NCBI RefSeq assembly: GCF_003018255.1 | Contig: NZ_CP027440.1 | Origin: Escherichia coli | Lineage (GTDB): Bacteria > Pseudomonadota > Gammaproteobacteria > Enterobacterales > Enterobacteriaceae | Length of the DNA: 64,000 nucleotides | Reading direction: 5' to 3' (one strand) | In this document: piece after piece, positions 1-64,000 of the stretch | Layout of the letters: each line of letters opens with the position of its first letter | Numbering within the stretch: the stretch's first letter is position 1 | The notes under the pieces: generated by a model | Told to the model about the DNA's origin: nothing | Seen by the model: the letters and a program-made list of their open reading frames with translations, nothing else | Database searches by the model: none | Program-made: the position numbers and the translations under genes

Positions 1-44
1 CTACGGTTTAAAAGATAACGATTACTGAAGGATGGACAGAACAC

Positions 45-1211
45 ATGAACTTACATGAATATCAGGCAAAACAACTTTTTGCCCGCTATGGCTTACCAGC
101 ACCGGTGGGTTATGCCTGTACTACTCCGCGCGAAGCAGAAGAAGCCGCTTCAAAAATCGGTGCCGGTCCGTGGGTAGTGAAATGTCAGGTTCACGCTGGT
201 GGCCGCGGTAAAGCGGGCGGTGTGAAAGTGGTAAACAGCAAAGAAGACATCCGTGCTTTTGCAGAAAACTGGCTGGGCAAGCGTCTGGTAACGTATCAAA
301 CAGATGCCAATGGCCAACCGGTTAACCAGATTCTGGTTGAAGCAGCGACCGATATCGCTAAAGAGCTGTATCTCGGTGCCGTTGTAGACCGTAGTTCACG
401 TCGCGTGGTCTTTATGGCCTCCACCGAAGGCGGCGTGGAAATCGAAAAAGTGGCGGAAGAAACTCCGCACCTGATCCACAAAGTTGCGCTTGATCCGCTG
501 ACTGGCCCGATGCCGTATCAGGGACGCGAGCTGGCGTTCAAACTGGGTCTGGAAGGTAAACTGGTTCAGCAGTTCACCAAAATCTTCATGGGCCTGGCGA
601 CCATTTTCCTGGAGCGCGACCTGGCGCTGATCGAAATCAACCCGCTGGTCATCACCAAACAGGGCGATCTGATTTGCCTCGACGGCAAACTGGGCGCTGA
701 CGGCAACGCATTGTTCCGCCAGCCTGATCTGCGCGAAATGCGTGACCAGTCGCAGGAAGATCCGCGTGAAGCACAGGCTGCACAGTGGGAACTGAACTAC
801 GTTGCGCTGGACGGTAACATCGGTTGTATGGTTAACGGCGCAGGCCTGGCGATGGGCACCATGGACATCGTTAAACTGCACGGCGGCGAACCAGCTAACT
901 TCCTGGACGTTGGCGGCGGCGCAACCAAAGAACGTGTAACCGAAGCGTTCAAAATCATCCTCTCTGACGACAAAGTGAAAGCCGTTCTGGTTAACATCTT
1001 CGGCGGTATCGTTCGTTGCGACCTGATCGCTGACGGTATCATCGGCGCGGTAGCGGAAGTGGGTGTTAACGTACCGGTCGTGGTACGTCTGGAAGGTAAC
1101 AACGCCGAACTCGGCGCGAAGAAACTGGCTGACAGCGGCCTGAATATTATTGCAGCAAAAGGTCTGACGGATGCAGCTCAGCAGGTTGTTGCCGCAGTGG
1201 AGGGGAAATAA
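45..1211 (+). CDS. sucC: succinyl-CoA synthetase beta subunit
   Basis: 388-aa ORF starting [21 protein letters not shown]-grasp fold, matches remembered E. coli SucC; stop overlaps sucD start by 1 nt. Confidence 0.96.
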
Positions 1212-2080
1212 TGTCCATTTTAATTGATAAAAACACCAAGGTTATCTGCCAGGGCTTTACCGGTAGCCAGGGGACTTTCCACTCAGAACAGGCCATTGCA
1301 TACGGCACTAAAATGGTTGGCGGCGTAACCCCAGGTAAAGGCGGCACCACCCACCTCGGCCTGCCGGTGTTCAACACCGTGCGTGAAGCTGTTGCTGCTA
1401 CTGGCGCTACCGCTTCTGTTATCTACGTACCAGCACCGTTCTGCAAAGACTCCATTCTGGAAGCTATTGATGCAGGCATCAAACTAATTATCACCATCAC
1501 TGAAGGCATCCCGACGCTGGATATGCTGACCGTGAAAGTGAAACTGGATGAAGCAGGCGTTCGTATGATCGGCCCGAACTGCCCAGGCGTTATCACTCCG
1601 GGTGAATGCAAAATCGGTATCCAGCCGGGTCACATTCACAAACCGGGTAAAGTGGGTATCGTTTCCCGTTCCGGTACACTGACCTATGAAGCGGTTAAAC
1701 AGACCACGGATTACGGTTTCGGTCAGTCGACCTGTGTCGGTATCGGCGGTGACCCGATCCCTGGCTCTAACTTTATCGACATCCTCGAAATGTTCGAAAA
1801 AGATCCGCAGACCGAAGCGATCGTGATGATCGGTGAGATCGGCGGTAGCGCTGAAGAAGAAGCGGCTGCGTACATCAAAGAGCACGTTACCAAGCCTGTT
1901 GTGGGTTACATCGCTGGTGTGACTGCGCCGAAAGGCAAACGTATGGGCCACGCGGGTGCGATCATTGCCGGTGGGAAAGGGACTGCGGATGAGAAATTCG
2001 CTGCTCTGGAAGCCGCAGGCGTGAAAACCGTTCGCAGCCTGGCGGATATCGGTGAAGCACTGAAAACTGTTCTGAAATAA
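1211..2080 (+). CDS. sucD: succinyl-CoA synthetase alpha subunit
   Basis: 289-aa [27 protein letters not shown], CoA-binding alpha subunit; translationally coupled to sucC. Confidence 0.96.
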
Positions 2081-2180
2081 ATATCTGTAATAAGAAATAG
2101 CCCTCGCCGCTTCCTTCTACAGGAATGGCGAAGGGCTGTCGGTTTCGACATGGTTGGCCATCATATGATGGCCTTTTTTG
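2081..2180 (+). ncRNA. sdhX: sucD 3' UTR, likely source of the 3'UTR-derived sRNA SdhX, ending at an intrinsic terminator
   Basis: Position immediately downstream of sucD, ending in hairpin plus T-run; sRNA identity is from recollection of K-12, not sequence-verified. Confidence 0.4.
2156..2180. terminator. intrinsic terminator between convergent sucD and mngR
   Basis: Stem ggcca / tggcc around loop tcatatga, followed by tttttt. Confidence 0.7.
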
Positions 2181-2183
2181 TGC

Positions 2184-2906
2184 TTATCGCGATGATTTTC
2201 GCTGCGCTATCAGGGTAAATTTATAGTCATCGGTATTAAAAGCGTTGCGGCTATATTCAAACACCCGGCCATCAACTAAATATCCACGCGATACTTTTTC
2301 AAGAATCGGCTTAGTCTGGCTGATATTAAGCAGACGGCTCATTTCTTCGGTTGGCATCAGAGGAATGATTTCCTGTTCGCTACGATCGATAACCATTTTC
2401 TTCACTTCTTCAATAAAGTGATATTTCGAATTTTCCATGACCTGCCAGGTGAGATCCGGGAACAACGCAAGCGGCATCCAGGTTTCTTCCAGCGCCATTG
2501 GCTTTTGCTTGCGATAGCGCACGCGCTTCACATGCCACACACGATCCTGCGCGGTGATTTGTAGCTGTTGCTGAAGAAAATCGTCAGCCGGAATCACTTC
2601 GAATATCAGAACTTCACTGTGTGTATCGACGTGACGGTCCGTCAGTTTTTCATCAAAACTGGTTAACTGAAAAATATCGTAATTGACCCGCTCTTCTTTT
2701 ACGTAAGTCCCGCTGCCCTGAATGCTTTCGAGGATCTGCTGTTCAACTAACTGGCGCAAAGCCTGACGCACCGTAACCCGGCTGACGCCAAACTCTGTTT
2801 GTAGCGCTGATTCAGTGGGTAACGCATCGCCAGGTTTAAGCTCGCCACGCGCAATTTGCTCACGAATGCGATCAGCAATCTGTCGGTATAAGGGTTTCCG
2901 TCCCAT
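2184..2906 (-). CDS. mngR: GntR-family repressor of the mannosyl-glycerate operon
   Basis: 240-aa ORF MGRKPLYRQIADRIREQIARGEL with N-terminal GntR helix-turn-helix; divergent from mngA. Confidence 0.94.
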   Translation of the reverse strand: MGRKPLYRQIADRIREQIARGELKPGDALPTESALQTEFGVSRVTVRQALRQLVEQQILESIQGSGTYVKEERVNYDIFQLTSFDEKLTDRHVDTHSEVLIFEVIPADDFLQQQLQITAQDRVWHVKRVRYRKQKPMALEETWMPLALFPDLTWQVMENSKYHFIEEVKKMVIDRSEQEIIPLMPTEEMSRLLNISQTKPILEKVSRGYLVDGRVFEYSRNAFNTDDYKFTLIAQRKSSR

Positions 2907-3015
2907 GATTTAGCATCTCATTAATACGAATTTAGCCATTATGCCCGATAAATTCATCCTGTAAATAATACAAATACAATACAAATAATTTCAATCAAGT
3001 GAAATTGATCACATA

Positions 3016-4992
3016 ATGGTATTGTTTTATCGGGCACACTGGCGCGACTATAAAAACGATCAAGTGAGGATCATGATGAACCTGACGACTCTGACCCACC
3101 GCGATGCGTTGTGTCTGAATGCGCGCTTTACCAGCCGTGAAGAGGCCATCCACGCGTTGACTCAACGTCTTGCTGCTCTGGGGAAAATTTCCAGTACTGA
3201 GCAATTTCTGAAAGAAGTGTATCGCCGTGAAAGCCTTGGCCCGACCGCCTTAGGTGAAGGGCTGGCTGTGCCGCATGGCAAAACTGCTGCGGTAAAAGAA
3301 GCGGCGTTTGCGGTCGCCACACTCAGCGAGCCGCTTCAGTGGGAAGGCGTGGATGGCCCGGAAGCGGTTGATTTAGTGGTGTTGCTGGCGATTCCCCCCA
3401 ATGAAGCGGGTACTACGCACATGCAACTGCTGACAGCGCTGACCACGCGCCTGGCGGATGATGAGATACGGGCGCGTATACAGTCGGCGACGACGCCTGA
3501 TGAATTGCTCTCGGCGCTGGATGACAAGGGAGGCACGCAACCCTCAGCTTCTTTTTCCAACGCGCCAACTATCGTCTGCGTAACGGCCTGCCCGGCGGGT
3601 ATTGCTCACACCTATATGGCTGCGGAGTATCTGGAAAAAGCCGGACGCAAACTCGGCGTGAATGTCTACGTTGAAAAGCAAGGTGCTAACGGCATTGAAG
3701 GGCGTTTAACGGCAGAGCAACTCAATAGTGCAACCGCCTGTATTTTTGCGGCTGAAGTCGCCATCAAGGAGAGTGAGCGTTTTAACGGCATTCCCGCGCT
3801 TTCTGTGCCTGTTGCCGAGCCGATTCGCCATGCAGAAGCGTTGATCCAACAAGCGCTTAACCTCAAGCGTAGCGATGAGACGCGTACCGTACAGCAAGAT
3901 ACGCAACCGGTGAAAAGCCTCAAAACGGAGCTAAAACAGGCACTGTTGAGCGGGATCTCTTTTGCAGTGCCGTTGATTGTCGCGGGGGGCACGGTGCTGG
4001 CGGTTGCGGTATTACTGTCGCAAATCTTCGGGCTACAAGATTTGTTTAATGAAGAAAACTCCTGGCTGTGGATGTACCGCAAACTGGGCGGAGGGCTGCT
4101 CGGGATTTTGATGGTACCGGTGCTGGCAGCCTACACCGCCTATTCACTGGCTGATAAACCGGCGTTAGCGCCAGGCTTTGCGGCTGGACTTGCCGCCAAC
4201 ATGATCGGTTCCGGGTTTCTCGGTGCTGTCGTTGGCGGATTGATAGCCGGTTATCTGATGCGCTGGGTGAAAAATCACTTGCGTCTTAGCAGTAAATTCA
4301 ATGGATTCCTGACTTTTTATCTCTACCCGGTGCTCGGTACGTTGGGAGCGGGCAGTCTGATGCTGTTTGTGGTGGGGGAACCTGTCGCCTGGATCAATAA
4401 CTCGCTTACCGCCTGGCTGAACGGTCTGTCAGGAAGTAACGCGCTGTTGCTGGGTGCCATTCTCGGTTTTATGTGTTCCTTTGACCTTGGAGGGCCAGTG
4501 AACAAAGCCGCTTATGCATTCTGCCTGGGCGCAATGGCGAACGGCGTTTACGGCCCGTATGCCATTTTCGCCTCCGTCAAAATGGTTTCGGCATTTACCG
4601 TAACCGCTTCCACGATGCTCGCACCGCGCCTGTTTAAAGAGTTTGAAATTGAGACCGGGAAATCCACCTGGCTGTTAGGGCTGGCAGGTATTACCGAAGG
4701 GGCGATCCCGATGGCGATTGAAGATCCGCTGCGGGTTATTGGTTCGTTTGTGCTGGGCTCTATGGTAACGGGCGCTATCGTCGGCGCGATGAATATCGGC
4801 CTTTCGACACCCGGTGCCGGCATTTTCTCGCTCTTTTTACTTCATGATAATGGCGCGGGCGGTGTTATGGCGGCAATTGGCTGGTTTGGTGCGGCATTGG
4901 TGGGGGCTGCAATCTCGACTGCAATTCTTCTGATCTGGCGGCGTCACGCGGTTAAGCATGGCAACTATCTGACTGATGGCGTAATGCCATAA
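3016..4992 (+). CDS. mngA: PTS 2-O-alpha-mannosyl-D-glycerate-specific EIIABC
   Basis: 658-aa ORF with EIIA/EIIB region followed by polytopic membrane domain; length equals K-12 MngA as I recall; alternative start at ATG 3073. Confidence 0.92.
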
Positions 4993-5009
4993 ACAAAAAG
5001 GAAACGACG

Positions 5010-7643
5010 ATGAAAGCGGTATCTCGCGTTCACATCACCCCGCATATGCACTGGGATCGGGAGTGGTATTTCACCACCGAAGAGTCACGCATTCTGCTGG
5101 TCAATAATATGGAAGAGATCCTGTGCCGACTGGAACAGGACAACGAATACAAATATTACGTACTCGACGGGCAAACGGCGATCCTCGAAGATTATTTCGC
5201 GGTGAAACCGGAAAACAAAGACCGTGTGAAGAAACAGGTAGAAGCAGGCAAGTTGATTATCGGCCCCTGGTATACCCAGACCGATACCACGATTGTTTCT
5301 GCGGAATCCATCGTCCGTAATCTGATGTACGGAATGCGTGACTGCCTCACGTTTGGCGAGCCGATGAAAATAGGTTATTTACCAGATTCCTTTGGCATGT
5401 CCGGGCAACTGCCGCATATTTACAATGGATTTGGCATTACCCGCACCATGTTCTGGCGCGGATGTTCTGAGCGCCACGGTACTGATAAAACCGAGTTTTT
5501 GTGGCAAAGCAGTGACGGTAGCGAAGTGACGGCGCAGGTGCTGCCGCTGGGCTACGCCATCGGTAAGTACTTACCTGCCGACGAAGACGGATTACGCAAA
5601 CGCCTCGACAGTTATTTTGATGTGCTGGAAAAAGCGTCAGTAACCAAAGAGATTTTGCTGCCGAATGGTCATGACCAGATGCCATTGCAGCAAAATATCT
5701 TCGAAGTGATGGATAAGCTACGTGAGATCTACCCTCAACGTAAGTTTGTGATGAGCCGCTTTGAAGAGGTATTTGAGAAGATCGAAGCGCAGCGAGATAA
5801 TCTGGCAACCCTGAAAGGGGAATTTATTGATGGCAAATATATGCGCGTGCATCGCACCATCGGTTCTACGCGTATGGATATCAAAATTGCCCACGCGCGT
5901 ATTGAAAATAAGATTGTTAATCTGCTGGAACCGCTGGCAACGCTGGCCTGGACGTTGGGTTTTGAATACCACCACGGCTTGCTGGAGAAATTGTGGAAAG
6001 AAATTTTAAAAAACCACGCCCATGACAGCATCGGCTGCTGCTGTAGTGACAAAGTTCATCGCGAGATTGTCGCCCGTTTCGAACTGGCAGAAGACATGGC
6101 GGATAATCTGCTGCGTTTCTATATGCGTAAAATTGCCGATAACATGCCACAGAGTGATGCCGACAAACTTGTGCTGTTTAACCTGATGCCCTGGCCGCGG
6201 GAAGAAGTGATCAACACCACTGTGCGGCTGCGCGCCAGCCAGTTTAATTTGCGGGACGATCGCGGTCAGCCTGTACCGTATTTTATTCGCCATGCCCGTG
6301 AGATCGATCCTGGCCTAATCGATCGGCAAATCGTTCATTACGGTAATTATGATCCCTTTATGGAGTTTGATATTCAGATCAACCAGATTGTCCCTTCTAT
6401 GGGCTATCGCACGCTTTATATCGAAGCGAATCAGCCTGGCAACGTGATTGCGGCAAAAAGTGACGCTGAAGGGATACTGGAAAATGCTTTCTGGCAAATT
6501 GCGCTCAATGAGGATGGAACGCTACAACTGGTAGATAAAGACAGCGGTGTGCGCTATGACCGGGTGTTGCAAATTGAAGAAAGCTCTGATGATGGTGATG
6601 AATATGACTATTCACCCGCAAAAGAAGAGTGGGTAATTACTTCGGCGAACGCGAAACCGCAATGCGAGATTACTCATGAGGCCTGGCAGAGTAGGGCTGT
6701 TATCCGCTATGACATGGCGGTGCCGCGTAATCTGCATGAACGCAGCGCAAGACAATCCACTGGCAGAGTAGGGGTGGAGTTGGCTGTCACTCTGAGTGAT
6801 AACAGCAGGCGCATTGATGTGGATATCAACCTTGATAACCAGGCTGACGATCATCGCCTTCGCGTCCTGGTCCCTACACCTTTTAACACCGACAGTGTTC
6901 TGGCCGATACCCAGTTTGGTTCGCTAACGCGCCCCGTGAACGACAGTGCAATGAACAACTGGCAGCAAGAAGGCTGGAAAGAAGCGCCGGTTCCGGTATG
7001 GAATATGCTCAACTATGCTGCCTTACAGGAAGGGCGTAACGGTCTGGCTGTCTTTAGCGAAGGGCTACGTGAATATGAAGTCATCGGTGAAGAGAAGAAA
7101 ACCTTTGCCATTACGTTGCTGCGTGGCGTGGGCTTACTGGGGAAAGAAGATCTGCTTTTAAGGCCTGGACGTCCTTCAGGAATAAAAATGCCGGTGCCCG
7201 ATTCACAATTACGTGGCTCCTTTAGCTGCCGTCTGAGCTTATTTAGTTATACAGGTACGCCTTCGACCGCCGGTGTAGCCCAGCAGGCGCGCGCATGGCT
7301 GACGCCAGTACAGTGTTACAACAAAATCCCGTGGGATGCGATGAAGTTAAATAAAGCCGGATTCAATGTGCCGGAAAGCTATAGCTTGCTGAAAATGCCC
7401 CCTGTGGGATGCCTGATTAGCGCTCTTAAAAAAGCGGAAGACCGGCAAGAAGTGGTATTGCGACTGTTTAATCCGGCAGAATCGACAACCTGTGAGGCAA
7501 CTGTCGCGTTCAGTCGTGAGGTGATTTCATGTACGCAAACGATGATGGATGAAAGCATCAGCACAGCGGAAAGAGATAATTTAAAGGAACTGGGGGCATT
7601 TTTACCGGGGCAGTCACGGACATTTAGCTACCGCCTTGGCTGA
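5010..7643 (+). CDS. mngB: alpha-mannosidase (GH38)
   Basis: 877-aa [26 protein letters not shown]38 N-terminal signature; follows mngA by 18 nt. Confidence 0.94.
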
Positions 7644-7787
7644 TTATTGCGCTAAAAGTGTATCTGAGGGGGGCAATAATTTCAGGCCATCTTCGGATGG
7701 CCTGAGATTGTTGATAAACAAGTTTGTTAGCTTACGCAGATACCAGATTTGACCTGCGTGAGAACCGCAGGCCATTTATCATTTCAG

Positions 7788-9185
7788 TTACCCCTTAAAC
7801 GTTAACCACGGTCGAAATCTGACCGCTGGCTGAATTAATCCGGCTTCTTGTTGGGCTTCGATAACCGGACCAATATCTTTATAAGCCGCTGGCGCTTCTT
7901 CAAAACGTCGTTCTTCGCGCAATGTGACGCATTGCCACGGCAGCGTTGACTCTTCAGTCGCGCGTGAGCGCATGGCCTGCCGACGCTGGCTGCGTCCTGC
8001 TCCGTGACTGCATGACCACAGCCACTCCGGGTTGCCGCAACCTACCGCAAGCCACGAATAATCGCCCATTGAACCGGGGATTAACGCCAGATTGCCCACT
8101 CGTGCCGGTGTTGCGCCTTTGCGATGAATATTCATTTCATGCTCGCGAAGGATGATGTTATGTGGCACATCCACCACCAGATGCGAATTGTCCTGATGAA
8201 AGAGATTGGCAAGACATACGCGCACCATTTCGGCAATTGTGACGCGATTTAACCATGCGTAACGCGCCGCCATTCCTATCGCTTGTAGATATTCCTCCGC
8301 CAGTCCGCCTGCCAGACCATATAACCCGCTTTGTGGATGTTTATGTCCGGTGGGCCATTCAGCACGGGCGCGATCCATCCAGCGTCTTCCGACGTAAAAG
8401 CCAACATCTCGCGATCCACTGTGGATCATCACCACAATATCGCCTGTTTTCAGCCCTTGTTGCCAGGCTACATGGCGATCAACCACGCTATCAACGACCT
8501 GAAGTTCAATAAAATGATTACCTGAACCCGGCGTACCCAGACAAGGATCGCGGAGTAATGCGCGGTCCGTTGCCTGCAGGGCGGGTGGGGCATAACGCGA
8601 ATGACTGTTATGCTCGTTAAGCCCAATGCAGCGGTCAATCTCTTGTACCATTCGGGGGATATTCGTGCGTATCCAGAGACCTTCTGATGGCAAGGTCGAC
8701 ACGCAATCTGCCGGTCCGCCATCAAAAAGCGCGGTGAACGCCTGTGCGGATAACGGAACATCGCGCTCATTTTGCAGTAGCACTTGCGTTAACCGCTGAG
8801 CGATGACGTCTTTATGCGCTTCGGCTTGCTCAAGTGTTAATCCGGTCGTCAGCAGCCGCATGCCACAAGAAATATCGGTGCCGATGGCGGCGGGAATGAC
8901 TAAATCCGGCGTTGAGGCCACCACCGCGCCAACGGGGACGCCATTGCCGGGATGAAAATCTGGCGTCGCGCACGTCTGGCGCACATAACCTGGGTGGTCT
9001 GGTAGCTTCACTTCTGCAAAATCAAGCAGTTGTGTTACTGCTTTTTCTTCCAGCGGCAGTTCGTCCGGCAGCAGTACGCGGGCACTGGCACCTGATGGAC
9101 GAGATAATGAAACAATATTGTTGGCGCGGGAAAGTTGGATCCCTTTGCGCAGAAAGGCTTTATCAAGCCTTGAAAGATGATGCAT
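7788..9185 (-). CDS. RtcB-family RNA 3'-phosphate ligase paralogue (orphan, no rtcA/rtcR/prfH neighbour)
   Basis: 465-aa ORF; blocks IPAAIGTDISCGM, GSGNHFIELQ, MIHSGSRDVG, ALIPGSMGDYS, CSHGAGRS and C-terminal AYKDIGPV...KG align by eye to E. coli RtcB; about 29-residue N-terminal extension; ATG at 9185. Confidence 0.85.
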   Translation of the reverse strand: MHHLSRLDKAFLRKGIQLSRANNIVSLSRPSGASARVLLPDELPLEEKAVTQLLDFAEVKLPDHPGYVRQTCATPDFHPGNGVPVGAVVASTPDLVIPAAIGTDISCGMRLLTTGLTLEQAEAHKDVIAQRLTQVLLQNERDVPLSAQAFTALFDGGPADCVSTLPSEGLWIRTNIPRMVQEIDRCIGLNEHNSHSRYAPPALQATDRALLRDPCLGTPGSGNHFIELQVVDSVVDRHVAWQQGLKTGDIVVMIHSGSRDVGFYVGRRWMDRARAEWPTGHKHPQSGLYGLAGGLAEEYLQAIGMAARYAWLNRVTIAEMVRVCLANLFHQDNSHLVVDVPHNIILREHEMNIHRKGATPARVGNLALIPGSMGDYSWLAVGCGNPEWLWSCSHGAGRSQRRQAMRSRATEESTLPWQCVTLREERRFEEAPAAYKDIGPVIEAQQEAGLIQPAVRFRPWLTFKG

Positions 9186-9436
9186 AACGCTGTCCTGAAA
9201 TATAGACGTTAAACAACCCCCTGTATGGCGAGGGTAATTTTGTCTTTCCGGTCAGCAGCCAGCAAAAGGGAAAGAAAACGCGCGTAGTGTATGTGGCGAT
9301 AGCAAGTGTTACAAGTGGTAAATCTGGCTTATTGTTAAAGAGGAATTATCTTTTGTGAAGTCTTTTAAGGCCATGACTCATTCAATTTAACCGGACATAG
9401 ATAATATATAACATAGGGTATCTAAATTTATCATTG

Positions 9437-9575
9437 TATACTTGTCATAATTCAAGTTGCATGTGCTGCATCGATGTTCGCTCACCCAGGTCACTTACTT
9501 ATGTAAGCTTCTGGAAATTCATTATTTGTTCCCTTCCTGCAACTTGACTTATTTAGAGTATATTCATGTATACAC
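9437..9575. repeat. ERIC (IRU) repetitive element
   Basis: Contains cgctcaccc.ggtcacttacttatgtaagct (reverse complement of the ERIC2/ERIC1R primer regions) with inverted termini tgtatac...gtataca; near-identical to the copy at 46501-46630. Confidence 0.8.
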
Positions 9576-10060
9576 ATCGAGATTTCAGCCAGCAGACGCG
9601 CATCTGGCGTGCCGTGGCGGATCTGTAGCGGTTTTTGCAGAGTTTCGGTGAGGCGACGGCAAGCTGCAACGCCGTGGTTAACGACCGGTAAACCGTTCAG
9701 TTTAGAGGTTCCGGCTTCGATGGATTTTTTAATCCCTACAGCCGCTTCTTCGTACCGATTCAGACGGGTATATGCATCGATGGTGCTCGGCAGCAGATCG
9801 CACTCTTCTTGTAGTGTTTTCAGTAGTTCGATGTGTTCGTCCATCAGCGCCACACCTGCGCGCGGTTGGCTAAGGGTTTTACCTTCCTTGTCTGCTTTCA
9901 ACAGCGCAAGAGAGAAGCGTTTATGCTCAGGAATGGTTTGTTGGTATTTAACGCCATCTTCAAAGTTTTCAACATCCTTGCCGGTTTCCCAGGTTTTCAG
10001 TACCTGTTGCCGCTCGGTCATGAATTCGTCATGGGTTAATTTCTTATTTCGAAGTTCCAT
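9491..10060 (-). pseudogene. glmE: glutamate mutase E subunit (methylaspartate mutase epsilon), truncated
   Basis: First about 160 aa ([50 protein letters not shown]) match GlmE/MutE; homology ends near 9580 where the frame runs into the ERIC element and stops; full-length GlmE is about 480 aa. Confidence 0.75.
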
Positions 10061-10078
10061 TGATTGCAGCCTTAATTG

Positions 10079-11467
10079 TTATAGGGTTAAGCATTGAATA
10101 CTGGTGCGCGCGGCGGCCAGCGGATCGACTCTGGCGACGTTTGCCAGCAGTGGTAATAGCCCCCGGGAATCGCGGTAATATTCAAATTCGGTCGGTAAGA
10201 GAATGCGTTTACCGTCGTCGTTTAACTCGCGGTATTTCAACCAGTGATGCATATCGAACTGACTGGCACGCGAGAGCCATCCGCCGGATCCGACGACTTT
10301 ACGCACGGTTGTCAGGTCACGTCCCATCTGTAAATCGACATTGCCGACGCAGGTGCAGACCTCTTTTTTGGTGCCCGCATGTCTTTCGGTGGCATAACCC
10401 ACACACAGTCCGGCCAGGACGGTATCGAAATATTTTTCTTCTGCATTCGCGGGTAAGTAGTCGGGATGAGCGACTAGATGACGGAGGTAATGATAAAAAG
10501 CGTCCAGCTGTGCGGGTTGCTGAGCAAAATTCACATTGACTAACTCTTTCGCACTTTCACCAACCACCATTGCCGAGACGCGCATTCCCAGATCTCCTTC
10601 CACCGTCCGTTTTACGAAGGGTTCCGGTACGCCATGTAAAACAGTGTCGGGCGAGAGCGTGTTGGCACTGGCGGAATAGACATCGGTGGTTGCGCCACCC
10701 ATGTCGATCAGCATGAACTCTTTCCAGCTGTGATCGACATTACTGATTGCCTTAACCAGTTCAAAGACTGTCCACGGTGTCGGCATTGGTTCTTCGCCTG
10801 TTTTATCAACAACGACATCCAGCCCTTTCCCTTTAACGATGCGTTTAAGGAATATGTCGCAGATAGCCTGGCGTGCAGCTAAAGGGTTCGGATGGTCAAG
10901 ATCGGGCAGAACGTTGTCGACGATGGTCAGGTCTTTATGCCCGAGGATCTCCTGCACCTCGTCCTGAATATCCCGGTTTCCGGCATAAATAATGGCGCAG
11001 TCGAGTTTGGATTCTGCCAACACACGGGCGTTATTCAGTCCGTAGCTTTCTTCTCCGCCATCGGTGCCGCCGGTGAACAAGAGAATATCGGGCTGCGTTT
11101 CTTCCAGTGCCTGGATATCACGGCGGTTCAGCTTGTAGGCGTAAGATTGCGCAATTTTAGCACCCGCAGAGTGAGCGGTTACTTTCGCGGTTTCCAGGGT
11201 GATAGAAGGCACCAATCCCATTGCGGCAACCGCCAGCCCACCTTTGGCAGAGGAGGAATACTTCAATGCAACCTCACCACTGTTTAACAGGGGGAGGGCA
11301 TCATCTACGTTTAACACCTGGTCCAGGCTGGAGAAAAACCCCTTCGCCAGATGATGGGTGGTGGTTGGGGTCAGTACGTGGTTAACCAACGTTAACGCGT
11401 CCCCCTCCCGGGCGAAGAGGGCTGCTTTGGTCCACGTCGATCCAATATCGACAGAGACGATTTGCAT
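10079..11467 (-). CDS. glmL: glutamate mutase accessory protein GlmL/MutL (actin/Hsp70-like fold)
   Basis: 462-aa [21 protein letters not shown], between glmS and glmE as in clostridial mut operons; start overlaps glmS stop. Confidence 0.75.
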   Translation of the reverse strand: MQIVSVDIGSTWTKAALFAREGDALTLVNHVLTPTTTHHLAKGFFSSLDQVLNVDDALPLLNSGEVALKYSSSAKGGLAVAAMGLVPSITLETAKVTAHSAGAKIAQSYAYKLNRRDIQALEETQPDILLFTGGTDGGEESYGLNNARVLAESKLDCAIIYAGNRDIQDEVQEILGHKDLTIVDNVLPDLDHPNPLAARQAICDIFLKRIVKGKGLDVVVDKTGEEPMPTPWTVFELVKAISNVDHSWKEFMLIDMGGATTDVYSASANTLSPDTVLHGVPEPFVKRTVEGDLGMRVSAMVVGESAKELVNVNFAQQPAQLDAFYHYLRHLVAHPDYLPANAEEKYFDTVLAGLCVGYATERHAGTKKEVCTCVGNVDLQMGRDLTTVRKVVGSGGWLSRASQFDMHHWLKYRELNDDGKRILLPTEFEYYRDSRGLLPLLANVARVDPLAAARTSIQCLTL

Positions 11468-11916
11468 CAGATTGCCTCTTCAAGAATACGAGTATCAACG
11501 TCATGACGTTGGTTGATATCGTGGGCCATCAGCTGACAAACATCTTCTAAGTCATGACTTGGGGCAAAGACGCGATCAAATCCCATCTCTTTGAATTTGG
11601 TTTCCACGTCAGCGAAGTCATGTTTTCCGACCACCAGGTTACCGCCCACATAGAGCAGGATGTCCCCCAGTCCACGCTCGATGCAGCGTTCGCGCATGCC
11701 CAGACAGTCGATATCGCCATGCCCATAGATAGAGGAGACGACAATCGCGTCAGCACCAGTTTCAATGGCAGCATCAATATATTCGTCCTGGCTGACCATT
11801 ACGCCCAGATTAATAACTCTGAAGTCATGGTTGCTAAAAACGCGGTCCAGAACTTTATTGCCTACTGCATGGCAGTCCGCGCCAATAACGCCAATCACAA
11901 GTGTTGCTTTCTTCAT
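11467..11916 (-). CDS. glmS: glutamate mutase S subunit (B12-binding sigma subunit)
   Basis: 149 aa from [24 protein letters not shown] with DxHxxG cobalamin-binding motif; GGA-type SD upstream of ATG at 11916 (the track ORF extends further 5'). Confidence 0.82.
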
Positions 11917-12463
11917 GGGTAATCCTTTGTAAGACAGAGAGTAAAATAAGTTACACACGTCGTATTTATGGCCGCTCATAACGGCACAGGTTTAATATCA
12001 CAGGAGTGTCTTTATCTGACCGTAATGTTGCAATTGATCTATTTTCAAAATGTCTTTCGGGAAATGATTGTTTAAAGTGTGTTTTCAAATTCTCATGTTA
12101 ATTCAGTGTGTTATGTCAACTAATGTCATGAATGTTAAATTTTTAAAATTAACTTGATTTGATGTATTGAGATAATTGTGATCAACTTCTAATTTGCATT
12201 TTAGTGATATGGGGTTAGCCATGAGTAAATGCATTTCATAAAAGTTAAGTCGAATTTCACTGCAATTCATCTCTGCTTAATGTAAAAATAATGTTGAAAA
12301 TAACAAATAATTAATGATTCATGCGAATTATGACCTTTGTTAGCTCTTTTGATTTTTCGTAAAAAAGAAAAGTACATGAAGGTGCTACCAGTACGAGAAA
12401 CGTTAATCAAAAGTTTTATTACGTCTGGCAATAACGCAGGCCATTTTTCGCGACAGGAGGGAT

Positions 12464-12886
12464 TTAATCAGTATAATCCTCATACAATAGGTCAGGATTT
12501 ACAGAACCGTTAACGGGGTTTTGGTGTTGAAATTTAGAAATGGTGGAGTCAATCAATGAAGACAGTATCGAAAAAATGACTGTGTCAGAATTAATTTCAA
12601 TTAATCCTTCTCGTTGTTGACCAAAAAAGATATTTATCTTGATTTCATTTGTACTACGGAAATCAATATGTAGTAATTTTTGATCGCTGAGATTTTCTGT
12701 TTCATAAATGTTTTTGGCGATAGTCGGATGTATTGATGCCAGACATCTGCTCAGATAAGCCAGATCCTTTAGGGAACACCCCGCTGAGTAGAGGATGTCA
12801 GAGAATTTTTGTGTGTCAACTGTTGGCTCTGAAGCGTATGTTGCATTGACTGGAAGGGTGTTGAAGGAGATTTGAGATGGGATCAT
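12464..12886 (-). CDS. hypothetical protein, 140 aa, no recognisable family
   Basis: Uninterrupted ORF in a strongly AT-rich block, co-directional with and 80 bp downstream of the 314-aa ORF; weak SD; no motif I can identify. Confidence 0.5.
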   Translation of the reverse strand: MIPSQISFNTLPVNATYASEPTVDTQKFSDILYSAGCSLKDLAYLSRCLASIHPTIAKNIYETENLSDQKLLHIDFRSTNEIKINIFFGQQREGLIEINSDTVIFSILSSLIDSTISKFQHQNPVNGSVNPDLLYEDYTD

Positions 12887-12966
12887 TATTTAAATCTTTC
12901 CGTGAGTAATAAAAATTAATCCCCGGGCATTGTTTAGTAATATTTGCCACAGGGGATATATAAAAA

Positions 12967-13911
12967 TTAAAGTATTTGATTGGCATCGGTTAACTGATCA
13001 ATAACCAGTGCCAGATTGGTAAACATTTTGAAAAAGCGATACTGGCTCGGAATATCTCTTTCAAAGACGAAACATTCAATGTCATTGTTTGAAAAATAAA
13101 GGACTAGTGATGCTGATTCGTCAGGAAAAATATGGAAATATATCTGGTTACCAGAAGGAGGATAGTCCAGAAGAAGGGTATCTTTGCCCGTCACATACCT
13201 GTTGTGGTCGTGGATGCTGCGCTCACACTTCATCAGAGGTGTCATGATACTCATGTATTCATCTGATGTTAATATATTAAAATCACCATCCATTTTAAAG
13301 AAACGATAAAGTAACAGTACATCCTCTTGCGTAACCGGTTCGTTTGTTTTTAGAGGGAAATAAGTGGGAACCAGAAGATGAGGTTCTAATCTATTTTGTT
13401 GAGCGCTATAACTAAATTTGAACATAAATTCCGGATCGCTCATCAATTGAGCGACATAATTATGCCTGGCTTCAAAAATTTTAACTTTTATCAGGTTAAA
13501 TAAGTCTGTTTCGTCATCCTGTATTAAAAGACATTGGCCATAGCAGCCAGGCTTTTTTTCATTATAAGCAGAAACGGTTATTCTGTCAGGAGTGTCAACG
13601 TTATATCCAAAAGCCAGATAGTGACCTTCCTCATCGAGATTTGTTTCCAGGTTATTTAAATTCATCACATGAAGTGTTTGCAATGCTGATTCAATGAGCT
13701 GTTGACTCTCTGAGGTAAATGTTTCGCGCTGCGTTGTATAAAGTGTATCGATTCCAACGACTATCCGATGTGGGTCAAGGATGGCGGCAATCATCTTTAT
13801 TACCTGCACAGTCATGGGTGATGTCATTGATTCTTTATCTGTTTTTAGAGGATCATTAGATGGCCAACCTGAGAAGCGATTGACAGCAGAACTGATAATA
13901 TCAGGACTCAT
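12967..13911 (-). CDS. hypothetical protein, 314 aa, no recognisable family
   Basis: Long ORF in AT-rich DNA with GAGG SD 9 nt upstream of ATG at 13911; no long hydrophobic segments, no P-loop or other motif recognised. Confidence 0.6.
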   Translation of the reverse strand: MSPDIISSAVNRFSGWPSNDPLKTDKESMTSPMTVQVIKMIAAILDPHRIVVGIDTLYTTQRETFTSESQQLIESALQTLHVMNLNNLETNLDEEGHYLAFGYNVDTPDRITVSAYNEKKPGCYGQCLLIQDDETDLFNLIKVKIFEARHNYVAQLMSDPEFMFKFSYSAQQNRLEPHLLVPTYFPLKTNEPVTQEDVLLLYRFFKMDGDFNILTSDEYMSIMTPLMKCERSIHDHNRYVTGKDTLLLDYPPSGNQIYFHIFPDESASLVLYFSNNDIECFVFERDIPSQYRFFKMFTNLALVIDQLTDANQIL

Positions 13912-14339
13912 AGCAGCAACCTCATTGTAATCAAGCGAGGCGCTGAGCGTACTCGGCTATAGAAAAACTAACTTGCAAAAATCGCTCATTTTTCATTTAT
14001 CAGGCGAAAGTGGTCTCTGTTCACTCAGAAACAATCACTCCCGCTAAGTCATACCTGTTTCATCGATACATTTAAGTGATTATTACTAATGAAACAATAA
14101 CATAATGGGCTTACGGCCGGTGCTCATAAACGCAACAATCAATTAACTTTGATAAAAATATGTTATGTAAAATAGCAACAAATTGGCTAATCTAATCAAT
14201 TGGTATTATAAAAAGTGGATAAGGCGGTTCTGTTAAATAAAACACTGGTTTTTTATCTATACCTTTTCATTGTAATAATTGTGTTGCATAAATATTTCAC
14301 AATAAATTAACAATAAAATCACCAATGATCTATGGTTTA

Positions 14340-14713
14340 TACATAATTAACATATTTGGTTGATTTTGATATAAATCAATTTTTAATTCTTGAAAAAAAT
14401 CTGCAAAACACGATAAATTGTCGTAGATCAAATTGGTGAGATCGTGACAATTTCGCTATAAATTGATCACTGTCGAAAAATGCAAATTTGCTCAATAAAA
14501 ACCTGTTTATTGTAAGGATTTTGCGGCGTAATATAATTACGGGATCAATTTGGTTTATTCATTAACACATTTGTAACTTTTTTATCATTGTCTTTTCCTC
14601 TTTTGATGAAATGGCAACGATAGAGGCGAGCAAATAATTTTGTATTGGGGCATGCGTGTGACCCTTTCTAACGGGGTTCACTCTCGGAGTCTTCATGCGA
14701 TGAGCAAGGAGTC
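14340..14713 (+). promoter_or_regulatory. cydAB promoter/regulatory region with FNR-type sites
   Basis: TTGAT-ATAA-ATCAA at 14356-14369 and TTGTC-GTAG-ATCAA at 14418-14431 match the FNR consensus TTGAT-N4-ATCAA; AT-rich upstream of cydA. Confidence 0.6.
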
Positions 14714-14716
14714 ATG

Positions 14717-16285
14717 ATGTTAGATATAGTCGAACTGTCGCGCTTACAGTTTGCCTTGACCGCGATGTACCACTTCCTTTTTGTGCCACTGACGCTCGGT
14801 ATGGCGTTCCTGCTGGCCATTATGGAAACGGTCTACGTCCTTTCCGGCAAACAGATTTATAAAGATATGACCAAGTTCTGGGGCAAGTTGTTTGGTATCA
14901 ACTTCGCTCTGGGTGTGGCTACCGGTCTGACCATGGAGTTCCAGTTCGGGACTAACTGGTCTTACTATTCCCACTATGTAGGGGATATCTTCGGTGCGCC
15001 GCTGGCAATCGAAGGTCTGATGGCCTTCTTCCTCGAATCCACCTTTGTAGGTCTGTTCTTCTTCGGTTGGGATCGTCTGGGTAAAGTTCAGCATATGTGT
15101 GTCACCTGGCTGGTGGCGCTCGGTTCAAACCTGTCCGCACTGTGGATTCTGGTTGCGAACGGCTGGATGCAAAACCCAATCGCGTCCGATTTCAACTTTG
15201 AAACTATGCGTATGGAGATGGTGAGCTTCTCCGAGCTGGTGCTTAACCCGGTTGCTCAGGTGAAATTCGTTCACACTGTAGCGTCTGGTTATGTGACTGG
15301 CGCGATGTTCATCCTCGGTATCAGCGCATGGTATATGCTGAAAGGTCGTGACTTCGCCTTCGCTAAACGCTCTTTTGCTATCGCTGCCAGCTTCGGTATG
15401 GCTGCCGTTCTGTCTGTTATTGTTCTGGGTGATGAATCTGGTTACGAAATGGGCGACGTGCAGAAAACCAAACTGGCTGCTATTGAAGCCGAGTGGGAAA
15501 CGCAACCTGCGCCTGCTGCCTTTACTCTGTTCGGCATTCCTGATCAGGAAGAGGAGACGAACAAATTTGCGATCCAGATCCCTTACGCGCTGGGCATCAT
15601 TGCAACGCGTTCCGTGGATACTCCAGTTATCGGCCTGAAAGAACTGATGGTGCAGCATGAAGAACGCATTCGTAACGGGATGAAGGCGTACTCTCTGCTC
15701 GAGCAACTGCGTTCTGGTTCTACCGACCAGGCGGTTCGTGACCAGTTCAATAGCATGAAGAAAGACCTCGGTTACGGTCTGCTGCTGAAACGCTATACGC
15801 CAAACGTGGCTGATGCGACTGAAGCGCAGATTCAACAGGCAACCAAAGACTCCATTCCGCGTGTAGCGCCGCTGTACTTCGCGTTCCGTATCATGGTGGC
15901 GTGTGGCTTCCTGCTGCTGGCAATCATCGCGCTCTCTTTCTGGAGTGTCATCCGCAACCGCATTGGCGAGAAAAAATGGCTGCTGCGCGCCGCGCTGTAC
16001 GGTATTCCGCTGCCGTGGATTGCTGTAGAAGCGGGCTGGTTCGTGGCTGAATATGGTCGCCAACCGTGGGCTATCGGTGAAGTGCTGCCGACAGCTGTGG
16101 CGAACTCGTCACTGACCGCAGGCGATCTCATCTTCTCAATGGTGCTGATTTGCGGCCTGTATACCCTGTTCCTGGTGGCAGAATTGTTCTTAATGTTCAA
16201 ATTTGCACGCCTCGGCCCAAGCAGCCTGAAAACCGGTCGCTATCACTTTGAGCAGTCTTCCACGACTACTCAGCCGGCACGCTAA
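14717..16285 (+). CDS. cydA: cytochrome bd-I ubiquinol oxidase subunit I
   Basis: [20 protein letters not shown]..., 522 aa; the track ORF starts one codon earlier at 14714. Confidence 0.96.
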
Positions 16286-16300
16286 GACAGGAGTCGTCAA

Positions 16301-17440
16301 ATGATCGATTATGAAGTATTGCGTTTTATCTGGTGGCTGCTGGTTGGCGTTCTGCTGATTGGTTTTGCAGTCACTGACGGTTTCGACATGGGGGTGGGCA
16401 TGCTCACTCGTTTCCTCGGTCGTAACGACACCGAGCGTCGAATTATGATTAACTCCATTGCACCACACTGGGACGGTAACCAGGTATGGCTTATCACCGC
16501 GGGCGGCGCACTCTTTGCTGCCTGGCCGATGGTCTATGCCGCTGCGTTCTCCGGCTTCTATGTGGCGATGATCCTCGTGCTGGCGTCTTTGTTCTTCCGT
16601 CCGGTCGGTTTTGACTACCGCTCCAAGATTGAAGAAACCCGCTGGCGTAACATGTGGGACTGGGGCATCTTCATTGGTAGCTTCGTTCCGCCGTTGGTGA
16701 TTGGTGTAGCGTTCGGTAACCTGTTGCAGGGCGTACCGTTCAACGTTGATGAATATCTGCGTCTGTACTACACCGGTAACTTCTTCCACCTGCTTAATCC
16801 GTTCGGCCTGCTGGCAGGCGTGGTGAGCGTAGGGATGATCATTACTCAGGGCGCAACCTATCTGCAAATGCGTACCGTGGGCGAACTGCACCTGCGTACC
16901 CGTGCAACGGCTCAGGTGGCGGCACTGGTGACACTGGTCTGTTTCGCACTGGCTGGCGTATGGGTGATGTACGGTATCGATGGTTATGTCGTGAAATCGA
17001 CAATGGACCATTACGCAGCCTCTAACCCACTGAATAAAGAAGTGGTTCGTGAAGCTGGCGCATGGCTGGTTAACTTCAACAACACGCCAATTCTGTGGGC
17101 TATTCCGGCACTGGGTGTGGTTCTGCCGCTGCTGACCATCCTGACTGCACGTATGGATAAAGCGGCGTGGGCGTTTGTGTTCTCCTCCCTGACGCTGGCC
17201 TGCATCATCCTGACAGCCGGTATCGCAATGTTCCCGTTTGTGATGCCGTCCAGCACCATGATGAACGCAAGTCTGACAATGTGGGATGCAACTTCCAGCC
17301 AGCTGACGCTTAACGTCATGACCTGGGTTGCGGTGGTTCTGGTACCGATCATTCTGCTCTACACCGCCTGGTGTTACTGGAAAATGTTCGGTCGTATCAC
17401 CAAAGAAGATATTGAACGTAACACCCACTCTCTGTACTAA
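16301..17440 (+). CDS. cydB: cytochrome bd-I ubiquinol oxidase subunit II
   Basis: 379-aa polytopic membrane protein MIDYEVLRFIWWLLVGV immediately after cydA. Confidence 0.96.
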   Translation: MIDYEVLRFIWWLLVGVLLIGFAVTDGFDMGVGMLTRFLGRNDTERRIMINSIAPHWDGNQVWLITAGGALFAAWPMVYAAAFSGFYVAMILVLASLFFRPVGFDYRSKIEETRWRNMWDWGIFIGSFVPPLVIGVAFGNLLQGVPFNVDEYLRLYYTGNFFHLLNPFGLLAGVVSVGMIITQGATYLQMRTVGELHLRTRATAQVAALVTLVCFALAGVWVMYGIDGYVVKSTMDHYAASNPLNKEVVREAGAWLVNFNNTPILWAIPALGVVLPLLTILTARMDKAAWAFVFSSLTLACIILTAGIAMFPFVMPSSTMMNASLTMWDATSSQLTLNVMTWVAVVLVPIILLYTAWCYWKMFGRITKEDIERNTHSLY

Positions 17441-17454
17441 GTAAGGAGCTAAAA

Positions 17455-17568
17455 ATGTGGTATTTCGCATGGATTCTGGGAACGCTTCTTGCCTGTTCGT
17501 TTGGGGTAATCACCGCGCTGGCGCTTGAGCACGTCGAATCAGGCAAAGCCGGTCAAGAAGACATCTGA
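17455..17568 (+). CDS. cydX: cytochrome bd-I small subunit CydX
   Basis: 37-codon ORF MWYFAWILGTLLACSFGVITALALEHVESGKAGQEDI read manually (below the track's length cutoff); single TM helix; stop overlaps ybgE start. Confidence 0.85.
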   Translation: MWYFAWILGTLLACSFGVITALALEHVESGKAGQEDI

Positions 17569-17861
17569 TGAGTAAGATTATCGCAACCTTGTATGCGGTA
17601 ATGGACAAGCGCCCCCTGCGGGCGCTTTCCTTCGTGATGGCGCTTCTGTTAGCAGGATGTATGTTTTGGGACCCATCACGTTTCGCCGCGAAGACCAGTG
17701 AACTGGAAATCTGGCATGGTTTATTGCTGATGTGGGCCGTCTGTGCTGGTGTGATTCACGGCGTGGGCTTTCGTCCGCAGAAGGTTCTTTGGCAAGGGAT
17801 TTTTTGCCCATTGCTTGCCGATATTGTTCTCATTGTCGGGCTGATTTTCTTCTTCTTTTAA
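17568..17861 (+). CDS. ybgE: small inner-membrane protein of the cyd operon
   Basis: 97-aa hydrophobic ORF MSKIIATLYAVMDKRP following cydX. Confidence 0.85.
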   Translation: MSKIIATLYAVMDKRPLRALSFVMALLLAGCMFWDPSRFAAKTSELEIWHGLLLMWAVCAGVIHGVGFRPQKVLWQGIFCPLLADIVLIVGLIFFFF

Positions 17862-17883
17862 ATCAGAATTCTCTTTAAAAAAT

Positions 17884-17912
17884 TATGGGCCGCTCCAGGC
17901 CCATAAATTTTT
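17884..17912 (+). terminator. intrinsic terminator after the cyd operon
   Basis: Hairpin tatgggcc / ggcccata followed by a T-run. Confidence 0.65.
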
Positions 17913-18010
17913 ACGCTCCCTTAACTTGCCCTCATTCCCAAACCTCAATCGCGCGCGTATAGTAGCAGCGTTTAAAAGCTCTAACTTTTGTTGCATTACC
18001 GGGATGTAAA

Positions 18011-19104
<1,094 letters not shown>

Positions 19105-19107
19105 GCC

Positions 19108-19536
19108 ATGGCCAGAGCGCGTGGACGAGGTCGTCGCGATCTCAAGTCCGAAATCAACATTGTACCGTTGCTGGACGTACTGCTGGTGCTGTTGCTGATC
19201 TTTATGGCGACAGCGCCCATCATCACCCAGAGCGTGGAGGTCGATCTGCCAGACGCTACTGAATCACAGGCGGTGAGCAGTAACGATAATCCGCCAGTGA
19301 TTGTTGAAGTGTCTGGTATTGGTCAGTACACCGTGGTGGTTGAGAAAGATCGCCTGGAGCGTTTACCACCAGAGCAGGTGGTGGCGGAAGTGTCCAGCCG
19401 TTTCAAGGCCAACCCGAAAACGGTCTTTCTGATCGGTGGCGCAAAAGATGTGCCTTACGATGAAATAATTAAAGCACTGAACTTGTTACATAGTGCGGGT
19501 GTGAAATCGGTTGGTTTAATGACGCAGCCTATCTAA
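19108..19536 (+). CDS. tolR: Tol-Pal system protein TolR
   Basis: 142-aa MotB/ExbD-family protein. Confidence 0.96.
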   Translation: MARARGRGRRDLKSEINIVPLLDVLLVLLLIFMATAPIITQSVEVDLPDATESQAVSSNDNPPVIVEVSGIGQYTVVVEKDRLERLPPEQVVAEVSSRFKANPKTVFLIGGAKDVPYDEIIKALNLLHSAGVKSVGLMTQPI

Positions 19537-19600
19537 ACATCTGCGTTTCCCTTGCTTGAAAGAGAGCGGGTAACAGGCGAACAGTTTTTGGAAACCGAGA

Positions 19601-20866
19601 GTGTCAAAGGCAACCGAACAAAACGACAAGCTCAAGCGGGCGATAATTATTTCAGCAGTGCTGCATGTCATCTTATTTGCGGCGCTGATCTGGAGTTCGT
19701 TCGATGAGAATATAGAAGCTTCAGCCGGAGGCGGCGGTGGTTCATCCATCGACGCTGTCATGGTTGATTCAGGTGCGGTAGTTGAGCAGTACAAACGCAT
19801 GCAAAGCCAGGAATCAAGCGCGAAGCGTTCTGATGAGCAGCGCAAGATGAAGGAACAGCAGGCTGCGGAAGAGCTGCGTGAGAAACAAGCGGCTGAACAG
19901 GAACGCCTGAAGCAACTTGAGAAAGAGCGGTTAGCTGCTCAGGAGCAGAAAAAGCAGGCTGAAGAAGCCGCAAAACAGGCCGAGTTAAAGCAGAAGCAAG
20001 CGGAAGAAGCGGCAGCGAAAGCGGCGGCAGATGCTAAAGCGAAGGCCGAAGCGGATGCTAAAGCTGCGGAAGAAGCTGCGAAGAAAGCGGCTGCAGACGC
20101 GAAGAAAAAAGCAGAAGCAGAAGCCGCCAAAGCCGCAGCCGAAGCGCAGAAAAAAGCCGAGGCAGCCGCGGCGGCACTGAAGAAGAAAGCGGAAGCGGCA
20201 GAAGCAGCTGCAGCTGAAGCAAGAAAGAAAGCGGCAACTGAAGCTGCTGAAAAAGCCAAAGCAGAAGCTGAGAAGAAAGCGGCTGCTGAAAAGGCTGCAG
20301 CTGATAAGAAAGCGGCAGCAGAGAAAGCTGCAGCCGACAAAAAAGCAGCAGAAAAAGCGGCTGCTGAAAAGGCAGCAGCTGATAAGAAAGCAGCGGCAGA
20401 AAAAGCCGCCGCAGACAAAAAAGCGGCAGCTGCAAAAGCAGCAGCTGAAAAAGCCGCTGCAGCAAAAGCTGCCGCAGAGGCAGATGATATTTTCGGTGAG
20501 CTAAGCTCTGGTAAGAATGCACCGAAAACGGGGGGAGGGGCGAAAGGGAACAATGCTTCGCCAGCCGGGAGTGGTAATACTAAAAACAATGGCGCATCAG
20601 GGGCCGATATCAATAACTATGCCGGGCAGATTAAATCTGCTATCGAAAGTAAGTTCTATGACGCATCGTCCTATGCAGGCAAAACCTGTACGCTGCGCAT
20701 AAAACTGGCTCCCGATGGTATGTTACTGGATATCAAACCTGAAGGTGGCGATCCCGCACTTTGTCAGGCTGCGTTGGCAGCAGCTAAACTTGCGAAGATC
20801 CCGAAACCACCAAGCCAGGCAGTATATGAAGTGTTCAAAAACGCGCCATTGGACTTCAAACCGTAA
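19601..20866 (+). CDS. tolA: Tol-Pal system protein TolA
   Basis: 421-aa ORF, GTG start, with long Ala/Lys/Glu-rich helical domain II encoded by degenerate tandem repeats (about 19.9-20.5 kb). Confidence 0.95.
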   Translation: MSKATEQNDKLKRAIIISAVLHVILFAALIWSSFDENIEASAGGGGGSSIDAVMVDSGAVVEQYKRMQSQESSAKRSDEQRKMKEQQAAEELREKQAAEQERLKQLEKERLAAQEQKKQAEEAAKQAELKQKQAEEAAAKAAADAKAKAEADAKAAEEAAKKAAADAKKKAEAEAAKAAAEAQKKAEAAAAALKKKAEAAEAAAAEARKKAATEAAEKAKAEAEKKAAAEKAAADKKAAAEKAAADKKAAEKAAAEKAAADKKAAAEKAAADKKAAAAKAAAEKAAAAKAAAEADDIFGELSSGKNAPKTGGGAKGNNASPAGSGNTKNNGASGADINNYAGQIKSAIESKFYDASSYAGKTCTLRIKLAPDGMLLDIKPEGGDPALCQAALAAAKLAKIPKPPSQAVYEVFKNAPLDFKP

Positions 20867-20998
20867 TCGCGATGTTGACTGTTCCGACGGTCAACATCAG
20901 GCACCGGTTGCCACGGGGTTCTGGTAGTTTTGTGTATTTTAGTTTGTTAACATTCTGCTAAATTATCGTGGGCCATCGGTCCAGATAAGGGAGATATG

Positions 20999-22291
20999 AT
21001 GAAGCAGGCATTACGAGTAGCATTTGGTTTTCTCATACTGTGGGCATCAGTTCTGCATGCTGAAGTCCGCATTGTGATCGACAGCGGTGTAGATTCCGGT
21101 CGTCCTATTGGAGTTGTTCCTTTCCAGTGGGCGGGCCCTGGTGCGGCACCTGAAGATATTGGCGGCATCGTTGCTGCCGACTTGCGTAACAGCGGTAAAT
21201 TTAATCCGTTAGATCGCGCTCGTCTGCCACAGCAGCCGGGTAGTGCGCAGGAAGTACAACCAGCTGCATGGTCCGCGCTGGGTATTGACGCTGTAGTTGT
21301 CGGTCAGGTCACTCCGAATCCGGATGGTTCTTACAATGTTGCTTATCAACTTGTTGACACTGGCGGCGCACCGGGTACTGTACTTGCTCAGAACTCGTAC
21401 AAAGTGAACAAGCAGTGGCTGCGTTATGCTGGTCATACCGCCAGTGATGAAGTGTTTGAAAAACTGACCGGCATTAAAGGTGCGTTCCGTACCCGTATTG
21501 CCTACGTTGTTCAGACCAACGGCGGTCAGTTCCCGTATGAACTGCGCGTATCTGACTATGACGGTTACAACCAGTTTGTCGTTCACCGTTCACCGCAGCC
21601 GCTGATGTCTCCGGCGTGGTCACCAGACGGTTCTAAACTGGCTTATGTGACCTTCGAAAGCGGTCGTTCCGCGCTGGTCATCCAAACGCTGGCAAATGGC
21701 GCTGTACGTCAGGTGGCTTCATTCCCGCGTCACAACGGTGCACCTGCATTCTCGCCAGACGGCAGCAAACTGGCATTCGCCTTGTCGAAAACCGGTAGTC
21801 TGAACCTGTACGTAATGGATTTGGCTTCTGGTCAGATCCGCCAGGTGACGGATGGTCGCAGTAACAATACCGAACCGACCTGGTTCCCGGACAGCCAGAA
21901 CCTGGCATTTACTTCTGACCAGGCCGGTCGTCCACAGGTTTATAAAGTGAATATCAACGGCGGTGCGCCACAACGTATTACCTGGGAAGGTTCGCAGAAC
22001 CAGGATGCGGATGTCAGCAGCGACGGTAAATTTATGGTAATGGTCAGCTCCAATGGTGGGCAGCAGCACATTGCCAAACAAGATCTGGCAACGGGAGGCG
22101 TACAAGTTCTGTCGTCCACGTTCCTGGATGAAACGCCAAGTCTGGCACCTAACGGCACTATGGTAATCTACAGCTCTTCTCAGGGGATGGGATCCGTGCT
22201 GAATTTGGTTTCTACAGATGGGCGTTTCAAAGCGCGTCTTCCGGCAACTGATGGACAGGTCAAATTCCCTGCCTGGTCGCCGTATCTGTGA
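20999..22291 (+). CDS. tolB: Tol-Pal system periplasmic protein TolB
   Basis: [21 protein letters not shown] signal peptide, beta-propeller protein, 430 aa; the track ORF starts one codon earlier. Confidence 0.95.
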
Positions 22292-22301
22292 TAATAATTA
22301 A

Positions 22302-22847
<546 letters not shown>

Positions 22848-22856
22848 GAGAATTGC

Positions 22857-23648
22857 ATGAGCAGTAACTTCAGACATCAACTATTGAGTCTGTCGTTACT
22901 GGTTGGTATAGCGGCCCCCTGGGCCGCTTTTGCTCAGGCACCAATCAGTAGTGTCGGCTCAGGCTCGGTCGAAGACCGCGTCACTCAACTTGAGCGTATT
23001 TCAAATGCTCACAGCCAGCTTTTAACCCAACTCCAGCAACAACTCTCTGATAATCAATCCGATATTGATTCCCTGCGCGGTCAGATTCAGGAAAATCAGT
23101 ATCAACTGAATCAGGTCGTGGAGCGGCAAAAGCAGATCCTGTTGCAGATCGATAGCCTCAGCAGCGGTGGTGCAGCGGCGCAATCAACCAGCGGTGATCA
23201 AAGCGGTGCGGCGGCATCAACGACGCCGACAGCTGATGCTGGTACTGCGAATGCTGGCGCGCCGGTGAAAAGCGGCGATGCAAACACGGATTACAATGCA
23301 GCAATTGCGCTGGTGCAGGATAAATCCCGCCAGGATGAAGCAATAGTGGCATTTCAGAATTTCATCAAAAATTACCCTGATTCAACTTACCTGCCAAACG
23401 CCAATTATTGGCTGGGTCAGTTAAACTACAACAAGGGTAAAAAAGATGATGCGGCGTATTATTTTGCTTCGGTAGTGAAAAACTATCCGAAGTCACCGAA
23501 GGCTGCAGATGCGATGTTTAAAGTCGGCGTCATCATGCAGGACAAAGGTGACACCGCAAAAGCGAAAGCCGTATACCAGCAGGTTATCAGTAAATACCCT
23601 GGTACTGATGGCGCTAAACAGGCGCAAAAACGTCTGAACGCGATGTAA
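22857..23648 (+). CDS. cpoB: cell division coordinator CpoB (YbgF)
   Basis: 263-aa ORF with signal peptide, coiled-coil and C-terminal TPR region. Confidence 0.93.
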   Translation: MSSNFRHQLLSLSLLVGIAAPWAAFAQAPISSVGSGSVEDRVTQLERISNAHSQLLTQLQQQLSDNQSDIDSLRGQIQENQYQLNQVVERQKQILLQIDSLSSGGAAAQSTSGDQSGAAASTTPTADAGTANAGAPVKSGDANTDYNAAIALVQDKSRQDEAIVAFQNFIKNYPDSTYLPNANYWLGQLNYNKGKKDDAAYYFASVVKNYPKSPKAADAMFKVGVIMQDKGDTAKAKAVYQQVISKYPGTDGAKQAQKRLNAM

Positions 23649-23812
23649 TGCATAACACACGACCAGAAGTCGCATTATTTCTGGTCGTGTCGTGCGAATC
23701 ATAAGCAGTTGAGTGATCTGCATCGAAATTTTTGTTGCGCTCAAGTCTGAAATCAGTAATATATGCCGCCGTTGCCACGGGATATCAAACAAACCGAAAG
23801 CAACGAAAAAGT

Positions 23813-23888
23813 GGGTCGTTAGCTCAGTTGGTAGAGCAGTTGACTTTTAATCAATTGGTCGCAGGTTCGAATCCTGCACGACCCACCA
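23813..23888 (+). tRNA. lysT: tRNA-Lys (UUU)
   Basis: 76-nt gggtcgttagctcagttggtagagcagttgacttttaatc...cccacca; anticodon loop cttttaa; symbol assigned by position in the cluster. Confidence 0.92.
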
Positions 23889-24023
23889 ATCGCTAAGGTG
23901 GAAGCGGTAGTAAAACGTGAAGGATAACGTTGCGTCAGCAACGGCCCGAAGGGCGAGACGAAGTCGAGTCATCCTGCACGACCCACCACTAACCTAGTTA
24001 GTTGTAGTATCCAGCGTAGTATC

Positions 24024-24099
24024 GGGTGATTAGCTCAGCTGGGAGAGCACCTCCCTTACAAGGAGGGGGTCGGCGGTTCGATCCCGTCATCACCCACCA
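24024..24099 (+). tRNA. valT: tRNA-Val (UAC)
   Basis: 76-nt gggtgattagctcagctgggagagcacctcccttacaagg...cacccacca; anticodon TAC. Confidence 0.92.
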
Positions 24100-24101
24100 C
24101 C

Positions 24102-24177
24102 GGGTCGTTAGCTCAGTTGGTAGAGCAGTTGACTTTTAATCAATTGGTCGCAGGTTCGAATCCTGCACGACCCACCA
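24102..24177 (+). tRNA. lysW: tRNA-Lys (UUU)
   Basis: Identical to the lysT sequence, 2 nt after valT. Confidence 0.92.
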
Positions 24178-24228
24178 CTAATTACGGTGGGTTCGGTGGA
24201 AGTAGTTTGTAGTATTCAGCGCAGTATC

Positions 24229-24304
24229 GGGTGATTAGCTCAGCTGGGAGAGCACCTCCCTTACAAGGAGGGGGTCGGCGGTTCGATCCCGTCATCACCC
24301 ACCA
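24229..24304 (+). tRNA. valZ: tRNA-Val (UAC)
   Basis: Identical to the valT sequence. Confidence 0.92.
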
Positions 24305-24307
24305 CTC

Positions 24308-24383
24308 GGGTCGTTAGCTCAGTTGGTAGAGCAGTTGACTTTTAATCAATTGGTCGCAGGTTCGAATCCTGCACGACCCACCA
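24308..24383 (+). tRNA. lysY: tRNA-Lys (UUU)
   Basis: Identical tRNA-Lys copy. Confidence 0.92.
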
Positions 24384-24529
24384 GTTTTAACATCAAACTC
24401 AGATGTTAAGCGTGAAGGATAACGTTGCGCCAGCAACGGCCCGTAGGGCGAGCGAAGCGAGTCATCCTGCACGACCCACCAATTTTAAAGATTGGTTCCG
24501 AGTAGAAATCTTTCAGGTAACACCCGTAT

Positions 24530-24605
24530 GGGTCGTTAGCTCAGTTGGTAGAGCAGTTGACTTTTAATCAATTGGTCGCAGGTTCGAATCCTGCACGACC
24601 CACCA
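24530..24605 (+). tRNA. lysZ: tRNA-Lys (UUU)
   Basis: Identical tRNA-Lys copy. Confidence 0.92.
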
Positions 24606-24638
24606 TCCTGAATGATTAAAGCAGCATAATCCCGCAAG

Positions 24639-24714
24639 GGGTCGTTAGCTCAGTTGGTAGAGCAGTTGACTTTTAATCAATTGGTCGCAGGTTCGAATCC
24701 TGCACGACCCACCA
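24639..24714 (+). tRNA. lysQ: tRNA-Lys (UUU)
   Basis: Identical tRNA-Lys copy, last gene of the cluster. Confidence 0.92.
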
Positions 24715-25066
24715 ATGTAAAAAAGCGCCCTAAAGGCGCTTTTTTGCTATCTGCGATACTCAAAGATTCGAACCTGCAGCAGGTTCGAGTTGAGCGCAGC
24801 GAAACAACGGAGCCGCTCGCGGCGACGGCCCGTAGGGCGAGCGAAGCGAGTTATCCTGCACGACCCACCAATGTAAAAAAGCGCCCTAAAGGCGCTTTTT
24901 TGCTATCTGCGATACTCAAAGATTCGAACCTGCAGCAGGTTCGAGTTGAGCGCAGCGAAATAACGGAGCCGCTCGCGGCGACGGCCCGTAGGGCGAGCGA
25001 AGCGAGTCATCCTGCACGACCCACCAATGTAAAAAAGCGCCCTAAAGGCGCTTTTTTGCTATTCAG
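24715..25066 (+). repeat. 156-bp direct tandem repeat (2 full units plus a partial), each with an intrinsic terminator and a tRNA-Lys 3'-end-like segment
   Basis: Units 24715-24870 and 24871-25026 nearly identical; each has hairpin aaaaaagcgccctaaaggcgcttttttgc and ends in atcctgcacgacccacca; partial third unit to about 25066. Confidence 0.85.
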
Positions 25067-25183
25067 GCATCCTCAATTTCACTTTGTAACCTGATGACAT
25101 CTTCAGAGCTTACTTTGCAAGCAACTCTACGTCGGTGGAATTAGGCGTAATTCGAGTGACTTTTCCCCACCATTCGACTATCT

Positions 25184-25201
25184 TGTTTAGCATATAAAAC
25201 A
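25184..25201 (+). promoter_or_regulatory. NadR operator (NAD box) in the nadA promoter
   Basis: TGTTTA-GCATAT-AAAACA palindrome about 70 bp upstream of nadA. Confidence 0.65.
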
Positions 25202-25273
25202 AATTTCACCGATAACAGCGAATATTACGCTCATGTCGGTTTTAACGTTAAGCCTGTAAAACGAGATGGTAAG

Positions 25274-26317
25274 ATGAGCGTGATGTTTGATCCAGACACG
25301 GCGATTTATCCTTTTCCCCCGAAGCCGACGCCGTTAAGCATTGATGAAAAAGCGTATTACCGCGAGAAGATAAAACGTCTGCTAAAAGAACGTAATGCGG
25401 TGATGGTTGCCCACTACTATACCGATCCCGAAATTCAACAACTGGCAGAAGAAACCGGTGGCTGTATTTCTGATTCTCTGGAAATGGCGCGCTTCGGTGC
25501 AAAGCATCCCGCTTCTACGTTGTTAGTCGCTGGGGTGAGATTTATGGGAGAAACCGCCAAAATTCTCAGTCCGGAAAAAACAATTCTGATGCCGACACTT
25601 CAGGCTGAATGTTCACTGGATCTCGGCTGCTCTGTTGAAGAATTTAACGCATTTTGCGATGCCCATCCCGATCGTACTGTCGTCGTCTACGCCAACACTT
25701 CTGCTGCGGTAAAAGCGCGCGCAGATTGGGTGGTAACTTCAAGCATTGCCGTCGAACTTATTGATCATCTGGATAGTTTGGGTGAAAAAATCATCTGGGC
25801 ACCCGACAAACATCTGGGGCGTTACGTGCAAAAACAGACGGGCGCAGACATATTATGCTGGCAGGGTGCCTGCATTGTGCATGATGAGTTTAAGACTCAG
25901 GCGTTAACCCGCTTGCAAGAAGAATACCCGGATGCTGCCATACTGGTGCATCCAGAATCACCGCAAGCTATTGTAGAGATGGCGGATGCGGTCGGTTCCA
26001 CCAGTCAACTGATCGCTGCTGCGAAAACATTGCCACATCAGAGGCTTATTGTGGCAACCGATCGGGGTATTTTCTACAAAATGCAGCAGGCGGTGCCAGT
26101 TAAAGAGTTACTGGAAGCACCAACCGCAGGTGAGGGTGCAACCTGCCGCAGCTGCGCGCATTGTCCGTGGATGGCCATGAATGGCCTTCAGGCCATCGCA
26201 GAGGCATTAGAACAGGAAGGAAGCAATCACGAGGTTCATGTTGATGAAAGGCTGCGAGAGAGGGCGCTGGTGCCGCTCAATCGTATGCTGGATTTTGCGG
26301 CTACACTACGTGGATAA
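25274..26317 (+). CDS. nadA: quinolinate synthase A
   Basis: 347-aa [24 protein letters not shown]. Confidence 0.95.
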
Positions 26318-26354
26318 CGAATAATAAGGCGTAACGTTACGCTTTGGGGGAAAG

Positions 26355-27074
26355 ATGGATTTTTTTAGTGTGCAGAATATCCTGGTACATATACCAATAG
26401 GTGCAGGCGGTTATGATCTCTCATGGATCGAAGCGGTAGGCACGATCGCCGGGTTGCTGTGTATTGGCCTTGCCAGTCTGGAGAAGATCAGCAACTACTT
26501 CTTTGGCCTGATCAACGTCACCTTGTTTGGCATTATTTTCTTTCAGATTCAGCTGTATGCCAGCCTGCTATTACAGATGTTTTTCTTTGCCGCGAATATT
26601 TACGGCTGGTATGCGTGGTCGCGACAAACCAGTCAGAACGAGGCGGAGTTGAAAATTCGCTGGTTGCCATTGCCGAAGGCGCTAAGCTGGTTGGCGGTTT
26701 GCGTTGTTTCGATTGGTCTGATGACGGTATTTATCAATCCGGTGTTTGCATTTTTGACCCGCGTGGCAGTCATGATCATGCAAGCATTAGGATTACAGGT
26801 TGCGATGCCTGAACTACAGCCGGACGCTTTCCCGTTCTGGGATTCATGCATGATGGTGTTATCTATCGTGGCAATGATTCTGATGACGCGTAAGTATGTG
26901 GAAAACTGGCTGTTGTGGGTGATTATTAACGTGATTAGCGTCGTTATTTTTGCACTTCAGGGCGTTTACGCCATGTCTCTGGAGTACATCATCCTGACCT
27001 TTATTGCCCTCAACGGCAGCCGGATGTGGATCAACAGCGCACGCGAAAGAGGTTCACGCGCGCTGTCCCATTAA
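26355..27074 (+). CDS. pnuC: nicotinamide riboside/NMN transporter PnuC
   Basis: 239-aa polytopic membrane protein downstream of nadA. Confidence 0.94.
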
Positions 27075-28012
27075 TGGTGATGATGTGAATGGCCAGACAC
27101 CCCTTCATTCAGGTGGCAGTCTGGCCCATGACAAGGTTGATATTCCATCTGAATAGTGGCGTGCTCAATCTGATAGTGATCCATCAGGTAGTGTTGGATC
27201 TGATCTAACAAGGCATCGTGATCGTGTGGCGGGATCACCTGCACATGCAGCGTCATCACCGGCTTCTCGCCTACCATCCATACATGCACATGGTGCACAT
27301 TGCGGACTTCCGGGATTTCCCGGCACATACGACGCTTCAGTTCGGCGATATCCAGCGATACCGGTGCACCTTCAAGTAATTCATTCACGCTATCTTTCAA
27401 CAGTCGCCACGCGCTACGCAGAACCAGAAGCGACACCAGTATTGAGAGAATGGGGTCAGCAGGTGTCCAGCCGGTCCAGATAATAATCAACGCGGCAATA
27501 ATAGCCCCAACCGAACCCAGCAGGTCCCCGAGCACATGCAGTGCCGCTGCTCGCACGTTGAGGTTTTTCTCTTCGCTGCCGTGATGAAGTAACCAGAAAG
27601 AAAGTATATTTGCCAGCAGCCCAGCCACGGCAATTGCCATCATCATGCCGCCCTCGACCGGACGCGGAGTGCGGAAGCGTTCTATCGCCTCCCAGACAAT
27701 CAAAATAGTAATCACCACCAGGGCGATGGCATTCACAAACGCCGCGAGCGTGGTCAATCTTAGCCAACCGAAAGTGTGGCGAATGGTGGGAGGACGACGG
27801 GAAAATTGCACTGCGAGTAGGGCGAAAAGCAGGGCGGCAGTATCGGTCAACATATGACCCGCATCGGCCAGCAATGCCAGAGAACCGGAAAGAAAACCAC
27901 CAATGACTTCTACGAGCATAAACCCGGCAGTCACGCCGAAAGCATACAACAAGCGACGAGCATTATTATCTTCTGGCAGGTGTGAGGAAGTGTGTGAGTG
28001 TGAGTGCGCCAT
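27071..28012 (-). CDS. zitB: cation diffusion facilitator Zn(II) efflux transporter
   Basis: 313-aa ORF with His-rich N-terminus ([11 protein letters not shown]), CDF-family membrane domain and His-rich C-terminus; 3' end overlaps pnuC by 4 nt. Confidence 0.94.
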
Positions 28013-28126
28013 GACGAGTCATCCCTTAATTATTCTCACTTAACTTTATGACATCATACTGCTTTTAGAAGGGAAAAATTAAAAGGGAGAGACTCCGCTC
28101 TCCCATTATTGGCTATTTTCGCAGGG

Positions 28127-28507
28127 TTACTGCGTGGTACCGTCGGTTTTGGTATCGACATCATTGTTGATGCCATCACCGGTTTGGACTTTTTTATTGA
28201 TATCCGGGCAGCGACCATCTTTGCACATGGTGTTCTTGTGCTCTTCATCTTTGGTCATGCCGTCATTGTTCATTGAAGAACCATCCGGATGCAGCATTGT
28301 GCCGCCAGAACCGGTATTTACCCCGTTATTGTCGACGTTATTTGGCGCGACATTTTCACGGGCATCAGGGGCTACCTGGCCCGCATCAGCTGCGGCGTTT
28401 GCCTGGCCGTTATTGCTTTGCGCTCCGCTATCGGCAGCCAGTGCGGCACCGCTGGCAAGGCTTAGAGTGGCAGTCAAAAATAGTGTGGCCAGTTTTGTCA
28501 TTTTCAT
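28127..28507 (-). CDS. ybgS: secreted low-complexity protein YbgS
   Basis: 126-aa ORF with signal peptide [24 protein letters not shown] and Asn/Asp/Gly-rich mature region. Confidence 0.88.
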
Positions 28508-28734
28508 AGGATGCTCCTGTTATGGTCGTTATGTCGGATAACCTCTTCCAACAGTGCATTTGCAGGTGAATATAAGGCAATGGTTTAAGATTTCAGCCAG
28601 GCAAAGATACCCAGCAGAGAATCTTGAAATAATTAACAAACAAAGGAGTTACAGTTAGAAATTGTAGGAGAGATCTCGTTTTTCGCGACAATCTGGCGAT
28701 TTTCTTGCTAATTCCAGGATTAATCCGTTCATAG

Positions 28735-28752
28735 TGTAAAACCCCGTTTACA
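28735..28752 (+). promoter_or_regulatory. TyrR box in the aroG promoter
   Basis: TGTAAA-ACCCCG-TTTACA matches TGTAAA-N6-TTTACA, about 70 bp upstream of aroG. Confidence 0.65.
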
Positions 28753-28822
28753 CATTCTGACGGAAGATATAGATTGGAAGTATTGCATTCACTAAGATAA
28801 GTATGGCAACACTGGAACAGAC

Positions 28823-29875
28823 ATGAATTATCAGAACGACGATTTACGCATCAAAGAAATCAAAGAGTTACTTCCTCCAGTCGCATTGCTGGAAAAATTC
28901 CCCGCTACTGAAAATGCCGCGAATACGGTCGCCCATGCCCGAAAAGCGATCCATAAGATCCTGAAAGGTAATGATGATCGCCTGTTGGTGGTGATTGGTC
29001 CGTGCTCAATTCATGATCCTGTCGCGGCGAAAGAGTATGCCACTCGCTTGCTGACGCTGCGTGAAGAGCTGCAAGATGAGCTGGAAATCGTGATGCGCGT
29101 CTATTTTGAAAAGCCGCGTACCACGGTGGGCTGGAAAGGGCTGATTAACGATCCGCATATGGATAACAGCTTCCAGATCAACGACGGTCTGCGTATTGCC
29201 CGTAAATTGCTGCTTGATATTAACGACAGCGGTCTGCCAGCGGCGGGTGAATTCCTGGATATGATCACCCCACAATATCTCGCTGACCTGATGAGCTGGG
29301 GCGCAATTGGCGCACGTACCACCGAATCGCAGGTGCACCGCGAACTGGCATCAGGGCTTTCTTGTCCGGTCGGCTTCAAAAATGGCACCGACGGTACGAT
29401 TAAAGTGGCTATCGATGCCATTAATGCCGCCGGTGCGCCGCACTGCTTCCTGTCCGTAACGAAATGGGGGCATTCGGCGATTGTGAATACCAGCGGTAAC
29501 GGCGATTGCCATATCATTCTGCGCGGCGGTAAAGAGCCTAACTACAGCGCGAAGCACGTTGCTGAAGTGAAAGAAGGGCTGAACAAAGCAGGCCTGCCAG
29601 CACAGGTGATGATCGATTTCAGCCATGCTAACTCGTCAAAACAATTCAAAAAGCAGATGGATGTTTGTGCTGACGTTTGCCAGCAGATTGCCGGTGGCGA
29701 AAAGGCTATTATTGGCGTGATGGTGGAAAGCCATCTGGTGGAAGGCAATCAGAGCCTCGAGAGTGGGGAACCGCTGGCCTATGGTAAGAGCATCACCGAT
29801 GCCTGCATTGGCTGGGATGATACCGATGCTCTGTTACGTCAACTGGCGAATGCAGTAAAAGCGCGTCGCGGGTAA
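28823..29875 (+). CDS. aroG: DAHP synthase, Phe-sensitive
   Basis: 350-aa ORF MNYQNDDLRIKEIKELLPPVALLEKFPATE. Confidence 0.96.
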   Translation: MNYQNDDLRIKEIKELLPPVALLEKFPATENAANTVAHARKAIHKILKGNDDRLLVVIGPCSIHDPVAAKEYATRLLTLREELQDELEIVMRVYFEKPRTTVGWKGLINDPHMDNSFQINDGLRIARKLLLDINDSGLPAAGEFLDMITPQYLADLMSWGAIGARTTESQVHRELASGLSCPVGFKNGTDGTIKVAIDAINAAGAPHCFLSVTKWGHSAIVNTSGNGDCHIILRGGKEPNYSAKHVAEVKEGLNKAGLPAQVMIDFSHANSSKQFKKQMDVCADVCQQIAGGEKAIIGVMVESHLVEGNQSLESGEPLAYGKSITDACIGWDDTDALLRQLANAVKARRG

Positions 29876-29970
29876 TTTATAGTCGAATCGCCATGACTGT
29901 ACGTTTGCAGCCCTGATAAGACGCGCAGCGTAGCATCAGGCAATGTGCTCCATTGTTAGCAACGACAAAC

Positions 29971-30010
29971 AAAAAAGCCGACTCACTTGCAGTCGGCTTT
30001 CTCATTTTTA
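29971..30010. terminator. bidirectional intrinsic terminator between aroG and gpmA
   Basis: A-run, hairpin gccgact / agtcggc, T-run. Confidence 0.7.
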
Positions 30011-30022
30011 AGCGAATGACGT

Positions 30023-30775
30023 TTACTTCGCTTTACCCTGGTTCGCAACGGCCGCTGCTTTCGCCGCGATCTCGTCAGCATTACCCAGATAATAGCGTTT
30101 CAACGGTTTGAAATTCTCGTCGAACTCATACACCAGTGGCACACCAGTCGGGATATTCAGCTCAAGAATCTCTTCTTCGCTCATGTTATCAAGATATTTC
30201 ACCAGCGCACGTAACGAGTTACCGTGTGCAGCGATGATTACGCGCTCACCGCTCTTCATACGCGGCAGAATGGTTTCATTCCAGTAAGGGATCACGCGGT
30301 CAATGGTCAGCGCCAGGCTTTCCGTCAGTGGCAGTTCTTTCTCGCTCAGCTTCGCGTAACGTGGATCGTGACCCGGATAACGCTCATCATCTTTAGTCAG
30401 TTCCGGCGGAGTCACTGCAAAACCACGACGCCACTGTTTCACCTGCTCGTCGCCATACTTTTCAGCGGTTTCTGCTTTGTTCAGACCCTGCAACGCACCG
30501 TAGTGACGTTCGTTCAGTTTCCAGGATTTCTCAACGGGCAGCCATGCCTGATCCAGTTCGTCCAGCACATTCCACAGGGTATGGATAGCGCGTTTCAGCA
30601 CAGAGGTGTAAGCAAAGTCAAAGCTGTAACCTTCCTCTTTCAGCAGCTTACCTGCTGCTTTTGCTTCGCTTACGCCTTTCTCAGACAGATCCACGTCGTA
30701 CCAACCGGTGAAACGGTTTTCTTTGTTCCACTGACTTTCGCCATGACGAACCAGAACCAGCTTAGTTACAGCCAT
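30023..30775 (-). CDS. gpmA: 2,3-bisphosphoglycerate-dependent phosphoglycerate mutase
   Basis: [17 protein letters not shown] (RHGE catalytic motif), 250 aa; track ORF trimmed of 5 upstream codons. Confidence 0.95.
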
Positions 30776-30799
30776 ATACTTACTCCTCAAATCATCTTT

Positions 30800-30818
30800 T
30801 AATGATAATAATTCTCAT
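30800..30818. promoter_or_regulatory. Fur box in the gpmA promoter
   Basis: aatgataataattctcatt resembles the Fur consensus GATAATGATAATCATTATC. Confidence 0.55.
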
Positions 30819-30977
30819 TATATTGCCGTGACGAAGCAACAGCAATGCTTACGCATAACCATAGCGAAAATAGTGTCGCAGTGTAAGGTTGTTGTGAATA
30901 TTGAGTTGCAAATATGTCGGTGTTTGCTGGTGATTTGAACAATATGAAGATAAAGCCCTCATGACGAGGGCTTAACA

Positions 30978-32018
30978 TTACTGAGCAATAAACTGATATT
31001 CCGTCAGGCTGGAATACTCTTCGCCAGGACGCAGGAAACAGTCCGGTTGCGGCCATTCAGGGTGGTTCGGGCTGTCCGGCAGAAACTCGCTTTCCAACGC
31101 CAGCCCTTGCCAGTCGGTGTAAGGTTCGGTTCCCCGCGACGGTGTGCCGCCGAGGTAGTTGCCGGAGTAGAATTGCAGAGCCGGAGCGGTGGTGTAGACC
31201 TTCAGCTGCAATTTTTCATCTGCTGACCAGACATGCGCCGCCACTTTCTTGCCATCGCCTTTGGCCTGTAACAAGAACGCGTGATCGTAACCTTTCACTT
31301 TGCGCTGATCGTCGTCGGCAAGAAACTCACTGGCGATGATTTTGGCGCTGCGGAAATCAAAAGACGTTCCGGCGACAGATTTCAGGCCGTCGTGGGGAAT
31401 GCCGCCTTCATCAACCGGCAGATATTCGTCCGCCAGAATCTGCAACTTGTGATTGCGCACGTCAGACTGCTCGCCGTCAAGATTGAAATAGACGTGATTA
31501 GTCATATTCACCGGGCAAGGTTTATCAACTGTGGCGCGATAAGTAATAGAGATACGGTTATCGTCGGTCAGACGATATTGTACCGTCGCTCCGAGATTAC
31601 CCGGGAAGCCCTGATCGCCATCATCTGAACTCAGGGCAAACAGCACCTGACGATCGTTCTGGTTCACAATCTGCCAGCGACGTTTGTCGAACCCTTCCGG
31701 GCCGCCGTGCAGCTGGTTAACGCCCTGACTTGGTGAAAGCGTCACGGTTTCACCGTCAAAGGTATAACGGCTATTGGCGATACGGTTGGCATAACGACCA
31801 ATAGAGGCCCCCAGAAATGCGGCCTGATCCTGATAGCATTCCGGGCTGGCACAGCCGAGCAGCGCCTCGCGGACGCTGCCATCGGAAAACGGAATACGGG
31901 CGGAAAGTAAAGTCGCACCCCAGTCCATCAGCGTGACTACCATCCCTGCGTTGTTACGCAAAGTTAACAGTCGGTACGGCTGACCATCGGGTGCCAGTGC
32001 GGGAGTTTCGTTCAGCAC
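30978..32018 (-). CDS. galM: galactose mutarotase (aldose 1-epimerase)
   Basis: 346-aa [26 protein letters not shown]. Confidence 0.95.
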
Positions 32019-33160
32019 TGTCCTGCTCCTTGTGATGGTTTACAAACGTAAAAAGTCTCTTTAATACCTGTTTTTGCTTCATATTGTTCAGCGACAGCTT
32101 GCTGTACGGCAGGCACCAGCTCTTCCGGGATCAGCGCGACGATACAGCCGCCAAATCCGCCGCCGGTCATGCGTACGCCACCTTTGTCGCCAATCACAGC
32201 TTTGACGATTTCTACCAGAGTGTCAATTTGCGGCACGGTGATTTCGAAATCATCGCGCATAGAGGCATGAGACTCCGCCATCAACTCGCCCATACGTTTC
32301 AGGTCGCCTTGCTCCAGTGCGCTGGCAGCTTCAACGGTGCGGGCGTTTTCAGTCAGGATATGACGCACGCGTTTCGCCACGATTGGGTCCAGTTCATGCG
32401 CAACAGCGTTGAACTCTTCAATGGTGACATCGCGCAGCGCTGGCTGCTGGAAGAAACGCGCACCAGTTTCGCACTGTTCACGACGGGTGTTGTATTCGCT
32501 GCCAACCAGGGTACGTTTGAAGTTACTGTTAATGATGACGACAGCCACACCTTTCGGCATGGAAACTGCTTTAGTCCCCAGTGAGCGGCAGTCAATCAGC
32601 AAGGCATGATCTTTCTTGCCGAGTGCGGAAATTAGCTGATCCATGATCCCGCAGTTACAGCCAACAAACTGGTTTTCTGCTTCCTGACCGTTAAGCGCGA
32701 TTTGTGCGCCGTCCAGCGGCAAATGATAAAGCTGCTGCAATACGGTTCCGACCGCGACTTCCAGTGAAGCGGAAGAACTTAACCCGGCACCCTGCGGCAC
32801 ATTGCCGCTGATCACCATGTCCACGCCGCCGAAGCTGTTGTTACGCAGTTGCAGATGTTTCACCACGCCACGAACGTAGTTAGCCCATTGATAGTTTTCA
32901 TGCGCGACAATGGTCGCATCGAGGGAAAACTCGTCGAGCTGATTTTCATAATCGGCTGCCATCACGCGAACTTTACGGTCATCGCGTGGTGCACAACTGA
33001 TCACGGTTTGATAATCAATCGCGCAGGGCAGAACGAAACCGTCGTTGTAGTCGGTGTGTTCACCAATCAAATTCACGCGGCCAGGCGCCTGAATGGTGTG
33101 AGTGGCAGGGTAGCCAAATGCGTTGGCAAACAGAGATTGTGTTTTTTCTTTCAGACTCAT
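32012..33160 (-). CDS. galK: galactokinase
   Basis: 382-aa GHMP kinase [21 protein letters not shown]; overlaps galM start. Confidence 0.96.
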
Positions 33161-33163
33161 TTC

Positions 33164-34210
33164 TTACACTCCGGATTCGCGAAAATGGATATCGCTGACT
33201 GCGCGCAAACGCTCTGCGGCCTGTTCTGCGGTCAGGTCTCGCTGGGTTTCTGCCAGCATTTCATAACCAACCATAAATTTACGTACGGTGGCAGAGCGCA
33301 ACAGAGGCGGATAAAAGTGCGCGTGCAGCTGCCAGTGTTGATTCTCTTCGCCATTAAATGGCGCGCCGTGCCAGCCCATAGAGTAGGGGAAGGAGCACTG
33401 GAAGAGGTTGTCATAACGACTGGTCAGCTTTTTCAACGCCAGTGCCAAATCGCTGCGCTGGGCGTCGGTCAAATCGGTGATCCGTAAAACGTGGGCTTTG
33501 GGCAGCAGTAGCGTTTCGAACGGCCAGGCAGCCCAGTAAGGTACAACGGCTAACCAGTGTTCGGTTTCGACAACGGTACGGCTACCGTCTGCCAGCTCGC
33601 GCTGAACATAATCCACCAGCATTGGCGATTTCTGTTCGGCGAAATATTCTTTTTGCAGACGGTCTTCGCGCTCAGCTTCGTTAGGCAGGAAGCTATTTGC
33701 CCAAATCTGTCCGTGCGGATGCGGGTTAGAGCAGCCCATCGCCGCGCCTTTGTTTTCAAAGACCTGCACCCATGGGTACGTTTTCCCCAGTTCTGCGGTT
33801 TGCTCCTGCCAGGTTTTGACGATTTCCGTCAATGCCGCAACGCTGAGTTCTGGCAACGTTTTGCTGTGATCCGGTGAAAAGCAGATCACCCGACTGGTGC
33901 CACGCGCGCTCTGGCAACGCATCAGCGGATCGTGACTTTCCGGCGCATCTGGTGTGTCAGACATCAAAGCCGCAAAGTCATTAGTGAAAACGTAAGTCCC
34001 GGTGTAATCGGGGTTTTTATCGCCTGTCACCCGCACATTACCTGCGCAGAGGAAGCAATCTGGATCATGAGCAGGTAACACCTGTTTGGCTGGCGTTTCC
34101 TGCGCCCCCTGCCAGGGGCGCTTAGCGCGGTGCGGTGAAACCAGAATCCATTGCCCGGTGAGCGGGTTGTAGCGGCGATGTGGATGATCAACGGGATTAA
34201 ATTGCGTCAT
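33164..34210 (-). CDS. galT: galactose-1-phosphate uridylyltransferase
   Basis: 348-aa ORF with HPHGQ active-site motif. Confidence 0.96.
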
Positions 34211-34219
34211 GGTCGTTCC

Positions 34220-35236
34220 TTAATCGGGATATCCCTGTGGATGGCGTGACTGCCAGTGCCAGGTGTCCTGCGCCATTTCATCGAGTGTGCGCGTTACGCG
34301 CCAGTTCAGTTCACGGTCGGCTTTGCTGGCGTCCGCCCAGTAGGCCGGAAGGTCGCCCTCGCGACGCGGTGCAAAATGATAATTAACCGGTTTGCCGCAG
34401 GCTTTGCTGAAGGCATTAACCACGTCCAGCACGCTGCTGCCTACGCCAGCGCCGAGGTTATAGATGTGTACGCCTGGCTTGTTCGCCAGTTTTTCCATCG
34501 CCACGACGTGACCGTCCGCCAGATCCATTACGTGGATGTAATCGCGTACGCCAGTACCGTCTTCGGTCGGATAATCGTTACCAAAAATCGCCAGCGAGTC
34601 GCGACGGCCTACAGCAACCTGGGCGATGTATGGCATCAGGTTATTCGGAATGCCTTGCGGATCTTCGCCCATATCGCCCGACGGATGCGCGCCAACCGGG
34701 TTGAAGTAGCGCAGCAGGGCAATGCTCCAGTCCGGCTGGGCTTTTTGCAGATCGGTGAGGATCTGTTCCACCATCAGTTTGCTTTTGCCGTAAGGGCTTT
34801 GCGGTGTGCCGGTCGGGAAGCTTTCAACGTATGGAATTTTGGGCTGATCGCCATAGACGGTGGCGGAGGAGCTAAAAATAAAGTTTTTGACGTTCGCGGC
34901 GCGCATGGCGCTAATCAGGCGCAGGGTACCGTTGACATTGTTGTCGTAATATTCAAGCGGTTTTTGTACCGATTCGCCAACGGCTTTCAGCCCGGCGAAG
35001 TGGATCACAGTGTCGATAGCGTGATCGTGCAGGATCTCGGTCATCAACGCTTCGTTACGGATATCGCCTTCAACAAACGTTGGATGTTTGCCGCCTAAAC
35101 GCTCGATAACAGGCAGTACGCTGCGCTTACTGTTACAGAGGTTATCAAGAATGATGACATCATGACCGTTTTGCAGTAATTGCACACAGGTATGACTTCC
35201 AATGTAACCGCTACCACCGGTAACCAGAACTCTCAT
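34220..35236 (-). CDS. galE: UDP-glucose 4-epimerase
   Basis: MRVLVTGGSGYIGSH Rossmann motif, 338 aa; track ORF trimmed of 14 upstream codons. Confidence 0.95.
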   Translation of the reverse strand: MRVLVTGGSGYIGSHTCVQLLQNGHDVIILDNLCNSKRSVLPVIERLGGKHPTFVEGDIRNEALMTEILHDHAIDTVIHFAGLKAVGESVQKPLEYYDNNVNGTLRLISAMRAANVKNFIFSSSATVYGDQPKIPYVESFPTGTPQSPYGKSKLMVEQILTDLQKAQPDWSIALLRYFNPVGAHPSGDMGEDPQGIPNNLMPYIAQVAVGRRDSLAIFGNDYPTEDGTGVRDYIHVMDLADGHVVAMEKLANKPGVHIYNLGAGVGSSVLDVVNAFSKACGKPVNYHFAPRREGDLPAYWADASKADRELNWRVTRTLDEMAQDTWHWQSRHPQGYPD

Positions 35237-35279
35237 AATTCGCTCCATTAGGCTTATGGTATGAAATAACCATAGCATA

Positions 35280-35335
35280 ACAAAGATGCGAAAAGTGTGA
35301 CATGGAATAAATTAGTGGAATCGTTTACACAAGAA
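35280..35335 (-). promoter_or_regulatory. gal operon promoter region with CRP site and GalR operator OE
   Basis: gtggaatcgtttacac at 35315-35330 is the GalR operator sequence; adjacent aaagtgtgacatggaataaatt is the CRP site; the P1/P2 region lies between this and galE. Confidence 0.75.
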
Positions 35336-35496
35336 TTTAGCCGTTTTTTATGCGCCATTAATGGATTATAAAACAGAGGGTTTATGAATGATTGAGCTTT
35401 TTATCTGAAAAAAGTCGCGGTTTCATGCCTGGATGCGTCGAACTGTAGGCCGGAGAGGGCGCTTAGGCCGCCTCCGGTACAGTCAGCATTACCGAC

Positions 35497-36969
35497 TCAG
35501 TTTATTTTTGTCAGCGCATAGCGATAAAAGTCACCGTCCGGCACGAACTCAAGACGATGGGTAATACAGGCAGGCGCATCTTCAGCATGGTGCGAAACAA
35601 ACAACAATTGCGTTTCACCTTCGCTAATCAGCACATCAACAAACCGGCGGATAAGCTGGCGATTGAGCGGATCAAGCCCCTGTAGTGGTTCATCGAGAAT
35701 AAGCAACGTCGGATGTTTCACCAGCGCGCGGACGATCAGCGCCAGACGCTGCTGTCCCCAGGAAAGACTATGGAACGGAGCGTCAGCCGTGCGTTTATCA
35801 ATGCCGAGAATATCCAGCCACTGCTGCACCAGTTTTTGCTGGCGATCCGAAACGGCCTGATAAATGCCAATCGAATCAAAATAGCCAGAAAGGATCACAT
35901 TACGCACGGTAGTGCTGACCCGGTAATCCAGATGCAAACTACTGCTGACGTAACCGATATGCTTTTTGATATCCCAGATGGTTTCGCCGCTGCCGCGACG
36001 TCGTCCGAAAAGCGTCAAATCGTTGCTGTAACCTTGCGGATGATCGCCAGTAATCAGGCTTAATAACGTCGATTTTCCCGCGCCATTTGGCCCGACAATT
36101 TGCCAGTGCTCGCCTGGATTCACCTGCCAGCTAAGGTTATTAAGAATGGGGCGATCGTTATAAGAAACCACGCCGTTGTTCAGCACAATGCGCGGTTCGT
36201 TGGCGGGTAAGGCGTGACGTGCTGAAGGTTCATCCGGCTCCGGCAGTTGCACACCTTCAAGCTGTTCGCTATGTGCCAGTTGCGCGACGAGTGCTTGCTG
36301 GAGCAGTTCCTCTTTAGCGCCCGTTTCCGCTAACGTACAATCCGCCAGCACGCCAGCAAACTGGACAAATTCCGGGATCTCATCGAAGCGATTGAGCACC
36401 AGTACCAGAGTAATACCGGACTGATGTAACGAGGCGAGTAGCTCAGCCAGCTGCTGACGTGAGGCAACATCCAGGCCATCGAACGGCTCATCAAGAATCA
36501 ACAAGTCAGGCTCCGACATCAGCGCCTGACACAGCAGGGTTTTTCGCGTCTCGCCAGTGGAAAGGTATTTAAAGCGTCGGTCGAGGAGGGCGGTAATACC
36601 GAACTGCTGCGCCAGTTGCATGCAACGCGGTGCATCCTTTACTTCATCCTGAATGATTTCAGCCGTGGTACGCCCGGTGTCATCTTCGCCAGGGCCGAGC
36701 ATATCGGTGTTATTCCGCTGCCATTCGTCGCTGACGAGCTTTTGCAATTGCTCGAAGGAGAGACGAGTGATGTGGGAAAACTGGCTTTGCCGTTCACCTT
36801 TCAAAAGCGGAAGTTCCCCCGCCTGCGCGCGGGCCAGCGCCGATTTCCCGCTTCCATTCGAACCGACAAACGCCCAACTATCACCCGCGTTTAACGTTAG
36901 CTGAGGCAATTGCAGCGTTTTTGTGTCGCTAAGACGAAACGTGCCTTGCAAAATTTGCAACGATGACAT
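35497..36969 (-). CDS. modF: ABC-type ATPase ModF (two ATP-binding cassettes)
   Basis: MSSLQILQGTFRLSD..., two Walker A motifs (GSNGSGKS, GPNGAGKS), 490 aa; track ORF trimmed of 4 codons. Confidence 0.93.
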   Translation of the reverse strand: MSSLQILQGTFRLSDTKTLQLPQLTLNAGDSWAFVGSNGSGKSALARAQAGELPLLKGERQSQFSHITRLSFEQLQKLVSDEWQRNNTDMLGPGEDDTGRTTAEIIQDEVKDAPRCMQLAQQFGITALLDRRFKYLSTGETRKTLLCQALMSEPDLLILDEPFDGLDVASRQQLAELLASLHQSGITLVLVLNRFDEIPEFVQFAGVLADCTLAETGAKEELLQQALVAQLAHSEQLEGVQLPEPDEPSARHALPANEPRIVLNNGVVSYNDRPILNNLSWQVNPGEHWQIVGPNGAGKSTLLSLITGDHPQGYSNDLTLFGRRRGSGETIWDIKKHIGYVSSSLHLDYRVSTTVRNVILSGYFDSIGIYQAVSDRQQKLVQQWLDILGIDKRTADAPFHSLSWGQQRLALIVRALVKHPTLLILDEPLQGLDPLNRQLIRRFVDVLISEGETQLLFVSHHAEDAPACITHRLEFVPDGDFYRYALTKIN

Positions 36970-37036
36970 TTTATATCCCATTTTGTGCAGCGATTACTGA
37001 CAGGGATACGTGTTTCATAACAAATTGTCAACACGC

Positions 37037-37825
37037 TTAGCACAGCGTGGCGATAATCACGCTGTCGGCATTAAAGTAGGCCGTGACATTCTGTCCTTGC
37101 TGAAGAGAAGTCGCTTCATTTACCGGCACTGTGGCGCACAGTGTTTGCCCGTCGGGTAGCGCCATTAATACTTCGCACTGCTCTGCGCCGCGCTCAATAT
37201 GGCTAATAATACCCGGTAATTGGTTGTCGGCGTTTTGTGCGACCGCTTCGTCCTGAGTAATGCCTACCCACGGCGCTTTTAGTAATATCAACACTTCTTT
37301 GCCTTCATCCAGCCCCAGACGCGCGCCGCTTTGTGCGGTAATTGCGACTTTCAGGCGTGTTTTTCCGTCAGCCAGTAAGACATCAACATGCTGTTGAACG
37401 TCATCATGATTGCGGGCGGTGATGGTGCCAAACCATTGGTTACGGGCGCTGGTTTGCAGTGAAAAACGTGAGATCGCGGCCAGCAGGCTGTTCAGCGGCA
37501 GGGCGTCATCGTCACTTAACACATCGAAGGCTTTTTGCTGGATTTGCGCCAGTAAGTCATAGAGCTGAATCAGTCGCTGACCATAGCGGGTCAGTACTGC
37601 GCCGCCTCCACCTTTACCGCCTGTTGCGCGCTCAACCAGAATATGCTCACTTAACTGATTCATCTCGTTAATGGCATCCCATGCGCTTTTATAGCTGATA
37701 CCGGCATCTTTCGCTCCCTGGCTAATGGAACCGGAAAGCGCAATGTGTTTTAGTAGCGAAATGCGGCGCGGGTCGGCGAATAATTTTTGTTGGAGCTTAA
37801 GGGTGAGAAGGATTTCGGCCTGCAT
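37037..37825 (-). CDS. modE: molybdate-responsive transcription regulator ModE
   Basis: 262-aa ORF MQAEILLTLKLQQKLFADPRRISLLKHIALSGSISQGAKDAGISYKSAW. Confidence 0.95.
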   Translation of the reverse strand: MQAEILLTLKLQQKLFADPRRISLLKHIALSGSISQGAKDAGISYKSAWDAINEMNQLSEHILVERATGGKGGGGAVLTRYGQRLIQLYDLLAQIQQKAFDVLSDDDALPLNSLLAAISRFSLQTSARNQWFGTITARNHDDVQQHVDVLLADGKTRLKVAITAQSGARLGLDEGKEVLILLKAPWVGITQDEAVAQNADNQLPGIISHIERGAEQCEVLMALPDGQTLCATVPVNEATSLQQGQNVTAYFNADSVIIATLC

Positions 37826-37935
37826 AACAATATCCTGGAAAAAGTCTTATTGTGACGGAAAACGAACGCCACGCAAAGCTGACCGCACAAAAGGGGAGTG
37901 CTTTTCTTTGCTTAGCGGTTAGAATAGTCTCATGA

Positions 37936-38103
<168 letters not shown>

Positions 38104-38111
38104 ATCCCTGA

Positions 38112-38139
38112 ATGCCCGCTTAGTCGGGCATTTCTTTTT
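38112..38139 (+). terminator. intrinsic terminator after acrZ
   Basis: Hairpin atgcccg / cgggcat followed by tttcttttt. Confidence 0.7.
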
Positions 38140-38225
38140 CTCAACCTCCTGCTTTTCCTGCCGATATTTTTTCTCATCTACCTCACAAAGGTTAGCAATA
38201 ACTGCTGGGAAAATTCTGAGTTAGC

Positions 38226-38249
38226 CGTTATATTGTCGCCTACATAACG
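38226..38249 (+). promoter_or_regulatory. ModE operator of the modABC promoter
   Basis: cgttatattgtcgcctacataacg, palindromic TATAT-N7-TACAT. Confidence 0.75.
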
Positions 38250-38268
38250 TTAGATTAAGGGGTTACCA

Positions 38269-39042
38269 ATGGCTCGTAAATGGTTGAACTTGTTTGCCGG
38301 GGCGGCACTCTCTTTCGCTGTTGCTGGCAATGCACTGGCAGATGAAGGGAAAATCACGGTGTTCGCCGCCGCATCACTGACTAACGCAATGCAGGACATT
38401 GCTACGCAGTATAAAAAAGAGAAAGGCGTGGATGTGGTTTCTTCTTTCGCTTCGTCATCTACTTTGGCCCGTCAGATTGAAGCGGGTGCGCCTGCGGATC
38501 TGTTTATTTCTGCCGATCAGAAATGGATGGATTATGCGGTTGATAAAAAAGCGATCGATACGGCTTCGCGCCAGACACTGCTCGGCAATAGCCTGGTCGT
38601 TGTAGCACCGAAAGCCAGCGAGCAGAAAGATTTCACCATCGACAGCAAAACCAACTGGACTTCGCTGCTGAATGGCGGTCGTCTGGCGGTTGGCGATCCG
38701 GAACATGTTCCCGCTGGCATTTATGCAAAAGAAGCACTGCAAAAACTGGGCGCATGGGATACGCTCTCCCCGAAACTGGCTCCGGCGGAAGATGTTCGTG
38801 GCGCGCTGGCGTTGGTCGAACGCAATGAAGCGCCGCTGGGTATTGTTTACGGTTCTGACGCAGTTGCCAGCAAAGGGGTAAAAGTGGTTGCCACCTTCCC
38901 GGAAGATTCGCATAAAAAAGTGGAATATCCGGTTGCTGTTGTGGAAGGGCATAACAATGCGACGGTGAAAGCATTTTATGATTATCTGAAGGGACCGCAG
39001 GCTGCGGAAATCTTTAAACGTTACGGATTTACAACCAAGTAA
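38269..39042 (+). CDS. modA: molybdate ABC transporter periplasmic binding protein
   Basis: 257-aa ORF with signal peptide MARKWLNLFAGAALSFAVAGNALA. Confidence 0.96.
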   Translation: MARKWLNLFAGAALSFAVAGNALADEGKITVFAAASLTNAMQDIATQYKKEKGVDVVSSFASSSTLARQIEAGAPADLFISADQKWMDYAVDKKAIDTASRQTLLGNSLVVVAPKASEQKDFTIDSKTNWTSLLNGGRLAVGDPEHVPAGIYAKEALQKLGAWDTLSPKLAPAEDVRGALALVERNEAPLGIVYGSDAVASKGVKVVATFPEDSHKKVEYPVAVVEGHNNATVKAFYDYLKGPQAAEIFKRYGFTTK

Positions 39043-39731
39043 TGATACTGACCGATCCAGAATGGCAGGCGGTTTTACTAAGCCTGAAAGTTTCTTCCCT
39101 GGCTGTGCTGTTTAGCCTGCCGTTTGGGATCTTTTTTGCCTGGTTACTGGTGCGTTGCACGTTTCCGGGCAAAGCTCTGCTCGACAGCGTACTGCATCTA
39201 CCGCTGGTGTTACCGCCCGTGGTCGTCGGTTACTTATTATTAGTTTCGATGGGACGGCGCGGATTTATCGGTGAACGTCTGTATGACTGGTTTGGCATTA
39301 CCTTCGCCTTTAGCTGGCGCGGCGCGGTTCTCGCTGCCGCCGTCATGTCGTTTCCGCTGATGGTGCGGGCAATTCGTCTGGCGCTGGAAGGGGTTGATGT
39401 CAAACTGGAACAGGCCGCAAGAACACTGGGTGCCGGGCGCTGGCGCGTTTTCTTTACTATCACGTTACCGCTGACCTTACCGGGCATTATTGTTGGTACG
39501 GTACTGGCTTTTGCTCGTTCTCTCGGTGAGTTTGGTGCAACCATCACCTTTGTGTCGAACATTCCTGGTGAAACGCGAACCATTCCTTCTGCCATGTATA
39601 CCCTGATCCAGACCCCCGGCGGGGAAAGTGGAGCGGCGAGACTGTGCATTATTTCTATTGCACTGGCGATGATCTCCCTGTTGATTTCAGAATGGCTGGC
39701 CAGAATCAGCCGTGAACGGGCGGGGCGCTAA
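39042..39731 (+). CDS. modB: molybdate ABC transporter permease
   Basis: 229-aa membrane protein. Confidence 0.96.
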
Positions 39732-39733
39732 TC

Positions 39734-40792
39734 ATGCTGGAACTGAATTTTTCCCAGACGTTGGGCAACCATTGCCTGACCATTAATGAAACGCTGCCCG
39801 CCAATGGCATCACTGCTATCTTTGGCGTCTCCGGTGCCGGAAAAACTTCGCTGATTAACGCCATCAGTGGACTGACGCGCCCGCAAAAAGGGCGGATTGT
39901 CCTCAATGGGCGGGTACTAAATGATGCCGAAAAAGGTATCTGCCTGACGCCGGAAAAGCGTCGCGTTGGCTATGTTTTTCAGGATGCGCGGCTGTTCCCG
40001 CATTACAAAGTGCGTGGCAATCTGCGCTACGGCATGGCGAAAAGTATGGTCGATCAGTTCGATAAGCTGGTGGCGCTTTTAGGCATTGAACCGTTGCTTG
40101 ACCGTTTACCAGGCAGCCTGTCCGGAGGTGAAAAACAGCGCGTGGCGATTGGTCGGGCTTTGCTGACAGCACCGGAATTGCTGTTGCTGGATGAACCGCT
40201 GGCGTCACTGGATATTCCGCGTAAACGCGAACTGTTGCCTTATCTGCAACGGCTGACACGGGAAATCAACATTCCGATGTTGTATGTCAGCCATTCGCTG
40301 GATGAGATCCTCCATCTGGCAGACAGAGTGATGGTACTGGAAAACGGTCAGGTGAAAGCCTTTGGCGCGCTGGAGGAAGTGTGGGGCAGTAGCGTGATGA
40401 ATCCGTGGCTGCCGAAAGAGCAACAAAGTAGCATTCTGAAAGTGACGGTGCTTGAGCATCATCCGCATTACGCGATGACCGCGCTGGCGCTGGGCGATCA
40501 GCATTTGTGGGTCAATAAGCTGGACGAACCGCTGCAAGCTGCGCTACGCATCCGCATTCAGGCTTCCGATGTCTCGCTGGTTTTACAACCGCCGCAGCAA
40601 ACCAGCATTCGTAACGTATTGCGGGCAAAAGTGGTTAATAGTTATGACGACAACGGCCAGGTGGAAGTGGAGCTGGAAGTCGGCGGTAAAACGCTGTGGG
40701 CGCGTATCAGCCCGTGGGCCAGGGATGAACTGGCGATCAAACCTGGCCTGTGGCTGTATGCGCAAATTAAAAGTGTGTCGATAACCGCCTGA
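39734..40792 (+). CDS. modC: molybdate ABC transporter ATPase
   Basis: 352-aa ORF with Walker [10 protein letters not shown] and signature LSGGEKQRV. Confidence 0.96.
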
Positions 40793-41611
40793 TTAAATCA
40801 GGTGGCTATAAATGAACTGGGCAATGCTGTCGGTGGTGTTATCACCAATCACAATGTTGGCGCGCGCTTTTACTGCGTCATCGGCGTTGCCCATCGCCAC
40901 GCCTGTACCAGCGGCTTCCAGCATACTAATATCATTGAAGTTATCGCCGAAGGCCACGACGTTTTCCATCGACCAGCCTTGCGCCTCAACCCATTTCGTC
41001 AAACGTTTACCTTTGCTGTTGCCGCCGCGTGCAATATCAACCTGATCGTGCCAGGACCATTCACACTCCAGTCCCAGTTCATGTTCGACATGCTTACCAA
41101 AATGCTGCAATTGCGGCAGGTCATCGTGCGTCAGGGCGAACTTCCATACGGCGTTAACTTGTTGCGCCGTTTCAGCCAGAGAAGCGACTTGTGTGAAAGT
41201 CGGACGCTGTTCCGGCGGCAGGGTTTGCGCCCAGTTAGACGTGCGAATGACATGTCCGGTCGGGTGCTCATAGACCATTGCATCATCGACATACATCAGA
41301 CCGTGAATGTGGTGTTCATTCAGCATCTCAATGAGTTGCAGGGCTTTATTAACGGGCATTGGGTCCGCTTCCAGCACTGTTTTTGCATGATAATCATACA
41401 AATAGGTGCCATTACAGCAAATAGCAGGTGTATCCAGCGCCAGCGCCTGATAAAAAGGATGAATAGCGACGTGATGGCGACCTGTGACGATGATTAATTG
41501 ATAGCCTGCTTCGCGAGCGCGGGCCAGGGCTTCTATCGATGATGGAAGCAAGGTCTTTTTCGGGGTCAATAAGGTGCCGTCTAAGTCGAGAGCAATCACG
41601 CGTGTGGTCAT
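40793..41611 (-). CDS. ybhA: HAD-family (Cof-type) sugar-phosphate phosphatase
   Basis: MTTRVIALDLDGTLL HAD motif I, 272 aa; track ORF trimmed of 34 upstream codons. Confidence 0.92.
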   Translation of the reverse strand: MTTRVIALDLDGTLLTPKKTLLPSSIEALARAREAGYQLIIVTGRHHVAIHPFYQALALDTPAICCNGTYLYDYHAKTVLEADPMPVNKALQLIEMLNEHHIHGLMYVDDAMVYEHPTGHVIRTSNWAQTLPPEQRPTFTQVASLAETAQQVNAVWKFALTHDDLPQLQHFGKHVEHELGLECEWSWHDQVDIARGGNSKGKRLTKWVEAQGWSMENVVAFGDNFNDISMLEAAGTGVAMGNADDAVKARANIVIGDNTTDSIAQFIYSHLI

Positions 41612-41729
41612 GGCGTATTCCAGATTAAGGTTAAGAATTTTCGTCTGCGCGAATGGTACACCGATACCACTATCGGACAAAATTCTGCGTTTTAATTCAG
41701 CATTCACCGCCAAAAGCGACTAATTTTAG

Positions 41730-42761
<1,032 letters not shown>

Positions 42762-42801
42762 CCGCTGATTTACCCGGCGCAGTCTCTTCTGCGCCGGTGT
42801 A

Positions 42802-43755
42802 TTAACCTATCTCCTGTAACGCATGTCTCTGGCGTTCGACGATATTGGTCCACAAATTGTCTTTATCGTCAGTCCACAAATTAATCAGCAAGGCAAAAAA
42901 GCGTTCAGCTGCCGGAGAAAGCACGGCATCTTTGCGGCGAATAATCCCCAATGTCCGACGTATAACCGGTTCCACCAGCGGGATACCAATAATCGAAGAA
43001 TAGGGCGCATGGGGCATTGCCAGACCAGGAAGCGCCGAAATCCCCAGTCCCGCCTCCACCAGCCCTAATGACGTCGAAAGATGACGCACTTCGTAAAACC
43101 AGTCCAGCTTCCAGGGCTTGTCGGCTAGCTGTTGTTCTATCAATAGTCGGTTGCCGCTGGAGGAGCGTACGCCAATCATTTTGTAACCCACTAACTCCTG
43201 CCATTCTACAAGCTGCTTTTTGGCCAATGGATGGTCACGCCGACAGGCCAGCACGAACGGCTCGTTGACCAGTGGGGTAAAATCAATGGATGAATTTGTG
43301 ACGTTGTTCATGTTTATGCCAAAGTCTGATTCGTTACACAGCACCGATTCCATGCAATTATTCGTGCCTTGTTCCAGAATCCGCACTTTAATATTGGGAT
43401 ACAGCTCATTAAATTTACCGATTGCCAGCGGTAAAAAATAAAATACTGCGGTCGGAATACACGCTAACGTCACCATACCACGATGATAAGCATTCATATC
43501 ACGAATATTAAAAAGCGTTTCATCGAATTTTTTTATTAATTCCCGCGCCTCCGGGAGCAACCTTTTTCCTGCTTTTGTTAACGTAACCTTGCGAGTTGTA
43601 CGCTCAAATAGTTGAATGTGTAAATCTTCCTCCATCTTTTTTATTCTTCGCGTTAATGCAGGTTGCGTAATATTGAGTAATTTAGCAGCATTGTTAAATG
43701 AACTGGACTCTGCCAGTATGACAAATGCCTTCATACTTGATAATTCATGCTTCAT
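42802..43755 (-). CDS. ybhD: LysR-family transcription regulator
   Basis: MKHELSSMKAFVILAESSSFNNAAKLLNITQPALTRRIKKMEE HTH, 317 aa; divergent from ybhH. Confidence 0.9.
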   Translation of the reverse strand: MKHELSSMKAFVILAESSSFNNAAKLLNITQPALTRRIKKMEEDLHIQLFERTTRKVTLTKAGKRLLPEARELIKKFDETLFNIRDMNAYHRGMVTLACIPTAVFYFLPLAIGKFNELYPNIKVRILEQGTNNCMESVLCNESDFGINMNNVTNSSIDFTPLVNEPFVLACRRDHPLAKKQLVEWQELVGYKMIGVRSSSGNRLLIEQQLADKPWKLDWFYEVRHLSTSLGLVEAGLGISALPGLAMPHAPYSSIIGIPLVEPVIRRTLGIIRRKDAVLSPAAERFFALLINLWTDDKDNLWTNIVERQRHALQEIG

Positions 43756-43938
43756 TATTACTCCGGAAAATGGAAGCGACGATTTTGGGTGACTGGCAGT
43801 TAAAAATTTTACCTGCATTTAGCCAACTTAAATTAATGAAAAAATGTTATTAATCGTTGAGCTAAAGTCATTAGAGATGCTTTGCCCTTAATGTAACCAT
43901 ATCGCAATAAGTTATGTTTTTAAATTGAGGGCATTATT

Positions 43939-44991
43939 ATGAAAAAAATACCCTGCGTGATGATGCGAGGTGGAACCTCGAGGGGCGCGTTCCTGTTAGC
44001 GGAACATCTACCCGAAGATCAAACGCAGCGCGATAAAATATTGATGGCAATTATGGGTTCCGGTAACGATCTGGAAATTGACGGTATTGGCGGCGGTAAT
44101 CCGCTGACCAGTAAAGTCGCCATTATTAGCCGCTCCAGCGATCCGCGTGCAGATGTCGATTATCTGTTTGCTCAAGTTATCGTCCATGAGCAACGTGTCG
44201 ATACCACGCCTAACTGCGGCAATATGCTGTCTGGCGTTGGGGCATTCGCCATTGAAAATGGTTTGATTGCAGCGACTTCGCCAGTTACCCGCGTACGTAT
44301 CCGCAACGTCAATACGGGTACGTTTATCGAAGCTGATGTGCAAACGCCAAATGGTGTTGTCGAGTACGAGGGTAGCGCCAGAATTGACGGCGTACCGGGT
44401 ACTGCCGCACCGGTTGCGCTCACTTTCCTGAATGCCGCCGGAACGAAAACCGGAAAAGTCTTCCCGACGGATAATCAGATTGATTATTTTGACGATGTCC
44501 CGGTGACCTGTATCGATATGGCGATGCCAGTTGTCATTATTCCTGCTGAATATCTGGGAAAAACAGGCTATGAATTACCGGCAGAGCTGGATGCCGACAA
44601 AGCATTATTAGCCAGCATTGAATCTATCCGTCTACAAGCGGGTAAAGCAATGGGCTTAGGCGATGTCAGTAATATGGTTATCCCTAAACCTGTACTTATT
44701 TCTCCAGCGCAGAAAGGCGGGGCAATTAATGTGCGTTATTTTATGCCGCATTCTTGCCATCGCGCTTTGGCGATAACCGGTGCTATTGCTATTTCCTGTA
44801 GTTGTGCATTGGAAGGCACCGTCACCCGACAAATCGTCCCTTCTGTAGGATACGGCAATATCAATATTGAACACCCCAGTGGTGCGCTCGACGTTCATTT
44901 AAGTAATGAAGGTCAGGATGCCACGACGTTACGCGCATCTGTTATTCGGACGACAAGAAAAATATTTTCCGGTGAAGTTTATCTTCCCTGA
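43939..44991 (+). CDS. ybhH: PrpF/AcnD-accessory-family isomerase
   Basis: 350-aa ORF MKKIPCVMMRGGTSRGAFL. Confidence 0.9.
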   Translation: MKKIPCVMMRGGTSRGAFLLAEHLPEDQTQRDKILMAIMGSGNDLEIDGIGGGNPLTSKVAIISRSSDPRADVDYLFAQVIVHEQRVDTTPNCGNMLSGVGAFAIENGLIAATSPVTRVRIRNVNTGTFIEADVQTPNGVVEYEGSARIDGVPGTAAPVALTFLNAAGTKTGKVFPTDNQIDYFDDVPVTCIDMAMPVVIIPAEYLGKTGYELPAELDADKALLASIESIRLQAGKAMGLGDVSNMVIPKPVLISPAQKGGAINVRYFMPHSCHRALAITGAIAISCSCALEGTVTRQIVPSVGYGNINIEHPSGALDVHLSNEGQDATTLRASVIRTTRKIFSGEVYLP

Positions 44992-45066
44992 AAAATTTTG
45001 TTGTCGTGATAATGACAATCAATAAAGGAATTCTGTATGAGTCATACAGAAAGAACAGGATATTAA

Positions 45067-46500
45067 ATGAATAAAAAATCGTTATGGAAGCTAATTCTGA
45101 TATTAGCGATCCCATGTATTATTGGCTTTATGCCAGCTCCGGCAGGATTAAGCGAACTGGCGTGGGTGCTTTTTGGTATTTACCTGGCGGCCATTGTGGG
45201 GCTGGTTATCAAGCCTTTCCCGGAACCTGTCGTACTGTTAATTGCCGTCGCCGCATCGATGGTAGTGGTGGGTAACTTATCAGGTGGGGAATTTAAAACC
45301 ACCGCCGTATTAAGCGGTTACTCTTCCGGTACCACCTGGCTGGTGTTTTCTGCGTTTACTTTAAGCGCCGCGTTTGTAACCACAGGCTTAGGTAAACGTA
45401 TTGCCTATCTGCTGATTGGTAAAATTGGTAGCACTACCCTGGGTCTGGGTTACGTTACGGTATTTCTCGATCTGGTACTGGCTCCGGCAACACCGTCTAA
45501 CACCGCGCGTGCGGGCGGCATCGTGTTACCGATCATCAACAGCGTGGCAGTGGCTTTGGGATCAGAACCGGAAAAAAGTCCGCGTCGTGTTGGACATTAC
45601 CTGATGATGTCCATTTACATGGTCACTAAAACCACCAGCTATATGTTCTTTACCGCAATGGCGGGGAACATTCTGGCGCTGAAAATGATCAACGACATTC
45701 TGCACCTGCAAATTAGCTGGGGTGGATGGGCGCTGGCCGCTGGATTGCCGGGTATCATTATGCTGCTGGTCACCCCGCTGGTGATTTACACCATGTATCC
45801 GCCAGAAATTAAGAAGGTGGATAACAAAACCATCGCCAAAGCGGGCCTTGCCGAACTGGGACCGATGAAAATCCGCGAAAAAATGCTGCTCGGTGTCTTC
45901 GTGCTGGCGCTGCTGGGCTGGATTTTCAGTAAGTCACTGGGGGTTGATGAATCCACCGTGGCAATCGTTGTTATGGCGACTATGCTGCTGCTGGGTATCG
46001 TTACCTGGGAAGACGTGGTTAAAAATAAAGGCGGCTGGAATACCTTAATCTGGTACGGCGGTATTATCGGCTTAAGCTCCTTATTATCGAAAGTTAAATT
46101 CTTTGAATGGTTAGCTGAAGTCTTTAAAAATAACCTGGCATTTGATGGTCACGGTAACGTTGCTTTCTTCGTTATTATTTTCCTCAGCATCATCGTGCGT
46201 TATTTCTTCGCTTCCGGTAGTGCCTATATCGTTGCTATGTTACCTGTATTTGCCATGCTGGCGAACGTCTCCGGCGCACCGTTAATGTTAACCGCGCTGG
46301 CACTGTTGTTCTCTAACTCCTATGGCGGCATGGTTACTCACTATGGCGGCGCGGCAGGTCCGGTCATCTTTGGCGTGGGTTACAACGATATTAAATCCTG
46401 GTGGTTGGTCGGTGCGGTACTGACGATATTAACCTTCCTGGTGCATATCACCCTCGGCGTGTGGTGGTGGAATATGCTGATCGGCTGGAACATGCTGTAA
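45067..46500 (+). CDS. ybhI: DASS-family anion:sodium symporter (di/tricarboxylate transporter)
   Basis: 477-aa polytopic membrane protein. Confidence 0.9.
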   Translation: MNKKSLWKLILILAIPCIIGFMPAPAGLSELAWVLFGIYLAAIVGLVIKPFPEPVVLLIAVAASMVVVGNLSGGEFKTTAVLSGYSSGTTWLVFSAFTLSAAFVTTGLGKRIAYLLIGKIGSTTLGLGYVTVFLDLVLAPATPSNTARAGGIVLPIINSVAVALGSEPEKSPRRVGHYLMMSIYMVTKTTSYMFFTAMAGNILALKMINDILHLQISWGGWALAAGLPGIIMLLVTPLVIYTMYPPEIKKVDNKTIAKAGLAELGPMKIREKMLLGVFVLALLGWIFSKSLGVDESTVAIVVMATMLLLGIVTWEDVVKNKGGWNTLIWYGGIIGLSSLLSKVKFFEWLAEVFKNNLAFDGHGNVAFFVIIFLSIIVRYFFASGSAYIVAMLPVFAMLANVSGAPLMLTALALLFSNSYGGMVTHYGGAAGPVIFGVGYNDIKSWWLVGAVLTILTFLVHITLGVWWWNMLIGWNML

Positions 46501-46630
46501 ATATACTCGTCATACTTCAAGTTGCATGTGCTGCGTCTGCGTTCGCTCACCCCAGTCACTTACTTATGTAAGCTCCTGGGGATTCACTCGCTTGTCGCCT
46601 TCCTGCAACTCGAATTATTTAGAGTATATC
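46501..46630. repeat. ERIC (IRU) repetitive element
   Basis: atatactcgtcat...cgctcaccccagtcacttacttatgtaagctcctggggattcac...gagtatat; palindromic; matches the ERIC1R/ERIC2 primer regions. Confidence 0.85.
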
Positions 46631-46682
46631 CATTTATTATCTTTCTGCGCACTTCACGGTGCGCAGATATCTGGAGCATTTG

Positions 46683-48943
46683 ATGATCAAGTTATCTGAA
46701 AAAGGCGTGTTTCTCGCCAGCAATAACGAAATAATTGCCGAAGAACATTTCACCGGCGAAATAAAAAAAGAAGAAGCAAAAAAAGGCACTATTGCCTGGT
46801 CTATTCTCTCTTCTCATAATACGTCCGGAAATATGGATAAACTTAAAATTAAGTTTGATTCATTAGCCTCTCACGATATTACCTTTGTTGGTATTGTACA
46901 GACCGCTAAAGCGTCCAGTATGGAACGTTTCCCGCTGCCGTATGTGCTGACCAACTGCCATAACTCACTCTGTGCTGTGGGCGGCACCATTAACGGTGAT
47001 GACCATGTTTTTGGTTTATCGGCGGCCCAGCGTTATGGCGGTATTTTTGTGCCACCGCATATTGCGGTCATCCATCAATATATGCGTGAAATGATGGCGG
47101 CGGCGGCAAAATGATCCTCGGGTCAGACAGCCATACCCGTTACGGTGCGTTAGGGACAATGGCGGTTGGCGAGGGCGGCGGCGAGTTGGTAAAACAGCTG
47201 CTTAATGACACCTGGGATATCGACTATCCGGGCGTGGTTGCGGTGCATCTGACCGGAAAACCTGCGCCGTATGTGGGGCCGCAGGATGTGGCGCTGGCTA
47301 TCATCGGTGCCGTGTTCAAAAACGGTTACGTCAAAAACAAAGTGATGGAGTTCGTAGGTCCCGGTGTTGCAGCGCTCTCTACCGATTTCCGTAACAGCGT
47401 TGACGTGATGACCACTGAAACGACCTGTTTAAGTTCTGTCTGGCAAACCGATGAAGAAGTCCATAACTGGCTGGCGCTGCACGGTCGCGGCCAGGATTAC
47501 TGCCAACTTAACCCTCAACCAATGGCGTACTACGATGGCTGCATCAGCGTTGATTTAAGCGCCATCAAACCAATGATTGCGCTGCCATTCCACCCGAGCA
47601 ACGTGTATGAAATCGACACGCTGAACCAGAACCTGACCGACATTCTGCGTGAGATTGAAATTGAGTCCGAACGCGTGGCGCACGGTAAAGCCAAACTCTC
47701 GCTGCTGGATAAAGTGGAAAATGGTCGCCTGAAAGTGCAGCAGGGGATTATCGCGGGCTGTTCTGGCGGTAACTACGAAAACGTCATCGCGGCGGCGAAT
47801 GCGCTGCGCGGTCAATCCTGCGGCAACGATACCTTCTCATTGGCGGTTTACCCGTCATCACAGCCGGTGTTTATGGATCTCGCCAAAAAAGGTGTGGTAG
47901 CAGATTTGATTGGCGCAGGCGCAATCATCAGAACCGCGTTCTGCGGCCCATGCTTTGGTGCGGGCGATACGCCAATCAACAACGGTTTGAGTATTCGCCA
48001 CACCACGCGTAACTTCCCGAACCGCGAAGGCTCTAAGCCAGCTAATGGGCAGATGTCAGCGGTGGCGTTGATGGACGCTCGTTCTATCGCTGCAACTGCG
48101 GCAAACGGTGGCTATTTAACCTCTGCCAGCGAACTCGATTGCTGGGACAACGTGCCGGAGTACGCCTTCGATGTAACGCCGTATAAAAATCGCGTCTATC
48201 AAGGCTTTGTGAAAGGGGCGACCCAGCAACCGCTGATCTACGGACCGAACATCAAAGACTGGCCGGAATTGGGCGCGCTGACTGACAATATCGTCCTCAA
48301 AGTGTGCTCGAAGATCCTCGACGAAGTCACCACCACCGACGAACTGATTCCTTCCGGTGAAACCTCTTCTTATCGTTCAAATCCGATTGGTCTGGCGGAG
48401 TTTACCCTGTCACGCCGCGATCCCGGTTATGTTGGCAGAAGTAAAGCGACTGCTGAGCTGGAAAATCAGCGTCTGGCGGGGAATGTCAGCGAGCTGACAG
48501 AGGTGTTTGCGCGCATTAAGCAGATTGCTGGTCAGGAGCATATTGATCCGCTGCAAACTGAAATTGGCAGCATGGTCTATGCGGTGAAACCAGGCGATGG
48601 TTCTGCGCGTGAGCAGGCGGCGAGCTGCCAGCGTGTGATTGGCGGTCTGGCGAATATTGCCGAGGAATACGCGACTAAACGCTACCGTTCTAACGTCATC
48701 AACTGGGGGATGTTACCGCTGCAAATGGCGGAAGCACCAACGTTTGAAGTGGGGGATTACATTTACATCCCTGGCATTAAAGCGGCGCTGGATAATCCTG
48801 GAACGACGTTTAAAGGTTATGTGATCCATGAAGATGCACCGGTAACGGAGATTACGCTCTATATGGAAAGTCTGACTGCTGAAGAGCGCGAGATTATCAA
48901 GGCGGGTAGTTTGATTAACTTCAATAAAAACCGTCAGATGTAA
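46683..48943 (+). pseudogene. ybhJ: aconitase-family hydratase YbhJ, interrupted by a frameshift near 47090-47114
   Basis: Two overlapping ORFs in different frames (46683-47114 and 47090/47111-48943); second begins at the aconitase-type motif GSDSHT; span is 2261 bp, not a multiple of 3; shift lies in the atgatggcggcggcggcaaaatg tract. Confidence 0.7.
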
Positions 48944-48957
48944 AAAGCGCCATGTGA

Positions 48958-49078
<121 letters not shown>

Positions 49079-49083
49079 AGCTC

Positions 49084-50367
49084 CTACTTCTTCGCCTCTG
49101 CAACCACTTTGCTACCCACGCCGCGGTTATTGTATTCCCACATGCGGTTGTAGTTAGTGTCATTCAGATTGCGCTGTACTTCGTCGTTATCATCAACGCT
49201 GCCGGTGTTACCCGCGAATGGACGATTGGAAATCACCGCATCAGCCCACGGTTTGGCTGTGTTAAAACCTTCGTTGATGGCGCTATCACGGATCACCACC
49301 TGACCGTTGGTATTGGCATCAACATCCAGCGAGCGGCCCAGTTGCGCCACGCCATCACCGGAAGCATTGAAACGACTGTTTACGGCGAGGAAACCGTAGT
49401 AAATGTTGGACAGCGTAGCCGGTGCAAACACATACGCTTCTTGCTGAGTACGTGAGTTCACCACGCGGAATTCGGTATTATCGAACACCACTGCGCCGCG
49501 ACCAGAAACGATATCCACATCCCCTTCAATGTAGCTGTTGGTCACCAGCGTACGCGGCTGACGATTCGTTTCCAGACGGTTCTGCACACCGCTGTTGGTG
49601 ACAAAGAAGGTGTTCTGACGACCGAGAATGTTAACGTTGTTAATCTGTACCTGGTCACCATCAGTACGCAGTGCCACCGCCGGATGGTTACCCGCATCTA
49701 CGCTATCGCCCAGCGTGTTTTCGATGGTCAGGTTTTGCAGTTGCAGTCCATTGTTTTGTGACCAGAAGACCGCAGAGCAGAGAACGCCGATACTGTCGCT
49801 GCGTTTGCTCTGGCAGCTATCGTACATATACCACGCTGGTTTACCTGGCATATATTTGCCGCGCGGGTTGACGTCGTGACGCCAGTCGGCGGGGCTCATG
49901 CCCCCATCAAGGGAAAGCCCAATCTTCACATCAATCGGTTTTTCACCTGTACCGTACAGAGTAATTCCACCCGGAGCGGCAGGGACATATACCGTTCCCT
50001 GATACTCACCAGGCATCACGGCAATATACTGGCGCTTGTTGGTACGCTTGATAATTGCCGCATCTACCGCCGCCTGAATCGTGGTATGCGTTACACCTTG
50101 AGTACCCGCCGGGCCGACAACAAAGTCAGGTTGTGCAGGCAGGGTAATCGGGGAAGGATTCCACGCTGCCGCACCTGGTGTCAGGGATGCAAAATAGTGT
50201 TGAGCATCGAAATTCTGCGCTTCTTTTGCCGACAGAATCGGGCGAGAAGAGGTACCAGGCGCGGTTTGATCAGAAGGACGTTGATCGGGCGGTGTTGAGC
50301 TACAGGCGGTCAGCGTCACGCCAAAAGCCAATGCCAGCGCCAGACGGGAAACTGAAAATGTGTTCAC
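49084..50367 (-). CDS. ybhC: outer-membrane lipoprotein, pectinesterase-like fold
   Basis: 427-aa ORF with lipoprotein signal MNTFSVSRLALALAFGVTLTACSS. Confidence 0.9.
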   Translation of the reverse strand: MNTFSVSRLALALAFGVTLTACSSTPPDQRPSDQTAPGTSSRPILSAKEAQNFDAQHYFASLTPGAAAWNPSPITLPAQPDFVVGPAGTQGVTHTTIQAAVDAAIIKRTNKRQYIAVMPGEYQGTVYVPAAPGGITLYGTGEKPIDVKIGLSLDGGMSPADWRHDVNPRGKYMPGKPAWYMYDSCQSKRSDSIGVLCSAVFWSQNNGLQLQNLTIENTLGDSVDAGNHPAVALRTDGDQVQINNVNILGRQNTFFVTNSGVQNRLETNRQPRTLVTNSYIEGDVDIVSGRGAVVFDNTEFRVVNSRTQQEAYVFAPATLSNIYYGFLAVNSRFNASGDGVAQLGRSLDVDANTNGQVVIRDSAINEGFNTAKPWADAVISNRPFAGNTGSVDDNDEVQRNLNDTNYNRMWEYNNRGVGSKVVAEAKK

Positions 50368-50518
50368 AGGTTGCTCCGGGCTATGAAATAGAAAAATGAA
50401 TCCGTTGAGGCCTGCTTTTTTATACTAACTTTAGCGAAACGGGAAGGTAAAAAGACAAAAAGTTGTTTTTAATACCTTTAAGTGATACCAGATGGCTTTG
50501 CGCCATCTGGCAGAGTAA

Positions 50519-50995
50519 TTAACTGAACATCGCGGTAATCGATGCGCTTGCCAGAGAGTGGAAATGGATGTTAAACCCGACCATCGCGCCGCTGGCACCT
50601 TCATCGACATCAATACGTTCTACATCCAGCGCATGAACGGTAAAAATGTAGCGATGGGTTTCGCCTTTCGGCGGCGCTGCACCATCGTACCCGGTTTTAC
50701 CAAAGTCGGTACGCGTCTGCAAAACGCCGTCTGGCATTGCTACCAGACCAGAGCCAAGCCCTTGCGGTAATACGCGGGTATCAGCGGGTAAGTTAACAAC
50801 TACCCAGTGCCACCAGCCGGAGCCGGTTGGCGCATCCGGGTCGTAGCAGGTGACAACAAAACTTTTCGTTCCCGCAGGAACATCATCCCACGCCAGATGC
50901 GGTGAAATATTATCGCCATCGTAACCCATGCCGTTAAAGACATGACGATGTGGCAACTTATCGCCATCGCGCAGATCATTACTGATGAGTTTCAT
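50519..50995 (-). CDS. ybhB: PEBP/RKIP-family protein
   Basis: 158-aa ORF MKLISNDLRDGDKLPHRHVFNGMGYDGDNISPHLAWDDVP. Confidence 0.9.
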   Translation of the reverse strand: MKLISNDLRDGDKLPHRHVFNGMGYDGDNISPHLAWDDVPAGTKSFVVTCYDPDAPTGSGWWHWVVVNLPADTRVLPQGLGSGLVAMPDGVLQTRTDFGKTGYDGAAPPKGETHRYIFTVHALDVERIDVDEGASGAMVGFNIHFHSLASASITAMFS

Positions 50996-51053
50996 GAACC
51001 CTCCTTTCTAGTTTGCAGAAAGTGTAGCCAGAACCCCTCACGCTGACTCCCGG

Positions 51054-52343
51054 TTATTGGCAAAAAAATGTTTCATCCTGCACCGCACGGTTAACCGCTA
51101 CGGTCAGACGCTGCAACTGTTGCGGGAGAATAATATAGGGCGGCATCAGGTAAATCAGTTTGCCAAAAGGCCGGATCCAGACACCCTGTTCGACAAAGAA
51201 TTTTTGCAGCGCTGCCATATTCACCGGACGAGTGGTTTCGACCACGCCGATTGCCCCCAGTACGCGCACATCGGCAACCATTTCGGCGTCACAGGCGGGG
51301 GCAAGTTGCTCGCGTAGCTGCCCTTCAATAGCCGCCACCTGATGCTGCCAGTCGCCAGATTCGAGAATCGCCAGGCTGGCGTTTGCTGCTGCGCAGGCCA
51401 GCGGATTGCCCATAAAAGTTGGCCCATGCATAAAGCAGCCGGCTTCGCCGTTACTGATGGTTTCCGCAACCTCGCGCGTGGTGAGCGTGGCGGAAAGGGT
51501 CATTGTGCCGCCGGTTAAGGCTTTACCGAGACACAAAATATCCGGCGCGATATCTGCATGTTCACAGGCAAACAGTTTGCCGGTACGACCAAATCCGGTG
51601 GCGATCTCGTCAGCAATCAGCAAGATACCTTCGCGATCGCACATTTTGCGGATTCGTTTTAACCATTCCGGATGGTAGATGCGCATCCCGCCTGCGCCCT
51701 GGACAATCGGTTCAATGATCACGGCGGCGATTTCATGACGATGTGCCGCCATCAGGCGGGCAAAGCCCACCATATCGCGTTCATCCCATTCACCATCCAT
51801 GCGGCTTTGCGGGGCGGGAGCAAACAAGTTTTCTGGCAGATAGCCTTTCCACAGGCTGTGCATTGAGTTGTCCGGATCGCACACAGACATCGCGCCAAAG
51901 GTATCGCCATGATAACCATTGCGGAAGGTCAGAAAACGCTGGCGCGCTTCGCCTTTGGCCTGCCAGTACTGCAACGCCATTTTCATCGCCACTTCCACCG
52001 CTACGGAACCGGAGTCCGCGAGAAAAACGCATTCCAGCGGTTGCGGCGTCATCGCCACCAGTTTGCGGCACAGCTCAATGGCTGGCGCATGAGTGATACC
52101 ACCAAACATCACATGCGACATGGCATCAATTTGCGTCTTCATCGCCGCATTAAGCTGCGGGTGATTGTAGCCGTGGATCGCCGCCCACCAGGACGACATA
52201 CCGTCAACCAGGCGTCTGCCGTCAGACAAAATTAGCTCGCAACCTTCGGCGCTCGCCACCGGATAAACCGGTAGCGGGGAGGTCATGGATGTGTATGGGT
52301 GCCAGATATGGCGTTGGTCAAAGGCAAGATCGTCCGTTGTCAT
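51054..52343 (-). CDS. bioA: adenosylmethionine-8-amino-7-oxononanoate aminotransferase
   Basis: [20 protein letters not shown]..., 429 aa; track ORF trimmed of 37 upstream codons that run through the bio operator. Confidence 0.95.
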
Positions 52344-52350
52344 AATCGAC

Positions 52351-52385
52351 TTGTAAACCAAATTGAAAAGATTTAGGTTTACGAG
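52351..52385. promoter_or_regulatory. bio operator (BirA binding site) with divergent bioA/bioBFCD promoters
   Basis: ttgtaaaccaaattgaaaagatttaggtttacgag, an imperfect palindrome between bioA and bioB. Confidence 0.8.
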
Positions 52386-52429
52386 TCTACACCGAATTAA
52401 CAACAAAAAACACGTTTTGGAGAAGCCCC

Positions 52430-53470
52430 ATGGCTCACCGCCCACGCTGGACATTGTCGCAAGTCACAGAATTATTTGAAAAACCGTTGCTGGATCTGCT
52501 GTTTGAAGCGCAGCAGGTGCATCGTCAGCATTTCGATCCACGTCAGGTGCAGGTCAGCACTTTGCTGTCAATTAAGACCGGAGCTTGTCCGGAAGATTGC
52601 AAATACTGCCCGCAAAGCTCGCGCTACAAAACCGGGCTGGAAGCCGAGCGGTTGATGGAAGTTGAACAGGTGCTGGCGTCGGCGCGCAAAGCGAAAGCGG
52701 CAGGATCGACGCGCTTCTGCATGGGCGCGGCGTGGAAGAATCCCCACGAACGCGATATGCCCTACCTGGAACAAATGGTGCAGGGAGTAAAAGCGATGGG
52801 GCTGGAGGCGTGTATGACGCTGGGTACGTTGAGTGAATCTCAGGCGCAGCGCCTTGCGAATGCCGGGCTGGATTACTACAACCATAACCTCGACACCTCG
52901 CCGGAGTTTTACGGCAATATCATCACCACACGTACTTATCAGGAACGCCTTGATACGCTGGAAAAAGTGCGCGATGCCGGGATCAAAGTCTGCTCAGGTG
53001 GCATTGTGGGTTTAGGCGAAACGGTAAAAGATCGTGCCGGATTATTACTGCAACTGGCAAACCTGCCGACGCCGCCGGAAAGCGTGCCAATCAACATGCT
53101 CGTGAAGGTGAAAGGTACTCCACTGGCAGATAACGATGATGTCGATGCCTTTGATTTTATTCGCACCATTGCCGTAGCGCGGATCATGATGCCGACCTCA
53201 TACGTGCGCCTTTCTGCCGGACGCGAGCAGATGAATGAACAGACTCAGGCGATGTGCTTTATGGCCGGGGCTAACTCGATTTTCTACGGTTGCAAACTGC
53301 TAACCACGCCGAATCCGGAAGAAGATAAAGACCTGCAACTGTTCCGCAAACTGGGGCTAAATCCACAGCAAACTGCCGTGCTGGCAGGGGATAACGAACA
53401 ACAGCAGCGTCTGGAGCAGGCACTGATGACCCCGGACACTGACGAATATTACAACGCGGCAGCACTATGA
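52430..53470 (+). CDS. bioB: biotin synthase
   Basis: 346-aa radical-SAM ORF with CPEDCKYC cluster motif. Confidence 0.96.
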
Positions 53471-54621
53471 GCTGGCAGGAGAAAATCAACGCGGCGCTCG
53501 ATGCGCGGCGTGCTGCCGATGCCCTGCGTCGCCGTTATCCGGTGGCGCAAGGGGCCGGACGCTGGCTGGTGGCGGACGATCGCCAGTATCTGAACTTTTC
53601 CAGTAACGATTATTTAGGTTTAAGCCATCATCCGCAAATTATCCGTGCCTGGAAGCAGAGTGCGGAGCAATTTGGCGTCGGTAGCGGCGGCTCCGGTCAC
53701 GTCAGCGGTTATAGCGTGGCACATCAGGCGCTGGAAGAAGAACTGGCCGAGTGGCTGGGCTATTCGCGGGCGCTGCTGTTTATCTCCGGTTTTGCGGCTA
53801 ATCAGGCAGTCATTGCCGCGATGATGGCGAAAGAGGACCGTATTGTTGCCGACCGGCTTAGCCATGCCTCATTGCTGGAGGCTGCAAGTTTAAGCCCGTC
53901 GCCGCTTCGCCGTTTTGCTCATAACGATGTCACTCATCTGGCGCGACTGCTTGCTTCCCCCTGTCCGGGGCAGCAACTGGTAGTGACAGAAGGTGTGTTC
54001 AGCATGGACGGCGATAGTGCGCCACTGGAGGAAATCCAGCAGGTAACGCAACAGCACGATGGCTGGTTGATGGTCGATGACGCCCACGGCACGGGCGTTA
54101 TCGGGGAGCAGGGGCGCGGCAGCTGCTGGCTGCAAAAGGTAAAACCAGAATTGCTGGTGGTGACTTTTGGCAAAGGATTTGGCGTCAGCGGGGCAGCGGT
54201 GCTTTGCTCCGATACGGTGGCGGATTATCTGGTGCAATTTGCCCGCCATCTTATTTACAGCACCAGTATGCCGCCCGCTCAGGCGCAGGCATTACGTGCA
54301 TCGCTGGCGGTCATTCGCAGTGATGAGGGTGATACACGGCGCGAAAAACTGGCGGCACTCATTACGCGTTTTCGTGCCGGAGTACAGGATTTGCCGTTTA
54401 CGCTTGCTGATTCATGCAGCGCCATCCAGCCATTGATTGTTGGTGATAACAGCCGTGCGTTACAACTGGCAGAAAAACTGCGCCAGCAAGGCTGCTGGGT
54501 CACGGCGATTCGCCCGCCAACCGTACCTGCTGGTACTGCGCGACTGCGCTTAACACTAACAGCCGCGCATGAAATGCAGGATATCGACCGTCTGCTGGAG
54601 GTGCTGCATGGCAACGGTTAA
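53467..54621 (+). CDS. bioF: 8-amino-7-oxononanoate synthase
   Basis: 384-aa PLP-dependent ORF overlapping the bioB stop. Confidence 0.96.
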
Positions 54622-55363
54622 TAAACAAGCCATTGCAGCGGCATTTGGACGGGCAGCCGCACACTATGAGCAACACGCCGATCTACAGCGCCAGAGTGCT
54701 GACGCCTTACTGGCAATGCTCCCACAGCGTAAATACACCCACGTACTGGATGCGGGTTGTGGACCAGGCTGGATGAGCCGCCGCTGGCGAGAGCGTCACG
54801 CGCAGGTGACTGCGTTAGATCTCTCTCCGCCAATGCTTGTTCAGGCACGCCAGAAGGATGCCGCAGACCATTATCTGGCGGGAGATATCGAATCCCTGCC
54901 GTTAGCGACTGCAACGTTCGATCTTGCATGGAGCAATCTCGCGGTGCAGTGGTGCGGTAATTTATCCATGGCACTCCGCGAGCTGTATCGGGTGGTGCGC
55001 CCCGGAGGCGTGGTCGCGTTTACCACGCTGGTGCAGGGATCGTTACCCGAACTGCATCAGGCGTGGCAGGCGGTGGACGAGCGCCCGCATGCTAATCGCT
55101 TTTTACCGCCAGATAAAATCGAACAGTCGCTAAACGCCGTGCATTATCAACATTATATTCAGCCCATTACGCTGTGGTTTGATGATGCGCTCAGTGCCAT
55201 GCGTTCGCTGAAAGGCATCGGTGCCACGCATCTTCATGAAGGGCGCGACCCGCGAATATTAACGCGTTCGCAGTTGCAGCGATTGCAACTAGCCTGGCCG
55301 CAACAACAGGGGCGATATCCTCTGACGTATCATCTTTTTTTGGGAGTGATTGCTCGTGAGTAA
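54608..55363 (+). CDS. bioC: malonyl-ACP O-methyltransferase
   Basis: [27 protein letters not shown]..., 251 aa; track ORF trimmed of 13 codons. Confidence 0.94.
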
Positions 55364-56033
55364 ATGTTATTTTGTCACCGGAACGGATACCGAAGTGGGG
55401 AAAACTGTCGCCAGCTGCGCGCTTTTACAAGCCGCAAAGGCAGCAGGCTACCGGACGGCAGGTTATAAACCGGTGGCCTCTGGCAGCGAAAAGACCCCGA
55501 AAGGCTTACGTAATAGTGACGCGCTGGCGTTACAGCGCAACAGTAGCCTGCAGCTGGATTACGCAACGGTAAATCCTTACACCTTCGCAGAACCCACCTC
55601 GCCGCATATCATCAGCGCGCAAGAGGGCAGGCCGATAGAATCATTGGTAATGAGCGCCGGATTACGCGCGCTTGAACAACAGGCTGACTGGGTGTTAGTG
55701 GAAGGTGCTGGCGGCTGGTTTACGCCGCTTTCTGACACTTTCACTTTTGCGGATTGGGTAACACAGGAACAACTGCCGGTGATACTGGTAGTTGGTGTGA
55801 AACTCGGCTGTATTAATCACGCGATGTTGACTGCGCAGGCAATACTACACGCCGGACTGACTCTGGCGGGGTGGGTGGCGAACGATGTCACGCCTCCGGG
55901 AAAACGTCACGCTGAATATATGACCACGCTCACCCGCATGATTCCCGCGCCGCTGCTGGGCGAAATTCCCTGGCTTGCAGAAAATCCAGAAAATGCGGCA
56001 ACCGGAAAGTACATCAATCTTGCCTTAATGTAG
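55356..56033 (+). CDS. bioD: dethiobiotin synthetase
   Basis: GTG start, [17 protein letters not shown]-loop, 225 aa. Confidence 0.93.
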
Positions 56034-56519
56034 TCATCCTGTAATTGGTTAAATTGCGAGCGAGATCGTGTCTCCGATTGACTGCAATTTAACCAATTAA
56101 ATTCTAAAAAAATCACGAAAAAAATTTTACCTCCGCATCATGCGGTGAATGTGGGAATTGCCCAGGCGGCGGGGGATAGGGGCTGCAGACAGTTATCCAC
56201 TATTCCTGTGGATAACCATGTGTATTAGAGTTAGAAAACACGAGGCAAGCGAGAGAATACGCGGCTTGCACGCGAATTGGCGTTAAAGACGGCTCAAAGA
56301 AATATCTTTTATTTTTTAACAGGTTAGATAATTGCAATGGCAGTCACTGAACAGGCATCTCTTGCCATAAAACTGTCATCAATCATCTTGACAAATGTTA
56401 AAAAAGCCGTTGCTTTGGGGATAACCCGGTAAGGCCGGAGTTTTATCTCGCCGCAGAGTAAATTTTGCTCATGATTGACAGCGGAGTTTACGCTGTAACA
56501 GAAATATTATGGTGATGAA

Positions 56520-56535
56520 CTGTTTTTTTATCCAG
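56520..56535 (+). promoter_or_regulatory. LexA (SOS) box of the uvrB promoter
   Basis: CTGTTTTTTTATCCAG matches CTGT-N8-ACAG, about 80 bp upstream of uvrB; DnaA-box-like ttatccaca motifs lie further upstream near 56200. Confidence 0.8.
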
Positions 56536-56611
56536 TATAATTTGTTGGCATAATTAAGTACGACGAGTAAAATTACATACCTGCCCGCCCAACTCCTTCA
56601 GGTAGCGACTC

Positions 56612-58633
56612 ATGAGTAAACCGTTCAAACTGAATTCCGCTTTTAAACCTTCTGGCGATCAGCCGGAGGCGATTCGACGTCTCGAAGAGGGGCTGGAAGA
56701 TGGCCTGGCGCACCAGACGTTACTTGGCGTGACTGGCTCCGGGAAAACCTTCACCATTGCCAATGTCATTGCTGACCTTCAGCGCCCAACCATGGTACTT
56801 GCGCCCAACAAAACGCTGGCGGCCCAGCTGTATGGCGAAATGAAAGAATTCTTCCCGGAAAACGCGGTGGAATATTTCGTCTCCTACTACGACTACTATC
56901 AGCCGGAGGCCTATGTACCGAGTTCCGACACCTTCATTGAGAAAGATGCCTCGGTAAACGAACATATCGAACAGATGCGTTTGTCCGCCACCAAAGCGAT
57001 GCTGGAGCGGCGTGATGTGGTTGTGGTGGCGTCTGTTTCCGCGATTTATGGTCTGGGCGATCCTGATTTATATCTCAAGATGATGCTCCATCTCACGGTC
57101 GGTATGATTATCGATCAGCGCGCGATCCTGCGCCGACTGGCGGAGCTGCAATATGCTCGTAATGATCAAGCCTTCCAGCGTGGTACTTTCCGTGTTCGTG
57201 GCGAGGTGATTGATATCTTCCCGGCAGAATCGGATGACATTGCACTTCGCGTGGAGCTGTTTGACGAGGAAGTGGAACGATTGTCGTTATTTGACCCGCT
57301 GACCGGGCAGATTGTTTCCACTATTCCACGTTTTACCATCTACCCGAAAACGCACTACGTCACGCCACGCGAGCGCATCGTCCAGGCGATGGAGGAGATC
57401 AAAGAAGAGCTGGCCGCCAGACGTAAAGTGCTATTGGAAAACAACAAACTGCTGGAAGAGCAGCGGCTGACCCAGCGTACCCAGTTTGATCTGGAGATGA
57501 TGAACGAGCTAGGCTACTGTTCGGGGATTGAGAACTACTCGCGCTTCCTCTCCGGTCGTGGACCGGGTGAGCCACCGCCGACGCTGTTTGATTACCTGCC
57601 TGCTGATGGGCTGCTGGTGGTCGATGAATCTCACGTCACCATTCCACAAATTGGCGGCATGTATCGCGGTGACCGGGCGCGTAAAGAGACACTGGTGGAG
57701 TACGGCTTCCGCCTGCCATCAGCGCTGGATAACCGTCCGCTGAAATTTGAAGAGTTCGAAGCATTAGCGCCGCAAACCATCTATGTTTCGGCGACGCCGG
57801 GTAATTACGAGCTGGAAAAATCCGGTGGCGATGTGGTGGATCAGGTGGTGCGTCCAACAGGCTTACTCGACCCGATTATCGAAGTGCGGCCAGTGGCAAC
57901 ACAGGTGGATGATCTTCTTTCGGAGATTCGTCAGCGAGCGGCAATTAACGAACGCGTACTGGTTACAACTCTGACCAAGCGGATGGCGGAAGATCTCACT
58001 GAATATCTCGAAGAACACGGTGAGCGCGTGCGTTATCTTCACTCAGATATCGACACCGTCGAACGTATGGAGATTATCCGCGACTTGCGTCTGGGTGAGT
58101 TCGACGTATTGGTAGGGATCAACTTACTGCGCGAAGGTCTGGATATGCCGGAAGTTTCGCTGGTGGCGATCCTCGACGCTGACAAAGAAGGCTTCCTGCG
58201 TTCCGAACGTTCGTTGATCCAGACCATTGGTCGTGCGGCACGTAACGTTAACGGTAAAGCGATTCTCTACGGCGATAAGATCACCCCATCAATGGCGAAA
58301 GCGATTGGCGAAACCGAACGTCGCCGCGAGAAACAGCAGAAGTACAACGAGGAACACGGCATTACGCCGCAAGGCTTGAACAAGAAAGTGGTCGATATCC
58401 TGGCGCTGGGGCAGAACATTGCCAAAACCAAAGCGAAGGGCAGAGGAAAATCGCGACCGATTGTTGAGCCGGATAATGTGCCGATGGATATGTCGCCTAA
58501 AGCGTTGCAGCAGAAAATCCATGAACTGGAAGGGTTGATGATGCAACACGCGCAGAATCTGGAGTTCGAAGAAGCGGCACAAATTCGTGACCAGTTGCAT
58601 CAGCTGCGTGAGTTGTTCATTGCGGCTTCGTGA
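56612..58633 (+). CDS. uvrB: excinuclease ABC subunit B
   Basis: 673-aa ORF with Walker A GVTGSGKT and helicase motifs. Confidence 0.97.
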
Positions 58634-58671
58634 CAGGATAACGAAGAAGACAGATGACAAAAGCAAAATTG

Positions 58672-58785
58672 CCTGATGTGCTACGCTTATCAGGCCTACA
58701 TGATCTCTGCAATACATTGAATTAGCGCGGTTTGTAGGCCGGATAAGGCTTTCACGCCGCATCCGGCATAAACAACGCGCACTTT
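58672..58785. repeat. REP/BIME palindromic elements
   Basis: gcctgatgtgctacgcttatcaggcctac and gtaggccggataaggctttcacgccgcatccggca units after uvrB. Confidence 0.8.
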
Positions 58786-58824
58786 GTCTTCAATAGGAAG
58801 CCGGAATTTTCCTTCGGCTTTCCG

Positions 58825-59793
<969 letters not shown>

Positions 59794-59930
59794 TTAACCT
59801 GCCAATATTGAGGATACAAACTATTTTCTTCTACCTCTAAAGGACGATGTACGCTATGCCTTCCTGATGATGTATATCAAAGTAAAACCGCCATTTTCCC
59901 TTATTCTGTAGCGAAATAGCACGATCATGA

Positions 59931-59954
59931 CGCTATATACATGATTACATAGCG
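59931..59954 (+). promoter_or_regulatory. ModE operator in the moaA promoter
   Basis: cgctatatacatgattacatagcg, same TATAT-N7-TACAT architecture as the modA operator. Confidence 0.6.
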
Positions 59955-59984
59955 AAAGTGTGGATGGTAAAAATCTCATTTACA

Positions 59985-60129
59985 CGCTAGTATCGGCTTA
60001 ACCACTAAACACTCTAGCCTCTGCACCTGGGTCAACTGATACGGTGCTTTGGCCGTGACAATGCTCGTAAAGATTGCCACCAGGGCGAAGGAAGAAATGA
60101 CTTCGCCTCCCGTATCTGGAAAGGTGTAC
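59985..60129 (+). ncRNA. moaA 5' leader, likely Moco riboswitch
   Basis: About 145-nt structured leader directly upstream of moaA; assigned from recollection of K-12, covariance-model check not done. Confidence 0.5.
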
Positions 60130-61119
60130 ATGGCTTCACAACTGACTGATGCATTTGCGCGTAAGTTTTACTACTTGCGCCTGTCGATTACTGATGTGTG
60201 TAACTTTCGTTGCACCTACTGCCTGCCGGATGGCTACAAACCGAGCGGCGTCACCAATAAAGGCTTTCTTACCGTCGATGAAATTCGCCGGGTTACGCGC
60301 GCCTTTGCCAGTCTGGGCACCGAAAAAGTGCGCCTGACAGGCGGTGAGCCGTCTTTACGCCGCGACTTTACCGATATCATCGCCGCTGTGCGGGAAAACG
60401 ACGCTATCCGCCAGATTGCGGTCACCACCAATGGTTACCGTCTGGAACGCGATGTGGCGAACTGGCGCGATGCGGGACTTACTGGCATCAACGTCAGCGT
60501 TGATAGCCTTGACGCTCGCCAGTTTCATGCCATTACCGGGCAGGATAAATTCAACCAGGTCATGGCAGGGATCGATGCTGCATTTGAGGCCGGTTTTGAG
60601 AAGGTCAAAGTCAATACCGTGCTGATGCGTGATGTTAATCATCATCAGCTCGACACCTTTCTGAACTGGATCCAGCATCGCCCTATCCAGCTGCGTTTCA
60701 TCGAATTGATGGAAACGGGTGAGGGCAGCGAGCTCTTCCGTAAGCATCACATCTCTGGTCAGGTTCTGCGTGACGAGCTACTGCGTCGCGGCTGGATCCA
60801 CCAATTACGTCAACGCAGCGACGGTCCCGCGCAAGTCTTTTGTCATCCGGATTACGCCGGAGAGATTGGCCTTATCATGCCGTATGAAAAAGACTTCTGC
60901 GCCACTTGCAACCGCCTGCGCGTTTCCTCCATTGGTAAACTCCATCTCTGCCTGTTTGGTGAAGGCGGCGTTAACCTGCGCGATCTGCTGGAAGACGATA
61001 CCCAGCAACAGGCGCTGGAAGCGCGTATTTCAGCGGCGCTGCGGGAGAAGAAACAGACCCATTTCCTGCATCAAAACAACACCGGTATTACGCAAAACTT
61101 ATCGTACATTGGCGGCTAA
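60130..61119 (+). CDS. moaA: GTP 3',8-cyclase (radical SAM)
   Basis: [31 protein letters not shown], 329 aa; track ORF trimmed of 27 codons. Confidence 0.96.
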
Positions 61120-61140
61120 AACGTCAAAAGGAGAGATCAG

Positions 61141-61653
61141 ATGAGTCAGGTAAGCACTGAATTTATCCCGACCCGTATTGCTATTCTTACGGTTTCTAAT
61201 CGTCGTGGTGAAGAAGACGATACCTCCGGTCACTATCTGCGCGATTCGGCGCAGGAAGCGGGCCATCACGTTGTCGATAAAGCCATTGTGAAAGAAAACC
61301 GCTACGCTATTCGCGCTCAGGTATCTGCGTGGATCGCCAGCGACGATGTACAAGTGGTATTGATTACGGGTGGTACTGGCCTGACGGAAGGTGATCAGGC
61401 TCCCGAAGCGCTGCTGCCGTTGTTCGACCGTGAAGTTGAAGGTTTTGGTGAAGTGTTCCGGATGTTGTCGTTTGAAGAGATTGGCACCTCAACGTTGCAA
61501 TCTCGTGCGGTAGCGGGCGTCGCTAACAAAACGCTGATTTTCGCCATGCCGGGTTCGACCAAAGCGTGCCGCACCGCGTGGGAAAATATCATCGCGCCGC
61601 AGCTCGATGCCCGTACACGTCCATGCAATTTCCATCCACATTTGAAGAAATAA
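61141..61653 (+). CDS. moaB: molybdopterin biosynthesis protein MoaB
   Basis: 170-aa MogA/MoaB-fold ORF. Confidence 0.95.
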
Positions 61654-61655
61654 GT

Positions 61656-62141
61656 ATGTCGCAACTGACCCATATCAACGCCGCTGGCGAAGCACACATG
61701 GTGGATGTCTCCGCCAAAGCGGAAACCGTGCGTGAAGCGCGGGCGGAAGCCTTTGTCACCATGCGCAGCGAGACGCTGGCGATGATTATTGATGGTCGCC
61801 ACCACAAAGGCGACGTATTTGCCACTGCGCGTATCGCCGGTATTCAGGCGGCAAAACGCACCTGGGATCTGATCCCGCTGTGTCACCCGCTGATGCTCAG
61901 CAAAGTTGAAGTCAATTTACAGGCCGAGCCGGAGCACAATCGGGTACGTATAGAAACCTTATGCCGCCTGACCGGGAAAACCGGTGTCGAAATGGAAGCG
62001 TTAACCGCGGCCTCCGTGGCGGCGCTGACCATTTATGACATGTGCAAAGCGGTGCAAAAAGATATGGTAATTGGTCCGGTACGTTTGCTGGCGAAGAGCG
62101 GCGGCAAGTCGGGTGACTTTAAGGTGGAAGCGGATGATTAA
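61656..62141 (+). CDS. moaC: cyclic pyranopterin monophosphate synthase
   Basis: [28 protein letters not shown]..., 161 aa; track ORF trimmed of 30 codons. Confidence 0.95.
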
Positions 62142-62379
62142 AGTTCTTTTTTTCGCCCAGGTGCGCGAGTTGGTGGGAACAGATGCAACCGAAGTGGCTG
62201 CGGATTTCCCAACCGTTGAAGCGTTACGCCAACATCTGGCTGCGCAGAGCGATCGCTGGGCGCTGGCGCTGGAAGATGGCAAATTGCTGGCTGCCGTCAA
62301 CCAGACGCTGGTGAGTCTTGACCATCCGCTGACTGACGGCGACGAAGTGGCTTTCTTCCCGCCGGTAACCGGAGGTTAA
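62134..62379 (+). CDS. moaD: molybdopterin synthase sulfur-carrier subunit
   Basis: [15 protein letters not shown]..., ends in GG, 81 aa; overlaps moaC end. Confidence 0.94.
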
Positions 62380-62380
62380 G

Positions 62381-62833
62381 ATGGCAGAAACCAAAATTGT
62401 TGTCGGCCCGCAGCCATTCAGCGTAGGAGAAGAGTATCCGTGGCTGGCGGAGCGTGATGAAGACGGTGCGGTAGTCACCTTTACCGGTAAGGTGCGCAAC
62501 CATAACCTTGGCGACAGCGTCAAAGCATTAACCCTCGAACACTATCCGGGGATGACTGAAAAAGCACTGGCAGAAATTGTCGATGAAGCGCGTAACCGCT
62601 GGCCGCTGGGGCGCGTCACGGTGATTCACCGCATCGGGGAATTATGGCCGGGAGATGAAATCGTTTTTGTCGGTGTCACCAGTGCGCATCGCAGCAGTGC
62701 GTTTGAAGCCGGGCAGTTTATTATGGATTATCTCAAAACCCGCGCACCGTTCTGGAAGCGTGAAGCCACGCCGGAAGGCGACCGCTGGGTTGAAGCTCGG
62801 GAGAGCGATCAGCAGGCGGCAAAACGCTGGTAG
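62381..62833 (+). CDS. moaE: molybdopterin synthase catalytic subunit
   Basis: 150-aa ORF MAETKIVVGPQPFSVGEEYPWLAE. Confidence 0.95.
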   Translation: MAETKIVVGPQPFSVGEEYPWLAERDEDGAVVTFTGKVRNHNLGDSVKALTLEHYPGMTEKALAEIVDEARNRWPLGRVTVIHRIGELWPGDEIVFVGVTSAHRSSAFEAGQFIMDYLKTRAPFWKREATPEGDRWVEARESDQQAAKRW

Positions 62834-62969
62834 TTTTTTGTTAGCCGGATAAGGCACCGCTGCGTCCGGCAATTTCACCGCTCAGTACATGCGTTTACGC
62901 TGCGTCGATGCACAGCCTCATCATTTTGCAGTATCCTTAAGATATTCCTTATATCTTCAGGAGATCGTC

Positions 62970-63674
62970 ATGGACAGATTCCCACGTTCTGATTCAATTG
63001 TACAACCCCGGGCTGGCTTGCAAACTTATATGGCGCAAGTCTATGGCTGGATGACCGTTGGCTTGTTGCTGACCGCATTTGTTGCCTGGTATGCGGCTAA
63101 TTCCGCGGCCGTGATGGAGCTGTTGTTCACTAACCGTGTCTTTTTAATCGGTCTGATCATCGCGCAATTAGCATTGGTTATTGTGTTATCAGCGATGATT
63201 CAAAAGCTGAGCGCAGGTGTAACGACGATGCTCTTTATGCTTTATTCGGCGCTGACGGGTCTTACGCTTTCCAGTATTTTCATTGTTTATACCGCTGCTT
63301 CTATCGCCAGTACTTTCGTCGTTACTGCCGGAATGTTTGGCGCAATGAGCCTGTACGGTTACACCACGAAGCGCGATCTAAGCGGCTTTGGCAATATGCT
63401 GTTTATGGCGTTAATCGGCATTGTGCTGGCATCGCTGGTCAACTTCTGGCTGAAAAGCGAAGCATTGATGTGGGCAGTTACCTACATTGGCGTGATTGTC
63501 TTTGTCGGATTGACGGCGTATGACACGCAGAAATTGAAAAATATGGGTGAGCAGATTGATACCCGCGACACGTCGAACCTGCGCAAATATTCCATTCTTG
63601 GCGCGTTAACCTTGTATCTGGACTTCATCAACTTGTTCCTGATGTTGTTGCGGATCTTCGGCAACCGCCGTTAA
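62970..63674 (+). CDS. ybhL: BAX inhibitor-1/YccA-family inner-membrane protein
   Basis: MDRFPRSDSIVQPRAGLQTYMAQVYGWMTVGLL..., 7-TM, 234 aa; track ORF trimmed of 27 codons. Confidence 0.9.
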   Translation: MDRFPRSDSIVQPRAGLQTYMAQVYGWMTVGLLLTAFVAWYAANSAAVMELLFTNRVFLIGLIIAQLALVIVLSAMIQKLSAGVTTMLFMLYSALTGLTLSSIFIVYTAASIASTFVVTAGMFGAMSLYGYTTKRDLSGFGNMLFMALIGIVLASLVNFWLKSEALMWAVTYIGVIVFVGLTAYDTQKLKNMGEQIDTRDTSNLRKYSILGALTLYLDFINLFLMLLRIFGNRR

Positions 63675-63889
63675 TTCTTTTTCACCATCAATATCCCGGC
63701 CATGTGTCGGGATTTTTTTCTTACGAAAAAACGACACTTAACAAGTACCAAGTATAAAATATGCCTTATGGCCGAGCGGAAGTGTTTTCCGTATCCATAA
63801 ATACAAAAGTATTTTGTATGCGTGGCTTTAAATTTATTGATGGTGAATATTAATATTTTTTCTAAGGATAACTAAAAGAATGGAATCAT

Positions 63890-64000
63890 ACTCGCAAAGC
63901 AGCAATAAATTAGATTTTCAGCACGAAGCCAGGATATTAAACGGCATATGGCTCATTACCGCTTTGGGTTTGGTGACAACCGCAGGACTGGCCCTGGTGA
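63890..64000 (+). CDS. ybhM: BAX inhibitor-1-family membrane protein, 5' partial (runs off window)
   Basis: MESYSQSSNKLDFQHEARILNGIWLITALGLVTTAGLALV read manually; only the first 37 codons are in the window. Confidence 0.8.

Follow-up and report, generated by a model that had tools for sequence, protein, structure and literature searches.

Extra copies of the tRNA-Lys 3' end in the lysine/valine tRNA operon of Escherichia coli: probable members of the RtT RNA/tRNA-linked repeat family with strain-variable copy number

The tRNA operon located between cpoB and nadA in Escherichia coli carries, in addition to the 3' ends of its own tRNA-Lys genes, four extra copies of the tRNA-Lys 3' end, which we consider, with a probability of roughly 85%, to be members of the known RtT RNA/tRNA-linked repeat (TLR) family, whose structured modules lie in the spacers and trailers of stable-RNA operons. 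The element is thus already known and catalogued, and its weight as a discovery is low: the family has been described since 1978 (Egan and Landy, 1978; Bosl and Kersten, 1991; both as cited in PMC8144298 and PMC3318445), it is present in Rfam, and NCBI annotates it at this very site. The initial annotation of this DNA, which noticed the repeats, missed that they belong to a named family (RtT in Rfam; TLR). What is added here is the polymorphism of the locus, the occurrence of one core across gene types, and the co-variation between the 5' element and the 3' end of the module for the Tyr, short Lys and Arg modules.

In the window, i.e., the whole stretch of 64,000 nucleotides that was analysed, the operon comprises seven tRNA genes on the + strand between positions 23813 and 24714, all called by ARAGORN: tRNA-Lys(UUU) (23813..23888; the lysT equivalent, 79.2 bits with the Rfam tRNA model), tRNA-Val(UAC) (24024..24099), tRNA-Lys(UUU) (24102..24177), tRNA-Val(UAC) (24229..24304), and three further tRNA-Lys(UUU) genes (24308..24383, 24530..24605 and 24639..24714), the last of which is the lysQ equivalent. 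The spacers of 51 nt and 33 nt that follow the tRNA-Lys genes at 24102..24177 and 24530..24605, respectively, are module-free in the window and hold a module in K-12. The 18-mer that ends tRNA-Lys, ATCCTGCACGACCCACCA, is found nine times on the + strand of the window, and shuffled sequences are expected to contain 0.00 copies. Five of these are the 3' ends of the tRNA-Lys genes, and the four extra copies end at positions 23988, 24481, 24870 and 25026, all on the same strand as the operon and within its spacers or its trailer. The tRNA-Lys 3'-end-like fragments reported earlier in the spacers and downstream of the cluster are therefore real, and the second spacer copy is where it had been placed, except that it ends at 24481 and not at 24482. 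ARAGORN and the Rfam tRNA model both call only the seven genuine tRNAs, and a reading of the fragments as tRNA pseudogenes was rejected.

The two spacer copies belong to short modules located at 23889..23988 (predicted fold of -35.5 kcal/mol, z = -2.5) and 24384..24481 (-32.7 kcal/mol, z = -3.5), both on the + strand. These modules share about 92% identity across roughly 78 nt (including 23910-23957 versus 24405-24452), the second one being a variant with a GTA loop in its second hairpin and an 11-nt linker, and each has about 57 nt in common with both downstream copies. The latter are part of a + strand tandem array (24697..25062) with a period of 156 bp, 2.3 copies and 99% matches, which begins within the 3'-most 18 nt of the final tRNA-Lys, so that the 3' end of this gene opens the array. 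Both Tandem Repeats Finder and a direct-repeat search recovered these repeats, which is the outcome that the self-comparison proposed in the initial annotation looked for. The "two and a half" units of 156 bp described there are right as to the period and close to the 2.3 copies found, although the tRNA-Lys-like segment does not recur in every unit: the array contains two full RtT-like segments, i.e., the long units at 24745..24870 and 24901..25026 (both on the + strand), and three terminators. The strong intrinsic terminator claimed for each unit is indeed there, as all three array copies start with one (24719-24745, 24875-24901 and 25031-25057, + strand). The three share the sequence AAAAAAGCGCCCTAAAGGCGCTTTTTT, a GCGCC-CTAAA-GGCGC stem-loop followed by T6, and the first one, which lies 4 nt past the CCA and acts as the operon terminator, folds at -19.1 kcal/mol (z = -6.6). 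Its sequence is the same as that of the Rho-independent terminator at which the lysT transcript of K-12 ends (PMC4176162). No + strand terminator came out of a simple promoter/terminator scan, an artefact of its carrying the stem on through the A and T runs, and it is folding that reveals the structure.

Assignment to the family rests on several lines of evidence. All four copies exceed the gathering score of 45 of the RtT RNA model RF00391, with 60.6 bits (upstream tRNA included) and 54.4 bits for short modules 1 and 2 and 47.7 and 47.8 bits for long units 1 and 2, respectively. The higher values of the short modules arise in the full scan because the model recruits the T arm of the preceding tRNA, bridging an insertion of 44 nt; scanned alone, the first spacer scores 42.3 bits (E = 1.6e-7, model positions 51-130), just below the gathering score. 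Both long units are already labelled 'RtT sRNA' by the NCBI pipeline PGAP in JNE23-011, a strain with an independent complete genome in which the locus is 100% identical to that of the window. TLRs are defined by 18-19 bp at their 3' end that are identical to the upstream tRNA or rRNA (PMC8144298), and in all four copies 18 of 18 nt match the upstream tRNA-Lys. In addition, the 17-nt core pattern of the family is matched four times versus 0.02 expected, and a covariance model built from tyrT-type elements only also finds these elements. In the K-12 catalogue, as it is relayed in PMC8144298, TLRs amount to 22 copies at 10 loci with 1-5 copies per locus (Rudd, 1999), and the five RtT matches that we find at the lysine tRNA locus of MG1655 equal this stated per-locus maximum. 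Matches to the YrlA and Plastid-ycf2 families were also obtained; these are sub-threshold side effects of the tRNA genes and were discarded.

The short module, of about 98-100 nt, consists of a variable leader of about 25 nt, the 5' element CGTGAAGGAT, a core with hairpin 1 (CGTTGC-N4-GCAACG) and hairpin 2 (GCCC-GWA-GGGC), a small variable hairpin 3, and a 3' part formed by GAGTC followed by ATCCTGCACG ACCCACCA. In module 1 the three hairpins are CGTTGC-GTCA-GCAACG, GCCC-GAA-GGGC and the small GAC-GAA-GTC, after which the 18-nt copy of the tRNA-Lys 3' end follows. In the predicted fold of both short modules CGTGAAGGAT pairs with ATCCTGCACG at nine of ten positions, and CGTGAAGGAT itself reads as the final three bases of the acceptor 5' strand (CGU) fused to the 5' strand of the T stem. 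The predicted closing helix would therefore resemble a T stem stacked on the inner acceptor stem, continued by an 8-nt single-stranded tail ending in ...ACCA. Long units have an extra hairpin, whose 3' strand is composed of the T-stem 5' strand plus TTCGA, and a further small hairpin. In the E. coli long units the extra hairpin is the perfect palindrome TCGAACCTGCAGCAGGTTCGA (24768-24788 in unit 1), and the Lys long units of the E. coli type have a degenerate 5' element, ACTCAAAGAT, and no closing helix.

The 5' element changes together with the host gene. The counterparts of CGTGAAGGAT and ATCCTGCACG are GGGGAAGGAT and ATCCTTCCCC in the tyrT copies and CCAGGGGGGAT and ATCCTCCCGG in the Arg-linked copies, and the cognate duplex between 5' element and 3' end is better than non-cognate duplexes for the Tyr, short Lys and Arg modules. 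The claim of co-variation is restricted to these three groups because the cognate closing helix of the Pro-linked modules does not outperform the non-cognate controls and in the long Lys modules of the Pantoea type the same comparison is ambiguous. Moreover, the co-variation of the closing helix could stem from descent from the host tRNA and not from compensatory evolution. Alignments support the predicted structure. In the short-module alignment (14 modules, Lys and Arg) 95.6% of the cells are paired, versus 27-47% when the partners are slid, and hairpin 3 occurs with four pair types. Across the alignments the core hairpins are 93-100% paired and show compensatory changes. The closing helix of the long-module alignment (17 modules; Tyr, Lys and Pro) is 83% paired and includes four pairs in which both partners have changed, and an internal hairpin occurs with GC/UA/CG/UG. 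RNAalifold, however, favours a competing fold of the long modules in which AGGUUCG pairs with CGAG...UCC, that is, the T stem with a four-pair UUCG:CGAG extension. This fold is 96-98% paired with zero double changes. The two predicted folds would be mutually exclusive, and the long-module alignment appears equally compatible with the competing one.

The core is not confined to this locus. A scan of species-representative genomes with the 17-nt core returned at least 120 loci, to be taken as examples and not as a census, of which about two thirds are chance matches in GC-rich genomes. When the core had to be followed within 60 nt by the final 15 nt of a same-strand tRNA of the locus, at least 45 unique tRNA-linked cases with six tRNA types remained. 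Among the matches listed, these types are Lys(UUU) (26), Tyr(GUA) (11), Arg(ACG) (4), Pro(UGG) (2), Pro(CGG) (1) and Ser(GGA) (1), and the organisms include Citrobacter, Enterobacter, Escherichia albertii, Superficieibacter, Pantoea, Mixta, Pseudescherichia, Acerihabitans, Pluralibacter and Gilliamella, as well as several metagenome-assembled genomes. Between T1 and T2 of rrnB the same core is followed by a copy of the 5S rRNA 3' end and is therefore not tied to tRNA T loops. A common two-hairpin core is thus found behind Tyr, Lys, Arg, Pro and Ser tRNAs and behind 5S rRNA, and it always closes with the 3' end of the local gene.

Within E. coli the locus is highly polymorphic. Because a search of E. 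coli genomes with the locus as query was fragmented by the internal repeats, the query was replaced by both unique flanks joined; lengths were then surveyed in 59 genomes sampled evenly down the ranking, and 16 versions of the locus were mapped. The architecture suspected at the outset to be native is indeed so: it lies between cpoB and nadA in all 16 mapped versions, and in 5407 of the 5426 genomes no more than about 1.6 kb separates the two flanks. The sampled genomes fall into about 20 length classes, with flank-to-flank spans of 3604 to 4592 bp, and the mapped loci carry 4-8 tRNA genes, 0-6 modules and none, one or two long units, which bears out the suspicion that copy number could vary between strains. 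In one strain a single spacer holds a tandem pair of short modules. The arrangement of the window is uncommon, with 161-220 of 5,426 genomes colinear to it. The comparison with MG1655 proposed in the initial annotation gives four short modules and one long unit there versus two of each in the window, which has no modules in the lysW-valZ and lysZ-lysQ spacers and one more 156-bp unit. Even two K-12 sublines, MC4100 and MG1655, are one 208-bp unit apart, composed of a module, 33 nt and a tRNA-Lys gene. The length of the module-free allele, 3834 bp, was found in 11 of the 59 sampled genomes, equal length being taken as equal structure.

The borders of this variation are exact. In the 16 mapped loci each of the four long spacers occurs with and without its module, and the remaining spacer is fixed at 35, 51, 48 or 33 nt. 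An identical downstream flank adjoins the CCA of the tRNA in some strains and the CCA of the module in others, and the difference between alleles is therefore exactly one repeat-to-repeat interval. The modules are DNA cassettes bounded by direct repeats, which are the 18-nt tRNA 3' end, the whole 76-nt tRNA gene, or a 54-nt block of 3' end plus terminator. Direct repeats of 18, 54 and 76 nt could drive exact deletion and duplication through unequal recombination or replication slippage. At the lysine tRNA locus the modules are dispensable, since many strains carry none.

Expression of the modules can be framed by what is known of the operon in K-12. The lysT operon is transcribed as a single transcript of more than 1100 nt, the processing of which is dominated by RNase P, which removes the terminator and then frees the tRNAs singly from the 3' end, with a minor role of RNase E in the long spacers (PMC4176162). 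Northern blots of wild-type K-12 with probes for the spacers revealed few intermediates, and no stable species of about 100 nt was reported (PMC4176162). Release as a processed RNA is documented for homologues only, namely the rtT RNA of tyrT and RrA, RrB and RrF, located 3' of 5S rRNA (PMC8144298). A tRNA-like 3' end has been suggested to be a processing determinant for the 5S-linked copy (PMC8144298), and by analogy that of the short modules probably presents the same determinants as a tRNA. We infer that the short modules would be co-transcribed with the operon and, because they bear these determinants, excised as by-products by RNase P, RNase E and 3' exonucleases. A purely dispensable by-product is, however, difficult to square with how strongly the 17-nt core is conserved from genus to genus. 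The long units, located behind the operon terminator, would be transcribed only by read-through, and since each of them adds a terminator they may constitute a redundant terminator array ahead of nadA.

An alternative reading is that the modules are trans-acting sRNAs, or protein or RNA sponges, derived from the operon transcript, as are RrA, RrB and RrF with Hfq and CsrA or 3'ETS-leuZ. Conservation of the core across Enterobacterales and beyond and the stability of the predicted structures argue for this, as do the processing of the 5S-linked members and their in vitro binding to Hfq and CsrA (PMC8144298). However, module-free strains are common (11 of the 59 sampled genomes have that length), the loop of the second hairpin is GAA or GTA and not the GGA motif of CsrA, the CsrA-binding probability is below 0.01 for all 19 tRNA-linked members (PMC8144298), and the spacer probes mentioned above reported no stable species. 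The tRNA-linked members are without known function, and the sole functional claim, which involved rtT in the stringent response and in the recovery that follows amino-acid starvation, was subsequently withdrawn by its authors (PMC8144298). We thus regard this reading as unlikely, and a trans-acting role for these particular copies as possible but unsupported.

More speculative, and rather improbable in our view, is the proposal that TLR/RtT modules, instead of being passive spacers, are mimics of a tRNA minihelix, in which the 5' element that tracks the host tRNA would help to form the T stem and the inner acceptor stem and which, with its ...ACCA end, would interact with enzymes or toxins specific for the 3' ends of tRNAs, and/or that they are a non-autonomous element that would colonise further stable-RNA genes, each time copying the 3' end of the new host. 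This would explain why a single core follows at least six tRNA types as well as 5S rRNA, and the exact, repeat-bounded presence or absence of the modules.

Mobile elements that integrate into a tRNA gene typically leave a second copy of its 3' part, running from the T loop to the CCA. The extra 3' ends could accordingly be attL/attR scars of integrative elements in tRNA-Lys genes that have decayed to about 100 bp, and the exact 18-nt direct repeats bounding the modules and their presence/absence polymorphism would fit such an origin. Nevertheless, there is no integrase or mobile-element gene nearby, the neighbours being cpoB and nadA, and the 80-138 nt between the duplicated 3' ends are structured non-coding sequence, a conserved RNA with compensatory changes. 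Furthermore, one and the same core stands behind Tyr, Lys, Arg, Pro and Ser tRNAs and 5S rRNA with a different terminal repeat in each case, and a site-specific recombinase would not use a different 'core' repeat behind each gene type. An origin as att scars is therefore very improbable. Still less credible is a reading of the units as genes for a small, arginine-rich peptide resembling the Tpr of the tyrT repeats: although the tpr frame is kept by nucleotide homology (CRRQRPEGR in Tpr versus MRQQRPEGR or RRRPVGRAKR in the Lys modules), it starts in the Lys modules with TTG or GTG only and never with ATG, no ribosome-binding site was seen by eye for these frames, and the variation in the alignments is compensatory in hairpins and not synonymous. 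Finally, chance similarity or an assembly artefact can be dismissed in view of nine exact 18-mers versus zero expected, the identical locus in an independent complete genome and the homologous arrangements in thousands of genomes.

Membership of the RtT/TLR family thus remains the preferred reading, and its practical side concerns the variability of the locus. With about 600-1600 bp and 4-8 tRNA genes, the cpoB-nadA interval is among the more length-variable small loci of E. coli; it could therefore serve as a typing marker, and it is at the same time a trap for assemblers and for counts of tRNA genes, the number of tRNA-Lys genes already differing between the K-12 sublines MC4100 and MG1655. 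The contrast between a 17-nt core that is kept from E. coli to Gilliamella and whole modules that are dispensable at a given locus is worth explaining, and poses a modest, experimentally testable question.

Comparison with known members places the Lys modules within the family. The closest one is the RtT RNA of the E. coli tyrT-tyrV locus (rttR, RF00391). The tyrT locus of K-12 is where the rtT RNA (rttR) and tpr are annotated, and where the family was defined. The core hairpins of the tyrT copies are the same as those of the Lys modules, and the rule by which the 3' end duplicates that of the upstream tRNA is the same as well, the Lys modules carrying the 3' end and 5' element of tRNA-Lys and the tyrT copies those of tRNA-Tyr. 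The layout is also alike, with one copy in the tyrT-tyrV spacer and three tandem units past tyrV, and the tyrT copies have a predicted closing helix between the 5' element and the tRNA-derived 3' strand as the short Lys modules do. On the other hand, the Lys spacer copies are truncated at their 5' end relative to the tyrT RtT (model positions 51-130 only), the Lys tandem unit is 156 bp long and opens with an intrinsic terminator whereas the tyrT unit has 178 bp, and the Lys long units, unlike the tyrT copies, lack both the closing helix and an ATG-started tpr frame. These differences are accompanied by RF00391 scores of 48-61 bits for the Lys copies versus 133-137 for the tyrT copies. With regard to the TLR set of K-12, the lysine tRNA locus is, as far as the catalogue is relayed in PMC8144298, one of the catalogued loci (Rudd, 1999), and the window differs from MG1655 in its combination of short modules and long units, as described above. 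RrA, RrB and RrF, the TLRs between T1 and T2 of rrnA, rrnB and rrnD, share the common core (AACGTTGCGAAGCAACGGCCCGGAGGGTGG in rrnB) and differ in that their 3' end is a copy of 5S rRNA instead of tRNA and in that their second hairpin loop is GGA, the CsrA motif, where the Lys modules have GAA or GTA; binding of Hfq and CsrA has been shown for these three only (PMC8144298). 3'ETS-leuZ, the sponge function of which has been demonstrated, has no sequence kinship with the Lys modules and no copy of a tRNA 3' end, but it would resemble them, together with other tRNA-spacer RNAs, in being a by-product of tRNA operon processing that is able to persist.

At the Lys/Val tRNA operon, K-12 MG1655 carries five tRNA-Lys genes and five repeat modules, and K-12 MC4100 carries six of each. 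A 208-bp unit, [module + 33 nt + tRNA-Lys], that was duplicated within the K-12 lineage accounts for this difference. In strain KH_005, a tandem pair of short modules occupies the single spacer between the fourth and fifth tRNA-Lys genes, with the layout K-51-core-13-end-51-core-13-end-33-K. Therefore, the short modules duplicate as well as delete.

The spacer between lysQ and nadA also differs between MG1655 and the window. In MG1655 it contains a segment, AAAATGACGCATCCTGCACATTAGGCGT, of about 29 bp (2427-2455 of the MG1655 locus, L002) that the window lacks at the corresponding site, 25140-25149. This segment has direct repeats ATTAGGCGTA on both sides, and inside it lies a piece of the tRNA-Lys/TLR 3' end, CATCCTGCAC; the segment may be what is left of a further repeat copy.

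Each long unit contains one perfect 21-nt palindrome, TCGAACCTGCAGCAGGTTCGA (window 24768-24788 and 24924-24944), the 3' half of which equals the 5' strand of the tRNA-Lys T stem followed by TTCGA. Formation of this hairpin competes with pairing of its T-stem strand with the 3' ATCCTGC, and the equivalent hairpin in the Tyr- and Pro-linked relatives varies with the T stem of the host tRNA.

Judging from sequence, the operon promoter is likely TTGCGC, 16 nt, TAATAT (window 23730-23790), a candidate for which a consensus promoter scan made no call; its TAATAT is followed by the GC-rich discriminator GCCGCC. Rfam matches elsewhere in the window include the CpoB/ybgF thermometer (Rfam RF02782; 22748-22886, across the pal-cpoB junction region; 142 bits) and a molybdenum cofactor riboswitch (RF01055; 59998-60142; 103 bits).

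The two-hairpin core is also present, as AACGTTGCGAAGCAACGGCCCGGAGGGTGG, in K-12 rrnB between terminators T1 and T2, and a 5S rRNA 3'-end copy comes after it (L138, the K-12 rrnB region, 455-530). The rrnB T1-T2 region is used in many cloning vectors. The core and 5S-end copy are the RrB tRNA-linked repeat of PMC8144298, in which the second hairpin loop is GGA, whereas it is GAA or GTA in the Lys copies.

Follow-up and report, generated by a model that had tools for sequence, protein, structure and literature searches.

Gene content, conservation and a ybhJ frameshift in the ybhD-ybhH-ybhI-ybhJ cluster of Escherichia coli, a possible aconitate utilization module

Introduction

In the 2-methylcitrate cycle of Shewanella and Vibrio, the AcnD-PrpF pair combines an aconitase-superfamily Fe-S dehydratase with a PrpF-superfamily isomerase acting on an aconitate-type intermediate (PMC5690661). 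Assimilation of trans-aconitate by Bacillus velezensis depends on TarR-TarA-TarB, where the gene for a LysR activator (TarR) lies beside an operon for an isomerase (TarA) and an MFS importer (TarB), without a hydratase gene (PMC11495376). The (4E)-oxalomesaconate delta-isomerase LigU/GalD belongs to the protocatechuate 4,5-cleavage and gallate pathways, together with LigJ/GalB, an amidohydrolase-type hydratase, and LigK/GalC. Oxalomesaconate comes from oxygen-dependent ring cleavage, and a LysR regulator is likewise part of the gallate cluster. During nicotinate fermentation by Eubacterium barkeri, the PrpF-family 3-methylitaconate isomerase Mii precedes an aconitase-family Fe-S hydratase, the two-subunit dimethylmaleate hydratase DmdAB, whose product passes to an isocitrate-lyase-family lyase. 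Among carriers of the DASS family, CitT (citrate/succinate) and TtdT (tartrate/succinate) are antiporters used in anaerobic fermentation by E. coli, and the plant dicarboxylate transporters are exchangers.

The ybhD-ybhH-ybhI-ybhJ cluster of E. coli resembles each of these systems in part. It shares with AcnD-PrpF an aconitase-superfamily protein and a PrpF-superfamily isomerase, but prpB, prpC and prpE are not among its neighbours. As in the tar system, a LysR regulator gene adjoins those for an isomerase and an importer, yet YbhD acts in the manner of a repressor, the importer YbhI is of the DASS family, and the cluster includes a hydratase gene, ybhJ. Unlike in the LigU/GalD systems, no dioxygenase, amidohydrolase-type hydratase or aldolase is encoded beside ybhH in the genera examined, and the hydratase partner belongs to the aconitase family. 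The partnership of a PrpF-family isomerase with an aconitase-family Fe-S hydratase recalls Mii-DmdAB, whereas the genes for YbhJ orthologues have those for citrate synthase, isocitrate dehydrogenase or citrate lyase as neighbours. Like the CitT and TtdT systems, the cluster encodes a DASS carrier with enzymes for the imported acid and a dedicated regulator, and the position of the Klebsiella cluster beside citrate-fermentation genes is a further likeness to CitT-type systems, but a Cit- or Ttd-type lyase or dehydratase is missing.

Results

The window analyzed is a 64-kb stretch of E. coli DNA, which we compared with JNE23-011, the genome closest to it, with 99.9% identity across the 64 kb. 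Positions 42802-48943 are a conserved enterobacterial module with ybhD on the minus strand and ybhH, ybhI and ybhJ on the plus strand; the genes themselves are already known. Both the gene positions and the architecture proposed by a sequence-only reading, in which a LysR regulator gene diverges from those for a PrpF-superfamily isomerase, a DASS transporter and an aconitase-family hydratase, were borne out by the open reading frames, the JNE23-011 annotation and HMM matches.

42802-43755, minus strand: ybhD, LysR-type regulator, 317 amino acids, intact (open reading frame, JNE23-011 annotation, LysR-family HMM)
43832-43874, no strand assigned: candidate YbhD operator (conserved blocks in the 183-bp ybhD-ybhH divergent promoter region)
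43939-44991, plus strand: ybhH, PrpF-superfamily 1,3-allylic isomerase, 350 amino acids, intact (PDB 6OTV, identity to LigU, HMM)
45067-46500, plus strand: ybhI, DASS-family anion transporter, 477 amino acids, intact (TIGR00785 HMM)
46503-46630, no strand assigned: ERIC/IRU dispersed repeat inserted in the ybhI-ybhJ spacer (ERIC1R and ERIC2 primer matches)
46645-46666, plus strand: palindrome/hairpin CTGCGCAC-TTCACG-GTGCGCAG, just 5' of the ybhJ ribosome-binding site (sequence, folding)
46683 (ATG) to 48943 (stop), plus strand: ybhJ, aconitase-family hydratase gene, split (open reading frames)
48946-49078, no strand assigned: REP-type repeats between the convergent ybhJ and ybhC (Rfam naRNA4, below the gathering score)

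At least 80% of the cluster occurs in one piece in 5,315 of 5,426 complete RefSeq E. coli genomes, and the gene order is the same in E. albertii, Citrobacter, Edwardsiella, Klebsiella aerogenes and Intestinirhabdus, so the arrangement is not due to chance. The earlier statement that no substrate is established agrees with the literature, since only two of the papers found deal with function (PMC9068703 and PMC4054840).

The ybhD gene is identical in JNE23-011, and the exact protein is present on more than 1000 contigs. An end at 43818 given earlier corresponds to the longest open reading frame; the annotated start differs. Deletion of ybhD strongly derepresses ybhH, identifying YbhD as a ybhH repressor (PMC9068703). 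When the ybhD-ybhH intergenic regions of seven Enterobacterales were aligned, the sole conserved blocks were a dyad, ATTAAT-N11-ATTAAT (T-N11-A), at 43832-43854 and AAGTCATTAG at 43865-43874, which together form a putative YbhD operator.

YbhH matches the E. coli YbhH of PDB 6OTV except for two substitutions. By sequence, LigU/GalD, Mii and TarA (40-46% identity) are all closer to it than PrpF is: identity is 45.5% with LigU, 44.6% with Mii over the Mii N-terminal domain and about 40% with TarA. LigU is its best characterised relative in sequence and structure (E = 1e-92), and the residues mutated in LigU entries 6P3H and 6P3K are kept as K59 and C93. The NCBIfam model OMA_tautomer was passed (511.7 bits, cut-off 440) and the PrpF model failed (185.6 bits, cut-off 440.55). 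TarA homologues of about 40% identity have been described from Shigella, E. albertii and Edwardsiella (PMC11495376), and these we take to be YbhH orthologues.

YbhI passed the DASS model TIGR00785 with 553.5 bits (cut-off 198.6). Among proteins of solved structure, its nearest relatives are DiT1 and DiT2.1, two dicarboxylate transporters from plants, together with a bacterial DASS protein. The downstream spacer measures 182 bp because it contains an ERIC element, matched exactly by the ERIC1R and ERIC2 primers; the spacers of Citrobacter and Edwardsiella, without this element, are 65-76 bp long. E. coli genomes carry a median of 5 copies of the element, and the spacer folds into a long hairpin (z = -5.7). 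Neither a terminator nor a promoter consensus was found when the spacer was searched for them, a result consistent with an operon. At the position corresponding to the palindrome before ybhJ, Citrobacter youngae has another one, which differs in sequence.

Intact YbhJ (753 amino acids) passed an equivalog model named only 'hydratase' (1541 bits, cut-off 641) and is nearer to mitochondrial and PRK07229-type aconitases. The likeness to AcnD/PrpF that had been noted from sequence holds at the superfamily level and goes no further, as YbhJ scored 63.5 bits against the AcnD cut-off of 1419.85 and YbhH failed the PrpF model.

Orthologues that are 67-73% identical to E. coli YbhJ occur across phyla. 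They are widespread in gut anaerobes, most commonly strict anaerobes, where their genes adjoin those for citrate synthase, isocitrate dehydrogenase or citrate lyase, sometimes also with genes for a LysR regulator, a carboxylate transporter and a PrpF-family isomerase; this spread and these citrate-gene neighbours are new here. We counted contexts at 52 loci outside enterobacteria and Collinsella. Citrate synthase was encoded within 5 kb at 13 of them, an isocitrate-dehydrogenase-family gene was nearby at 16 and citrate lyase genes at 8, with at least one of the three at 27. Two loci (L027, L075) combine LysR, CitMHS-MatC transporter, PrpF-family isomerase, YbhJ and citrate lyase genes, and at a further one (L017) the order is LysR, Iso_dh, PrpF, YbhJ-like. 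In K. aerogenes the whole cluster, arranged ybhD-ybhH-ybhI-DASS-ybhJ with a second transporter gene inside, abuts a citrate-fermentation locus, lying 1.7 kb from genes for a DpiAB-like two-component system, oadGAB and a 2HCT-family carrier. The YbhJ orthologues of all contexts constitute one family, because they are 69-89% identical to one another. Invariant in 76 orthologues are the three cysteine ligands and the equivalents of mitochondrial aconitase H101, H147, D165, S166, H167, E262, R447, R452, R580, S642 and R644.

The frameshift previously claimed for ybhJ is present in the alignment to JNE23-011: one G of GCGGGCGGCGGC is gone after window position 47098, at ybhJ nucleotide 417 in codon 139.

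46683-47114, plus strand: ybhJ 5' fragment, 143 codons and TGA, with G79S (translation)
47096-47100, plus strand: frameshift site, G lost from GCGGGCGGCGGC (JNE23-011 alignment)
47111-48943, plus strand: ybhJ 3' fragment, open reading frame of 610 codons (open reading frame, conserved residues)

The 5' translation ends with REMMAAAAK before the stop. As a result of the split, the N-terminal active-site histidines lie on one side, and the Asp-Ser-His motif and the three Fe-S cysteines on the other, in the 3' fragment, which also has the active-site Arg and Ser. In this strain, YbhJ is most likely non-functional. The 610-codon frame starts with an ATG that shares bases with the preceding TGA (ATGA), which may permit translation of both halves.

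The lesion is a loss of one base from a short G run inside a GGC repeat, and it was absent from the 5,426 complete RefSeq E. coli genomes, a set that does not include the source assembly (best match of the 131-nt site 99.2%, gapped). Both its type and its restriction to this genome in that search would fit a sequencing or assembly error, with the gene intact in the living strain. We consider such an error improbable. An independent Logan assembly of the reads of run SRR8931299 shows this deletion too, together with the linked G235A change, giving the exact 5' fragment, so the deletion is probably real and private to the lineage. The 64-kb window has just one further indel relative to JNE23-011, which is intergenic, and ybhJ carries a second damaging change, G79S, at a glycine invariant in the 76 orthologues. 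In other E. coli read sets this part of ybhJ bears lesions other than this deletion, and the exact halves of 143 and 610 amino acids are also present in an NCBI contig of 4,892,666 bp.

Discussion

We infer, tentatively and at somewhat less than even probability, that ybhDHIJ is a YbhD-repressed system for uptake and conversion of aconitate, or of a comparable acid from plants or the host, feeding citrate metabolism. YbhI would import an unsaturated tricarboxylate, most likely trans- or cis-aconitate, and YbhH would move the double bond, converting trans- to cis-aconitate via the conserved Lys/Cys pair. YbhJ, as a [4Fe-4S] aconitase of a type common to gut anaerobes, would form citrate or isocitrate from cis-aconitate, and the product could enter citrate lyase (anaerobically) or isocitrate dehydrogenase. 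This proposal rests on the citrate synthase, isocitrate dehydrogenase and citrate lyase genes adjoining YbhJ orthologues, including at the K. aerogenes locus, and on the invariance of the Fe-S cysteines and aconitase catalytic residues. It is also based on the identity of about 40% between YbhH and TarA, a validated aconitate isomerase (PMC11495376), on repression of ybhH by YbhD (PMC9068703), and on the low NADPH of a ybhJ deletion mutant, as in an icd deletion mutant (PMC4054840).

Several observations argue against aconitate as substrate. YbhH is equally close to LigU and Mii, which act on other substrates, and its NCBI name is 4-oxalomesaconate tautomerase. AI-79 of Providencia, a probable YbhH orthologue, had an aconitate isomerase activity below 1%; judging by the primers, the construct is without about 9 N-terminal residues. 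In the YbhJ family, aconitase D100, Q72 and N258 are replaced by Cys, His and Val, and in some anaerobes (L036, L062, L064, L066) a classical aconitase is encoded beside the YbhJ orthologue. Blank et al. reportedly found in 2002 that ybhJ inactivation left the residual aconitase activity of an acnAB mutant unchanged. YbhJ has been termed catalytically inactive (PMC4054840), and in engineered E. coli trans-aconitate builds up and is not consumed (PMC12492653).

A branched or methylene dicarboxylate (itaconate, citraconate, mesaconate or methylitaconate) is an unlikely substrate, though one with several points in its favour. YbhH would then act like Mii, and YbhJ, like a dimethylmaleate or citraconate hydratase, would supply citramalate or dimethylmalate to a lyase. 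The identity of YbhH to the Mii N-terminal domain, the succession of Mii and an aconitase-family hydratase in nicotinate fermentation, and PrpF-family genes beside Bacillota YbhJ orthologues (51-54% identical to that domain) agree with this, as does the name '2,3-dimethylmalate dehydratase large subunit' that one source gives to the Edwardsiella orthologue. A citramalate-type lyase is possible since a CitE-like neighbour scored 378.8, under the citE cut-off of 443.4, but CitF passed its equivalog (644.7, cut-off 501.45). The YbhJ operons with citrate synthase and isocitrate dehydrogenase point to citrate/isocitrate chemistry, as does the Klebsiella locus, and the equivalent of R580, which in aconitase binds the third carboxylate, is invariant. 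A role in stress or repair is rather improbable. YbhH would recycle spontaneous trans-aconitate, on which the E. coli methyltransferase Tam also acts, and YbhJ would be a back-up aconitase providing isocitrate and NADPH when AcnB is damaged. The ybhJ mutant is indeed H2O2-sensitive and, like the icd mutant, rescued by NADPH (PMC4054840), and RpoS-holoenzyme SELEX gave a weak peak at ybhD/ybhH (PMC5493296). However, the transporter gene, accompanied by a second in Klebsiella, argues for an external substrate, the family is most common in strict anaerobes, and resistance to oxidants is not obvious for a new Fe-S aconitase.

It is very improbable that the acid brought in by YbhI and isomerised by YbhH is 4-oxalomesaconate or a closely related tricarboxylate from lignin or gallate, with YbhJ in place of the LigJ/GalB hydratase. 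The curated OMA_tautomer match, the structural kinship to LigU and the retained LigU residues would suit such a function, but neither the 64-kb window nor the surroundings of the cluster in six genera encode a ring-cleavage dioxygenase, LigJ/GalB or LigK/GalC, an aldolase partner is not evident, and the oxygen-dependent ring cleavage needed is at odds with the concentration of YbhJ orthologues in strict gut anaerobes. Slightly less probable still is transport and metabolism of a C4/C5 dicarboxylate such as L-malate or 2-oxoglutarate, to which the structural relatedness of YbhI to DiT1 and DiT2.1 would be suited. YbhI is 35% identical to the plant 2-oxoglutarate/malate translocator and a ybhD deletion mutant has a weak L-malate growth phenotype, but the latter is indirect, as this regulator mutant has 238 differentially expressed genes (PMC9068703). 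Malate also offers no work for an allylic isomerase or an aconitase-type hydratase.

For the strain studied here, the earlier conclusion that the frameshift would disable the pathway is not secure, both because the ATGA overlap may allow translation of the two halves and because AcnA or AcnB could replace YbhJ if the intermediate is cis-aconitate, which the gene neighbourhoods of the orthologues suggest. In that case, the housekeeping aconitases would make loss of YbhJ tolerable, and such cover would also fit the recurrent ybhJ lesions in other E. coli.

Gene content and conservation of the ybh cluster

The window spans the E. coli chromosome from sucC to ybhN and matches JNE23-011, the nearest complete E. 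coli genome, at 99.9% identity across its full 64 kb. The sequence-only reading had placed a four-gene cluster with a broken ybhJ here, and the gene coordinates, together with the frameshift relative to JNE23-011, confirm it. The genes are:

42802-43755, minus strand: ybhD, 317 aa (the end first read at 43818 is that of the longest ORF; the annotated start differs)
43939-44991, plus strand: ybhH
45067-46500, plus strand: ybhI
46683 (ATG) to 48943 (stop), plus strand: ybhJ

The exact YbhD, YbhH and YbhI proteins each occur on more than 1000 public contigs, and at least 80% of the cluster is found in a single piece in 5,315 of 5,426 complete E. coli genomes. The order ybhD(-)/ybhH-ybhI-ybhJ also occurs in E. 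albertii, Citrobacter, Edwardsiella, Intestinirhabdus and Klebsiella aerogenes. The K. aerogenes cluster (loci L098/L099, 3865-20286) has a second DASS gene of 420 aa preceding ybhJ and occupies a chromosomal site unlike that in E. coli. It adjoins a second LysR gene, and 1.7 kb away is the citrate-fermentation locus, with genes for a 2HCT-family carrier, oxaloacetate decarboxylase (oadGAB) and a two-component system resembling DpiAB. Elsewhere in the window, an island at about 7788-13911 separates mngB from cydA. It comprises glmS and glmL, which encode glutamate (methylaspartate) mutase, a truncated E subunit, one gene of the RtcB family and two hypothetical genes; the annotation is borrowed from JNE23-011.

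YbhJ family and genomic context of orthologues

YbhJ has an NCBIfam equivalog of its own, named just 'hydratase'. The protein lies closest to the mitochondrial and PRK07229-type aconitases, missing both cut-offs (343.7 bits vs 612 for PRK07229 and 120 vs 825 for aconitase_mito), and is far from AcnD. Its score on the AcnD model TIGR02333 is 63.5 bits against a cut-off of 1419.85, and assignment as AcnD, the Fe/S-dependent 2-methylisocitrate dehydratase, was therefore rejected. Assignment of YbhH as the 2-methylaconitate isomerase PrpF was rejected on the same type of evidence (TIGR02334, 185.6 bits vs 440.55), and no prp genes are present in the 64-kb neighborhood of ybhJ. The resemblance to AcnD and PrpF noted earlier thus fails as family membership and holds only at the level of the superfamilies.

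Intact YbhJ contains the Aconitase and Aconitase_C domains together with the three cysteines of the cluster and the catalytic Ser/His/Asp/Arg set. The Fe-S ligands and catalytic residues are invariant across 76 orthologues, as is an Arg that matches aconitase R580 in position and spacing; aconitase residues D100, Q72 and N258 are replaced by Cys, His and Val in the family. In a scan of one genome per species, orthologues with 67-73% full-length identity were found in gut anaerobes of other phyla, the taxa including Lachnospiraceae, Enterocloster, Hungatella, Clostridium, Megasphaera, Synergistales, Erysipelotrichaceae and Collinsella. Such identity across phyla implies horizontal spread together with strong constraint. 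Some Bacillota have a further YbhJ paralogue, which shares about 48-50% identity with the first (second copies in loci L062 and L073). The distant YbhJ-like proteins P0207 and P0213 have neither the cluster cysteines nor the Asp-Ser-His motif, for which reason they were left out of the orthologue set; proteins of this type may be non-catalytic.

Gene neighborhoods were compared at 52 YbhJ loci, with the enterobacterial and Collinsella loci excluded; the latter show lineage synteny only, with no informative neighbors.

Genes within 5 kb of YbhJ orthologues (number of 52 loci)
Citrate synthase (NCBIfam cut-off passed): 13
Isocitrate-dehydrogenase-family gene: 16
Citrate synthase and dehydrogenase together, in an operon with YbhJ: 9
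Genes for citrate lyase (citDEF, joined at some loci by citC and citG): 8
One or more of citrate synthase, isocitrate dehydrogenase family and citrate lyase: 27
LysR gene: 17

Two Lachnospiraceae loci (L027 and L075) combine LysR, a CitMHS-MatC transporter, a PrpF-family isomerase, YbhJ and citrate lyase genes, and a metagenomic relative (L017) has the arrangement LysR / Iso_dh / PrpF / YbhJ-like. Since the orthologues share 69-89% mutual identity across contexts, they can be regarded as one family rather than as separate functional subfamilies. The neighborhoods point to a family that would work on citrate, cis-aconitate and isocitrate chemistry, and this context supports an aconitate hydratase (citrate/isocitrate) function for YbhJ.

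Isomerase, transporter and regulator

The structure of YbhH has been solved (PDB 6OTV); a literature search found no functional paper on the protein. YbhH is about equally distant from the allylic isomerases LigU (45.5% identity), Mii (44.6%, N-terminal domain) and TarA (around 40%, a figure from published tables), and PrpF is more distant. Its residues K59 and C93 align with the positions mutated Lys-to-Met and Cys-to-Ser in LigU entries 6P3H and 6P3K. A predicted chemistry of the 1,3-allylic-shift type is well supported for YbhH.

YbhI is a DASS anion transporter (TIGR00785, 553.5 bits vs a cut-off of 198.6). Its solved relatives at E ≤ 0.001 are limited to DiT1 and DiT2.1, which are dicarboxylate transporters of plants, and one bacterial DASS protein. 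Because these relatives are exchangers, substrate/product antiport as in CitT and TtdT would be suggested for YbhI by analogy.

YbhD is a LysR-type regulator. Deletion of ybhD causes strong derepression of ybhH in RNA-seq (PMC9068703), and in an older expression data set the two genes changed in opposite directions, with ybhD in the up group and ybhH in the down group. Alignment of the divergent promoter region from seven Enterobacterales revealed only two conserved blocks, both in the ybhD-ybhH intergenic region:

43832-43854: dyad ATTAAT-N11-ATTAAT (T-N11-A)
43865-43874: block AAGTCATTAG

We propose the dyad and AAGTCATTAG as a candidate YbhD operator. A strain-specific C/A difference from JNE23-011 is located nearby, at 43812.

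The closest characterized architectural analogue of the cluster is TarR-TarA-TarB of Bacillus (PMC11495376). Both have a LysR regulator adjoining operon-like genes for a PrpF-superfamily isomerase and an importer; unlike the MFS protein TarB, the importer YbhI belongs to the DASS family. In the published tar tables, Shigella and E. albertii are entered as 'tarA only'.

The ybhI-ybhJ spacer

The ybhH-ybhI gap measures 75 bp and the ybhI-ybhJ gap 182 bp, the latter because a repeat element sits inside it. The spacer features are:

46503-46630: ERIC/IRU repeat with exact ERIC1R and ERIC2 primer matches
46645-46666: 22-nt palindrome CTGCGCAC-TTCACG-GTGCGCAG, directly 5' of the ybhJ ribosome-binding site

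The repeat is identified as ERIC by the exact primer matches in its core, its multiple genome copies (median 5 per genome) and its predicted long hairpin (z = -5.7); its length of about 127 bp and palindromic folding are those of ERIC/IRU elements. The corresponding spacers in Citrobacter and Edwardsiella, 65-76 bp long, lack it. At this repeat Rfam gives a minus-strand match to V_AS5 that stays below threshold. The palindrome could form an RNA hairpin or a protein-binding site, and the equivalent site in Citrobacter youngae holds a palindrome with another sequence. Scans of the spacer for promoters and terminators gave no consensus matches and were uninformative; co-transcription of ybhI and ybhJ is plausible. 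Two further sub-threshold Rfam matches were seen: naRNA4, below its gathering score, at REP-type repeats between the convergent ybhJ and ybhC (48946-49078), and the Yersinia antisense RNA Ysr283 on the minus strand within ybhI (45532-45783; 41 bits vs a gathering score of 58), which may be mere coding-sequence conservation.

The ybhJ frameshift and recurrent decay of ybhJ

Alignment to JNE23-011 shows that one G of GCGGGCGGCGGC is absent after position 47098, which is ybhJ nucleotide 417 in codon 139. The shifted frame ends in ...REMMAAAAK, followed by a TGA at 47112-47114 that overlaps an ATG at 47111 opening a 610-codon ORF in the original frame. According to an alignment with mitochondrial aconitase, the 143-aa fragment retains the equivalents of H101 and H147, and the 610-aa fragment carries the Arg and Ser residues along with the Asp-Ser-His motif and all three cysteines of the cluster. 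The window thus does not encode a single-polypeptide [4Fe-4S] hydro-lyase, as the split at codon 139 parts the N-terminal histidines from the Asp-Ser-His motif and the cysteines. Either half alone should be inactive.

The deletion allele is absent from all 5,426 complete RefSeq E. coli genomes. A sequencing artefact is unlikely and was largely rejected, because the independent Logan assembly of run SRR8931299 carries the identical deletion with the linked G235A change, because the window has only one other indel relative to JNE23-011 (an extra T at 28116, between zitB and ybgS), and because G235A alters G79, a residue invariant in the 76 orthologues. Four differences from JNE23-011 lie in the right-hand 21 kb, three of them inside the ybh cluster; this clustering is suggestive of local decay and is not statistically significant. 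The ybhDHIJ genes are already known, and the ybhJ lesion itself is an ordinary private pseudogenization.

Other E. coli read sets and metagenomes (L004, L005, L006 and L007) carry independent lesions in the same 5' part of ybhJ. Deletion of A427, ten bases from the deletion described here and creating the same ATGA overlap, occurs in two backgrounds, of which one has lost A81 as well, and another allele has a deletion of about 116 bp. Many N- or C-terminally truncated YbhJ proteins are on record (634, 648, 177 and 517 aa), with tens of contigs for some of them. From these lesions and truncated proteins, ybhJ appears to have been lost repeatedly in E. coli.

The ATGA overlap could allow re-initiation on the 3' ORF of ybhJ. 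Judging from the sequence by itself, the frame would be restored if tRNA-Lys made a -1 slip on A-AAA-TGA (...MMAAAAKMILGS...). Programmed frameshifting is an unsupported idea and serves as a caveat only; its product would lack conserved glycines (G140 is kept in 74 of the 76 orthologues and G142 in 75, with G141 variable).

Proposed function and alternatives

A literature search for a renamed or characterized function of the cluster gave nothing beyond PMC9068703 and PMC4054840. From the observed gene content, conservation, repression by YbhD, frameshift and orthologue contexts, we infer a substrate, a direction of reaction, an antiport mode and an operator. In the proposed route, which we put at a little under an even chance, YbhI would import aconitate, most plausibly the trans isomer, YbhH would convert it to cis-aconitate, and YbhJ would hydrate cis-aconitate to citrate or isocitrate, for use by citrate lyase (anaerobically) or isocitrate dehydrogenase; YbhD would be the ligand-responsive repressor. 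The earlier interpretation, uptake and isomerization/hydration of an unsaturated tri- or dicarboxylate, stands in outline; its AcnD/PrpF analogy was imprecise and its claim that the frameshift disables the pathway overstated. If cis-aconitate is the intermediate, AcnA and AcnB could process it further and the frameshift need not disable the route. Such redundancy, if present, would explain why ybhJ is the decaying member.

Several points stand against the aconitate route: the replacements of D100, Q72 and N258, the description of YbhJ as catalytically inactive (PMC4054840), the aerobic build-up of trans-aconitate in engineered E. coli without consumption (PMC12492653), and a result from Providencia. 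A probable YbhH orthologue from that genus showed under 1% aconitate isomerase activity, using an N-terminally shortened construct that, according to the primers, starts at RGGTSK and lacks the first conserved strand. In the literature, homologues around 39-41% identical to TarA vary widely in aconitate isomerase activity, from about 100% down to under 1% of the TarA level. The claim that YbhJ is inactive reportedly rests on a ybhJ knock-out that left the residual aconitase activity of an acnAB mutant unchanged, which would also be expected if YbhD represses ybhJ.

Among other substrates, itaconate, citraconate or methylitaconate-type compounds, handled by a Mii/Dmd-like route, are an unlikely option. 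A stress or repair role, which the low NADPH and H2O2 sensitivity of a ybhJ deletion mutant support, is less likely again. The database reading, with oxalomesaconate as the substrate, draws on the score of YbhH with the OMA_tautomer model (NF033377, 511.7 bits vs a cut-off of 440). However, the window contains no ring-cleavage dioxygenase, LigJ/GalB hydratase or LigK/GalC aldolase gene, the same LigU/GalD partner genes are missing beside the cluster in E. albertii, Citrobacter, Edwardsiella, Klebsiella and Intestinirhabdus, and the YbhJ family has an anaerobic distribution, so that we give this reading very little probability. The L-malate proposal for the cluster has a slimmer chance still.

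A more specific and more doubtful extension of the aconitate route is that YbhJ is a true third E. coli aconitase, of a 750-aa type passed horizontally among gut bacteria, and that ybhDHIJ encodes a cryptic, YbhD-repressed fermentation of aconitate via citrate. If so, the family would serve both the citrate synthase/isocitrate dehydrogenase branch and the citrate-lyase fermentations of gut bacteria, (trans-)aconitate would come from plant or host, and the label 'catalytically inactive paralog' would stem from a lack of expression in laboratory media.

In E. coli, the best-studied bacterium, ybhDHIJ is one of the metabolic clusters still lacking an assigned substrate. The frameshift in this strain matters only as a natural knock-out and as an example of recurrent ybhJ decay. 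The comparative evidence recasts the 'unknown hydratase' as a putative aconitase-type enzyme tied to citrate metabolism, together with an allylic isomerase and a putative importer of an aconitate isomer, a specific proposal that is cheap to test. If it is right, the database name '4-oxalomesaconate tautomerase' and the literature claim of YbhJ inactivity would be corrected. Trans-aconitate is abundant in grasses, and the cluster would provide an extra nutrient niche for gut Enterobacteriaceae as well as a function for an aconitase family found widely among gut anaerobes.

Follow-up and report, generated by a model that had tools for sequence, protein, structure and literature searches.

A lineage-private single-base deletion that probably makes ybhJ a frameshift pseudogene in an Escherichia coli isolate

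Within the 64-kb stretch of E. coli DNA analysed here (the window), the aconitase-family gene ybhJ appears as two overlapping reading frames instead of one. The initial annotation left two explanations side by side, either a genuine inactivating or phase-variable mutation or a sequencing error, and the question raised by this locus is which of them applies. That framing proved correct, and the evidence collected below favours a genuine mutation over an error; specifically, it is likely that a real, lineage-private deletion of a single base has turned this copy of ybhJ into a loss-of-function pseudogene.

Translation of the region gave a first frame running from the ATG at 46683 through ...REMMAAAAK to the TGA at 47112-47114. 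The second frame extends from 47090, just after a TGA at 47087-47089 that closes it upstream, to 48943, and has its first ATG at 47111; this codon (47111-47113) overlaps the stop of the first frame, so that the two are joined as ATGA. The coordinates originally given for both frames, with GSDSHT in the second, hold on translation, and so does the total span of 2261 bp, which is not divisible by 3. The positions of all these elements, together with those of the private changes described below, are collected in Table 1.

Table 1. Coordinates of the split ybhJ gene and of private changes at the ybh locus in the window.
Feature	Position	Strand	Details and basis
Private derived substitution A->C in the divergent ybhD/ybhH intergenic (promoter) region	43812		Comparison with relatives; placed from gene coordinates
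ybhJ pseudogene, aconitase-family putative hydratase	46683..48943	+	2261 bp here, 2262 bp elsewhere
N-terminal fragment ORF, 143 aa, ending MMAAAAK-TGA and holding the IHQ motif	46683..47114	+	Translation and aconitase alignment
Second private ybhJ change, G->A, Gly79Ser, derived state	46917	+	A in the window, G in relatives
Deletion site, GG here and GGG in close relatives (GCG GGC -> GC GGC)	47099..47100	+	Alignments; gene position 417-419
C-terminal fragment ORF, 610 aa, starting MILGSDSHT, -1 frame	47111..48943	+	Translation

Megablast searches found ybhJ in 5,416 of 5,426 RefSeq complete E. coli genomes, a set that does not include the source genome of the window. The best matches, at 99.9% identity to the window copy, were genes annotated as ybhJ 'hydratase', each of 2262 bp, and a single annotated ybhJ CDS of 2262 bp and 753 aa is found in MG1655, strain 104, JNE23-011 and JNE112863; the length of about 753 aa given beforehand for K-12 is thus accurate. 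A two-frame structure in reference ybhJ genes, which had been named as one observation that would overturn the frameshift reading, was seen in none of the orthologues inspected, all of which are single ORFs. The annotation of these orthologues and their Pfam domains also bear out the identity first assigned to the gene. In K-12, where ybhJ (b0771) encodes a putative hydratase, the gene is intact, whereas in the window it is one G short and falls into pieces of 143 and 610 aa; the synteny ybhD | ybhH-ybhI-ybhJ | ybhC is the same in both, and the locus is about 97.4% identical at the DNA level. In summary, the relatives carry one ORF, and in the window copy the loss of 1 nt brings a stop at codon 144. 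Since this split is a deterministic difference from the orthologues, chance is not at issue.

Alignment with the orthologues confirmed that exactly one base is missing at the place first proposed. Close relatives read ATG ATG GCG GGC GGC GGC AAA ATG at the tract, and comparing the reference ATGATGGCGGGCGGCGGCAAAATG with the window ATGATGGC-GGCGGCGGCAAAATG shows that one G has gone from a GGG run. The cause suggested at the outset, slippage in a triplet tract, did not survive this comparison. The reference tract is imperfect (GGC-G-GGC-GGC-GGC). What has been lost is the G that interrupts it, part of a 3-base G run, and the perfect (GGC)4 of the window was created by the deletion and is not a pre-existing slippery repeat. 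In addition, slippage by whole GGC units preserves the frame, so triplet slippage would not cause a frameshift. K-12 has GCA GGC at the site and hence no GGG run, unlike the relatives of the window. The event would then be the removal of a single G from the three-G run at ybhJ codons 139/140, private to the lineage, either through slippage of the polymerase on the G run or through misalignment within the imperfect GGC repeat. A further private change lies upstream in the same gene: position 46917 is G in JNE23-011, JNE112863, strain 104, MG1655 and the Logan contig L004, and the A of the window recurs in the Logan contig L003.

The consequences for the protein were assessed on the intact orthologue, which contains Pfam Aconitase (PF00330) at residues 41-470 (E 7.4e-88) and Aconitase_C (PF00694) at residues 638-684 (E 5e-6). 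The same domains are found in K-12-type intact ybhJ, whose GSDSHT and CGPC motifs align to mitochondrial aconitase, and in the window they are distributed over the two frames. Specifically, alignment of pig mitochondrial aconitase (5acn) with YbhJ pairs IIHQ with IHQ, GTDSHT with GSDSHT, GSCTNS with AGCSGG and CGPCIG with CGPCFG. In aconitase, GTDSHT (DSH) is the catalytic motif, and the 4Fe-4S cluster has its three ligands in the cysteines of GSCTNS and CGPCIG. In YbhJ the frame is shifted at residues 139-143, within aconitase domain 1 and directly ahead of GSDSHT. Translation from the normal start would read MMAAAAK and stop at residue 143, before the catalytic GSDSHT, and the remaining 610 codons would lie in the -1 frame. 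The N-terminal fragment retains only the IHQ motif, with GSDSHT and the cysteine motifs out of frame; the C-terminal fragment holds the catalytic DSH motif and the cysteines aligned with the aconitase cluster ligands. Because the active-site motifs are severed in this way, the gene is regarded as a loss-of-function pseudogene; loss of function is the expected consequence, and YbhJ would be non-functional in this isolate.

We then considered how far the lesion extends beyond the window. Junction queries of 81 nt, and then of a SNP-free 43 nt, were matched at a threshold of at least 99% identity against the 5,375 complete E. coli genomes that carry the tract. The G-deletion junction was found in none of them, and neither was the junction of a neighbouring AAAA->AAA deletion; wild-type alleles were recovered by the same queries at 97-98%, which provides a built-in control. 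The check for tract variation in other isolates, suggested in the initial annotation, therefore returned neither the G-run nor the A-run deletion in complete genomes. A G-deletion product without Gly79Ser, which would indicate a second origin, was absent among about 15 billion public proteins. Thus the G deletion is a one-off, confined to one lineage.

Among the other candidates carrying the 610-aa fragment, L003 was the only one with the same lesion. L004 has a scaffold N-gap, L007 has an apparent IS-element end next to the tract, L008-L012 are contigs that merely begin at the ATG, and L005 and L006 carry the different A-run deletion. This AAAA->AAA deletion, seen in L005, L006 and L017-L025 (in L019 the adjacent C is lost), yields the same 143 + 610 split. 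It lies at gene position 426-427 (window equivalent 47107-47111), 10 nt downstream of the G site, and occurs on 17 contigs of several SNP backgrounds, all of them Logan read assemblies and none a complete genome; the contigs are short and often carry further indels. As a control, 1-nt deletions were simulated at eight other 3-4-base runs of ybhJ, chosen so that the truncated product is the same on any background, and these products were looked for. Seven of the eight were found in public data, on 1-3 contigs each, so that a frameshift at any short run is background at this scale of data. Recurrence alone is consequently no evidence of a hotspot, as short-homopolymer frameshifts turn up somewhere in public data. 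With a deletion about 6-8 times commoner than those at the other A4 runs of ybhJ, the A4 site may be mildly enriched, either as a biological hotspot or as a sequence-specific artefact after the GGC repeat.

Could the G simply have been dropped from the consensus of an isolate whose ybhJ is intact? The change concerns one base of a short homopolymer that sits in a GC-rich repeat, and the deletion is common to no other genome. GGC-rich tracts are known to provoke sequence-specific Illumina errors, and indels in GGC-rich or homopolymer stretches of ybhJ also occur in other Logan contigs, as scattered deletions of technical appearance (L006, for instance, combines two A-run deletions with zero substitutions). 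The only other indel of the window is likewise a change in homopolymer length: at 28113-28116, in the zitB-ybgS intergenic region, the window has T4 against T3 in JNE23-011 and JNE112863. Against a sequencing or assembly error, these two genomes, the closest complete ones (about 99.94% identical across the 64 kb, with ybhJ intact), differ from the window by 33-35 genuine substitutions and by these two indels only. The window therefore lacks the profile of an indel-ridden assembly, and an error-prone assembly as the default explanation was rejected. A G3 run is also too short for typical homopolymer miscalling, and the private non-synonymous substitution in the same gene is consistent with relaxed constraint. 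The exact 143-aa product is recorded from just one NCBI contig of 4,892,666 bp, which presumably belongs to the source genome, and the Logan assembly of SRR8931299, an accession that gave no match in the searchable literature. Contig L003 of that assembly matches the window at 100% across 2461 nt, the deletion and Gly79Ser included, and runs uninterrupted from the ERIC-like repeat upstream to the REP elements downstream; an independent pipeline thus arrived at an identical base string, free of breaks and bubbles. Logan contigs of unrelated samples end at the same points, which indicates that the breaks are set by the repeats, as an accurate short-read graph would have them. Since the reads of SRR8931299 probably come from the same isolate, a systematic read error or a mutation acquired in laboratory culture could be common to both assemblies. 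On balance we consider a sequencing error unlikely and the deletion probably real, and we infer that the DNA of the isolate truly carries it.

If the deletion is real, the allele might still be switched or expressed in some other way. Phase variation would make the GGC/G tract a contingency repeat that turns ybhJ ON and OFF by slipped-strand mispairing, and the site does lie in a short tandem GGC repeat adjoining an A4 run, with the A-run deletion on several SNP backgrounds and 17 contigs, against 1-3 for the control runs. Contingency loci of Neisseria, Haemophilus and Campylobacter share with ybhJ here a frameshift in a short repeat towards the 5' end of the gene, but they are built of long homopolymers or many non-triplet units with visible length polymorphism. 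The tract in question is a G3 inside GGC-G-(GGC)3 followed by A4, in other words runs of 3-4 bases without a long mutable tract, and slippage of its GGC units stays in frame. No length polymorphism from G- or A-run deletions was seen in the 5,375 genomes, the G deletion occurs on no other background in the public proteins, and the A-run variants are limited to short Logan contigs, often accompanied by other indels. The phase-variable option raised initially is consequently left with only the slightest chance. The related idea that the 20-nt GGCGGGCGGCGGCAAAATG is a mild but genuine hotspot for repeated, perhaps adaptive, shut-off of ybhJ, or that the G-deletion allele is slightly leaky and down-tuned, or both, we hold to be very improbable. 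Expression of the split gene is likewise very improbable. Termination-reinitiation at the ATGA could yield complementing fragments, since the stop TGA (47112-47114) overlaps the ATG (47111-47113); alternatively, a -1 slip of tRNA-Lys on A_AAA could yield full-length YbhJ with Gly140-142 changed to Ala, as the tRNA can move from AAA at 47109-47111 to AAA at 47108-47110 without loss of pairing, and the ATG is then read in the C-terminal frame. In E. coli, however, Z_ZZ.N tetramers without a stimulator frameshift near background (0.147% vs 0.112%), and among the six motifs responsive to a strong pseudoknot A_AA.A has the lowest rank (PMC4066793). The site has the tetramer A_AAA only, with no programmed -1 heptamer X_XXY_YYZ, and the 71 nt downstream of it fold no better than shuffled sequences (z = -0.32), so that no RNA stimulator is apparent there. 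Moreover, the two-frame arrangement is conserved in none of the inspected orthologues, and the break falls inside aconitase domain 1, away from the boundary between large and small subunits of LeuC/LeuD-type enzymes. Programmed recoding is therefore not supported, with reinitiation or a -1 slip being a formal possibility only.

The preferred reading, a genuine deletion that inactivates ybhJ, fits a gene that has been lost elsewhere. In public E. coli and Shigella data, 34 contigs, one of them a 5.66-Mb chromosome, carry ybhJ with a premature stop after residue 177; a further 38 have a frameshift after residue 512, and on a 4.65-Mb chromosome the gene is disrupted after residue 118. The contig L007 (ERR10176609), at its positions 1-53, opens with CACTAAATCAGTAAGTTGGCACCATTACC and abuts ybhJ at the GTG of ...CGTGAGATGATGGCA, a pattern suggesting that in another strain an IS element has inserted just a few bases ahead of this tract. 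CACTAAATCAGTAAGTTGGCACCATTACC is similar to the terminal inverted repeats of IS1. Like the window allele, these nulls arose through simple lesions in ybhJ, but they lie at other positions and represent other events. Given the recurrent loss of ybhJ in E. coli, neutral or nearly neutral decay is the simplest account of the mutation. Searches of the same kind also returned two E. coli-type ybhJ fragments filed as Xanthomonas citri and Klebsiella pneumoniae, records that are probably due to contamination or mislabelling.

Our verdict is a commonplace frameshift pseudogene, private to one lineage, in a known gene that E. coli can do without. In practice, ybhJ should be flagged here as a frameshifted pseudogene, rather than annotated as two hypothetical proteins. 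Beyond annotation its importance is small: it adds one more independent null allele of a gene that E. coli evidently loses without penalty, and it hints, if weakly, that E. coli can dispense with the ybhHIJ pathway under some conditions.

The YbhD-regulated cluster ybhH-ybhI-ybhJ, in which ybhJ comes last, encodes a PrpF-type isomerase, a DASS-type carboxylate transporter and the aconitase-type hydratase. YbhD represses ybhH(I) (PMC9068703). For ybhJ itself, the literature offers regulation by YbhD at the level of the locus only, and the cluster has no known substrate (PMC9068703). In the window, ybhD, ybhH and ybhI are identical to the copies of intact relatives and are on this ground considered intact. 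Leaving aside the first 3 kb of the window, 3 of the 9 differences from JNE23-011 fall in the ybh locus, namely the substitution at 43812, Gly79Ser and the deletion. The locus makes up about 10% of the sequence, and this clustering, which is compatible with relaxed constraint, is not significant (rough binomial P of about 0.05).

The surroundings of ybhJ are rich in repeats. The ybhI-ybhJ spacer holds an ERIC/IRU-like repeat at 46495-46630, and the interval from ybhJ to ybhC has two or three REP (BIME-like) palindromes at 48955-49075, both recognised by resemblance to the consensus. Because these repeats flank ybhJ, Logan contigs of many samples begin or end at the same positions. Further downstream, strain 104 carries an integrase and an excisionase of a prophage directly past ybhC (L001 6821-8087, compared with the window from 50430 onward); in the window and its nearest relatives ybhC leads straight to ybhB-bioA, and the integration site used in strain 104 is unoccupied.

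Two regions elsewhere in the window deserve mention. At 230-2895, across sucC-sucD-mngR, 26 of the 33 substitutions relative to the nearest complete relatives are packed into 2.7 kb, and by this pattern the segment looks like an imported recombination tract. In addition, between mngB and cydA, at about 9575-11920 (from L013 9715-12056), the window contains an accessory methylaspartate mutase cluster together with an RtcB-family gene; the cluster comprises glmS, glmL and a truncated subunit E that is annotated as a pseudogene in the relatives.
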